From NCBI GenBank assembly GCA_049322255.1, contig JBMORE010000189.1, forward strand, positions 1 to 47,528: a DNA stretch of 47,528 nt. Reading direction: 5' to 3'. Below are positions 1 through 47,528 of the stretch, in pieces (the stretch's first letter is position 1; every line of letters starts with the position of its first letter). The DNA is from Myxococcota bacterium (GTDB taxonomy: Bacteria > Myxococcota > Myxococcia > Myxococcales > Myxococcaceae). The position numbers and the translations under genes were made by a program. The notes beneath the pieces were generated by a model that saw nothing but the letters and a program-made list of their open reading frames with translations, searched no databases and was not told the origin of the DNA.

Positions 1-809
1 GTTCCAACCGTGACGACGGCGATTCCACCATCCCCGAAGTCGTAGTCCAGCGAGCCGGAAAGCGGCAGCGCTGTCACCGTCACGTCCTGCTGCCGATTCA
101 CCTCTCCTGCAGAAGCGGTGATGCGTGCCACGGAAGTCCGGCGGGCGGTCAGCCCGGCTCGCAGCACCAGTGCTCCTGTCGTATCCGAAGGTGCAAGGGT
201 CAGCGGATCTGCCGAGACGTCCACCGGCAAGGCAGAGACGGTCACGACGACTGGCTCGGCGAAGCCACCTACCCTTTCGACCTGAATCTGAAGATACGCC
301 GTCTCTCCCTGCACCACGGCTATCTGCCCCGGGTTCACGCTCAAGGAGAAGTTGGGAGCGATGTCCTCCACGATGCTCATAGACAGGGGCACTTCCCTGG
401 TCACTCCACCACCTTCAAAAAGAACCAAGGCCTCGAGCGGCCCACCCAGTGGCGCGCTCGTGCTCGCCGTGATGCGCAACACGCGCCGACTTGCGCCCAC
501 ACTCAGCGTCACCGGTTCGGCGACGATTCCGGCCGGGGCGTTCACCAACCCGACCTGAACATCGGCGCTCAGGTTCGTCCTCGCGACTTCGACATCGAGG
601 GCGACCTCCTGCCCTCGTTTGATCGACACCACCGTCGCGGACACGGTCGGGATGAAGTCCGGCACCAACTGCACGCAGACCCGCCGTTTCAAGTCGCAGC
701 GGGCAACCGCAGGGCACTCTTCATCGCTGTCGCAATAGGGAACCGAGCGCGGGCATCCGGTCATCCCCAACACGAGGAGAAGGGCCACCAAACGAAGCCA
801 CTCACACAT
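1..809 (-). CDS. Lipoprotein with Ig-like beta-sandwich segments, running into a delta-60 (DUF5122-type) repeat; 3' end lies outside the window
   Basis: Not in the ORF track because it is open at the edge. Manual translation from ATG 809: MCEWLRLVALLLVLGMTGC...CDSDEECPAVARCD...FSLSVNPGQIAVVQGETA...GSLDYDFGDGGIAVV. AGGAGG SD just upstream; no stop before position 1. Confidence 0.8.
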   Translation of the reverse strand, partial: MCEWLRLVALLLVLGMTGCPRSVPYCDSDEECPAVARCDLKRRVCVQLVPDFIPTVSATVVSIKRGQEVALDVEVARTNLSADVQVGLVNAPAGIVAEPVTLSVGASRRVLRITASTSAPLGGPLEALVLFEGGGVTREVPLSMSIVEDIAPNFSLSVNPGQIAVVQGETAYLQIQVERVGGFAEPVVVTVSALPVDVSADPLTLAPSDTTGALVLRAGLTARRTSVARITASAGEVNRQQDVTVTALPLSGSLDYDFGDGGIAVVTVG

Positions 810-905
810 GAAGGAATCCTCCTTCGAACGGCGCTTTGCTCGCAACGCGCGGAACGGTTTTACCCAATCCCGAAGGCCGACCCCCCAGATTCACGCTGCT
901 CCAGG

Positions 906-920
906 CGGTACGCGAATTGC
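906..920 (+). promoter_or_regulatory. Putative sigma-54 promoter (-24/-12) for the gene at 971
   Basis: CGGTACG-CGAA-TTGC has GG-N10-GC spacing and 2 mismatches to TGGCACG-N4-TTGC; 50 nt upstream of ATG 971. Confidence 0.45.
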
Positions 921-970
921 CCTTGCGCCATGTGGTGGTCCACGGGCTGGTGTTCAACTAGGGACGGTCC

Positions 971-3949
971 ATGCGCGCGATAGGACAACGAGGGTGGTGG
1001 GGGCTGGTGACGGTGGCCGCGCTTGCCTGTCACGAGTCGGCCCCGCTGCAGGGGGTGGAGGCCACCGCAGCCTTCGACCCGAGCGCACTCGACTTCGGAG
1101 AGGTGCCGGTGGGCGAATGGCGCGTTGCCGAGGTACGCATTCACAACGTGGGGCGCGTGCCCTTCTTGGCTGTCGAAGCGTTGGGGCTGACCGGCAACCC
1201 CTCCTTCGTCATCGAGCTCGACCCCGGCAAGGTCCAACCCGGCGACACCCGAGCGGTACGCGTCCGCTTCCACCCGCTGCACGAGGGGGAGACGCAAGAG
1301 CAGATTCACGTGGCCACCGACGCGGACAACGAGCGCTCGCGCCAGCTCTTCGCCCGCGGGGTGGGCGCGCCGGCGCGTGTACGCATCTGGCCCGAACGAG
1401 TGGACTTCGAGACGCTCGAGCTCGACTCGGAGCGCACCCTGACCTTCACCGTGCACAACCCGGTGGACCTGCCGCTCTCGTTGAGCCTTTCGGGCGACCT
1501 CGATCAGTTTGACACCGGCGCGGTCAACGTTGCTCCCCTCACCACCCAGGAAGTGGCCGTGCGCTACCGCCCGGGCCGGTTGGGCGCCTCCTCGGCCCGC
1601 GCGGAGGCACGCGCCTGCCCAAGCTGCACCCCGGCCTCCACCCAGCTCGGCGGCAACGCGGTGCCTTCGGCCTTCGTCTTCGATCCCAACCCGGTGCCCT
1701 TCGAGGAAGTGCCGGTGCACGAGCGCACCCGCTCGCGCACCCAGGCCACCAACATCACCTGGCGTCCGGTGGAAATCCAACGGCTGGAGGCGAGCGACGC
1801 CTCTTTCTCCGCTCTCCACCCGCTCACCGGCCAGGTGGTGGGCCCCCAGGAGTCGGTGGAGGTCGACTTGGAGTTCGCCGCCCGCCACTCCGGCCCTTCG
1901 GTGGCGTCCTTGCGGGTGGTGTACCTCTCCGATCGGGAGCGCTTCTCCGAGGTGGTGCTCGACGCGCGCGGCGGGAGGGCCCGATTGGCGTTGGCTCCGG
2001 CGACGATCGACTTTGGCGAGCTGCCGGTGGGCGGCAAGGTGGAGCGGGTGCTCCGTCTCACCAACGCCGGCACCTCGGGTGATTTGCACCTGCACGGGGT
2101 GCGCGCGACGGGAGACACTGCCCACTTCTCCGTCTCGGTGCCCTTTCGCGCGGGCGCCCCGCTCGCCTGGTCTTCTGGCACTGCTTGGCCCTCGCTGGCG
2201 GCCCCGGCCCTGCCCATCGCGCCTGGCAGCGACGGCATCGACTTGCGCGTGTCCTTCGCGCCCATGCGGGAGGGAGCCTTGCGCGCCGAGCTGGTGGTGC
2301 TCACCGACGACCTCTTCGAGCCGGAGCGGGTGGTGGTGCTCACCGGACGCGCGCGTCCCATCGGCCCGTGCGTGTTCCGCGTGCTGCCCCAAGGTGTGCT
2401 CGACTTCGGCAACGTGCCCACGGGCGCCGGCGCGGTCTTGGGCTTTCGCTTCGAGAACGCGGGCACGGAGGAGTGCGCGGTCAAGGACATTCACTTGAGC
2501 GACGACGCCGGCGGCGCGTTCTTCATGCCCGGAGGACCGCTGGCCGGGGGAGTGGTCTTACGCGATGACTCCTTCGCCGCGCAGATCGCCTTTCGCGCGC
2601 CCACCGACGGCGCGTATGCCGGAGAGCTCTCCATCACGGTGAGCGACCCTGTGGCACCCACCTTCCACCTGCCGTTACGCGCGGTGGCGAAAGCCTCCTG
2701 TCTGGTCGCTGCGCCGCCCTTCATGGACTTCGGCCCCATCCGCTACGACTGTGCGCCGGTTCCCCGAAAGGTGCTGGTGAGCAACCGCTGCGGCCTGCCC
2801 CTCACCCTCGACCAGGTATGGATTGGCCAAGGCACCAGCCTCCAGTTCTCGCTCACCACCAGCCCTACCCTTCCTCTCACCCTCGCTCCTGGAGCGGGGT
2901 TCGAGCTCGAGGGCACCTACGCCCGCACCGTTCACGGACAACACTACAGCCCGCTGTTCGTGCAGGCCGTCGGGGAGAGCGAGCCCCTCTTGATTCCGAT
3001 GCTCGCCGAGACCAATCACGAGGGCGTCGAGGTGGAAACGTTCGTCCAAGGGACGGATCGGCAGCTGGACGTGCTCCTGGTCGTCTCCAACGCCACCACC
3101 ATGGGCTCCTACCAGCGCCGGCTGGCCGCACAGGCGCAGGCATGGCTGGCCGAGGCGACGCGGCAAGGGGTAGACCTTCGCGTGGGCGTCACCACCACCG
3201 GGCTGGTGTCCCGGCCTGCAAGCTGCTTCACCGCGGGCAACGGGGGCGAAGCGGGTCGGCTCTTCCCCGTCGACGGCTCGCGCGCACGGGTCGTCTCCAG
3301 CGCCTCTCCTACCGCCGCCGCCCAGCTTTCGCAGAACCTCGACGTCGGGCAGTGTCACAACCTGGTGCAGGGGTTGGAGACGATGCGCGCCGCCCTCATG
3401 CCGCCGCTGATTGATTCGACCGACGATGTGCGCACCAGCGAGCCCAACGACGGCAACGCGGGCTTCTTGCGCGCCGCCGCTCGGCTGGCGGTGCTTTTTT
3501 TGGCCGACGAGGACGACCACTCCGGCTTCGAGCCGGAGAGCTACGTACAGCTCCTTGTCTCGCTCAAAGGACCCAACATGGGCCACCGGGTGTCCGCCTA
3601 CGCCCTGGTACCTCTCGATGCCGGTTGTCTCACCGCGGGCCCCCCCGGGCCGCGCTTCGCCGACGTCGCCCTGCGCACCGGCGGTGCTGTCCGGTCGATC
3701 TGCGAGGCCAGCTACTTACCGCTGCTGGGCCAGCTCACCGCGCGGGCGGCGGGTCAACAGGCCGACTTCCGTCTGAGCGCTACGCCCTCGAGCGTGGGAG
3801 AAATCTCGGTGCGCGTGGACGGCGTCGAAGTACCGCGCGCCACTTGGAGTTACGACTCGGCAGCCAACGCAGTGGTGTTCGCCCCGGGAAGCGTGCCGGC
3901 GCCGGGGCAGACGATTCAGGTTCGCTACCGCAGCGCCTGCATTCGCTGA
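971..3949 (+). CDS. Lipoprotein with tandem choice-of-anchor D/ASH-type Ig-like domains and a C-terminal VWA-like domain
   Basis: Lipobox ALAC; repeated LDFG motifs (ALDFGEV, TIDFGEL, VLDFGNV, FMDFGPI); C-terminal LDVLLVV...VGVTTT...GFLRAAARLAVLFLADEDDHS, typical of myxobacterial VWA-like surface proteins. Confidence 0.8.
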   Translation: MRAIGQRGWWGLVTVAALACHESAPLQGVEATAAFDPSALDFGEVPVGEWRVAEVRIHNVGRVPFLAVEALGLTGNPSFVIELDPGKVQPGDTRAVRVRFHPLHEGETQEQIHVATDADNERSRQLFARGVGAPARVRIWPERVDFETLELDSERTLTFTVHNPVDLPLSLSLSGDLDQFDTGAVNVAPLTTQEVAVRYRPGRLGASSARAEARACPSCTPASTQLGGNAVPSAFVFDPNPVPFEEVPVHERTRSRTQATNITWRPVEIQRLEASDASFSALHPLTGQVVGPQESVEVDLEFAARHSGPSVASLRVVYLSDRERFSEVVLDARGGRARLALAPATIDFGELPVGGKVERVLRLTNAGTSGDLHLHGVRATGDTAHFSVSVPFRAGAPLAWSSGTAWPSLAAPALPIAPGSDGIDLRVSFAPMREGALRAELVVLTDDLFEPERVVVLTGRARPIGPCVFRVLPQGVLDFGNVPTGAGAVLGFRFENAGTEECAVKDIHLSDDAGGAFFMPGGPLAGGVVLRDDSFAAQIAFRAPTDGAYAGELSITVSDPVAPTFHLPLRAVAKASCLVAAPPFMDFGPIRYDCAPVPRKVLVSNRCGLPLTLDQVWIGQGTSLQFSLTTSPTLPLTLAPGAGFELEGTYARTVHGQHYSPLFVQAVGESEPLLIPMLAETNHEGVEVETFVQGTDRQLDVLLVVSNATTMGSYQRRLAAQAQAWLAEATRQGVDLRVGVTTTGLVSRPASCFTAGNGGEAGRLFPVDGSRARVVSSASPTAAAQLSQNLDVGQCHNLVQGLETMRAALMPPLIDSTDDVRTSEPNDGNAGFLRAAARLAVLFLADEDDHSGFEPESYVQLLVSLKGPNMGHRVSAYALVPLDAGCLTAGPPGPRFADVALRTGGAVRSICEASYLPLLGQLTARAAGQQADFRLSATPSSVGEISVRVDGVEVPRATWSYDSAANAVVFAPGSVPAPGQTIQVRYRSACIR

Positions 3950-4029
3950 ACATTGCTCGCTCGACTGCACCCCGACGGAACGGGGCTACACTTAGGCCCC
4001 CCACGCCTGATATTGGGGCGCAGCGCTCG

Positions 4030-5760
4030 ATGTCCAAGACCGTCGGCCGGTACCACCTCATCAAGAAGCTCGCCACCGGCGGGATGGGGCAGGTTTATCT
4101 GGCGCGCCAGAAGGGCCCACTGGGCTTCGAGAAGCTGGTGGTGGTCAAGCGCATCCTCCCGCACCTGGCCGAGGAGGAAGAGTTCATCGAGATGTTCTTC
4201 GACGAGGCGCGAATCGCGGCGCTGCTCAACCACCCCAACATCGCGCAGATTTACGACTTGGGAGAGGTGGACGGCACCTACTACATCGCGATGGAGTACG
4301 TGCACGGCGAGTCGTTGCGCGCGCTCAACCAGAGGGCCGACGCCGAAAAGGGTGGAATTCCACTGGGGCTCAAGTGCCGGATCATCGCCGACGCTGCCTG
4401 CGCGCTCGACTTCGCTCACCACGCCAAGGGTCCCGCCGGTCAACCTCTGGGGCTCATCCACCGCGACGTGTCACCGCAAAACATCCTCGTCGGCTTCAAC
4501 GGGAGCGTGAAGCTGATCGACTTCGGCGTGGCCAAGGCGACGGGAAAAATCAGCACCACCATGACCGGCGCGATCAAAGGGAAGTACGCGTATATGTCCC
4601 CCGAGCAGGCCAAGGGAGAGTCGCTCGATCTGCGCAGCGACGTCTTCGGCCTGGGCATCGTCTTCTACGAGGTCCTCACCAGCACGCGGCTGTTCAAGCG
4701 CGACTCGGAGACCGCCACCCTGAAGGCGGTGGTGAACGCGAAGATCCCTCCGCCCTCCTCGGTGGTGAAAGGCGTGCCCAAACAGATCGACGCCATCGTG
4801 ATGAAGGCCTTGGCGCGCAAGAAGACCGAGCGCTACCAGACGACCAACGAGCTTCAGCTGGCGCTGGAGGATTTTCTGGTGCGCCAGCGATTGCCGGCGA
4901 CCAGCGCGCACCTCTCGGCGTTCATGCGGGGGCTGTACCGGGACGAGTCGCTCGACGACAACCTCTCTCTCGACTCCACCACCGACATCCCTTACCAGCG
5001 TACGCCCAGCCAGTCGAAGAACGACGCCAACCCGAAGACGCCATCGGCGAAGAAGCGTTCGTTCGATGAGATCGCCGACGAGAAGATGAGCAATCGGACT
5101 GCGCCGACCATCGCCGAACCCGCGCGCAACAAGGACCCGGGCTCCGACTCGCGAGGCACCCGGGTGGCCGCGCCGGTGCTCATCCCCGACATCGCCGAGC
5201 TGGATCGCCGCCTCTTGCTGGCCAGGCCGGGCGACAACGTGCGCGGGCTGTTCTTCAACGCGGTGCTCCAAGGGGTGACGCGCTTTGCCGGTCCCATCGC
5301 CGAGCCACACGTGCGCGCGGTGACCGCCGAGCCCCAACCCTACCAAGACGCCCAGCCTTACCCTGCTCCCGACTTCTTGCGCCTGCTCTGGAAAGGAGCG
5401 GAGGTCATCGCTCCCATGTGCACCGGGGTAGACCCGGCCTTCACCGAGCTGGGCGCGGTGTGCGCGGAGAGTCTGCTTCGCACGAGCGCAGCCGTGTCAC
5501 TCTCTTCCTTCTCCTCAGGCGGGGGGCGACTGTTCACCCCGCTCTTGGCCGCGCTGCAACCGATGATTTCCCCTGGAGAGCGACTGGTGGAGTCGAGCAG
5601 CGACCGCCGTGCTTCGCTGCTGCTCAAGAACGACCTGCTTCCTCCGCCCTACTTCGCGGGCATTTTTCGTCACGCGCTGGAGAAGTTGGCTGGCGCCACC
5701 GCTCAGGTGACCTGGGAGCACCGCGCCCCCGATGTGGTGGGCTTCGAGATGCGCTGGTAG
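4030..5760 (+). CDS. Pkn2-type Ser/Thr protein kinase with a C-terminal DUF2378 (TIGR02265-like) domain
   Basis: ATG 4030 (MSKTVGRY); GGMGQVY, VVVK, HRDVSPQN, DFG, YMSPE motifs; C-terminal ELDRRL...DNVRGLFFNAVL resembles DUF2378; no TM segment. Confidence 0.9.
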   Translation: MSKTVGRYHLIKKLATGGMGQVYLARQKGPLGFEKLVVVKRILPHLAEEEEFIEMFFDEARIAALLNHPNIAQIYDLGEVDGTYYIAMEYVHGESLRALNQRADAEKGGIPLGLKCRIIADAACALDFAHHAKGPAGQPLGLIHRDVSPQNILVGFNGSVKLIDFGVAKATGKISTTMTGAIKGKYAYMSPEQAKGESLDLRSDVFGLGIVFYEVLTSTRLFKRDSETATLKAVVNAKIPPPSSVVKGVPKQIDAIVMKALARKKTERYQTTNELQLALEDFLVRQRLPATSAHLSAFMRGLYRDESLDDNLSLDSTTDIPYQRTPSQSKNDANPKTPSAKKRSFDEIADEKMSNRTAPTIAEPARNKDPGSDSRGTRVAAPVLIPDIAELDRRLLLARPGDNVRGLFFNAVLQGVTRFAGPIAEPHVRAVTAEPQPYQDAQPYPAPDFLRLLWKGAEVIAPMCTGVDPAFTELGAVCAESLLRTSAAVSLSSFSSGGGRLFTPLLAALQPMISPGERLVESSSDRRASLLLKNDLLPPPYFAGIFRHALEKLAGATAQVTWEHRAPDVVGFEMRW

Positions 5761-5779
5761 CGAGCGTAAGCCGGCGGCG

Positions 5780-6610
5780 TTAGATGCTGGCCAGCGCCAC
5801 CCGATACAGCGCGCGGTACCCCATGCGGGGAGCGACCTCGAACCCCTCGGCGTTGAACGACTCCCGCAGGAGCTTTTGACCCTCCTCGGTGGCCGCCAGG
5901 CCGAGCAACGACTTCTCCAGAGCAGAGGTCAACGCCTGGGGCGTATTCATCGACACCGCCACGCCGTCGTTGGGAGCCTCCTCGGTGAAGGCGAAGGGAA
6001 CGAGCGCTTCCACGAGCTGCGGCGCCAATTCCTGAAGGCCGGTGGTGTCGGGAACACCGGCGCGCGCCGGCGGAGCGAAGACGCTGCACACGTCGGCGGT
6101 GCCCACGGCCACTTCCTCGGCGGCCGCCAGGTAGGAGCCGGCGAAGCGCTGGGCGAAGAAAGCCTTGAGCGGGTCGAGACCCTTGGCGCGCAGGAAGGCC
6201 ATTGGCAACAGGTAGCCCCCCACCGAGTCCTGATCGGTCCACGCGGCGGTGAGGCCGGCGAGCCCCTCGAGGGTCACCGTCTGCCCTTGACGGCACAAGA
6301 GCGCCGCGCGGTACGAGGAGGCACCGCGGCGCACTCCGCGTACCAGCACGCGAACACCCATCGCCTCCATGCGTGCACAAACGAAGGGCGGCGCCCACGC
6401 GGCGTCGCTCTTGCCCGAGAGCAGCTCCCGGGCGAGGGACTCGTAGCTCTGAGCCACCGACACCTCTGCCTGCTTGCCCAGCGAGCGGGTGAAGAAGCGC
6501 TCCAGGGCGTGCGCACGGGCGCTGGCTTCGCTTGCACCCAGAGAGGGCGGTAGGACGAAGCGAAAGGCGGTGCGTGGCGAGGCAGGGGCGATGAGGTGAA
6601 TGGAGGGCAT
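5780..6610 (-). CDS. PhnD/phosphonate-binding-like (PBP2) protein without a signal peptide
   Basis: SYESL...DAAWAPP, YRAALL, WTDQDSVGGYLLP and APND motifs of the phosphate/phosphonate-binding family. Confidence 0.8.
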   Translation of the reverse strand: MPSIHLIAPASPRTAFRFVLPPSLGASEASARAHALERFFTRSLGKQAEVSVAQSYESLARELLSGKSDAAWAPPFVCARMEAMGVRVLVRGVRRGASSYRAALLCRQGQTVTLEGLAGLTAAWTDQDSVGGYLLPMAFLRAKGLDPLKAFFAQRFAGSYLAAAEEVAVGTADVCSVFAPPARAGVPDTTGLQELAPQLVEALVPFAFTEEAPNDGVAVSMNTPQALTSALEKSLLGLAATEEGQKLLRESFNAEGFEVAPRMGYRALYRVALASI

Positions 6611-7431
6611 CAGACCTCCTGGTGAATCCGCTCCACTTCGTCGTCGGCGAGGCCGAACGTCGCCTGAAGCAGATCGAGGATGCGCGATTCGCGAAAGGTG
6701 ACCTTCCCTGCCCGGGCGATGCGAGCCGCCAGCCGAAACGCTTTCACCCGCTGCGCGTGGGTGCTCAGGCCGTGGGCGAGCACGGTGAGGCGTTGAGGTA
6801 CGCCTTCGGTCGCCAGGGCGGTGACCGCCTCGCGCACGAAGCCCTGGGCGCGCTCTACGCTGACGTCGGCGAAAACCGGGTCGGCGGCGAAGCTCTCCAT
6901 CAAGGCGCGTGCCTCCTCCGGCTGCACCTTTCCGTCGGCGGCGGTGATCAGCACCATCACCTCGGCATACAGTCGCTCGAGCGGCTCACCCAACGCTTCG
7001 GCGAGCGAGCCTCCCTGCTCCACCACCTCGATGATCTCCGCCACTTCCTCCTCGGAGATGCCCAGCGCCGCCTGGAAAGTCTTGAGCAACCCCAGCTCGG
7101 CGCGGGTGGCACGGTGATCAGCGAAGGCCACCGCGGCCGCGAGCCCGAAGGCGAGCATGCGGTTTTTGTGGTCGGGGAGCCGCTCGCGCAAAGACTTGAG
7201 CACCGTTTCCATGTTCGGCGCCGCAGCCAACGCCTGCACCGACTTCTCCACCAACGCGTTGAGCTCGTCGGGACGGGTGCCCTCGAACTCCGGACGCTCG
7301 AGTACCCGGCGCAACAACGTCTGCATCTCGCCTTCGGTCACCCGGCCATCGGCAATCGCCGCCAGGAGCATCGCCTCGACCAGCGCTGCGTTGCGTGCTT
7401 TGCGCACGTTTACTGCCTCGTCGCCAGCCAT
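6610..7431 (-). CDS. Tandem TerB-domain protein
   Basis: Two TerB-like repeats ([11 protein letters not shown]...[22 protein letters not shown]...), each ending in an LG/FG-x-x-E/D-E helix. Confidence 0.8.
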
Positions 7432-8231
7432 GGCGCGTTCCTTTCTTCACCCTCGATCGGCTGAGCGAGCCCGGTGGAGGCGGAGAACAGCCTCTGGTCG
7501 AGCAGGTGCGAGGGACGGACGTTGCCCATCGCCGCCAAGAGGCTCTCGCGCAGGTGGGGAATCTCGGTGGAGAGCTCGTCGACCAGCCGCTGCACCCGCT
7601 TACGCTTCAGGTTCTCCTGCGAGCCGCACAAGTCACAGGGAATGAGGGGGAACTTCATCAGCGCGGCGAATTGGGCAATCTCTCGTTCGGGCGCGTAGCA
7701 CAGCGGACGGATGACGGTGTTGCGCCCGTCGTCAGAGTGGAGCAACGGCGGCATCGCGCTGGTGCGGCCGGCATAGAAGAGGTTGAGCAACAAGGTGTGA
7801 ATCAAGTCGTCCCGGTGGTGCCCGAGAGCGATCTTGTTGCAGCCGAGCTCGACCGCGACGTTGTAGAGAATGCCCCGCCGAAGCCGCGAGCACAGCGAGC
7901 ACTGCGTCTGTCCAGGCTCCAGCTTCTCGAGAACGATGGAGTAGGTGTCTTCCTTCAGCATCCGGTACTCGTAGCGGTTCTCCGCCAACCATCGCTCGAG
8001 GAGGTGACCAGGGTAGCCAGGGTGACCCTGATCGAGGTTGACCGCGATGAGCTCGAAACGAACGGGCGCACGCCGCTGCAGCTGCCGCAGAAGGTGCAGC
8101 AGGGTGTACGAGTCTTTTCCTCCGGAGACGGCGGCGAGCACCCGGTCGCCGTCAGAGATCAGCCCGAAGTCGGCAATCGCCTTCCCCACCTGGCCAAGCA
8201 GGCTCTTTTCAATGCGCGCAACCTCGGTCAT
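7410..8231 (-). CDS. ttcA: tRNA 2-thiocytidine(32) synthetase TtcA
   Basis: PP-loop [34 protein letters not shown]. Confidence 0.95.
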
Positions 8232-8297
8232 CGGCGGGCCGTATACAGGGTTTTCCGCGCCGCGTGTAGGGCCGATGGGCTAGCCTGTTGAGCCCGC

Positions 8298-9449
8298 ATG
8301 GCGACCATTCCTCAGGGCGCGCAGGATGTTGGCACGCCCGACGCCGCGCGCGCCGCCGCCGAGGCGATTGGCCGGGCAAGCGAGCTCTCGGTCGACGTCG
8401 AAGCCGATGCGATGCACGCCTTCCGCGCACGGCTGTGCTTCGTTCAGGTGGCGACCGACCAAAACGTCTTTCTCTTCGACACGCTCGCCCCGACGGTGCG
8501 TGCCGAGGTCCTGGCAGGGACGTTCGCCGACCCGCAGCGCACCAAGTTCTTCCACGCCGCCGGGGGAGATCTCCAGTACCTCGCCGAGGCAGGAGTGCGC
8601 GTGAAGGGGCTGTTCGATACCCACCGTGCGGCGACGCTCCTCGGTTGGGCCAAAGTGGGACTGGCCGACCTGGTGCAAGAGCGCCTCGGCGTCACCCTCG
8701 ACAAGGCGCATCAACAGTCGGACTTCTCTTTGCGTCCCCTGCCTCCGGGCATGCGCGAGTACATCGCCGACGACGTGCGCTACTTGGTAGAGATCGGCCG
8801 GCAGGTGCGCGAGGAGTGCGTGAAGGCGGACATTCTCGAAGAGGTGCTGCTCGACTGTCAGCGGATGAGCGATGACGCAGCCGAGCGGCCCGATTTGTCA
8901 CAGCTCCGGCCCAAGCTGCCCAAGGGAGGGCTCTCGTCGGCGCAGGTGGCGCTGGGCGAGGCGCTGGTGGCGCAGCTGCACGAGAAGCGGCTCCAGTGGG
9001 CGGAAGGGGCGAACGTGCCCATGGGGCGCATGCTCTCCAACGCGGCGATCGTCGCCATCGCCACCAAGCCGCCGCAGAACAAGAAGGAGCTCCAGCGGGC
9101 GCAAGGGGTGCGCGGAGCGTTCGTGCGCGAGCACGGAGACGAGGTGCTCGAGCTGGTGCGCACGACCATCGAGCGCGCGCGGCGCGGCGAGCTGACGCCG
9201 GAGCTTGCGGAAAAAGGCCCGCGAGATCCGAAGAAGAAAAAACGCGAGGACGCGCTCAAGGCCTGGCGGGCGGAGAAGGCCAAGGAGCGCAAGGTGACTG
9301 CCTCGGCGGTTCTCTCCAATCCGTTGGTCGAGACCCTCTCGAAGGGCGCGCCGTCGAACCTCGATGAGCTTCGCGCGGTGCCGTACCTGGGGGAGAAGCG
9401 TGTGCGGCTCTACGGCCCGGAGCTGCTCGAAGTCTTGCGCGCGGTTTGA
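8298..9449 (+). CDS. rnd: Ribonuclease D (DEDDy 3'-5' exonuclease with HRDC domains)
   Basis: VDVEAD, LCFVQVA, HAAGGDL, LFDT, QQSDFSLRPL, YIADDV; two HRDC-like C-terminal segments. Confidence 0.9.
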   Translation: MATIPQGAQDVGTPDAARAAAEAIGRASELSVDVEADAMHAFRARLCFVQVATDQNVFLFDTLAPTVRAEVLAGTFADPQRTKFFHAAGGDLQYLAEAGVRVKGLFDTHRAATLLGWAKVGLADLVQERLGVTLDKAHQQSDFSLRPLPPGMREYIADDVRYLVEIGRQVREECVKADILEEVLLDCQRMSDDAAERPDLSQLRPKLPKGGLSSAQVALGEALVAQLHEKRLQWAEGANVPMGRMLSNAAIVAIATKPPQNKKELQRAQGVRGAFVREHGDEVLELVRTTIERARRGELTPELAEKGPRDPKKKKREDALKAWRAEKAKERKVTASAVLSNPLVETLSKGAPSNLDELRAVPYLGEKRVRLYGPELLEVLRAV

Positions 9450-10088
9450 CTACTTCTTGAGCGCCAGCATCATCCCGTCGCGCACGGTCAGGAGCACCTT
9501 CTCTACGCGCGCATCGTTCGCCACCTTCTGGTTGAAGGCGACGATTGCCTGGTCGGTGACTTCTTTGGGGGACAGCACCCGGCCGCTCCACAGGGTGTTG
9601 TCGGCGACGATCAGCCCGCCCGGGCGGACCAGGGGCAGCACCGCCTCGAAGTAATGGACGTAGTTCTCCTTGTCCGCGTCGATGAAGACCAGGTCGAAGA
9701 GGCCCTGGAGCGACTGAATGGTTTTCAGCGCTGGCCCCATGCGGACGTGAATCTTCTTCCCGTGAGGGCTCTGGGCGAAGTACCGCCGGGCCACCTCCTC
9801 CGCCTTGGGGTCGACATCGCAGGTAATGAGCTCGCCGTCGTCAGCGAGTCCCTCGGCCATCATCAGCGCCGAGTAGCCGGTGAACATCCCTATCTCCAGC
9901 ACCCTCTTCGCGCGCACCAGGCGCACCAAGAGGCGCAGGAAGTCGCCCTCCAGCGGCCCCACCTGCATCTGGGGCGCTGACATCTTCGCGTACGTCTCCT
10001 CGCGCAGCTTGTCGAGGAGGGCGCTGGGCTTCTCTGAGTGATCGACGGCGTAGGCTTCGATGGCGGCGGGAACGAGGGTCAAGCTCAT
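9450..10088 (-). CDS. Caffeoyl-CoA-type O-methyltransferase (Methyltransf_3)
   Basis: VLEIGMFTGYS, FDLVFIDADKENY, DNTLWSG, VRDG. Confidence 0.92.
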   Translation of the reverse strand: MSLTLVPAAIEAYAVDHSEKPSALLDKLREETYAKMSAPQMQVGPLEGDFLRLLVRLVRAKRVLEIGMFTGYSALMMAEGLADDGELITCDVDPKAEEVARRYFAQSPHGKKIHVRMGPALKTIQSLQGLFDLVFIDADKENYVHYFEAVLPLVRPGGLIVADNTLWSGRVLSPKEVTDQAIVAFNQKVANDARVEKVLLTVRDGMMLALKK

Positions 10089-10098
10089 TCCGCCGCTT

Positions 10099-11304
10099 CT
10101 ACCTCGAACAGCCTCGTTTGCGCCTCGTGGGAGCGCTTCGCCGCGTCAACCAGGCGGCAGCGAGCCACAGCGGCAAAAGGCCCGGCGTCGCTCCGAACGA
10201 GCAGCCGCACCCAGGGGTCGCATCAGCAGATCCCGAGCCTCCACCGTCGATGGTCTGCCCACCACCGTCACCTCCTGCATCTGCACCGGATGGTCCAGCT
10301 CCGGCATCGACGTCACCTGAGCCACCGTCCGAATCGCTCGAGCCACCATCAGACTCACCGGGTCCACCGTCGAAACCTCCCAGACCTCCATCCGGCGGCG
10401 GCGTGCTCCCGGGGTAGTAGTTCGGGTCGAATGCGGGCGTCATCTGGAAGTCACGGAAGCGTACGACCAGGGGAGTTGCCAAAATCGAAGAGGTGTTCGT
10501 GGCCGAGGCGAAGCGCCACTGGTTCCGGTAGCCCTGCTGATCTTGCGGCCAGTCACCGACCGACAGGTCCTGCGCCGTCGGGTTGTTGTAGTCGTTGTTG
10601 TTGACCCACAACTTGACGAACGAAGTGCCCGCATTTCCGTGCTTCCAACACCACTGCACATAGACCCACTGTCCAACGGGCACGAGGGCGTAGGCCGCTG
10701 AGTCGCTCGAAGAGATGTTTCTTTCGATGGAGTAGCAGACGTGGGTGGCGTCCGTGCCTTGTCCATTGCATTTATCGTCGACGGTCCAGGCGTCATTGGG
10801 GTTGTACCCGCCTTCCGACCAGTGAAGGATCGGCCGTGCGTCGCCATCCAAGACGCCGGAGTGCCACAGCCAATGCTTCAGGGTGTGGTTGTCGGCTCCG
10901 CCCGGCCCGGCCTGGAGGCCGTTGACGAAATAGACGGTTTCGGCGGCACACATTTCGGCGGGAAACCCGGTTCCTTCGAATCCGCTCCCGCTTTCCGTCC
11001 AGCCTGTCGCGCCCAACTGGATTCCGCTACACCACGTCACCTCGTAGTAGCCGGCTCCGTCCGGCCCTCCGGTCGTCGATCGGCTCCAGTTCCACTCTTT
11101 TCCTGATTGGCTGCACGGCCCCGGGCCGCCCCCGCCGTTGCCTTCCAAGGCATCCTGCGAGCCAGCTGGCGGCCAAGTAAATGTCGGGGGAGCCGCATCG
11201 GTGAACGGCATGCTCATGGGCTCCATCGATAACGCCGGCGAGGCGAGGCTCAGCGCGACCACAAGCCAAGCTTGCCGGCTCATCACCACATGGATCGTTT
11301 TCAT
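10099..11304 (-). CDS. Secreted MYXO-CTERM protein; Trp-rich beta-sandwich (possibly concanavalin/polysaccharide-lyase-like) domain
   Basis: ATG 11304 overlaps the TGA of the upstream gene (ATGA); signal peptide; GQWVYVQWCWK...VKLWVN; DGG/DAG linker; GCGCS + hydrophobic segment + RR tail. The fold call is tentative. Confidence 0.75.
   Translation of the reverse strand: MKTIHVVMSRQAWLVVALSLASPALSMEPMSMPFTDAAPPTFTWPPAGSQDALEGNGGGGPGPCSQSGKEWNWSRSTTGGPDGAGYYEVTWCSGIQLGATGWTESGSGFEGTGFPAEMCAAETVYFVNGLQAGPGGADNHTLKHWLWHSGVLDGDARPILHWSEGGYNPNDAWTVDDKCNGQGTDATHVCYSIERNISSSDSAAYALVPVGQWVYVQWCWKHGNAGTSFVKLWVNNNDYNNPTAQDLSVGDWPQDQQGYRNQWRFASATNTSSILATPLVVRFRDFQMTPAFDPNYYPGSTPPPDGGLGGFDGGPGESDGGSSDSDGGSGDVDAGAGPSGADAGGDGGGQTIDGGGSGSADATPGCGCSFGATPGLLPLWLAAAWLTRRSAPTRRKRGCSR
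10139..10353. repeat. Copy A of the duplicated linker/MYXO-CTERM coding segment
   Basis: 10139-10224 matches 11341-11426 at 76/86 nt; 10307-10353 matches 11470-11516 at 46/47 nt (hand alignment). Confidence 0.9.
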
Positions 11305-13130
11305 GAAATGAACCTCTTGGAACACCTCGTGAGATTGCCTCGCCGCGTCAACCAGGCGGCGGCGAGCCACAGCGGCAACAGGCCCAGCGGTCCCCCAAAC
11401 GAGCAGCCGCACCCAGGTGTTGCATCGGACGGCCCCGAGCCTCCTGCGTCTACACCGGATGATCCAGCGTCGACGTCACCTGCGCCACCGTCCGAATCGC
11501 TCGAGCCACCATCAGAAGCACCTTGACCACCGTCGCTTCCACCTGTGCCCGCATCCGCAGCAGGAACGCCTCCATCCGGAGGCGGCGGGGGCGGCGGGGG
11601 CACCGACCCGTTCGCGAATTCCCACCCCTTCAAGCCCAGATACGTCGTCCGGAAGGTCCCCTGTAGATACCCCGCCGCGTCGGTGATGCCGTCGCCAGGA
11701 GCGCCCTCCACGTTTCCACTCACCACCACGCGGGTCGGCGCCGACGCCAACGGGCAAATGATTCGGCTGCCGGGGACACAGGAACCGGGCGGGTCGTTGG
11801 AGACGATGACGTTGTCGGTGAAGTTGAACGGTCCGCTCGTCGCCCCGACACCAGCCACCAGCACCCGACCGAGAAAGGTATTCCGATAAATGAACGTCGG
11901 CGTGGAGATGACCCCGTCTTGGTTGAAATACCCCGCGGTGGACGAGGCATTGTAGACGCGGTTGTAGAGAAGTTCTGCGTTCTGCATCGTGTGCTGGTTT
12001 CCACCGATGGCATGGTCCGGCACGTTGAATACAGTGTTGTGCCGGACGGTGGCGCGGTCGGTGTTGCCCTTGAGCGCGATTCCTTCGAGAGCGCCCGCCC
12101 CTTCCGAGTCACGCACGTTGGAGACGGTGCAATCCTCGATGAGGAGCTTGTCTTGCGAGTAGATCTTCATCGCTGCTCCCACGTCGAGATTGTCCAAGAC
12201 GCAGTCTTGAATGACGGTTTGCTGCCCCGCGGGGAGGCCGGCGGTGAACCGGAGGAACGAGGAGTTGGAGCCGTTCTCGCCGGGCCCGAGGGTGTTCATG
12301 TGGAGGCGGCGCAGCACTGCCCCCGTGCTCCCAGGGGAGATCTGAATTCCGTAGAACCCCATTCGGGTGAAGGTGAAGCCGTCGAGGTAAAGGTTGTCGA
12401 TGTTGACGTAGAACAAGAGGCTGTGGCCGGTGCTCTTGTCCGCCGGCACGCGCTGAAAGTCGAAGGTGACCGACTCCCCGGGGTACTCGAGCCAGACGAT
12501 GGGTTTGAAATCGCCTCGCCACGGCGAGCGGCCGGAGTAGATGGCGGTCGCGTCTTCGATGTACGAGTCGAGCAAGTACGTCCCGCCGCGGAAGTAGATG
12601 AGCTCGTTCAGATAGGCGCTCAGCCCACCCGTTCCCTGGGTGTTGCCCTGGTAAACGTCACGCAGGCTGCGCCAGGGGTTGTCGATGGTCCCCGTCCCGG
12701 TGCCGCCCAGGAAGGTCGAGACGCTTCCGTTCACCGCATCGACGAAACGAAAGCCGGTGGTGGTCACTGTCACCGTCCAGGAGACGGTCGCGGTGGCGCC
12801 CTCTTGGTCCTGCACCCGCAGCGTCACGCTGTGCGGAGAGCCCGTCGTCGTGGGGTTGGGCCACACCACCTCCCCGGTCGCGGGGTTGACGGTCATTCCG
12901 CTGGGCGCGGTGGTGAGCGAATAGGCGAACGGATAGGCGCCGCCGATGACACCCGCGCGAATGTTGTATTCGATGCCGGGGTACGCCTTGTACGCGCGGT
13001 TGGCGGTCGTGAGGTTGGGCCGGGGGTGAATGATTTCCAGCGGGAAGTTGGCCGCGCTGGCCGTCGCGGCGAACCCAAGTACAGCGACGACGAGGAACCG
13101 GAGATGGGGAAAGCGGCGCGCGTCACTCAT
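11301..13130 (-). CDS. Secreted Ig-like (He_PIG-type) + right-handed beta-helix protein with MYXO-CTERM
   Basis: Signal peptide ...ATASA; YSLTTAPSGMTVNPATGEVVW Ig motif; GTIDNPWRSL..IYFRGGTY; Asn-ladder repeats (RHNTVFN, YNRVYN, YRNTF, TDNVI); poly-Pro; GCGCS tail. Confidence 0.85.
   Translation of the reverse strand: MSDARRFPHLRFLVVAVLGFAATASAANFPLEIIHPRPNLTTANRAYKAYPGIEYNIRAGVIGGAYPFAYSLTTAPSGMTVNPATGEVVWPNPTTTGSPHSVTLRVQDQEGATATVSWTVTVTTTGFRFVDAVNGSVSTFLGGTGTGTIDNPWRSLRDVYQGNTQGTGGLSAYLNELIYFRGGTYLLDSYIEDATAIYSGRSPWRGDFKPIVWLEYPGESVTFDFQRVPADKSTGHSLLFYVNIDNLYLDGFTFTRMGFYGIQISPGSTGAVLRRLHMNTLGPGENGSNSSFLRFTAGLPAGQQTVIQDCVLDNLDVGAAMKIYSQDKLLIEDCTVSNVRDSEGAGALEGIALKGNTDRATVRHNTVFNVPDHAIGGNQHTMQNAELLYNRVYNASSTAGYFNQDGVISTPTFIYRNTFLGRVLVAGVGATSGPFNFTDNVIVSNDPPGSCVPGSRIICPLASAPTRVVVSGNVEGAPGDGITDAAGYLQGTFRTTYLGLKGWEFANGSVPPPPPPPPDGGVPAADAGTGGSDGGQGASDGGSSDSDGGAGDVDAGSSGVDAGGSGPSDATPGCGCSFGGPLGLLPLWLAAAWLTRRGNLTRCSKRFIS
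11341..11516. repeat. Copy B of the duplicated linker/MYXO-CTERM coding segment
   Basis: Matches 10139-10224 and 10307-10353. Confidence 0.9.
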
Positions 13131-13253
13131 CGGGAAAGTCCTCCGGCCGAGGCAACAACAGGTGCGAATTTCAACGGTTTGACACGTTTCTGCGACACCA
13201 GCGTGGGAAACCTTACACGGCCTTTGCTACGGCACTTCGGCGTACTCGAAGCG

Positions 13254-14876
13254 CTAGCTGCGCAGGCCGGGCGCTTCCCGGCCGGTGCGGGCCACGTACT
13301 CGGTGTAGCCGCCGCCGTAGGGAATGGGCCCTTGAGGCGTCAGCTCGAGCACCCGGTTGGACAGCGCGGCGAGGAAGTGCCGGTCGTGCGAGACGAAGAG
13401 CATCGTCCCCTCGAACGGACGCAAAGCGTCGATGAGCATCTGCTTGGTGGCCACATCGAGGTGGTTGGTCGGCTCGTCGAGCACCAGAAAGTTCGGCGGG
13501 TCGTAGAGCATCAGCGCGAGTACCAGGCGCGCCTTTTCTCCACCGGAGAGCACCCGCACCGCCTTCTCGATTTCGTCGCCGGAGAAACCAAAGCAGCCGG
13601 CGAGGCTGCGCAGCGAGCCCACCGAGGCGCGGGGGAAGGCCTCCCCCAGCGTGTCCCAGACGGTCTTGGTGCCGTCGAGGACCTCCATCGAGTGCTGAGC
13701 GAAGTAGCCCAGCTTCACGCTCCCCCCCAAAGTGACTTCACCCGCATCGGGCCCCGTGGCACCGGCCGCCAGCTTGAGCAGGGTCGACTTACCCGCGCCG
13801 TTGATGCCCATCACGCACCAGCGCTCCTGCCGCCGCACCAAGAGCTCGAAGCCGTCGTAGATGACTTTGGCTCCGTAGGCCTTTCTCACGCGGGCGAGCT
13901 TCACCACGTCGTCACCCGAGCGCGGCGCGGGCTTGAACTCGAACATCACCGTCTGTCTTCGCTTGGGCGGCTCGACCTTCTCAATCTTCTCCAGCTTCTT
14001 CACCCGTGATTGCACCTGGGCGGCGTGGCTGGCGCGCGCCTTGAACCGCTCGATGAACGCCAGCTCCTTGGCGAGCATCGCCTGCTGGCGTTCGTAGGCG
14101 GCCTGCGCCTGCTTCTCGTTGAGCGCGCGCTGGGCGTCGTAGAAGTCGTAGTTCCCGGCGTAGGAGGTGAGCTCGCCGCCGTCGATTTCCACGATGCGGG
14201 TGCAGACGCGGTTCATGAACGCGCGGTCGTGCGAAGTCATCAGGAGCGCACCTTCGTACTGTTTGAGAAAGCCCTCCAGCCACAGGAGCGACTCGAGGTC
14301 GAGGTGGTTGGAGGGCTCGTCGAGCAGCATCGCATCGGGCCGCATGAGCAAGATGCGCGCGAGCGCCACCCGCATCTTCCATCCACCGGAGAGCGCGCCG
14401 ACGTCCGCGTCCATCATCTCCTGCGAGAAACCCAGGCCGGCGAGAATTTCCCGCGCGCGGCCCTCCAGCCCGTAGCCGCCCAGCGCGTCATAGCGGGCCT
14501 GCACGTCGCCGAAGCGTTCGATGAGCGCCTCCAGCTCGCCGGCGCGCTCGGGGTCGGCGAGCGCTGCCTCCAGCGACTTGAGCTCTGCCGCCACTTGCGA
14601 CACCGGCCCGGCGCCATCCATCACTTCGGAGATGACGGGTCGGCCCTTCATCTCCCCCACGTCCTGGCGGAAGTAGCCCAGCGTCACCCCGCGATCGATG
14701 GAGACCTGCCCCTCGTCGGGCTGTTCCTCCTTCATGATGTAGCGAAAGAGGGTCGACTTCCCGGCGCCGTTGGGCCCCACCAGGCCTACCTTCTCCCCCC
14801 GGTGAACCGCCGCCGAGGCGCCGATGAAGAGAACCTGCTTTCCGTGCTGGGCACCGATGTTGTCGAGGCGAATCAA
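13254..14876 (-). CDS. ABC-F family ATP-binding cassette protein
   Basis: Two ABC domains (GPNGAGKST/LSGGWKMR/LLDEPSNHLD; GINGAGKST/LSGGEKAR/LDEPTNHLD), linker YAGNYDFY, no TM. Probable TTG start at 14876 (MIRLDNI). Confidence 0.93.
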   Translation of the reverse strand: MIRLDNIGAQHGKQVLFIGASAAVHRGEKVGLVGPNGAGKSTLFRYIMKEEQPDEGQVSIDRGVTLGYFRQDVGEMKGRPVISEVMDGAGPVSQVAAELKSLEAALADPERAGELEALIERFGDVQARYDALGGYGLEGRAREILAGLGFSQEMMDADVGALSGGWKMRVALARILLMRPDAMLLDEPSNHLDLESLLWLEGFLKQYEGALLMTSHDRAFMNRVCTRIVEIDGGELTSYAGNYDFYDAQRALNEKQAQAAYERQQAMLAKELAFIERFKARASHAAQVQSRVKKLEKIEKVEPPKRRQTVMFEFKPAPRSGDDVVKLARVRKAYGAKVIYDGFELLVRRQERWCVMGINGAGKSTLLKLAAGATGPDAGEVTLGGSVKLGYFAQHSMEVLDGTKTVWDTLGEAFPRASVGSLRSLAGCFGFSGDEIEKAVRVLSGGEKARLVLALMLYDPPNFLVLDEPTNHLDVATKQMLIDALRPFEGTMLFVSHDRHFLAALSNRVLELTPQGPIPYGGGYTEYVARTGREAPGLRS

Positions 14877-14927
14877 GTTGACTGTGGTGTCGCACGGAGC
14901 CGGCACTTTTCATAGAGTCCTTGCGCG

Positions 14928-16595
14928 ATGCCCGCCTGCGGCCACTGCGGTCTCGAGCACGCTCCTGGCACCCTCTCCTGCCCCTCCACCGGCGAGCCGA
15001 TGCTGCAGCCCGGCCTCATCGGCACCCGCATCGACCGCTACGAGATGCTGGGGCTTCTGGGCTGCGGCGGCTTTGGCGCCGTCTACCGCGCGCGCCACGT
15101 ACACACCGAGGCGCTGGTGGCGCTGAAGGTGCTGCGGCGCCAGCTCCACGCCGACGCGTCGATGCTCGACCGGCTCTTGCGCGAGGCGAAGGCGGCGGCC
15201 TCGGTGGGGAGCGAGCACATCATTCGCGTCACCGACGCCGGAGTCGTCGAGGGGCAGGCCTTCTTGGCGATGGAGCTCCTCGAAGGCTGGGACTTGAAGG
15301 AGCTCGTCGCTCGTCAGGGCCCGCTGTCCCCGGTGCGCAGTGGGCTCATCCTCCTCCAGGTGCTCGAAGGGCTTTGTGCCGCGCACGAGAAGGGCATCGT
15401 CCACCGCGACATGAAGCCGGCGAACGTCTTTCTCTTACGCAAGACGAACGAGAGCGGCGTGGAGCGCGACTTCATCAAGCTGCTCGACTTCGGCATCAGC
15501 AAGATGCACCAGGAGGGCCCGCTTTCTTCGCTCACCTTGCCGGGCATGGCCATGGGTACGCCCGCGTACATGGCGCCCGAGCAGTTCGGCAGCGCCAAGG
15601 ACGTCGATGCCCGCGCCGACCTCTACTCGGTGGGAGTCATCCTCTATGAGCTTTTCGCCCACCGCCTACCCTTCGATGCCGAGAGCTACGCGGACCTGTT
15701 GGTGAAGGTGCGCACGCAGCCTCCGCCGCCGCTGGCGCAGCTCGCCCCAACGCTGCCCGCCCCGCTGGTTGCGGTGGTGGAGCGCGCCATGGCGCGGGAG
15801 GTGACGGCACGCTTTCAGACGGCCCTCGAGATGGGCGACGCCTTGCGCGTGGCGCTCCAGCTTCCCCAGCGCTCCGCCCAGACCAGTCGACCGCTCTCGT
15901 ACGCAACGCCGTCTCCGTCGCCCCTGTCGGAGGAGTCGATGCTGGGGCGCACCGCGCCTCCCACGCCGAGGCCAGCGACCACCGACTTCTCTGATGCCTC
16001 GCTGCTCGCCCGTACCGCGCCGCCGACGCCCAGACCCGAAGTTGCGCCCGCGCCGGTCATCGAAGCGCTGCCCGTGCCGCCTCCCGACCCTGCGCTCCAC
16101 CAGGTGGCACCACCGCCCATTCAAGCCATCCCGGTACCGGTGGCAGCCTCGCCGACGTCGGCGAGGCCCAAACCGCGTCGGGTGGGAAGGTGGGTCGTCG
16201 CGCTGCTCGTGGGCATCAGCTGCACGAGCTTTCTGATGCATCGCTCCGCTGACTCGCCGCGCGCCGAGACAGCCGCCGAATCAGCGAAGGAGAGCGACCT
16301 CGAGGCTGTGGTCGACCCTCCTCCTCCGGTCGTGGAGCGGGTGAAGAAGCCAGCGAACGAGAAGATTCCCGAGATTTGGCAGCGTCTGCCGGCCGCAGAG
16401 CGCCGCGAGCTCGACAAGGTCTGGCGTGAGGCGTCCACCGCTGAGCGCACGAAGCTCGAAGCGCTGTGGGAGGCTCTTCCTGCGGACGCGCGTCGCGAGC
16501 TGCGCCAGGAGCTCCTCGCCGCGCCTCCCGAAGAACGCCGAGAGCTCCTCCAGGAGCTACGCCAGCTCGACAACGAGCTGCAGAAAGAACTTTAG
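14928..16595 (+). CDS. Membrane Ser/Thr protein kinase (N-terminal Cys/His motif, Pro-rich linker, TM, helical C-terminal tail)
   Basis: [46 protein letters not shown]. Confidence 0.92.
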
Positions 16596-16599
16596 CCAA

Positions 16600-18081
16600 T
16601 CAGAGCTGATACTTCGCCTTCAGATAGGCGATGAAATCCTCGTCGGTGAGGCCGTTGCCGCACACGCGCGTCACCAGCTCCTCGGCGTCGTAGCGGAAAC
16701 CCTCCTGATGCACCTTCCTCCGCAGCCAATCGCGTAAGGGAATCAGCTCGCCACGCCCGATGTGGGCTTCGAGCGTTGGCACCTCGCGGCACGCGGCGTT
16801 GAAAAGCATCGCCGAGTAGAGGTTTCCCAACGCGTAGGTGGGGAAGTACCCCAGCTCACCCCAGGCCCAGTGAATGTCCTGCAAGACGCCGGTCAGCTCG
16901 TCGGCGGGGGTGACGCCCAAAAGCTCGCGCATCTTCTCGTTCCAGGCAGCGGAGAGGTCGGCCACGCGCAAGTCGCCGGCCAAGAGCGCCACCTCCAGCT
17001 CGTAGCGCAGCACGATGTGCAGGTTGTAGGTCACCTCGTCGGCTTCGACGCGGATGAACGAGCGCTGTACCCGATTGACGGCGGCGAAGAAGTCGCCCAG
17101 CCCGACCGCGGCCAGCGCCTCGGGAAACTCGCGCTGGAGGAGCGGGTGGTAGTGGCTCCAGAAGGCGCGGCTTCGTCCCACCACGTTCTCCCACAGGCGG
17201 GATTGTGACTCGTGCAACCCCATCGAAGGCGCGGCGGCGAGCGGAGTGCGGTAGTGCTCTTCGGCGAAGCCCTGTTCGTACAACCCGTGGCCGCCCTCGT
17301 GGATGGCACCGAAGATGGCCGGCAGCGGGTTGTTTTCGTCGATGCGAATGGTGAGACGCACATCACGCGGGTGGGTGCCTCCGGTGAAGGGGTGAATGCT
17401 CTTGTCCTGCCGGCCCGCTTCGAGGTCGAAACCCATGTCGGAGAGCAGCTTCAAAGTGAAGCGCCATTGCCGCTCGGCCTCGAAGCGCTTGCCGGCGAAG
17501 ACGTCGCGCGGGGGCGGCCGCTCCTCGGTGAGCGTCTTCACCAGGGGCACCAGCTTCTGCCGCAGCGCCGCCAGCACCGGGGTGAGCCGCTTCACCCGCA
17601 TGCCCGGCTCGTAACCTTCGAGCAGGGCGTCGTACCGCGTCCCCTCGTGGCCGAACGCGTCAGCCTGCGCGCGGCGCAGCTCGAGCAGCTTTTCCAGCGC
17701 CGGTTGAAAGACGCGAAAGTCGTTCTTGGTACGCGCCTCGCGCCAGGCGGACAAACCGTGCGACTGCGCCTTGGCCAGCTCACGCACCAGGGAGGAGGGA
17801 ACCCGCACCGCCCGCTCCCGCTCCCAGGAAAGCCGGCGCACCATCGCCTTCTGGTCGAAGCCGAGCTCGCCGTTCGCGCTCGCTTTCGTCAGCAACTCCC
17901 CCAGAGTCGGGTCCACCAGCCGCTCGTGGTAGATGCCCTGCAGGGTGGCGAGCTGGTTCGCCCGCGCTGGCTCGGCTTTGGGCGGCAGGTAGGTCTCCTG
18001 GTCCCAGGTGGCCAGGCCGATGATGCCGTTCAGGTCGCGCAGCTCGCGCATCCGCTCCAAAAGGCCGTCGAACGCTCGCAT
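16600..18081 (-). CDS. Carboxypeptidase Taq, peptidase M32 family
   Basis: [49 protein letters not shown]. Confidence 0.95.
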
Positions 18082-18118
18082 CAGGCCGATCTACCGCATC
18101 GGCGCGGGCGCCCAAGGG

Positions 18119-18601
18119 TCAATTCATGATGTCGGTTCCGGCGAGGTAATCCTTCTCTTTGAACACGGAGTGACAACCGTGGCAGGCCGGCACGTTGTCG
18201 CCACTGGGCGCCGCCGCGTCGACCGTTCCGTCGGTCTTTCGCACCTCGTAGAACCAAGTGTCCTTGGCCTTCTTCACCATCACCACCTGGGCCGATGGGT
18301 TTCCTGCCCCATCGTAGGTTTCCTTGATGGCGACGGTGCCCACCGGGACATCGAGGGTGCTGCCTGCCAAGGCTCCCTGGACATTGGCGGAGTACCAGGT
18401 GCGCTGAAGCTTGTGCACATACTTGTTCGCGTCGAGCCCAAAGTTGTCCACTGGCTTGCTCATCTGGGTAAAGAAGAGCGTGCTGCTCTTGAAATCCGCC
18501 CGGTATTCCGCAGGGCTGGCCTGCGAGGGGTCAGGGGTCGAGCCGCCACCGCACGCCGCCAACGATAAAAGAACACATCCGATCAAAAGTCTCATCTTCA
18601 C
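18119..18601 (-). CDS. Lipoprotein c-type cytochrome, cytochrome P460/c'-beta-like
   Basis: Lipobox LAAC; PVGTVAIKE, VVMVK and WFY beta-sheet motifs; single C-terminal CHGCH followed by KDY. Confidence 0.7.
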   Translation of the reverse strand: MKMRLLIGCVLLSLAACGGGSTPDPSQASPAEYRADFKSSTLFFTQMSKPVDNFGLDANKYVHKLQRTWYSANVQGALAGSTLDVPVGTVAIKETYDGAGNPSAQVVMVKKAKDTWFYEVRKTDGTVDAAAPSGDNVPACHGCHSVFKEKDYLAGTDIMN

Positions 18602-18671
18602 ACCTCCGGTTGGGTTGGACAGGTACCCAGTACGCGCTCCTTTCGTCCGTGGTTACAGTGCGCCCACGCTC

Positions 18672-19214
18672 ATGGCCAACCTGCTTCGCTTGTTCTTGGC
18701 ACCCGACGACGAGGTGGCGTTTTTTCGCTTCCTCGAGCGCTTCCGCCTGGAGGTCTACCCCCGCCGGGTGCCGCCGGATTGGAAGCCGTTCGCCGCCACC
18801 GCCGAGGCGGTGCCTCGTTTGCCGGAAGAGGAGGTCTATCTGGCGGCGAGCGACATCGCTCCGGTGCTGGTGGATCGAGTCAAGCGCGGGCCGGACAAAG
18901 GATTCTGGCGGGTCGATGAGGTGCGCTCTCCGGTCATTTTCTACGAGCGCTCCCGCATGAACGAGGACGGCGAGCTGCTCTCGGGCAAGTTGTGGGCCGA
19001 GCTGGACATCACCCAGCAGACCGGCCGCCGCGATCCGGCTCCCGAGCGCTTTCGGCGTCTGTACCTCGAGGTGGAGGAGTGGCTGAAGAAAACCTTCCGC
19101 AAGGGCGACCCCAAGGTCTTCCTCATCGGGCCTAAAGCGGCGCGGCTGGCGAGCGAGGGCCTGGTCTTGCGCGATTCGGAGCACCGAGGGGGAACGGTGG
19201 GGGTGCACCGGTAG
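18672..19214 (+). CDS. Hypothetical cytoplasmic protein
   Basis: ATG 18672 (MANLLRLFL); strong GC3 bias; first gene of a co-oriented run. Confidence 0.75.
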   Translation: MANLLRLFLAPDDEVAFFRFLERFRLEVYPRRVPPDWKPFAATAEAVPRLPEEEVYLAASDIAPVLVDRVKRGPDKGFWRVDEVRSPVIFYERSRMNEDGELLSGKLWAELDITQQTGRRDPAPERFRRLYLEVEEWLKKTFRKGDPKVFLIGPKAARLASEGLVLRDSEHRGGTVGVHR

Positions 19215-19268
19215 ATCGAAGCGCCGCTCCGCGCGTTTTGGCATGCTCGAGACCTTCAGGGAGGCCCC

Positions 19269-19856
19269 ATGTCCTGGCTCGACACGCTGGAGCGTATCCG
19301 CACCAAGGATTTCAAAAAGCTCTCCGCCAAGGAGCGCGAGAAGGCGGCGCGCGACGTCATCAACATGAGCGCATACGCCTGCGCGGTGGTGGCGGTGTCG
19401 CCGGTACCCTTCTCCGACGCGCTCTTGATGCTCCCCATCCAGTCGGCGATGGCGGTGACGGTGGCGCACGTGTACGGGCGGAGACTCAGCCAGGCGGCGG
19501 CGAAGGACTTGCTGGTCGAGCTGGGCACGGTGGCCGGCGCCAGCTTCCTCGCGCGGCAAGGCATCAAGGCCATCCTCCCGGTCTTCGGCGCCTTGCTCAC
19601 CGTGCCGGCGGCCTTCGCCGCCAACTGGGCGATCGGCCGGATGGCCATCGAGTACTTCAAGCGCCCCGACGCCACCCGGGAGTACCTGGGCCAGGTCTAC
19701 GCCGAGGCCAAGCGGGAAGCGGGCTCGCTCTTCTCACGCGAGTCGTTCCACGAATTCCGGAAGAAGAACGAAGACGAGCTGCGCGGGATGGCCGAAGAAG
19801 AGCCGGCGCCGAAACGGAAGAAGAAGCGAGCGGTGAAGAAGACCGCGGCGGCGTAG
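19269..19856 (+). CDS. DUF697 (YcjF-like) domain protein
   Basis: GGAGG SD; SPVPFSD..L.PIQ..M...A.VYG motif. Confidence 0.8.
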   Translation: MSWLDTLERIRTKDFKKLSAKEREKAARDVINMSAYACAVVAVSPVPFSDALLMLPIQSAMAVTVAHVYGRRLSQAAAKDLLVELGTVAGASFLARQGIKAILPVFGALLTVPAAFAANWAIGRMAIEYFKRPDATREYLGQVYAEAKREAGSLFSRESFHEFRKKNEDELRGMAEEEPAPKRKKKRAVKKTAAA

Positions 19857-19905
19857 GGGCCCCTGGGTGGCACCGGGCGCTGCCTTCCCTTAGATTGTCT
19901 ACCGC

Positions 19906-20109
19906 ATGAAGTTCCCTCTCTTCTTCGCGCGGGAGCGCTCCGAGGCAGCCGCCAGCGAGCGACGCAACCACGCCGAGAAGTTGCTCGCCGAGTCGCTGCG
20001 GCTTTTGGGCCAGGTGTGCCAAAAGCTCGCCGACGCGGTCGACGCACAGCGCCTGTCGCGCAGCGGCTACGAAAAGCAGGACAAGTACCTCGAGCGCGTC
20101 GACGAGTAG
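19906..20109 (+). CDS. Small hypothetical helical protein
   Basis: 67 aa, GC3-biased, stop 2 nt before the next ATG. Confidence 0.6.
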   Translation: MKFPLFFARERSEAAASERRNHAEKLLAESLRLLGQVCQKLADAVDAQRLSRSGYEKQDKYLERVDE

Positions 20110-20111
20110 CC

Positions 20112-21425
20112 ATGTTCTACCGGTGCTTCCGCGCGGTGGTGGCGCTGGCGTTGCGCCTGTTCTACCGAATTCAGGTGGCTGGCCAGTGGGTGGACCCCCA
20201 AGGGCCGGTCATCTTCGTCGCCAACCACCCCAACGGGCTCATCGACCCGGGGCTGTTGTTCATCCTCACCCGCCGTCACGTCACGTTCCTGGCCAAGGCG
20301 CCGCTGTTTTCCCTGCCGGTCTTGGGCAGGGTGCTGCGGTGGATGGACGCCCTTCCCGTCTACCGCCGGCAGGACGACCCCTCGCAGATGAGCAAGAACG
20401 AGGGCTCTCTCGACGCGGCGGTGGAGGCGCTCGTGCAAGGCCGCGCCATCACCCTCTTCCCGGAAGGGAGAAGCCACTCCGAGCCCCACCTCTCTGCCTT
20501 GAAGACCGGCACCGCCCGCATCGCCCTGCGCGCGGCCCGGCGGGGGGCAAAGGTGCGCATCGTCCCGATAGGCTTCACCTATGCGGAGAAGAACCTCTTT
20601 CGCAGCCTGGTGCTCGTCGACGTGGGCGAAGCGTTCGACGTGAACGAGCTGTTGGCGCTCGAGGACAACGCGGCGGTGGACAAGCTCACCCGGCGCATCG
20701 AGGCCGCCTTGCGCAAGGAATCCCTCCAGCTCGAACGCTGGGAGGATTTGCCCTTGGCCCAGACCGCCGAGGCGCTCTACGCCTTGCGTCTGGGAGAAAA
20801 CCACAGCGACCCGGAGCGCCTGCGCGCCTTTGCCCGGGGGGTCGCGCTGATGCGCGCCGAGCAACCCCAGCGCTTCGAGCGGCTGCGCGCGGAGTTGGCC
20901 AGCTTCCGCCGACGGCTGGAGCTTTTGCGCGCGGGGCCCGCGGAGCTGGCGCTTCGGTATCGGCCCACCACCGTCGCCCGCTTCGCGCTCCGAAATGTCT
21001 TCGCCTTGGCGTTGGGCCTGCCGCTGTTTGCCGTGGGCATGGCGCTCTTCTTCTTGCCCTACCTCGTTCCTCCATTGGTGGCGCGCGCGCTCAAGGCGGA
21101 AGAGGACACCGAGGCCACGGTGAAAGTGTTGGTGCTCTTCGTCTTGGCGCCGCTGTGGGCCGCTCTTCTCGCCGCGCTCTCCTGGGCACTGTGGGGCCCG
21201 CTCGCGGCAGCGGCTCTTTTCGGCTCCTGCCTCCCGCTGGCCCTCTTCACCCGCTATTTCTATGAGCGCCGCACCGCTGCCTGGCACGACGCGCGCACTT
21301 TCTTCCTGCTGGGCAGCCGCACCTCGCTCAAGGCGCGCCTGTTGGCGGAAGGAGAGCGGCTGGCGAGGGAAATCGAAACCCTCGCCGCTGAGCTGCGCGA
21401 GCGAGTGGCTCAGCCTTTTGTCTAG
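20112..21425 (+). CDS. Lysophospholipid/glycerol-phosphate acyltransferase (PlsC family) with C-terminal TM helices
   Basis: NHPNGLID (HX4D), FLAK, FPEGRSH, LKTGTARIA; ATG 20112. Confidence 0.9.
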   Translation: MFYRCFRAVVALALRLFYRIQVAGQWVDPQGPVIFVANHPNGLIDPGLLFILTRRHVTFLAKAPLFSLPVLGRVLRWMDALPVYRRQDDPSQMSKNEGSLDAAVEALVQGRAITLFPEGRSHSEPHLSALKTGTARIALRAARRGAKVRIVPIGFTYAEKNLFRSLVLVDVGEAFDVNELLALEDNAAVDKLTRRIEAALRKESLQLERWEDLPLAQTAEALYALRLGENHSDPERLRAFARGVALMRAEQPQRFERLRAELASFRRRLELLRAGPAELALRYRPTTVARFALRNVFALALGLPLFAVGMALFFLPYLVPPLVARALKAEEDTEATVKVLVLFVLAPLWAALLAALSWALWGPLAAAALFGSCLPLALFTRYFYERRTAAWHDARTFFLLGSRTSLKARLLAEGERLAREIETLAAELRERVAQPFV

Positions 21426-22999
21426 AAGCAGGTCATCAAGGCCGCGTCACAGCAGTAACCCGAGCGAGCTCCTGACGTCTGACAAGTGAAGCCGCTGCCG
21501 CAGGGGGGAATGTAGGCGCCCACGTTGTCGCAGCGCGGTCTGCAGAAGCCCAAAGGATACAGCCCCCCGTCGGGAGTGGTGAGTGGGCTGCATACGTAGC
21601 CGGTGCGGCAGTTGCTCTGTCCCTGCAAGGGGCCGGTGCAAGCGCCCTCGCACCAGGCTCCCGAGGTGCCGTAGTCGATGCAGATGCCGCCATCGCCGCA
21701 GTGGTTTTGCGGGTCGAGGTCGCAGGGAGCGGTGCAGGCCCCTCCCGGATAGCCCGTCGCTCCCCCATCGGGAAGGACTTGCGGCACGCACTCTCCGTCG
21801 TTGGGTGGCATGCAGTCGGCGTTCGCGGTGCAGGCGGAGCCCGCTTCGCCGGGCGGGAAAGGCGGCCCTGCGTCAGGCGTGGGCAAGGGGCTCACCCAAC
21901 ACGCCGTGCTCGACCCCACCTGGTAGCAGGCGTAGCCCGAGGAGCGGCACAGGTCGGTGGTGCTGCAGTTGTCCCAGCAGAAGGTGTCCGCCTCCCCGTA
22001 GGCCGGGTTGAGCGCCACGCAGGTGGACCCCAGCGGGCAATCGGCGGGCTGGGTGCACAGGCGGGTGCAATACCCTCCGGAGTAGGTCGCGTTGCCGCTG
22101 CTGGTGGAGAGCTTGCAAGTGTAGTTGCCGCCGAGCACGGCGCACTGGGTGTTGTTGGAGCAGGCCGAGCCCACCGAGGCCGCCGGCGGTGGCGCGCCCT
22201 GGCACATCTGGTTGATGCAGGTCTGACCCGCGCCGGTGTTGCAGACCTGGCAGGCGTTACCTCCGGCGCCGCAGCTCGTATCGGTGGTGCCCAAAAGACA
22301 TGTCGCCGAGGACCCGCTGCCCGAGCAGCACCCCGTGGGACAGTTCTGACTGTCGCAGCCGCTCGCGGCCACGCACGTTCCGTTGCTGCACACGTTGGTG
22401 CCGCTGCACGCGAGGCAGACCGCTCCTCCGAAGCCGCACTGGGAGCTGGTTTGCTGCGATGGCTGGATGCATTGGGTTCCAGAGCAGCAGCCGGAAGGAC
22501 AGTTGGAGGAGTTACAGCTGCCGCCGCCCACGTCCAAGCATTGCCCGTTCTGGCAAACCTGGCTCCCGGTGCAGGTCTGACAGGCGCTGCCAGAGGCTCC
22601 GCAGCTCAAGGCGGAGTTGGAGGGCGTCACGCACTGCCCGTTGCGACAGCAGCCAGCACAGTTGGAAGGGCCGCAGGTGCCGCCATCGCCGCTCGAGCCG
22701 GTGCACACCCCGTTCTCGCACGTCTGTCCGTTGGGGCAGCTGGTGGAGGTGCAAGTGGTGTTGCCCGTCTGGGTGCAAAAGCCCAGCTGGCAAGTCTGGT
22801 TCGGAGCACACGGCGAGCAAGCCCCTCCGTTTCGTCCACAAGCGGTGCCATTGTCTCCCGGCTGACAGGTGCCGTTGGCGTCGCAGCAGCCGTTACAGTT
22901 GGAGGCGGTGCAGCGGGGCTTGGCAGGGGTGCAGGAAGGAGCGAGCGCCAAGAGAAAACCAGCGGTGAAAGCAGCCAAAAACCAGCGGGCGTTTTTCAT
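21422..22999 (-). CDS. Cysteine-rich repeat lipoprotein
   Basis: ATG 22999 (MKNARWFL...LAPSC); four CxxxNCx(x)GCC repeats, then two GSAC...GGxCT modules. Confidence 0.85.
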   Translation of the reverse strand: MKNARWFLAAFTAGFLLALAPSCTPAKPRCTASNCNGCCDANGTCQPGDNGTACGRNGGACSPCAPNQTCQLGFCTQTGNTTCTSTSCPNGQTCENGVCTGSSGDGGTCGPSNCAGCCRNGQCVTPSNSALSCGASGSACQTCTGSQVCQNGQCLDVGGGSCNSSNCPSGCCSGTQCIQPSQQTSSQCGFGGAVCLACSGTNVCSNGTCVAASGCDSQNCPTGCCSGSGSSATCLLGTTDTSCGAGGNACQVCNTGAGQTCINQMCQGAPPPAASVGSACSNNTQCAVLGGNYTCKLSTSSGNATYSGGYCTRLCTQPADCPLGSTCVALNPAYGEADTFCWDNCSTTDLCRSSGYACYQVGSSTACWVSPLPTPDAGPPFPPGEAGSACTANADCMPPNDGECVPQVLPDGGATGYPGGACTAPCDLDPQNHCGDGGICIDYGTSGAWCEGACTGPLQGQSNCRTGYVCSPLTTPDGGLYPLGFCRPRCDNVGAYIPPCGSGFTCQTSGARSGYCCDAALMTCF

Positions 23000-23076
23000 G
23001 GGGCTTTGGCTTCTAACCGAAGTGGGGGTTGGCAAACAAACCTCGCGGCCCCACCTTTGCTGCTGTCGGAGCCCCC

Positions 23077-23454
23077 ATGTCCCAGATTCTCGTCGTCGAC
23101 GACGACGCCAGCCACCGCACCCTGCTCTGCGACTTCCTGGAGGAGCTCGGCTACCAAACCTTTCAGGCAGCCAACGGCCGCGAGGCGCTCGACTTTCTCG
23201 AGGAGTCGCTGCCCCAAGCGGTGCTGCTCGACTTGCGAATGCCGGTGATGAGTGGCTGGGCTCTGCTCGACGCGCTCAAGAAGCTGCCCCGCGCCCGCGG
23301 GCTACCCATCGTGGTCATCTCGGCGTACGGGTACGAGTGGGAGGCGGAGCTGGTGGGCGCGGCGGGGTACATCTCCAAGCCGGTGGACTTGGAGAAAGTG
23401 CGCGCCACCGTGGAGCAGGTGGTGGGGCCGCCCCAGGTGCAGATGCTGCACTAA
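23077..23454 (+). CDS. Single-domain response regulator (receiver)
   Basis: ILVVDDD, VLLDLRMPVMSG, ISA, YISKP. Confidence 0.93.
   Translation: MSQILVVDDDASHRTLLCDFLEELGYQTFQAANGREALDFLEESLPQAVLLDLRMPVMSGWALLDALKKLPRARGLPIVVISAYGYEWEAELVGAAGYISKPVDLEKVRATVEQVVGPPQVQMLH
23398..23454 (+). repeat. Direct repeat copy 1 (57 bp; 3' end of the response regulator)
   Basis: Identical to 25756-25812; its last 46 bp also occur at 26666-26711. Confidence 0.97.
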
Positions 23455-23520
23455 CTCGAGAGCGGTTCTGACGGTGTCGTCGGCGAAGGGAGGGAGGTGT
23501 CACCGTTGGTCCGTCAGCAG

Positions 23521-24426
23521 TCACACATCCACGAAGTGCCAGTTGCGTGTGGTGACTACCAGGTCGATGAACGAACGGACCGCCGCCGAGGCAAGCCGCG
23601 TCGAGGGGTAGACGAGCTGAATGGGAAGCGGAGGCGGCTCGTATGAGGGAAGAAGAACTCGCAGCTTTCCCGCGCGCACCGCCTCTGCCACCTGGTACGC
23701 CAGCACCAAAGTGATGCCGCCGCCCAGCTCCGCATGTCCAATGGCCGCGTCGGCGCTGTTGGTGACGTAAGCGGGAACGACGGGGACGGCGAACTCCTTG
23801 CCTTCGCGCACGAATCTCCAGACGGCCGTCGGAGTGAGCGAGGTGAGTTGGATGAGCGCGTGGGACGCGAGCTCCGCCGGGGTGCGCGGCGTCTTCCGGC
23901 GGGCGAGATACCTGGGCGAGGCCACCAGCACGCGCCGCGTTTCGCCCACGCGCCGGGCCACCAGGCTCGAATCCTCGAGCACGCCGATGCGGACCGCGAG
24001 GTCGACCCCCTCCTCCACCATGTTGACGATGCTGTCGGTGAGGGTGAGCACCCCCACCACCTTCGGGTGGCGCGACAGGAAGGTGCACATCAGGGGTGCC
24101 ACCTCTCGCCGGCCGAAGACGCTCGACGCCGTGACGACGAAGCGCCCGGTGGGCTCAGTGCGTTCCGCCCGGGCCGTCGCTTCGGCTTCTTCCACGTCCG
24201 CGAGAATGCGCCGCACGCGCTCGAGGTAGCGCGCGCCTGCGTCCGTCAAAGACACCGAGCGCGTCGTGCGCTGAAGCAAACGGATGGAGAGGTGCTCCTC
24301 GAGCACAGCCACGAGCCTCGTCACGGCCGAGGGCGAAAGGCCCAACCGGCGCGCGGCGGCCGCGAAGCCGCGTGACTCGGCGACGGCGACGAAGGCTGCC
24401 ATGGCATCGAGCCGTTCCAGGGGCAC
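23521..24426 (-). CDS. LysR-family transcriptional regulator (CrgA/DmlR-like)
   Basis: FVAVAESRGFAAAARRLGLSPSAVTR..LE..L..RLLQRTTRSVSLTDAG; EEGVDLAVRIG. Confidence 0.95.
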   Translation of the reverse strand: MPLERLDAMAAFVAVAESRGFAAAARRLGLSPSAVTRLVAVLEEHLSIRLLQRTTRSVSLTDAGARYLERVRRILADVEEAEATARAERTEPTGRFVVTASSVFGRREVAPLMCTFLSRHPKVVGVLTLTDSIVNMVEEGVDLAVRIGVLEDSSLVARRVGETRRVLVASPRYLARRKTPRTPAELASHALIQLTSLTPTAVWRFVREGKEFAVPVVPAYVTNSADAAIGHAELGGGITLVLAYQVAEAVRAGKLRVLLPSYEPPPLPIQLVYPSTRLASAAVRSFIDLVVTTRNWHFVDV

Positions 24427-24438
24427 TATTTCACTTTC

Positions 24439-24474
24439 CGCAACAGTGTCATGTCAATCATGTCCGTTGTTGCG
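24439..24474. promoter_or_regulatory. Inverted repeat in the LysR/CMD divergent promoter (candidate LysR operator)
   Basis: CGCAACA-N22-TGTTGCG. Confidence 0.45.
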
Positions 24475-24500
24475 AAACGGCGCCGGCTGCATCTGTGGGG

Positions 24501-24521
24501 TGCGGCGGGTCTTCCGCCGCA
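24501..24521 (+). promoter_or_regulatory. Hairpin in the 5' leader of the CMD gene
   Basis: TGCGGCGG-GTCTT-CCGCCGCA, a perfect 8-bp stem just upstream of the AAGGA SD. Confidence 0.45.
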
Positions 24522-24539
24522 GAACGGAAAGGAAAAACC

Positions 24540-25091
24540 ATGTCGTCGAGAATACCCACCCCCGCCACCATCGATGCCTCCCCCGCCGCCTCTCGGCCCT
24601 TATTGGAGGAGGTGAAGAAGCACCTGGGCTCGGCTCCCAACCTGTTTCGTGTGATGGCCAACAGCCCCGCCGTGCTCGAAGGGTACCTGGGGCTCAGCGG
24701 CGCGCTGGCCAAGGGAGAGCTGGACGCGCGCACCCGCGAGCGCATCGCTCTCGCCGTGTCGGAGCTTCACCGCTGCGACTACTGCTTGTCGGCGCACACC
24801 TACCTGGCGAAGTCCCTCGCGAAGCTGGACGAGGCAGAAATCGCTGCCAATCGCGAGGGCGGCTCCGGCGACCCCAAGGCGGACGTGGCTGTGCGCTTCG
24901 CGGTGAGGCTCGCCCGCGAACGAGGAAACGTCACGGACGGTGACCTAAAGGCGTTGCGCGCCGCCGGCTACGGCGATGGGCAGGCTCTGGAAATCCTCAT
25001 GCACGTCGTGCTCACGACCTTGACCAACTACGTGAACCACGTGGCACAAACGGAGATCGACTTCCCTGTAGTGAAGCACCGGTCAGTCTAA
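24540..25091 (+). CDS. AhpD/carboxymuconolactone decarboxylase family peroxidase-related protein
   Basis: PNLFRVMANSP, RERIALAVS...CDYCLSAH (CxxC), LTNYVN. Confidence 0.9.
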   Translation: MSSRIPTPATIDASPAASRPLLEEVKKHLGSAPNLFRVMANSPAVLEGYLGLSGALAKGELDARTRERIALAVSELHRCDYCLSAHTYLAKSLAKLDEAEIAANREGGSGDPKADVAVRFAVRLARERGNVTDGDLKALRAAGYGDGQALEILMHVVLTTLTNYVNHVAQTEIDFPVVKHRSV

Positions 25092-25104
25092 GTATCATCG
25101 TGGA

Positions 25105-25674
25105 GTGAAAAAGGCTCTTGGTGTGCTCGTCGTCGATTCGTACCTCGAGAAAGTTCCAGAGCCCCACCGCACCACGCTGCGTGTCATGCGCGCACACCTG
25201 CGCAAGGTTCTGCCGCGCGCAGCAGAGGGCATGAAGTACGGGATGCCCTCGTTCCTCATCGACGGCGCGGGCGTCGCCGGCTATGCGGCGTTCAAGTCCC
25301 ACTGCTCATATTTCCCATTCAGCGGGTCGATTCTTGCGGCTGCCGGGACCCTTGCTGGAGCCACCCGCTCCAGCAAGGGCGCCCTGCAATTCCCCGCCGA
25401 CAAGCCGCTCTCGGTGGGGGTTGTGCGGAAGCTGGTCAAGGCGCGCCTCGCCGAGCTCTCCCGGCCCCAAGGCGGCAAGCGACGCGACTACTATGACGAC
25501 GGCACCTTGAAGGCCGAGGGCGGCTGGAGGAACGGGCAGCTCCACGGCAAGTGGAAGTGGTATCGCCAAGACGGAAGTCTGATGCGTACCGGCGAATTCA
25601 GGGCTGGTGCGCAGGTCGGCACTTGGGAGACCTGGTCCCGCGACGGTCGCCTCGTGAAGCGGACGAAGCTCTGA
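25105..25674 (+). CDS. DUF1801 (YdhG-like) domain fused to MORN-variant repeats
   Basis: VDSYL...E.MKYGMP...AAFKSHCSYFPFSG..KGALQFP; C-terminal YYDDGTLKAEG.W.NG..HGKWKWY..DG. Confidence 0.8.
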   Translation: MKKALGVLVVDSYLEKVPEPHRTTLRVMRAHLRKVLPRAAEGMKYGMPSFLIDGAGVAGYAAFKSHCSYFPFSGSILAAAGTLAGATRSSKGALQFPADKPLSVGVVRKLVKARLAELSRPQGGKRRDYYDDGTLKAEGGWRNGQLHGKWKWYRQDGSLMRTGEFRAGAQVGTWETWSRDGRLVKRTKL

Positions 25675-25755
25675 AGGCGAGGGGTGCTGAGCCGCAGTGG
25701 TGACAAGAATAACCAGCAAACCCTAGGAGAGGGGCAGCGGCGAGACGGGGATGAG

Positions 25756-25921
25756 GTGCGCGCCACCGTGGAGCAGGTGGTGGGGCCGCCCCAGGTGCAG
25801 ATGCTGCACTAAGATGCCGCCTTGAATGGCACCAGAGGCTGCGGTGCGCGCCACCGGGCTGGTGAAGCGGTTTGGCACGTTCACCGCCATCGACGGGCTG
25901 GATTTGGTCATCCCCAAGGGC
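25756..25921 (+). repeat. Direct repeat copy 2 (response regulator 3' end + intergenic + first 32 codons of the ABC ATPase)
   Basis: 25756-25812 = 23398-23454; 25767-25921 = 26666-26820 (155 bp exact). Confidence 0.97.
25826..25921 (+). pseudogene. Duplicated 5' fragment of the ABC transporter ATPase
   Basis: MAPEAAVRATGLVKRFGTFTAIDGLDLVIPKG, identical to 26725-26820 and truncated before Walker A. Confidence 0.9.
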
Positions 25922-26023
25922 GCGAGAAGCTGCACATCCGCAAGGCCCAGAGCTACGCGCAGAAGGCTGCGTAGGTGGCCGTCAGTTCTTCCCGCGGGTC
26001 ACCGTGGGTATGATTCGCTCACG

Positions 26024-26314
26024 ATGCGCCGAGCCGACACCCTCGCCACCCTCCGAAGCCGTGCCGACGACATCCGCCGCCTCGGTGTGAAGTCCCTCGC
26101 ACTCTTCGGGTCTGTCTCCAGGGACGAGGCCCGAGAAGGAAGCGACGTGGACCTTCTAGTGGACTTCGACGGACCGGCGACGTTCGACCGGTACATGGAC
26201 CTCAAGTTCTTCCTGGAGGACCTGCTCGGGTGCCGCGTCGACCTCATCACCCGAAAGGGACTGCGTCCGCGGCTTCGGCCGACCGTGGAACATGAGGCCA
26301 TCCATGTCGCGTGA
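26024..26314 (+). CDS. mntA: Minimal nucleotidyltransferase antitoxin (MntA, type VII TA)
   Basis: GS-X10-DXD ([16 protein letters not shown]), [17 protein letters not shown] 9 nt upstream of the ATG. Confidence 0.92.
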
Positions 26315-26639
26315 TTGGCAGCTCTACCTCGAGGATATCGAGGAGGCGTGCGCGAAAATTGCGAGGTTCATCGATGGCCACTCCTTCGAGAGCTTCATCG
26401 CCGACGAGAAGACGAAGGCAGCCGTGGAGTGGCATCTCCTCGTCATCGGCGAGGCGGCAAAACACGTCCCCGAGGAGATTCGGGTGAGGCACCCCGAGGT
26501 CGAGTGGCGAAAGATTGCTGGCCTCAGAGACATCCTCGCCCATGGTTACTTCGGCATCGACGACGAGACCATCTGGGACTCGGTCAACAACAAGGTGCCC
26601 CAACTGCGCAATCAGATGCAGCGCATACTAATGCGTTGA
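26304..26639 (+). CDS. hepT: HEPN/DUF86 ribonuclease toxin (HepT)
   Basis: [20 protein letters not shown] (RX4HXY); overlaps mntA by 11 nt. Confidence 0.92.
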
Positions 26640-26665
26640 CCCTGGCTCGACTCCAAGACGGACAT

Positions 26666-26820
26666 CGTGGAGCAGGTGGTGGGGCCGCCCCAGGTGCAGA
26701 TGCTGCACTAAGATGCCGCCTTGAATGGCACCAGAGGCTGCGGTGCGCGCCACCGGGCTGGTGAAGCGGTTTGGCACGTTCACCGCCATCGACGGGCTGG
26801 ATTTGGTCATCCCCAAGGGC
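26666..26820 (+). repeat. Direct repeat copy 3 (155 bp), continuing into the intact ABC ATPase
   Basis: Identical to 25767-25921. Confidence 0.97.
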
Positions 26821-27501
26821 TCGTTTTTCGCCTTCCTGGGGCCCAACGGCGCCGGCAAGTCGACCACCATCGCCGTCCTCACCGGCATCTACGGCCCTGA
26901 CGCGGGGAGCATCGACATCCTCGGGCTGGATGCGCGGGCGCGGCCTTTGGAAGTCAAATCGCGTATCGGGGTGGTGCCCGAAGAGCTCTCTTTGTTCGAG
27001 CGACTGACAGGAAGGCAGTACCTCACCTTCTGCGGGCGGATGTTCGGGCTTTCGGCGGAAGCGGCGGCGGGGCGCAGCGAGGAGCTGCTTTCTCTCACCG
27101 AGCTTTCCTACAAGGCGGGGGCGCTGGTGGCGGAGTACTCCAAGGGCATGCGGCGCCGGTTGGCCATCGCCGCCGCCCTCATCCACGCGCCCGAGCTGGT
27201 GTTCCTCGACGAGCCGTTCGAGGGCATCGATGTCTTGGCGGCGGGAGTCATTCGCGACCTTTTGCGCGAGCTGTCGGCCAGGGGGGTGACGCTCCTGCTC
27301 ACCACCCACGTGCTGGAGATTGCCGAGCGGCTGGCCAGCCATGCGGGCATCATCCAAGCGGGGAAGATGGTCGACCAAGGCTCCCTGGAGGAGCTTCGCC
27401 GCCGTCATCATGCCCGGTCGCTGGAGGAGGTCTTCGAAAAGCTGGTGGGGGCGCCGGCGGCGCGCAACGCGCAGCTGTCCTTCTATCGGGAGCGGGCGTG
27501 A
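26725..27501 (+). CDS. ABC transporter ATP-binding protein (exporter type)
   Basis: GPNGAGKST, YSKGMRRR, VFLDEP, TTH. Confidence 0.95.
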   Translation: MAPEAAVRATGLVKRFGTFTAIDGLDLVIPKGSFFAFLGPNGAGKSTTIAVLTGIYGPDAGSIDILGLDARARPLEVKSRIGVVPEELSLFERLTGRQYLTFCGRMFGLSAEAAAGRSEELLSLTELSYKAGALVAEYSKGMRRRLAIAAALIHAPELVFLDEPFEGIDVLAAGVIRDLLRELSARGVTLLLTTHVLEIAERLASHAGIIQAGKMVDQGSLEELRRRHHARSLEEVFEKLVGAPAARNAQLSFYRERA

Positions 27502-29147
27502 ACGTCTCCGCGCCCGGTTTTTGGCGCCACCTGTGGTTGTTGTGGGGACTTCGGCTCTCCATCGGCCTCAACCGCGGCGCGAAGAATCACCGCGCGCTGG
27601 CGGTGGCGGCCTTCGTTCTCTCCAGCGCTCCCGGCCTTGCCTTGGGAGTGGCTTTCTATCGGCTGCTGGTTTGGCCGCCGGTGGCCAACTCTTCGGTGTG
27701 GTCCGCGTTTCTCTTGAATCTCTTGTGCTTCGTCACCACCAGCGTGTGGTGCGCCTGGCCGGTGCTGTCGGCGGGGGTGGACGACCACAGCGAGCTGTCG
27801 CGTTACGCGGCGTTTCCCCTCTCCGGCTTCCGGCTGATGCTGGCCTCGATGCTGGCGGGGCTCTTCGAGCCGCGAACGCTCGTTTTCTATGCGCCGCTCC
27901 TCGGTGCAGCGCTCGGGTACACCGCCGGCCATCCGCCCTCGTCGGGAGCGCTGGCGCTGGCGCTCTTCTTCGCCTTCGTCTTGTTCAACGCTGCCTCGAG
28001 CCGGGTGGGGCTGCACCTGGTGCTCAACGTGCTCAGGCGGCGGCGGTCGGCCGAGCTCATCGGTGGGTTCTTCGTGCTCGTGCTCGTCGCCTGCTCGTTC
28101 ATTCCACCCATCGACACCCGTTGGCTGTTCGCCCTCGACGCAGGGGTGGGGGCGCTCCCCGACCGGGTCTTGGAGGACGCGGCGCTCGCCCTTTCTCGAG
28201 TGCCTCCCGGCTGGTTCGGCGACGCCCTGGTGCGCCTGCATCGGGGCGAGGGAATCGAAGCGTTGGAGAACCTCGTCGGCCTCGTCGAGCTCACCTTCTT
28301 GACGCTGGCGGTGGCGTACGGGCTTTTGCTCGACTTTCATCGCCAAGTGGGCCGCGGCGGCTGGGGGGCGGGGCTGGACCGGGCCTCCAACCCCTTCGCG
28401 CGCACCCGTAGCCGGTGGAAGACCCTCTTGATGCGCGAGGCGATCGACCTGTGGCACAACCCGCGCGCACGGCTTTTGGCCTCGGTGCCGTTTCTCTTGG
28501 CCATCCTGCTCAAGCTGCTCTCGGGCAGAGACCTGTTCGTCTTTCTTCTGGGAGCCACCGCCGATGCGTGGTTACTCGGGGCCTTCTGTCTCTACGGCGC
28601 GGTGGTGATTGCCTCCACCTTCGCGCAGAACACCTTCGCGTACGATGGGCACGGCATGATGGTGTTTCTCAGTGCGCCCGTCGACTTGGGAGAAGTGCTC
28701 GAGGCGAAAAACGCGGTGCACGCCCTGGCGGCCGGGGGGCTCGCCCTCGCGGTGAGTGGTTTTTACCGGGTGTACTTCGGCCATGGACGCGCGGTGGACT
28801 GGGCGTGCGGCATGGCGGCGGTGGCGGGCCTTTTGCCGGTGCTGCTCACCGCGGGGAATTTCCTCTCCCTCTACTTTCCGGTGAAGTTCCATGCCGACCT
28901 GAAGCGGCGCGACAAACTGCCCTTCGCTGCCTCGATGCTCGGCGTCGCCGCCGCCTCGGTAGGGAGCGCTCCGTTCGTGTGGGCGCTGCGTCTTCAAGGC
29001 AAAGACGGAGCGAGCTGGACGACGGCGGGGCTGCTTGCCGCTTTTGCCCTGCTCGCCTGGCTCGGCTACCGCGCGCTGCTTCCGTTCGCCGCTCGTCTGC
29101 TCGTCGCCCGCCGGGAGCTCGTCTTGCGCGCGGTGACCCGGGATTGA
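27498..29147 (+). CDS. ABC exporter permease (multi-TM)
   Basis: GTGA overlap with the ATPase; many TM helices; NTFAYDG..M..F..AP. Confidence 0.8.
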   Translation: MNVSAPGFWRHLWLLWGLRLSIGLNRGAKNHRALAVAAFVLSSAPGLALGVAFYRLLVWPPVANSSVWSAFLLNLLCFVTTSVWCAWPVLSAGVDDHSELSRYAAFPLSGFRLMLASMLAGLFEPRTLVFYAPLLGAALGYTAGHPPSSGALALALFFAFVLFNAASSRVGLHLVLNVLRRRRSAELIGGFFVLVLVACSFIPPIDTRWLFALDAGVGALPDRVLEDAALALSRVPPGWFGDALVRLHRGEGIEALENLVGLVELTFLTLAVAYGLLLDFHRQVGRGGWGAGLDRASNPFARTRSRWKTLLMREAIDLWHNPRARLLASVPFLLAILLKLLSGRDLFVFLLGATADAWLLGAFCLYGAVVIASTFAQNTFAYDGHGMMVFLSAPVDLGEVLEAKNAVHALAAGGLALAVSGFYRVYFGHGRAVDWACGMAAVAGLLPVLLTAGNFLSLYFPVKFHADLKRRDKLPFAASMLGVAAASVGSAPFVWALRLQGKDGASWTTAGLLAAFALLAWLGYRALLPFAARLLVARRELVLRAVTRD

Positions 29148-29225
29148 CCCGGTCGCCTGCCGAAGAATCGTAAGGTTTGCACCGACTTGGGTCACCAACC
29201 CCCGCACACCTCAAGGACGCGACCG

Positions 29226-31721
29226 ATGACCACTCTTCCTGCACGCGCGGCTTTCGTCGCGCTCGTATGCGCCACCTGGCCGGCATGGGGCGGCACTGGC
29301 TTTCCTCAAAATTTCACCGAGACGGTCTACGCCTCGGGCCTGCCGGCGACCACCGCGATGGCCTGGGCTCCCGACGGCTCCAACCGCCTCTTCGTCGCCT
29401 TGCAGAGCGGGCAGATTCGGGTGGTGAAGAACGGCGCCCTGTTGCCGACACCCTTCGCCACGGTGACCCCGATACGGAACTTCAGCGAGTGCGGCCTTTT
29501 GGGCATCACCTTCGATCCGAGCTTCGCCTCGAACGGCTACGTCTACGTGTTTGCCTGCGTGTCCAACACCGAGTCGCAAATCATTCGGTACACCGCGGTC
29601 GGCGACGTGGGTACCGCGAAGACAACTCTCATCGGCGGGCTGCCGACGGTGGGGGATACGCACAACGGTGGCGGCATCAGCGTCGGCCCCGACGCCAAGC
29701 TGTATTGGGCCATCGGCGACAACCGGCTGACCATCGGACACGACGGCGACCTCACCTCGCTGATGTGCAAGGTGGGCCGCGCCCATTTGAACGGCAGCGT
29801 GCCCAACGACAACCCGTTCTACGATGGCAACGGTCCGAACAACGACTACATCTGGGCGCGCGGGTTTCGAAACCCGTTCACCCATGCGTGGCAGCCGGGG
29901 TTGAACCGGCTGTGGGTGAACGACGTGGGCGGATTCGGCGAACAGGTGTTTCAAGTCAACCGCGGAGACCATGGGGGGTGGAACGATTACGGCGGCGGCA
30001 ACCAACCGGCGGGCTACATCCGCCCGGTGTTCATCGTGCCCGCGGGCGGCTCCAGCGGTGGATGTATCACCGGAGGAGCCTTCTACGACGGCACGCTCTT
30101 CCCCGCCGCCTACCGGGGCAACTACTTTTTGGGCGACTTCGAGGTACCCGGCCGCATCATCCGAGCCACCTTCGACGCGAACAACGCCTTCGTCGCCCAG
30201 TCGGTCTTCGGCACCGACATTCCCAACATCGTCGACGTCGACGTCGGCTCCGACGGAGCGCTGTACTACGCGAGCTGGAACTTGGGACAGGTTTTCCGCC
30301 TCGACTACACCGCCTCCGCCCAGGAAATCGTCCTCGATCGGCGCAACCTCACCACCGTCGAGGGAGCGACGGCGGTGTTCTCGGTGCGGCTGGCGATGGC
30401 TCCTTCCGCCAACGTGGTGGTGACGACCGCGCGCGCCTCGGGCGACGCCGACCTCTCCGTCTCGGGCGGAGCCGCGCTGACCTTCACCCCGGCGAACTGG
30501 TCGACTCCGCAGAACGTGAGCATCGCGGTGGCCGATGACCCGGACACCACGAACGACACCGCCACCTTCACCGTGGGCGCGACCGGCCTGACCTCTCACA
30601 CCGTCACCCTCTTCGCCGCGGACGACGACGAGCAGGGGCTGGTGCTTTCGACCTCGATTCTCAACCTGGTGGAGGGCGGCAGCGGCAGCTTCACCGTGCG
30701 CCTCGCCAACGTTCCGGCGGTCGACACCACCGTCACCGTTGCTCGCACCAGTGGAGACGCCGACCTCACCGTCGCCAGCGGCGCGAGCCTGACCTTCACC
30801 CCGGCGAACTACCTGACGCCGCAAACCGTCTCCCTCGCTGCGGCGGAGGACGCCGATACGGTGGCCGACTCGGCCACCTTCACCGTGGCGGCGAGCGGCG
30901 CGACCAGCCGCACCGTCACCGTCACCGCCCAAGACAACGACCTGTCGGCGCCGGTCATTCAGTCGACACCGGTCACCCGCGGCATCGTGGGCATCGCCTA
31001 CGAATACGACGTGAACGCCGTCGGCCTGCCCACGCCCACCTACGCGCTGGGCACCGCTCCGCAAGACATGACCATCGATGCGGCGACGGGAGTAGTGCGG
31101 TGGGGCCCGATGGCCGTGGGGCAATTCGCGGTGACCGTGCGCGCCACCAATGGGCAGCTACCCGATGCCACCCAGTCGTTCACCATCGACGTGGCGGCCG
31201 ACGCACCGCCGCAGGCGCTCCTCACCCAGCCGCGCGACGGCGCCAGCTTGTCGGGCCGCATCGAGCTCTACGGCGACGGCCGCGACGACGCCGCCACCGT
31301 ACGCGCCGAGTTCTTCGTCGACGACGTCATGGTGTACGTCGATGCCACCCCAGGAGACCACTACCACTACGGCGGAACCAACGGGCATACGCTCGAGCGC
31401 TTCGACACCACCACGCTCGCCAACGGGCCGCACGTGTTCCGCATGACCGTCTACGACGCCAAGAATCAATCGGGGTCGATGCAAGCGGTGGCGGTCGTCG
31501 ACAACCCCATCGGCGACGGCGGAGCAGCGGGCGACGCAGGCCAGACCAGCGACGGGGGCGAGGTGAGCGACGCAGGCTCGGAGGCCAGCGAACCCGCTGC
31601 TCCCGTGGTGAGCACCTGCGGCTGCTCGAGCGGTGGGGCGTCGCTGGGGGTGGCGCTGACGGTGCTCCTCGCGCTCCACCGCAGCTGGCGCAGGCGACTT
31701 CAGCGACAACCAAGCCCGTAG
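29226..31721 (+). CDS. PQQ-dependent sugar dehydrogenase (GSDH) beta-propeller + Ig-like repeats + MYXO-CTERM
   Basis: MAWAPDG, ECGLLGITFDPSF, HNGGGI.VGPD, ARGFRNPF, GNYFLGDF; two LTFTPAN repeats; TCGCSS-hydrophobic-RRR tail. Confidence 0.88.
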   Translation: MTTLPARAAFVALVCATWPAWGGTGFPQNFTETVYASGLPATTAMAWAPDGSNRLFVALQSGQIRVVKNGALLPTPFATVTPIRNFSECGLLGITFDPSFASNGYVYVFACVSNTESQIIRYTAVGDVGTAKTTLIGGLPTVGDTHNGGGISVGPDAKLYWAIGDNRLTIGHDGDLTSLMCKVGRAHLNGSVPNDNPFYDGNGPNNDYIWARGFRNPFTHAWQPGLNRLWVNDVGGFGEQVFQVNRGDHGGWNDYGGGNQPAGYIRPVFIVPAGGSSGGCITGGAFYDGTLFPAAYRGNYFLGDFEVPGRIIRATFDANNAFVAQSVFGTDIPNIVDVDVGSDGALYYASWNLGQVFRLDYTASAQEIVLDRRNLTTVEGATAVFSVRLAMAPSANVVVTTARASGDADLSVSGGAALTFTPANWSTPQNVSIAVADDPDTTNDTATFTVGATGLTSHTVTLFAADDDEQGLVLSTSILNLVEGGSGSFTVRLANVPAVDTTVTVARTSGDADLTVASGASLTFTPANYLTPQTVSLAAAEDADTVADSATFTVAASGATSRTVTVTAQDNDLSAPVIQSTPVTRGIVGIAYEYDVNAVGLPTPTYALGTAPQDMTIDAATGVVRWGPMAVGQFAVTVRATNGQLPDATQSFTIDVAADAPPQALLTQPRDGASLSGRIELYGDGRDDAATVRAEFFVDDVMVYVDATPGDHYHYGGTNGHTLERFDTTTLANGPHVFRMTVYDAKNQSGSMQAVAVVDNPIGDGGAAGDAGQTSDGGEVSDAGSEASEPAAPVVSTCGCSSGGASLGVALTVLLALHRSWRRRLQRQPSP

Positions 31722-31759
31722 GCTTGCGGCAGTCAAAAGCGGCCGGGGTGGCTCCAGGG

Positions 31760-32296
31760 TCAACGCGAGGCGAGCACGCGGCCCGGGTGCACGCCCCGCT
31801 TGCGCGCGTACCGCGAGCTCTTTCCCTTCATGCTCTTCTTGGCCCACTTCTTGGTCGAGCTCTTCTTCGCCTCGGCCTGCAGCTTCGCGGGAGGGAACTC
31901 AATGGCCGAAATCACCTTCGCGCTCGCGGCCACCACCTCGGTGACCGAAAGCTTTCCGTCGGACGCGGCAGGAACGGTGGTGCTCAGCACCAACCCTCCG
32001 CTCTTGTTACGAAGGGCGACTTCCACCCCCCACACACCCCTCTCACGCACCATGCGGCTGGATACGACCGCCACCACCTGCTCGCGGGAAACCTTGGCGT
32101 AGTCGGCGCGTCCACCGGAGAGAACGCGGGCCTCGGAGACGCACTCCATCGAGACGCACAAGCTGGTCGCCAGCTGCGCGGCATACTCGGCCCCTCGCTG
32201 CGACGCCGAGAGCACCACGATGCGCTCTCCGGAGGCTGCCGCGGGGGAGGCGGCCAGACAGGTCAGCAACCAGAAGGTCTTCCAATGAATACGCAT
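31760..32296 (-). CDS. Small secreted hypothetical protein with a Lys/Arg-rich C-terminus
   Basis: Signal peptide ...SPAAA; AGGAGG upstream; tail KKSSTKKWAKKSMKGKSSRYARKRG. Confidence 0.7.
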   Translation of the reverse strand: MRIHWKTFWLLTCLAASPAAASGERIVVLSASQRGAEYAAQLATSLCVSMECVSEARVLSGGRADYAKVSREQVVAVVSSRMVRERGVWGVEVALRNKSGGLVLSTTVPAASDGKLSVTEVVAASAKVISAIEFPPAKLQAEAKKSSTKKWAKKSMKGKSSRYARKRGVHPGRVLASR

Positions 32297-32493
32297 GAGG
32301 AGCCCTCCTGCACGGGCCCTGCCGTACTCCGCACAAGATGCAAACGCCCGATCTGCGTCGGCAAATCGCCTTCTGCCTCCTGTTTCGGGTGCTGAAGTGT
32401 CCGAAGCTGCGACACCGATTGGGGGTTCCTCCCCTCAGCTTACAAACGCGGCGCCGGGTGTTTCGCTGGCCCAGGCTGGCGTATGAACGGCGC

Positions 32494-32871
32494 ATGGATC
32501 ATGTCGACCCGGCGCGGCGAGAGCAGGCGCGGAGAGCCAAGCTGCTCGGCGACACAGCGCTGTTGGCCGAGTGCGACGAAGAGTTCATCACCGCGGGCGG
32601 CCCTGGCGGGCAGCACCGCAACAAGACCGCGAGCGGCGTGCGGCTCACCCACCGCCCGACCGAGCTGTCGGTCACCGCCACCGAACGCCGCAGCCAATCG
32701 CAGAACCGCAGCACCGCGTTGGCCCGGTTGCGTCAGGGGCTGGAAGCGCTGGCCTTCGTCCCAAAAGAGCGCCGTCCCACCCGTCCCTCGCGAGCAGCCA
32801 AACGCCGCCGCCTCGAGCAGAAGCGGCGGCGCGGCCAGTTGAAGACGATGCGGCGCGACGGCGACGATTAA
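32494..32871 (+). CDS. Peptide chain release factor-like protein (ArfB/YaeJ-type, GGQ)
   Basis: GGPGGQHRNKT.SGVRLTH; ERRSQSQN; basic tail RRPTRPSRAAKRRRLEQK. Confidence 0.88.
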   Translation: MDHVDPARREQARRAKLLGDTALLAECDEEFITAGGPGGQHRNKTASGVRLTHRPTELSVTATERRSQSQNRSTALARLRQGLEALAFVPKERRPTRPSRAAKRRRLEQKRRRGQLKTMRRDGDD

Positions 32872-33986
32872 TACGCGATGCCTGCCTTGGCGGTGGCCTG
32901 CTTGCGCACCACCTCGACCACCTTCTCGTCGAACGAGTCCTTGGCGGCGACCTGCTTCTTCAAGTACTCGGCGCGCTGCTTGCCCAGCGCGTCAATTTTC
33001 GCCTGAATGGCTTTCCGCTCCTCGGACTTCTTCTGCACGTAGGCCTTGCGCTCCTCGAGCGACATGGCTTGCATCGGCTCGGGCAGCGACTCTTTGTCGG
33101 CGAGCTTCTTTTCGGCCTCGGCGGAGTCCTTCTCAAAAGCGCCCACCAGGTCGGCGGAGGCAGCGGGCGCCGGAGCAGCCATCGTCTTGGAGCGATAGGC
33201 GGCGCGCGTCGCACTGGCAACCCCACCCCCGGAGGCGACCATTTCGGCGGCCTTGGCCAACGACTCCTCGGCGCGCGTGCGTTCCTCACGCCGGCCCGCC
33301 ACCACGTACGTCTTGTCCAACTCACCCGACAGGCGCGCCAGGTCGTCATCGAAAGGCGTCGCCACCGCCACCATGCCGCCGGACTGGTCGATGGAGAGGA
33401 AGTCTCCCCCGCCCAAGCGGGCGATGCGCGTCCAGTGCGTGCCGGCGGAGGCGTCGTTGCCGCAGCGAATGGCGTTCACCACGATGCCCCGCTTGGCCGC
33501 TTCGCTCACCGTTTGCTCGTAGCTGGGGACGTCCTGGTAGTCCATGTGCGGCGGGGCGTCGCCCACGAGGAAGACGACGCGGAGGGCCCGGGTCTGGGGG
33601 CTGGACCACTCGATTTTTTTCACCGCGTCGCTCAGCGCTTGGTTGACGTTCTCCGGGTGGTCGCCTCCGCCGTCCGCGCGCAGCGCCATCAGCTTGGCGT
33701 ACACGGCGTCGAGGTCACCGGAGAGCTGGGTGACTCGAGTGACGTAGGCATCGCCCCGGTCGCGGTAGGCGACGAGCCCGATGCGCACGTCAGGGGTGGG
33801 TTTCCCTTGAGCCACCTCGTTGACGATGCTCCAGATTTTGCGTTTCGCCCCTTCGATGAGCCCGCCCATCGAGCCAGTGGTGTCGAGGGCGAAGACCATC
33901 TCCACCCGGGGTTTTTCTCCTGTTTTCGGCTGGGCGAGGGCGGGAAGAGAGAGCAGCAAGAACAGCGGGATGAGACGGCGCGTCAT
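32868..33986 (-). CDS. Secreted VWA-domain protein
   Basis: Signal peptide MTRRLIPLFLLLSLPALA; MIDAS LDTTGSM; LVAYRD; GGGDHPE; VGDAPPH; GGAGG SD. Confidence 0.9.
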   Translation of the reverse strand: MTRRLIPLFLLLSLPALAQPKTGEKPRVEMVFALDTTGSMGGLIEGAKRKIWSIVNEVAQGKPTPDVRIGLVAYRDRGDAYVTRVTQLSGDLDAVYAKLMALRADGGGDHPENVNQALSDAVKKIEWSSPQTRALRVVFLVGDAPPHMDYQDVPSYEQTVSEAAKRGIVVNAIRCGNDASAGTHWTRIARLGGGDFLSIDQSGGMVAVATPFDDDLARLSGELDKTYVVAGRREERTRAEESLAKAAEMVASGGGVASATRAAYRSKTMAAPAPAASADLVGAFEKDSAEAEKKLADKESLPEPMQAMSLEERKAYVQKKSEERKAIQAKIDALGKQRAEYLKKQVAAKDSFDEKVVEVVRKQATAKAGIAY

Positions 33987-34037
33987 AGGGGTCCTCCGAA
34001 GTGGTGTCCCCTTCAACGAACCACCCGTGACGAAGAT

Positions 34038-36644
<2,607 letters not shown>

Positions 36645-36751
36645 GGGGGGCGATATCGCATCGCGCACGGCGGGCCGCAACGTTCCCGTAGCCCTGCGGA
36701 GGCTTCGCAAGTCGAAAAGCCCCTTTCGAGTGCGCTATAGGCGTCAGACGC

Positions 36752-37843
36752 ATGCGCTTGGTGCACACGAGATTCCTCGACGATGGCCTGGGACTGTGGA
36801 ACCACGGCCAGCCGGCGACGCTGGTCGAGATGGAGAAGGAGGAGGACTACGACGTTCTCCTGCGGAACATCGTCGAGTCGAGCTACTACGACCGCGCCTA
36901 CTTCGAGAGCCACTCGGGCTACCGCGAGCCGTCCTTTCTGCAGCGCGCGTCGGCCCTGCGGCCGTGGACCGTGCTTGGCAACCTGCGCTTTCTTGCCCAA
37001 ATGGCAGGCCTGCTCCAACCCCGGCGTGCGCTCGAGGTCGGCTGCGGGCGGGGCGACGTGCTGGCCTTGCTGTTGCGAAACGATGTCGAAGTCTGCGGAA
37101 TCGACTTCAGCGACGCAGTCCAAAGGCAGCTTTGGCCCGAGGTGCGGCCGCACTTCATCGCGGGGGACTTTGGGCCCGTTTGCGACCGGCTCGCCTCTGG
37201 CGGCGAGCGGTTCGACTTGATTCTCGGGTTCGACATCTGGGAGCACCTGCACCCAAAATCCCTCCACCCGCACATCGAATCGGTGCTCAAGACCACTTCG
37301 GACGACGCCCTGCTCTTGCTCGTCATCCCCGCCTTCGGTGATGACCGGATCTTCGGCAGCCAATTCCCGCTCGAGTTCGAGGAGAACCGACGCTCCTTCG
37401 AAGAGCGGGGCGTCTTTCGTTTTCTCTGCGTCGAGAAGACCGAGCCGCTCATTCCGGCGGCCGGCCACCTCATCTGGGCGCACGCGCAGTGGTGGGAGCG
37501 CCAATTCACGAGCCATGGGCTCTTTCGGGCCGAAGAGCTCGAGTGTGCGCTGCACGCAATATTCGACGACTTCCTGCCGCACTCGAATCGGTCGTTCTTT
37601 CTCTTCGGGCGCGACACCGGCGCTGGCCGCCGCCGCGTGGCCGAGTTGAAGACCGGCGGTCTTTCGCCGTCGTCCTCCGTCCGGGTGCTGATGCGGCTGC
37701 TCCCAGCCGCCCGTCGGTTGCGCCAAGGCGCTGGACGCGTCAAAGAGGCGGCCCGCGCCGTGCTTCCGCCGCGCGCTTGGGCGACGTTGCGCTCCGCCCG
37801 GCTGGCGTCTGAAAGGGTTGCCCGGTCGCGCTTCCGGCCGTGA
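36752..37843 (+). CDS. Class I SAM-dependent methyltransferase
   Basis: ALEVGCGRG, GIDFS, FDLI..FDIWEHL. Confidence 0.8.
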   Translation: MRLVHTRFLDDGLGLWNHGQPATLVEMEKEEDYDVLLRNIVESSYYDRAYFESHSGYREPSFLQRASALRPWTVLGNLRFLAQMAGLLQPRRALEVGCGRGDVLALLLRNDVEVCGIDFSDAVQRQLWPEVRPHFIAGDFGPVCDRLASGGERFDLILGFDIWEHLHPKSLHPHIESVLKTTSDDALLLLVIPAFGDDRIFGSQFPLEFEENRRSFEERGVFRFLCVEKTEPLIPAAGHLIWAHAQWWERQFTSHGLFRAEELECALHAIFDDFLPHSNRSFFLFGRDTGAGRRRVAELKTGGLSPSSSVRVLMRLLPAARRLRQGAGRVKEAARAVLPPRAWATLRSARLASERVARSRFRP

Positions 37844-37877
37844 GGAGGGCCCCGGTGTTGCAACCATCGAGCGTCGG

Positions 37878-39041
37878 TCATGCGGGGAGGGACAGGTGCA
37901 AAAGCCGGTAGCACACGCTGGCCAGCCCCTCCACCAGCCGGCGCCACAGGGGGCGCTTCGCCCACGTCGAGGGGTCGATGCCCACGCCCGCGGCCGTGTC
38001 GCGCTGCAAAGCGTGGTCGAGCGCGCGTCCCAAGCGCGGGTGCTCGAACACCACGTTCACCTCGTGGTTGAGACGTAAAGAGCAGCGCTCGAGGTTGAAC
38101 GAGCCCACGGTGCCCCACACCCCGTCCACCACCGCGGTCTTGGAGTGGAGGATGCCGTGGTTCCACTCGTAGATGCGCACTCCCGCGGCCATCAAGCGGG
38201 TGTACAGCCCGCGGGTGGCCCAGGTAATCCACGGGTGGTCCGACCGGCCTGCGGTGAGCAGCGTCACCTCCACTCCACGTGAGGCGGCGCTGCGCAGCGC
38301 CTCCAGCATGCGGCGGTCGGGCACGAAGTAAGCGGCCGCCACCCGCACCGAGCGGCGCGCGACGCCAATCGCCCGGAGGTAGGCCGCGTGAATCGCCCGC
38401 CGGGAGGAGAGCACCACCATCCCCACGTCGCCCCGCCACCCGGGGGGCGTGGGTCGCTCGCGGCGGCGGTCTTTCCACTGCATGCGCCAGGCGGCGAAGA
38501 AGCGCTTCTGCAGCGCCGCCGCCGCCGGCCCCTCCACCTGCAGCACGTCGTCACGCCAGCCACCGCTCGACCCGTGGGCGGAGATGTTCAGGCCCCCGAC
38601 GAACGCCACCTCCCCGTCGACGACGAGCAGCTTGCGGTGGTCGCGCTGAGTGAGCCCGCGCAACGAACGAAAGGAGAAGGGGCGAAACGGGCGCACGTCG
38701 ACGCCGCGCTCCCGAAGCGAGCGGAAGAAGCCGCGCCGGCTGCCGAAGGAGCCCAGCCAGTCGTAGAGCACGCACACCCTCACCCCGCGAGCGGCCACGG
38801 CGGCGAGGGCTCGACCGAACACGTCGCCCACTGCGTCATCCAAGAGCTTGTACGTCTCCAGGCAGACGCTGCGCCGGGCACCGGCGATGGCGCGCAACAT
38901 CGCCGGGTAGGCCTCGACGCCGTCACGCAGAAGCTGGCAGCGGTTTCCCTTCACCGACGCATGGGCGGGGTCCAAGTAGCTCACCGCCGCGGACGGAGCC
39001 GCCGGCGCTCGGTCCAGAGCTGAGGGCTCCTGCTCGCGCAT
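37878..39041 (-). CDS. Phospholipase D / cardiolipin synthase ClsB-like
   Basis: Two HKD motifs (HRKLLVVD, HSKTAVVD), GN...LLRDG, YFVPD, GSFN; no N-terminal TM. Start at 39041 or 39077. Confidence 0.9.
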   Translation of the reverse strand: MREQEPSALDRAPAAPSAAVSYLDPAHASVKGNRCQLLRDGVEAYPAMLRAIAGARRSVCLETYKLLDDAVGDVFGRALAAVAARGVRVCVLYDWLGSFGSRRGFFRSLRERGVDVRPFRPFSFRSLRGLTQRDHRKLLVVDGEVAFVGGLNISAHGSSGGWRDDVLQVEGPAAAALQKRFFAAWRMQWKDRRRERPTPPGWRGDVGMVVLSSRRAIHAAYLRAIGVARRSVRVAAAYFVPDRRMLEALRSAASRGVEVTLLTAGRSDHPWITWATRGLYTRLMAAGVRIYEWNHGILHSKTAVVDGVWGTVGSFNLERCSLRLNHEVNVVFEHPRLGRALDHALQRDTAAGVGIDPSTWAKRPLWRRLVEGLASVCYRLLHLSLPA

Positions 39042-39086
39042 CGCCCCAACACTCGACACGAGGGCCGCCCGCAGCAACGCGCAACG

Positions 39087-40577
39087 TCAAAGACCGAACT
39101 GAACGCGCTGCCTCTCCGCCCGCCAGGGACAGGGCTGGTCGTTGGCGGGGAAGAAGTCTCTCACGTACTCGAGGGTGGAGCGGGCGGCGTCGAACTGGTT
39201 CAAGTTGTACTCGGTCTGCGCCTGCAAGAGCAGCTTGGCGCAGGTGCGGTCGAGCTCCTGCTGGGCCTCGCGCACCTTGTCGCGGGCGAGCTGGTAGAGC
39301 TCGGGCTTGGGGTCGGGGTGGGCCTCGAGCATCAGCCAGGCCTTGCGAAAATCCGACCAGGCCTCGTAGCGGTTCACCGAGCCCACGTCGCGGCGCTCGT
39401 AATTCTGCTGCGCGCGCTGGAAGGTGCTGGTCGCCTCGCGCACGATGTCCTCCGGGGGCAGGTCGGGGAGGAAGTTCACCTCGATCCACACGTTCCAGAT
39501 GCGCCAGGGGTCGTTGCGGGGCGGGTTGCGCACGTTGTCGAAGGTGACCGTGTTCTTCTCGGCCTTCTTCAAGTTCGCCGCCGGGATGAGCACCTCGTGT
39601 GACTTCTCGTTGGCCGCCAAGGTGTCTGGCGGCACCGCGCCCACGTCGGCCCCGTTGACGCTGATCAGCACCTCTCCCTGGGAGATGTCCTTGCTCTGGA
39701 AGTGGAGGAGGACCACCGCCCGCACTGGGGCGTTGAACTCGAAGTCGAAAATCTTCATGTCCGCCCGCTCGTAGTCCACCTCCTCGCCGTAGCCGAAGGA
39801 GCTCTCGATCGGCTTGCGCGCCAGCGAGGTCGGCTCGGGCGGCAGCGGGGTCTGGTTCTGGGGAGGGACGATGACCAGGTAGTAGACCACCCCCAACGCG
39901 CCCAGGAACATGACGGCGAGCCCGGTGCCCAAAAGCCGCCGCGTCCCGGCGGAGGCCTCGGCCCAGAAGATGCGCCAGTTGGCCACCACCGGGCTCGACT
40001 CGCGCCGGATGCGGGCGCGCTCCGCCGCCGAGAGCCCTTCAGGCGACCCGCCGTCCCGCTGGCGGGAGAGCTCGGCGTGCTGCGCGGAGACGCGGGCCTT
40101 GGCCACCGCGGGAAGGGCCTTGGTGCGGGTCTTGGACAGCTTCTGCAGCTGCTGCGCATCGGCGCCCTGGGGCACCAAGGCCACGCCCCTGTTGCGCTGG
40201 CGCATCACATCTTCGGCGGAGACGATGCGAGTGCTTTGCCCGGCCACCCCGGGGTCGGAGTCCCCCGTCGAGGCCTCGGGCTCGAGCACCACGGCGGAAA
40301 AGCTGAACACCACCGGGCCCAAAGCCAGCGCGTCGCCGTCGGAGAGCTGCTGTTTTTTGACGATGCTCCCGTTGACCTTGGTCCCGTTGGAGCTGCCCAT
40401 GTCCTCCACGAAGTAGGCGGGGCCCTCGGAGTAGATGCGCGCGTGCCGCCGCGACACCCCGGGGTCGTAGAGAACGACGTCGCACTCCGAGGTGCGGCCG
40501 ATGACCACCGAGCCTTGCTCGAAGACGAACTCGCGCCCCGCTTCTTTGCCCTGGGCGATGACCAGCTGAAAGCCCAT
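39087..40577 (-). CDS. Bitopic FHA-domain protein (FHA-TM-periplasmic domain)
   Basis: IGR...GVSRRHA...DMGSSNGT.VNG; TM LLGTGLAVMFLGALGVVYYLVI; helical C-terminus. Confidence 0.9.
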   Translation of the reverse strand: MGFQLVIAQGKEAGREFVFEQGSVVIGRTSECDVVLYDPGVSRRHARIYSEGPAYFVEDMGSSNGTKVNGSIVKKQQLSDGDALALGPVVFSFSAVVLEPEASTGDSDPGVAGQSTRIVSAEDVMRQRNRGVALVPQGADAQQLQKLSKTRTKALPAVAKARVSAQHAELSRQRDGGSPEGLSAAERARIRRESSPVVANWRIFWAEASAGTRRLLGTGLAVMFLGALGVVYYLVIVPPQNQTPLPPEPTSLARKPIESSFGYGEEVDYERADMKIFDFEFNAPVRAVVLLHFQSKDISQGEVLISVNGADVGAVPPDTLAANEKSHEVLIPAANLKKAEKNTVTFDNVRNPPRNDPWRIWNVWIEVNFLPDLPPEDIVREATSTFQRAQQNYERRDVGSVNRYEAWSDFRKAWLMLEAHPDPKPELYQLARDKVREAQQELDRTCAKLLLQAQTEYNLNQFDAARSTLEYVRDFFPANDQPCPWRAERQRVQFGL

Positions 40578-40583
40578 CGAAGC

Positions 40584-41537
40584 TCACGACTCTAACGAGG
40601 CTTTCGCCGCACGGGCAACGGCTTCGCGCGCCCAAGGAGGCTCGACGACCTCGGCGTCGCCTCCGAAGGAGAGAATCCATTGAGTCAACCAGCGCTCCGA
40701 GTCGCCCGCCACCGTCACCTCCAGGCGCCCGTCGGGCAGCGCCCGTGCCTTCTCCCCGAAGCGCTCTTTTTGATAGGGCGCGGCCGTTTTGGAAAAGCGC
40801 ACCCGCACCGCCCCCGGTCCGCCGCTCACTCCGGGCAGCGCAGCCGCCCTGTCTTCTTGGGGAGGGAAGGTGCGCTCGGTGAGAGTGAGCGAGTGGATGC
40901 GGTCGAGCCGGAAGAGCCGGTCGTCTTGCCGGGAAAGACAAAAGGCGGCCAGGTACCACTGACCGCGGTGGCTGAAGAGCTCGTGGGGGCGCACCGCGCG
41001 GCGCTCGGTCTGGCCGCGGCCCGAGGTGAAGTAGTGAAGCTCCACCTCGCGATGCTCGGCGATGGCCTTGGCCAAAGGCGCCATCCCGGTGGGTGCATCG
41101 AGGGCGAGGTCGAGCTTTTGTCCGAACTCCTTGAAGCGTGCTTGGGCGCCCGGGGGCACCACACGTTCGAGCTTGGAAAGCGCGCTGCTGAGGGCGTCGG
41201 CGTCGGCGCCCCGGAGCAGCTTTGCGGCGGCGCCTAAGGCGGCGGCTTCAGCGGCGGTGAGGCGGGGCGGAGCGGAGAGCCGCTGGTCCAAGTCGACGAA
41301 CACCCGGTCGTTCTCCACGTAGATGTCGATGTAGTCGTCGGGTTGAAAGGGAGGGCGGCCCACCAGGGTGAGCAGGTCGAGGTCGGCGAGGAGCTCTTCA
41401 CGGGTCAAGGAGAGCGCCTTGGCCAGCTCGTCGAGCGAAACGCCCGGGTGCTTGGAAACGTAAGGGACCAGGAAGAGCAGCCGCCGCAGCCGCTCATGGC
41501 CCAAAGACTTGCCGCCGTCGACGTGCCGCGAGCTCAT
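40584..41537 (-). CDS. WYL-domain transcriptional regulator, PafC-like
   Basis: ATG 41537 overlaps the upstream TGA; RLRRLLFLVPYV..HPGVSL.E.A; RLTAAEA; WYLAAFC...RLFRLDRI; WILSFGG..EVVEP. Confidence 0.9.
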   Translation of the reverse strand: MSSRHVDGGKSLGHERLRRLLFLVPYVSKHPGVSLDELAKALSLTREELLADLDLLTLVGRPPFQPDDYIDIYVENDRVFVDLDQRLSAPPRLTAAEAAALGAAAKLLRGADADALSSALSKLERVVPPGAQARFKEFGQKLDLALDAPTGMAPLAKAIAEHREVELHYFTSGRGQTERRAVRPHELFSHRGQWYLAAFCLSRQDDRLFRLDRIHSLTLTERTFPPQEDRAAALPGVSGGPGAVRVRFSKTAAPYQKERFGEKARALPDGRLEVTVAGDSERWLTQWILSFGGDAEVVEPPWAREAVARAAKASLES

Positions 41538-42523
41538 CGGTGAGCCTCGTAGACGTCGGAAGCCATCTTCCGGTGGCGCTGCACCGCCTCCGGGGGAGAC
41601 TCCACCCGGCAGGAGGAGCCCAAGGAGAGGGCGTACTTGAGCAGCCCCTCCAGGTCGGTGGCGCGAAGCACCACTTCCGTGGCGGTTTTCTGGGGCGTCA
41701 CCTCGGCGGTGGGGAAAAGCCCTTTGGCCAGCGGGGCGAGCTCGCCGGTCAGACGCAGGCGCACGAAGAGCGGTGCATGAAAGGCGTGCCGCCAAGGGTA
41801 GGAGGCGACATGGTCGTCGAGGCGAAAGTCTTTCGGCACCTCGAAGTCGGGGCTCTTGGGGCGGACGGCGTTGACCGAGAGCTCGCGCACGCGGTGGACA
41901 TGAAAGGTGCGCAGGGCGTGGCGCAGGTGGCAGTGGCCGACGAGCGACCACACCCCGCGGCGCAGCGCCAAGCCATAGGGACTGACGCGCCGTTGGGTGA
42001 CCGCCTCCGAGCGAGGCGAGTAGTAGGTGAGGTCGACGAACTTCCGCGCCGAGGTGGCCGCCCACAGCTGCTCGAGGCGCGAGGAGAGCTCGCCCGTCCC
42101 CTGCCCTTCTCCCAACTCCAGACGAACACGCGGGGTGGGCAGCTCGGCGCCGGCGAAGAAACCGATTTTGCGCAAGGCATGCGCCAGGTCCTGGCTACCG
42201 GGGAAGGCGCCCGAGGCGAGCGCCGCCGAGCCCGCCGCGTAGAGGACCGCCAGCTCCTCGGGGGAAAGGCCCATCTCCGGGAGGTAGTAGGCATTCTTGT
42301 CCACCACGTAGCCGTCGCGCTCCACCTCTTCGCCCTGCCGGTAGACCAGCGGTAGCCCCAGCTCGAGCAGCTCCGCCTTGTCGCGCTCGAACTTGCGCTC
42401 CGCCGCGTCCGCCGAGCCCCCGTAGTCGTCGGGAAACGCCTCGCGCAGCCGGGCCCAGGAGACGGGCTCCTGCGCGTCGAGAAAGAGCGCGACCAGGTCG
42501 AGCAGGCGTTCGGTGCGGTCCAT
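41534..42523 (-). CDS. WYL-domain transcriptional regulator, PafB-like
   Basis: ERLLDLV; RKFERDK.EL..LG; GY.V...AYYLP; R.VSPYGL; WSLVGHC..R..LRTF.V.RV. Confidence 0.9.
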   Translation of the reverse strand: MDRTERLLDLVALFLDAQEPVSWARLREAFPDDYGGSADAAERKFERDKAELLELGLPLVYRQGEEVERDGYVVDKNAYYLPEMGLSPEELAVLYAAGSAALASGAFPGSQDLAHALRKIGFFAGAELPTPRVRLELGEGQGTGELSSRLEQLWAATSARKFVDLTYYSPRSEAVTQRRVSPYGLALRRGVWSLVGHCHLRHALRTFHVHRVRELSVNAVRPKSPDFEVPKDFRLDDHVASYPWRHAFHAPLFVRLRLTGELAPLAKGLFPTAEVTPQKTATEVVLRATDLEGLLKYALSLGSSCRVESPPEAVQRHRKMASDVYEAHR

Positions 42524-42569
42524 GAAGCGCTCAGGCGATCTACCACGATGTTCGCAAGCACTGGAGTGG

Positions 42570-43532
42570 CTAGGGCTTGGGGTGCTGCATCAGAAAGTCG
42601 TAGAGGGCCGGCGACCCATTGGCGTTGAGCGCGGGGATGTGCGAGCCGCCCTGAATGGTCCACAGCTCGACCGCGCCACCGGCGCAGCCATCGAACACCT
42701 CGATCCGCGTCTCTGCCCCGAACAGCGTGCTCACCAGGTCCAGCGGCATATTGGTATTGCGGGGCCCGGCCGCGCAGCCGTTGCGGTTGGCCCAGCCACT
42801 GACGGTCTCCACCGCCGAGGGGTAGGCCACGCCGCCGAACTGGCCGCCACCGTAGAGCACCGTGGTGTCCTGATCTCCGTGCACCTCCAATACCGCCAGC
42901 CTTTGCATCGGCTGACACCGGCTCCCGTCCTTCCACGCCGCGCCTGCCAGGGAGGCGATGCCTGCCAGCCGATGCGAGGCATCGCAGGCCAGCCGGTGAG
43001 CCATGAAGCCGCCGTTGGAATGTCCGATGGCGAAGATGCGCCGTGGGTCCACGTTGTAGCGGCGCTGTACGTCGTCGACGAGGTCGTGGAAGTAGGCCAC
43101 GTCATCCACCGGCGCGTTGCCGTAGTTGCAGCAGGCGTCGGAGGCGTTCCAGAAGCGGCGCGCCGAGGCGTCCATCGTGCCGTCGGGGGTGGCGAGTAGG
43201 AAGGTGCGGGCATCGGCCAGTTGGCTCAGCCCGAAGTACGCGTCATGGGCCGCGCCGGTGGAGCCATAGCCGTGGAAGAGGATGACCAGGGGCGTGGGCT
43301 TGGCCGGGTCGTATGCGGCGGGAACCTTGAAGCGATAGGGACGGTTGGCCACCAGCCCGGCATCGAGCTCCCCCCCGTCCAGCCCGGCGTCTTTACCGCT
43401 CTGTGCCGGTCCTGCGTCAAAGCGCTCGGGTAAGCCACCCGGCTCGCCTCCATCTGCGCCAGGGTGCGGCGTCGCGCTGCACCCGAGGAAGAAAGCGCTC
43501 AAAACGGTTCTGAGAAGGGTGACTCGCGCCAT
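42570..43532 (-). CDS. LpqC/LpqP (PHB depolymerase-type) esterase lipoprotein
   Basis: Lipobox FLGC; PLVILFHG; WNASDACC; DDVAY; GHSNGG; HGDQD; GGSH. Confidence 0.88.
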   Translation of the reverse strand: MARVTLLRTVLSAFFLGCSATPHPGADGGEPGGLPERFDAGPAQSGKDAGLDGGELDAGLVANRPYRFKVPAAYDPAKPTPLVILFHGYGSTGAAHDAYFGLSQLADARTFLLATPDGTMDASARRFWNASDACCNYGNAPVDDVAYFHDLVDDVQRRYNVDPRRIFAIGHSNGGFMAHRLACDASHRLAGIASLAGAAWKDGSRCQPMQRLAVLEVHGDQDTTVLYGGGQFGGVAYPSAVETVSGWANRNGCAAGPRNTNMPLDLVSTLFGAETRIEVFDGCAGGAVELWTIQGGSHIPALNANGSPALYDFLMQHPKP

Positions 43533-43558
43533 TCAGGTACGCACCGATGCGCCCAACT

Positions 43559-44743
43559 CTACCGCGCACGCACGCCCAGCTTCCCCATCGCCCAGAAGAG
43601 CTGGTCCACGTCCTCCTCGTTGTTGAACACGTGGGTGGACACCCGGATGCCGACACCGCGCGGGCTCACCATCACTCCCTTCTTGGCGAGCTCGGCGGCC
43701 ACCCGGTGCGGCTCTCCCTGTACCCGGAAGACGCAGATGCCCGAGCCGCGCGCGCGCTCGTCGGGAGCGTTGGGGACAAAGCCCAGGGCACGCAGACGGC
43801 GGCGAAGCGCCTTCTGTAGCCGCGCGTGGTGGGCCTCGATGGTGGGAAGACCGACGCGCTCGATGAGCTCCAGCGCCGCCCCGAAGCTAAAGAGAGGTGC
43901 GTACGCTCCGCAGCCGGCTTCGAGCGCTGAAGCCTCGCGACGAAAGTGAGCACCCCTCGCGATGAAGACTCGGCCCTTGCCGCGCGTCTTCGCCCCCACG
44001 AAGGGCGCCATCGCCATCGCCTTCTCCACCGAGAGCCACCCGGCGAAGGGCAGCTGCACTTTTTCGAGCAGCGCCTTCCTGGCGAAAAACACTCCGGTGC
44101 CGTAGCCGCCCATCATCCACTTGTGGCTGGTGCCGCACAGGAAGTCGATGCGCTGCGCGCGCACGTCGACCTTCACCTGACCCAGCGCCTGGGCGCCGTT
44201 GACCGCGAAGTACAGCTTCTGGGCGCGGCAGAGCCGGCCCAGCGCCTCCAGCTCGGCGCGATAACCGCTGGCGTATTGGACCGCCGAGAGGGCAATCGCT
44301 CCGGTGCGGCGAGTGACGGCGGCGGCGATGTCTTCCACCGGGTAGCTGCCGTCGGCCCGCGCTCGCACCACCCGCAGGCGAAAACCCTGATGAAGAAACG
44401 GCAGCGTGGTGGAGGGAAACTCCTCCGCCAGCGTCACCACCTCGCGCACCCCCAGCTCGTGGAGCATCCGTCCGACGGCCTGAAAACCCATCGAGGTCGA
44501 GGGGAGGAAGCCCACCTCCCCTTCCCGCGCGCCGATGAAGCGAGCGAAGCGCGAGCGGATTTCTTCTTTGCGCGAGAGCCAGGAGGAAAAACCCACGTCC
44601 CCCCACTCCACCGTTTCGCGCAAGTGGTCGGCGGCGGCTTTCTCCACCGGCAAAGCGATGGGCGAGGACGCCGCCGCGTTGAGGTAGCTGGTCCGCAACA
44701 CCGCGGGGAAGAGCGCGCGTAGCTGTTTGGGGGAAAGAGGCAT
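43559..44743 (-). CDS. PLP-dependent aminotransferase class V family protein
   Basis: ATG 44743 (MPLSPKQLRALFP); YLNAAASSP; EFPS; SHKWMMG; IRVSTHVFN. Confidence 0.88.
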   Translation of the reverse strand: MPLSPKQLRALFPAVLRTSYLNAAASSPIALPVEKAAADHLRETVEWGDVGFSSWLSRKEEIRSRFARFIGAREGEVGFLPSTSMGFQAVGRMLHELGVREVVTLAEEFPSTTLPFLHQGFRLRVVRARADGSYPVEDIAAAVTRRTGAIALSAVQYASGYRAELEALGRLCRAQKLYFAVNGAQALGQVKVDVRAQRIDFLCGTSHKWMMGGYGTGVFFARKALLEKVQLPFAGWLSVEKAMAMAPFVGAKTRGKGRVFIARGAHFRREASALEAGCGAYAPLFSFGAALELIERVGLPTIEAHHARLQKALRRRLRALGFVPNAPDERARGSGICVFRVQGEPHRVAAELAKKGVMVSPRGVGIRVSTHVFNNEEDVDQLFWAMGKLGVRAR

Positions 44744-45240
44744 CAACCCACTCTCGCGGAAAGCGCCATCACCGAAAGAGCGATGGCGAAGGCTCCCAAG
44801 ACGAGCTGGCCGAGCAGGCACAACACCGAAAAACCGTGCAAGCGGCCAAAGGCAATGCGCCGAGGGTCCTCCCGCGGCACCTCGTCGAGCGCCGGCCCCA
44901 GCTCGGCACGCACGCGTCGAATCTCCGGCGTCAGCGCCAACCGGGCGTACAGCCACAGCCCCACCATCGCAGCGAGGAGCGCGAGCTTGAGGGTCAAAGT
45001 CCGCGTGGCTCCCACCGTTCCCGCCATCTCCACCACCGTCGCCAGAAGCGCCAAGGGACCCGCGAGGAGGACGTAGGTGTCGAAGCGTTCGAGGATTTTG
45101 CCGACGATGTCCCCGGCCAGGGCACGCGAGGGTGCGCGCTCGAACACCACCGGGGCGACGATGAAGCTGATGGCCGCGCCTCCACCCACCCACAGGGCGA
45201 GGACGAAGAGAGACAGGAAGTGGACCAGAAAACCCAGCAT
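44743..45240 (-). CDS. DUF4149 membrane protein
   Basis: ATG 45240; LWVGG...VAP.VF...R..AG; F.RLH..S; four TM helices. Confidence 0.8.
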   Translation of the reverse strand: MLGFLVHFLSLFVLALWVGGGAAISFIVAPVVFERAPSRALAGDIVGKILERFDTYVLLAGPLALLATVVEMAGTVGATRTLTLKLALLAAMVGLWLYARLALTPEIRRVRAELGPALDEVPREDPRRIAFGRLHGFSVLCLLGQLVLGAFAIALSVMALSARVG

Positions 45241-45253
45241 CGAAGGGCGCTGG

Positions 45254-45282
45254 ACCGTAGGGAGGGGCCAGGCGCTTGTCAA
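45254..45282 (-). promoter_or_regulatory. Sigma-70-type promoter for the DUF4149-led run
   Basis: TTGACA-17 nt-TACGGT, 13 nt upstream of ATG 45240. Confidence 0.7.
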
Positions 45283-45376
45283 AATGTCTCGGCGCGACTC
45301 GGCGACGGGCAGGCATGTCATGGGCAGCGGCCCACCGAGCGAGCGAAGGGGGTGAAAGCGCTGGGCCAAGGCTCGG

Positions 45377-45392
45377 TGGCGTGCGCGTTGCT
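45377..45392 (+). promoter_or_regulatory. Putative sigma-54 promoter for the gene at 45412
   Basis: TGGCGTGCGCGTTGCT (GG-N10-GC with TGGC and TTGC cores); an alternative TGC-TAGACT extended -10 follows at 45393-45401. Confidence 0.5.
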
Positions 45393-45411
45393 TGCTAGAC
45401 TGCTCATCGTC

Positions 45412-45876
45412 ATGCGCTTCGCCGCCGTCAGCATCCGTCTCGGCTTGGTCCTGTCCGCCTGGGTGTGGGCGCTGGCCGGGTGTGCCGGCCAAAAGAAGGC
45501 CACCGCGGCAGAGAAGCTCTACTTTGCCCTCGAGGTGCGCCAAAACGGCAAGCTGGTGGGTAAGCCCCAATTGCTCGGCGAGGAGGGAAAGACGCTGCGC
45601 GCCGAGCGGCGAGCCCCGGGCGCTGACGCTCCCGACTACCAGCTGGTGCTCAGCCCGCGTGCCACGGAAGGCGACGCCTACTCGGTCGAGCTGGAAGTGA
45701 TGGTGCCCAACGCCCAGGGCCAGTTCGACCTCGCCCTCTTGCACGGCCAGGAGCGCCGCGCCCATTCGGCCAGCGCCGCCGACCTCGAGGTGACGCTTTT
45801 GCTGATGAAGGTCGACTCGCCCGAGTTCCGCGCGCTGATGAACCTCGACGAACCGGCGCCGCTGCACTCCATCTGA
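45412..45876 (+). CDS. Hypothetical lipoprotein
   Basis: MRFAAVSIRLGLVLSAWVWALAGC lipobox; GC3 bias. Confidence 0.75.
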   Translation: MRFAAVSIRLGLVLSAWVWALAGCAGQKKATAAEKLYFALEVRQNGKLVGKPQLLGEEGKTLRAERRAPGADAPDYQLVLSPRATEGDAYSVELEVMVPNAQGQFDLALLHGQERRAHSASAADLEVTLLLMKVDSPEFRALMNLDEPAPLHSI

Positions 45877-45987
45877 GGCCGTAGCCTCGCCCGCGTCCAA
45901 GGCGAGCTCCCGGGCGCCCGGCCGGTTCGTCGCTCCTTGTCCCTCCCGTTTCCGCCCTCCAGCTTGAGCGGCAACGGAGCTTTGGAC

Positions 45988-46572
45988 ATGCGACAGATTC
46001 TTTGGACGGCGGTCGTGGTGGCGGGAATGTTCGCAGGCGTCGGACGTGCTGAAGTCGACGCAGGGACGGCACCAGAGGATGAGCTGGTCACCCTGGAGCG
46101 CAGCGAGCTGCAGACGCTGCAGCGCGAGCTGGCTCGCCTCCAGCGGGAGGTGGTCGAGCTGCGTGCCCAGCTTCAGGAACGCGCTCCTGGGACCGAGCCC
46201 TCGGAGGTCGTGGCCAGCGCGAGCTTCACCGGGCGGGTGATGGACGTGCGGGCGGGCTGGGTCACCCTCATCGATCTCGATGGGGAGACCTACCAGCTCA
46301 AGGTCGACGAGCGGACCCGCGCGCTCGAATCGGACGGCGAGCGCATTGCCGTCCGCTCGCTCGATGAGGGCGCGGTGGTGAGGGCGTCGCTCGACCTCGT
46401 GGGCGACCAGACCTTCGCGCGGGACATCGTCGTTCTCGGAGATAAAGAGGTGTCCCAGCTGCGGCGCACGAAGAACCTGCCGCCGCAGACGCCTGCGGTG
46501 CCCGTGGAGGCTAAGCTGCCGCCTTCGCCGCCGGCAGAAGCGCCCCAGCCCGCCGAGCCGGAGGGCCGGTGA
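45988..46572 (+). CDS. Secreted hypothetical protein (coiled coil + OB-fold-like segment)
   Basis: Signal peptide; LQTLQRELARLQREVVELRAQL; FTGRV.DV...VTL. Confidence 0.7.
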   Translation: MRQILWTAVVVAGMFAGVGRAEVDAGTAPEDELVTLERSELQTLQRELARLQREVVELRAQLQERAPGTEPSEVVASASFTGRVMDVRAGWVTLIDLDGETYQLKVDERTRALESDGERIAVRSLDEGAVVRASLDLVGDQTFARDIVVLGDKEVSQLRRTKNLPPQTPAVPVEAKLPPSPPAEAPQPAEPEGR

Positions 46573-47186
46573 TGGGTGCGCGCGTGCTCTGGCTGGTGCC
46601 GCTTTTGGCGCTCGCTCCTTCCGTGGAGGCGACCTCACTGCCTGGCTCGGCGGAACACCTCTTGGAGGCCTCACAACGCATTCACGAGGCCACGGTGACT
46701 TTCGTGCCTCCGTATTGCGCGGGCGTGGTGGTGGGGGACGGCCGGCGCACCCTCACTGCCGCGCACTGCGTGCTGGCCCCCGACCAGCCGGCGATGGTGG
46801 CGCTCTACGACGGCAGAGTGGCGGAAGGCCGCTGGGAGCGCATCGACACCGCACAAGACGTCGCGGTGCTCGTCTTCGAAGAGCCGTTGCCGGTTCGAGG
46901 GCTTGCGGTGGCCGAACAACTTCCGGCGCAAGGAGAGGTGGTGCTCTTCTGCGGTCGGGACGGCGGGCCGCACACCCAGGTCGCCGCCGTCGAGCGGTTG
47001 GGGCGCTGTCCCTCGCTGCCCAACGTCGCCCAGGCGCTCTTCACCACCCTGCGCGGCTACCGAGGCGAGTCGGGCGCGCCGGTGGTGGATTTGAAGCTCC
47101 AGGTGGTGGGCCTGGTGCACGGCGGCGCGGCCTGCAACATCGCCACCCCCACTGCGACCATCGCCTCCGCGCTGAAAAACCCTTAG
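46572..47186 (+). CDS. Secreted trypsin-like (S1) serine protease
   Basis: TAAHC, DVAVL, GESGAP catalytic triad motifs; signal peptide. Confidence 0.88.
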   Translation: MGARVLWLVPLLALAPSVEATSLPGSAEHLLEASQRIHEATVTFVPPYCAGVVVGDGRRTLTAAHCVLAPDQPAMVALYDGRVAEGRWERIDTAQDVAVLVFEEPLPVRGLAVAEQLPAQGEVVLFCGRDGGPHTQVAAVERLGRCPSLPNVAQALFTTLRGYRGESGAPVVDLKLQVVGLVHGGAACNIATPTATIASALKNP

Positions 47187-47187
47187 G

Positions 47188-47528
47188 TCAAACCTCCGGA
47201 AACCGGGTGAGGAAGTCTTCGACGGAGAGAGCCTTGACCCCCGGTGCCACCGTCAGGGCGGGTCTGCCCCGTCCATCCCCACGATGCACAATCACCGCCA
47301 CTGGGCTGCGCGAGCGCATGGAGGCTGACAGCTTGCGCAGCGCAGCGGCCATCGCCGGAGTCACTGTCTTCGTCCACTTCACCTCCACCAGATGCACCTT
47401 GGAAGCGGGACCCGGTGCGAGGAAGTCGACCTCCAACCCTTGCTGATCGCGAAAGAAATACAGCTCTCGCGAGCGGCCCGAGTTGAGCTGGTTCTTGAGC
47501 ATCTCCGACGCGATGAATCCTTCGAAGA
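47188..47528 (-). CDS. 3' end of an AAA+ ATPase with DUF4143 domain (5' end outside the window)
   Basis: FEGFIASE.LK...LYFFRDQQGLEVDF..VEVK. Confidence 0.85.
   Translation of the reverse strand, partial: FEGFIASEMLKNQLNSGRSRELYFFRDQQGLEVDFLAPGPASKVHLVEVKWTKTVTPAMAAALRKLSASMRSRSPVAVIVHRGDGRGRPALTVAPGVKALSVEDFLTRFPEV

Follow-up and report, generated by a model that had tools for sequence, protein, structure and literature searches.

Two cassettes between unequal duplications of gene ends at a response regulator–ABC ATPase boundary, among about 27 such insertions in a Myxococcota genome

Results

The window analysed here is the whole 47,528-nucleotide stretch of contig JBMORE010000189.1 (C189) from a Myxococcota bacterium. 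Two cassettes lie in it at a single gene boundary, between a response regulator (RR) gene and an ABC transporter ATPase gene, and the repeats around them are pieces of the duplicated ends of these neighbouring genes.

23077–23454, plus strand: response regulator, intact, single-domain, 125 aa (PF00072); repeat copy A1 is its final 57 bp
23398–23454, plus strand: 57-bp repeat copy 1 (exact repeat); its end coincides with the RR stop codon
23455–25755, no strand: cassette 1, 2301 bp, GC 0.659, delimited by the repeat boundaries; depth 39
23521–24426, minus strand: LysR-family regulator (Pfam), divergent from ahpD
24540–25091, plus strand: CMD/AhpD-family protein, 183 aa (Pfam CMD)
25105–25674, plus strand: DUF1801 plus MORN_2 protein (Pfam)
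25756–25812, plus strand: 57-bp repeat copy 2 (exact repeat), an orphan RR tail
25767–25921, plus strand: 155-bp repeat copy 1 (exact repeat), with an orphan ABC head; depth 73
25922–26665, no strand: cassette 2, 744 bp, GC 0.62, delimited by the repeat boundaries; depth 37.4
26024–26314, plus strand: predicted MntA-type nucleotidyltransferase antitoxin, NTP_transf_2 (PF01909), motif GSX10DXD
26304–26639, plus strand: predicted HepT-type HEPN RNase toxin (PF01934), motif RX4HXY
26666–26820, plus strand: 155-bp repeat copy 2; the third 46-bp RR tail (26666–26711), then the start of the intact ABC gene
26725–27501, plus strand: ABC transporter ATPase, intact, 258 aa (PF00005)

Three maximal exact repeats define this layout: 57 bp (23398–23454 and 25756–25812), 155 bp (25767–25921 and 26666–26820) and 46 bp (23409–23454 and 26666–26711). 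After these, the longest exact repeat in the window measures 33 bp, and the genome-wide copy number is three for the 57-bp repeat and two for the 155-bp repeat. The latter contains 46 bp of RR tail, a 13-nt spacer and ABC codons 1–32. Removing each cassette in silico together with one repeat leaves the RR stop codon, 13 nt and the ABC ATPase ATG. These repeats and cassettes, and the use of the site for two insertions, are as the initial annotation had described them. That annotation also called the process gene-preserving, which is true of the reading frames, but the ABC gene now lies 3.2 kb from the RR gene instead of the original 13 nt, and its expression may therefore differ. The sequence would fit either temporal order of the two insertions. 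No Rfam elements occur in the window and no tandem repeats at the locus.

A Pfam search confirmed Response_reg, LysR, CMD, DUF1801 (with MORN_2), NTP_transf_2, HepT-like and ABC_tran. The lysR–ahpD pair of cassette 1 is present also in genome G030, at 67% DNA identity, and neither gene adjoins DUF1801 at any of 19 DUF1801 loci. The full-length relatives found for the DUF1801 protein are from Actinomycetota MAGs (46–63% identity).

Adjacent PF01909 and PF01934 genes carrying GSX10DXD and RX4HXY identify HepT/MntA type VII toxin–antitoxin (TA) pairs of class I in the passages drawn on from PMC7641770, and cassette 2 has the adjacent pair with both motifs. It differs from that class in its scores, which at 44 and 38 bits fall short of the 60-bit cut-offs set for the NCBIfam MntA and HepT equivalogs, and the assignment is a prediction from sequence. 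The mntA gene is in frame with the orphan ABC head, giving a 162-aa ORF (25826–26314). Both junctions of cassette 2 fall within coding DNA, so that either the donor already contained a duplication or both junctions are de novo; at least one must be. Cassette 2 starts with roughly 16 codons of open frame, possibly the truncated 3′ end of some donor gene. No donor of this fragment was found among the loci searched or among the gene ends of the same genome; a short match of 19 nt lies inside an unrelated gene on contig C22.

The read evidence comes from the probable source run, in the form of Logan unitigs, and is therefore not an independent sample. Unitig depths are 37.8 for the left flank, 39 for cassette 1, 37.4 for cassette 2 and 36.3 for the right flank, compared with 73 for the 155-bp repeat and 100 for the 46-bp core (a ratio of about 1:1:2:3). 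Both cassettes match the flanks, and hence the chromosome, in depth. Had strains with a single cassette apiece been collapsed, roughly half that depth would be expected, which argues against collapse, and no sequence variants are listed for the stretch in the source-run unitigs. The original assembly has 127-bp contig overlaps, which suggest an assembler k of 127; with this value the 57-bp repeat would be bridged and the 155-bp one would not. Since none of the listed contigs covers the stretch from end to end, the block order is taken from the original assembly. An assembly artefact, whether from strain variants collapsed together or from a free circle that the assembler unrolled, would be compatible with a repeat longer than the apparent k and with the lack of a single spanning contig. 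It is nevertheless very improbable given the flank-level depth of the cassettes, the roughly 2- and 2.7-fold depth of the repeats, the absence of variants, and the decay seen in older events elsewhere in the genome, which cannot arise from assembly. Contigs of one run only contain the stretch, runs X2 and X3 have almost nothing of it, and no RNA dataset is listed as containing it. Rare forms, such as circles or an emptied chromosome, are lost from contigs.

Scanning the genome for repeat-flanked cargo, as the initial annotation had proposed, yielded 27 curated same-contig insertions and reveals a genome-wide process. Their repeats are 30–785 bp long and 87–100% identical, with stops and indels in older stubs, and the cargo measures 475–8155 bp. 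Eighteen cargos are TA or TA-like, seven non-TA and two ambiguous, and most toxins belong to RNase-type families. About 25 different protein genes are targeted, housekeeping ones included, at both 5′ and 3′ ends. Excluded from the 27 were paralogous gene pairs, repeats within genes, a family of palindromic repeats (~250 copies), 17 repeats, each 127 bp long and with a 100-nt spacer, that we took as scaffold gaps, the C127 tRNA islet, complex cases on C26, C53, C153 and C22, a second RCC1 stub, and cross-contig OPT copies.

Insertion recurs at four loci: two pairs occur among the 27 events, against 0.08–0.23 expected, besides the RCC1 and OPT arrays. TA toxin loci are flanked by low-copy repeats in 10 of 69 cases, compared with 1 of 187 typical small genes; among codon-atypical genes the count is 9 of 148, and 4 of these 9 are TA toxins. 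TA enrichment with age is not significant (young events 4/8, old 14/17, p=0.12).

Stub mismatches are mainly synonymous at several loci (synonymous to non-synonymous 34:12 at M64, 13:5 and 70:34 at RCC1, 5:0 at L193, 5:1 at L202 and 7:2 at L222), as expected if the stub is a relative's allele, although later allele replacement of the stub could be another source of the bias. Without M64 and the hand-extended rnhA end, the mismatches number 36 synonymous and 41 non-synonymous, a balance consistent with simple copying of the recipient's DNA followed by decay. Just beyond the stub-truncating junction there is extra similarity (37 of 96 nt, with 26–27 expected; P 0.01–0.02) and at the other junction none (17/60), in a test of 8 events with the split of junctions chosen post hoc. 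A linear one-anchor (HFIR) model was rejected as a general rule: under it, mismatches should gather on the intact copy's cargo side, a pattern found in 10 of 19 events (p=0.37–0.5; of 25 aligned, 5 had been excluded beforehand because they had no clear intact terminus, and 1 had no mismatch).

Three further claims of the initial annotation, that terminal inverted repeats (TIRs), a common att core and a linked recombinase are absent, all held up. TIR scores are 5 and 6 for the two cassettes and average 6.3 over the cargos, against a null mean of 6.4. The 57- and 155-bp repeats are offset by 11 bp at their starts and 109 bp at their ends. No recombinase, transposase or other mobile-element gene gave a profile match on C189; the whole genome has three tyrosine recombinases over cut-off and one resolvase, all on other contigs. 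No junction motif is shared across events (best 17, random sets 14–18), and the cut points of the 27 events show no base bias.

These results bear on two explanations that invoke a dedicated enzyme. Integrative elements of the tyrosine or serine integrase kind could have restored their target gene on insertion and later lost the integrase, with the addictive TA pair kept. The C127 tRNA islet resembles such a relic, with a 43-bp exact repeat at tRNA genes, BrnT and a CopG antitoxin, and an ORF that we take to resemble an integrase N-terminus. The RR–ABC locus itself has no integrase gene, and its successive insertions have no common crossover core. Targets in about 25 different protein genes at both ends, unequal and staggered repeats at one site, fully identical repeats with no trace of an integrase, and the few recombinases in the genome all weigh against relics, a reading already disfavoured and one to which we give little credence.

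IS1634/IS1549-type transposases make long variable duplications, and such an enzyme acting in trans, or an IS91/ISCR-type rolling-circle enzyme making circles with host DNA, might mobilise the cassettes. Two finds would suit this: on C116 an integrase ORF is paired with an IS91-like one, and on C163 an IS91-like fragment adjoins the OPT array, the family being presumed from motifs. IS copies are also often missing from MAGs, as they may be from this 196-contig assembly, in which IS1634, DDE_5 and DDE_Tnp_1 gave no match over cut-off. That result, together with 27 cargos lacking TIRs or a shared end motif and cut points without base bias, makes mobilisation in trans unlikely.

None of 60 relatives is a same-genus genome. 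RR and ABC genes lie 59–108 nt apart in 9 of 17 family or order relatives, which supports their adjacency and not the exact 13-nt junction; in the other 8 the boundary holds 0.4–12.8 kb of other DNA. The scar is rare in relatives (1/26, 0/28 and 1/44 in three surveys). Ku, LigD and ComEC are encoded in the genome, and LigD occurs in 26 and ComEC in all 37 of the 37 genomes searched; since relatives are rarely scarred, these proteins do not account for the insertion rate here. The same scar flanks 5 of 42 distinct, unrelated metagenomic HepT relatives (about 1 in 8), 5 of 10 repeat-flanked groups having been dropped for an IS-like end, a contig-terminal repeat, mntA-internal duplications (two groups) or a REP-like repeat. 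Degenerate RR-tail matches in L021 and L027 exceeded shuffled sequences, but they lie inside intact cargo ORFs and were treated as chance.

Discussion

We propose that the two cassettes arrived by successive, recombinase-free ILTD-type insertions (ILTD, insertion with long target duplication) of trimmed, circularised DNA carrying an anchor from the host gene, as part of a genome-wide habit. We hold this slightly likelier to be right than wrong. A linear fragment consisting of cargo and a piece of a host gene end would enter the cell, supplied by kin with other cargo at this variable boundary or by end-joining of foreign and host DNA. Host nucleases might then trim it and its ends be joined at short homology, giving a circle whose anchor is random in length. 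A single crossover in the anchor would integrate the circle and leave two anchor copies, for which E. coli offers a precedent. Because each capture would have its own trimming point, the repeats come out unequal and staggered. In most surviving events the repeat extends as far as a start or stop codon, and a complete gene is thereby kept while the orphan copy decays. Cargo between direct repeats can loop out, and addictive TA cargo would therefore be preferentially kept.

Against this model count the cross-phylum relatives of the DUF1801 protein, the failure to find a same-species donor or empty allele, and the 59 of 69 TA loci that have no flanking repeat. A serious rival is direct capture during break repair or template switching, in which a staggered break or fork takes up foreign DNA through two new junctions and the duplicate is copied from the recipient. 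The freshest repeats are 100% identical over 57, 155, 267 and 785 bp, as direct capture would have it, and the coding junctions of cassette 2, mismatch sets mostly consistent with neutral decay, the cross-phylum cargo, and the presence of Ku and LigD favour it too. Alone, however, it does not predict repeated insertion at one gene, synonymously diverged stubs, repeats ending at a stop codon (RR, rnhA, NMT1) or one-sided junction similarity. Safe-harbour selection and later recombination could produce some of these patterns under direct capture, which we consider possible, if on balance improbable.

ILTD of restriction–modification (RM) genes was reportedly described by Nobusato et al. in 2000 (Gene 259:99), which appears in two TA reviews in reference lists only. 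The initial annotation had suggested an undescribed system; this does not stand, because the layout is that of ILTD (PMC2853133) and a route to such duplications is published (PMC3240628), as the cited parts of both papers make clear. Furuta, Abe and Kobayashi (2010) describe there inserts below 20 kb between variable, genome-unique direct repeats above 30 bp, often across start or stop codons, without a mobile-element gene and with occasional gene fusions at junctions (PMC2853133). Their definition further includes a closely related genome in which the site is empty. The term has since been widened to 'other DNAs' (PMC3457768). The present inserts (2301 and 744 bp) share the size range, the low-copy variable duplications (57 and 155 bp), the repeats over start and stop codons, the occasional fusion at a junction, and the lack of a mobile-element gene in or beside the insert. 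RM-ILTD carries R and M genes, whereas these cassettes carry LysR–AhpD–DUF1801 and MntA–HepT, and about 27 events, with serial arrays, lie in one genome. Because R and M genes are lacking, the locus works like ILTD and is not a member of RM-ILTD. The insertion layout is thus already known; the cargo class and scale differ.

In the E. coli work, at least in the portion cited, linear DNA that was homologous at one end produced target duplications in 56 of 60 clones (109–950 bp in 14 sequenced clones), attributed to partial degradation, re-circularisation and a single crossover, a route 10 times more frequent than true HFIR in the same assay (PMC3240628). Cargo between variable target duplications without a recombinase is common to both settings. 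That system used laboratory conjugation, engineered cuts and selection, whereas the events here are natural, with repeats down to 30–60 bp.

What this adds is the cargo class, the scale and a route to a simple assay. It concerns how chromosomal TA pairs and small islets arrive without a mobility gene, and ILTD has no demonstrated mechanism. The passages cited from Furuta et al. suggest a feature that RM types share, such as double-strand breakage, and back only the amplification step with direct evidence (PMC2853133). Cargo of the RNase type speaks against the published proposal in which ILTD is driven by DNA cuts that the cargo itself makes. Some 27 events that range in age, several of them still pristine at the junctions and most carrying RNase-type cargo, can separate cargo-made breaks from host capture with retention by addiction. 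More tentatively, and with doubt prevailing, recombinase-free integration of circles anchored in host genes might be a common, cross-phylum route for TA pairs into chromosomes. In that case ILTD would be host-driven capture filtered by addiction, common to RM and TA cargo, and not a result of the cargo cutting DNA. No description of ILTD around TA pairs or in myxobacteria was found in literature titles and abstracts, in a search largely outside subscription journals.

T6SS/Rhs effector displacement arrays likewise grow by serial, additive, integrase-free capture behind a conserved anchor and leave orphan remnants, and the sections cited from PMC5361080 propose homology-facilitated illegitimate recombination as their origin. 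There a secretion-system gene is the anchor and old effectors are displaced, whereas about 25 unrelated genes with duplicated ends are involved here.

Excision of the cassettes through their repeats is plausible from the layout; each cassette would then be excisable and re-transferable, and addiction would lock it in. Unconventional circularizable structures (UCS) have as a criterion that no dedicated recombinase is present. They share with this locus long direct repeats around cargo and putative excision through them (PMC7843796, as far as cited). UCS are defined there by detected circles and resistance cargo, whereas the repeats here, known from sequence, are pieces of the target genes.

Two insertions at the RR-ABC boundary

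The insertions between the response regulator (RR) and ABC transporter ATPase (ABC) genes are genuine and recent, and they belong to a process that extends across the genome. A maximal exact repeat search of the window bore out the three exact repeats of the initial annotation at their coordinates; the 57-bp and 155-bp repeats have a 46-bp core in common.

Repeats and block order at the RR-ABC site
23398-23454 = 25756-25812: 57-bp exact repeat
25767-25921 = 26666-26820: 155-bp exact repeat
23077..23454 (+): RR
23455-25755: cassette 1, 2301 bp (lysR, ahpD-like, DUF1801-MORN), followed by an orphan RR tail, 13 nt and an orphan 32-codon ABC head
25922-26665: cassette 2, 744 bp (mntA, hepT), followed by a second orphan RR tail and 13 nt
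26725..27501 (+): intact ABC ATPase

Depth was taken from unitigs of the single run containing the stretch, probably its source run. It is 37.8 in the left flank, 39 in cassette 1, 37.4 in cassette 2 and 36.3 in the right flank, rising to 73 in the 155-bp repeat and 100 in the 46-bp core, and no sequence variants are listed among this run's unitigs covering the insertions. These depths exclude a collapse of two strains that each had a single cassette, one of the artefacts that the initial annotation had named as refuting its reading. Unitig depth does not fix the block order, as no single contig is listed across the whole stretch.

The orphan ABC head is in frame with mntA (25826-26314). An orphan 5' head is also in frame with mntA at two metagenomic loci, L202 (2586-3017) and L209 (1226-1717), but the native start is missing in the latter. 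Such fusions could bring the start signals of the host gene to bear on the antitoxin, or they could stem from microhomology in codon phase; a radC stub (an orphan duplicated gene end) elsewhere in the genome is not fused. A TATGAT hexamer at 26009-26014, 9 nt upstream of the mntA start, which has no clear ribosome-binding site, is a possible near-leaderless promoter; a separate check did not flag it. Elsewhere in the window (10123-11557), two adjoining (-) ORFs with common 73-120 bp blocks of 84-89% identity are either paralogues or an older partial duplication.

Among 20 loci picked out of 60 relatives for RR or ABC matches, all outside the host's genus, 17 have both genes. The spacing is about 59-108 nt in 9/17, and 0.4-12.8 kb of DNA, with genes such as purU and bfr, intervenes in 8/17. 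Other DNA at this site in relatives, which the initial annotation proposed to look for, is thus present in those eight; in none of the 17 is the RR tail or the ABC head duplicated over 18 bp or more. This pattern indicates that RR-ABC adjacency is ancestral, the boundary variable and the duplications specific to the study genome's lineage. In one relative (L038:1481-1779, genome G014), short tandem-like repeats of ~83 bp lie immediately 3' of the RR orthologue.

A genome-wide process

Self-comparison of all 196 contigs of the study genome, which by its gene content is probably myxobacterial, gave 337 same-contig repeat pairs. Filtering out high-copy repeats and same-gene pairs and discarding paralogues manually left 27 curated events, so a scan of the kind proposed in the initial annotation found further cases (repeats 30-785 bp, cargo 475-8155 bp). 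Targets include duplicated 3' ends of rnhA, dnaE, an aldo-keto reductase and hpt, and 5' ends of lipA, radC, a diguanylate cyclase and an M64 peptidase. Four loci (RR-ABC, M64, RCC1 and OPT) have more than one insertion, against a random expectation of 0.08-0.23 pairs. Because copy-to-copy identity is graded from 100% to 87%, and old stubs have nonsense changes and indels, the process is ongoing.

At 17 places, a 127-bp sequence recurs exactly after a spacer of 100 nt; these repeats, together with 127-bp contig-end overlaps, are assembler signatures that mimic target duplications. A palindromic repeat of ~35-45 bp (~250 copies, for example on contigs C13, C183 and C187), frequently within predicted reading frames, is absent from the junctions of those cassettes that were inspected. 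At L041 (3639-5400, contig C15), the rnhA stub forms an in-frame fusion with the 5' portion of a 3-dmu-9_3-mt gene; a 3' portion from that family lies ~1.2 kb farther along, past a MazF pair.

The absence of terminal inverted repeats and of a linked recombinase also stands. Across the 27 events, cargo ends have no inverted repeats, shared motif or base bias. The genome's profile matches comprise three tyrosine recombinases above cut-off, one resolvase, one rve fragment at a contig end and two RT fragments, none of them on the contig of the window; IS1634, DDE_5 and DDE_Tnp_1 have zero matches above cut-off in this assembly, where IS copies may be unassembled. One tyrosine recombinase is paired with a transposase ORF (C116:4884-6299), and a fragment adjoins the OPT array (C163:61614-62090); we take both ORFs to be IS91-like. 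An islet between tRNA genes (L053:1359-2977, contig C127), which contains BrnT, a CopG antitoxin and what is probably the remnant of an integrase, is a classical relic island.

Association with toxin-antitoxin genes

Cargo is toxin-antitoxin (TA) or TA-like in 18 events (VapBC, ParE pairs, MazF, MNT-HEPN, AbiEii, zeta), non-TA in 7 and ambiguous in 2; three of the 18 labels lean partly on presumed gene pairings. The genome is itself unusually TA-rich (52 PIN, 12 HepT and 9 ParE matches), and only 12/120 family genomes have any HepT match. Among toxin loci away from contig ends, low-copy repeats flank 3/10 HepT, 3/8 ParE and 4/51 PIN loci, versus 1/187 typical small genes (Fisher p=1e-5). A fairer control, codon-atypical genes, gave 9/148, four of the nine being TA toxins, and TA specificity is therefore weaker than that p value would imply. 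We infer that cargo is retained through addiction; the TA share is 4/8 in young versus 14/17 in old events, a difference that is not significant. At L063 (1-7900, contig C53), an error-prone DnaE-type polymerase operon, which we take to be imuABC-like, lies between two 87.5% identical PIN toxin-antitoxin copies, an arrangement that resembles a composite element with TA modules at its two ends.

Models for insertion

We favor a model in which cargo would enter joined to a piece homologous to the target gene (an anchor), because insertions recur at individual loci, the divergence of some stubs is mainly synonymous and several repeats end at a stop codon. Synonymous:non-synonymous mismatches are 34:12 for M64, 13:5 and 70:34 for RCC1, and 5:0, 5:1 and 7:2 for metagenomic loci L193, L202 and L222. 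The RR repeat terminates exactly at the stop codon, and those of rnhA and NMT1 do so with synonymous last codons. The intermediate would be circular, integrating by single crossover in the anchor; this predicts no mismatch polarity, unlike a linear one-anchor model, which failed the polarity test (10/19 events). At the stub-truncating junction, 37/96 nt are similar to the replaced host sequence versus 26-27 expected (P 0.01-0.02), a modest excess from a split chosen after the pooled test, with four ambiguous sides left out, had given P=0.06; the other junction has no extra similarity. When linear DNA homologous at only one end was conjugated into E. coli, 56/60 clones had target duplications (109-950 bp in 14 sequenced clones), which that study (PMC3240628) attributes to partial degradation, then re-circularisation and a single crossover.

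Direct capture during repair remains a strong rival, since the remaining mismatches (36:41) are compatible with simple copying followed by decay, the two copies of each fresh repeat match exactly, the closest relatives of one cargo gene are in Actinomycetota, and cassette 2 requires a de novo junction within coding DNA at some stage. Anchored-circle integration and direct repair capture may both operate. Cargos at L044, L045 and L049 contain 36-84 bp scraps, 82-94% identical to unrelated genes on contigs C68, C136 and C47, perhaps anchors from earlier locations.

PIN and MazF are RNase families. HepT is likewise described as an RNase family in PMC7641770, and by its sequence cassette 2 qualifies as a class I HepT/MntA pair. 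As these toxins are RNase-type and cassette 1 encodes no nuclease, cutting or joining must stem from the host or elsewhere.

Relation to known insertions

The insertions at RR-ABC work like insertion with long target duplication (ILTD), as a TA-rich variant. Insert size, repeat length, copy number, lack of a mobile gene and repeats spanning starts or stops all agree with ILTD in Furuta 2010 (PMC2853133), so the undescribed system that had been proposed is not borne out. Unlike ILTD as defined there by restriction-modification (RM) genes, the cargo here is not RM; for ILTD, that paper proposes a role for some trait that the RM types share, double-strand breakage for example. Our literature search, of limited coverage, found no description of ILTD around TA pairs. 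The insertions amount to a new, TA-rich variant of an insertion mode already known, not to a new system.

Such scars occur only rarely in relatives: at 1/26 HepT and 0/28 ParE loci (1.5-kb flanks), and at 1/44 loci (3-kb flanks) of TA-rich G020, namely 42 of its 70 PIN matches plus two HepT loci also within the 26. Flanks could be tested in 47 of 80 metagenomic HepT relatives, and these 47 collapsed into 42 groups. Direct repeats flank 10/42, versus 0/42 in a swapped-flank control, and a host gene start or end is duplicated in five of the ten (L184, L193, L202, L209 and L222); from peptide motifs, we take three of the five targets to be mnmG, rnhA and leuB. At locus L079 (1987-2096 and 2591-2703, G074:C69), two 110-bp copies, one AAC-codon-rich and the other with most of its differences at the adenines of these codons, look like the template repeat and variable repeat in a diversity-generating retroelement.
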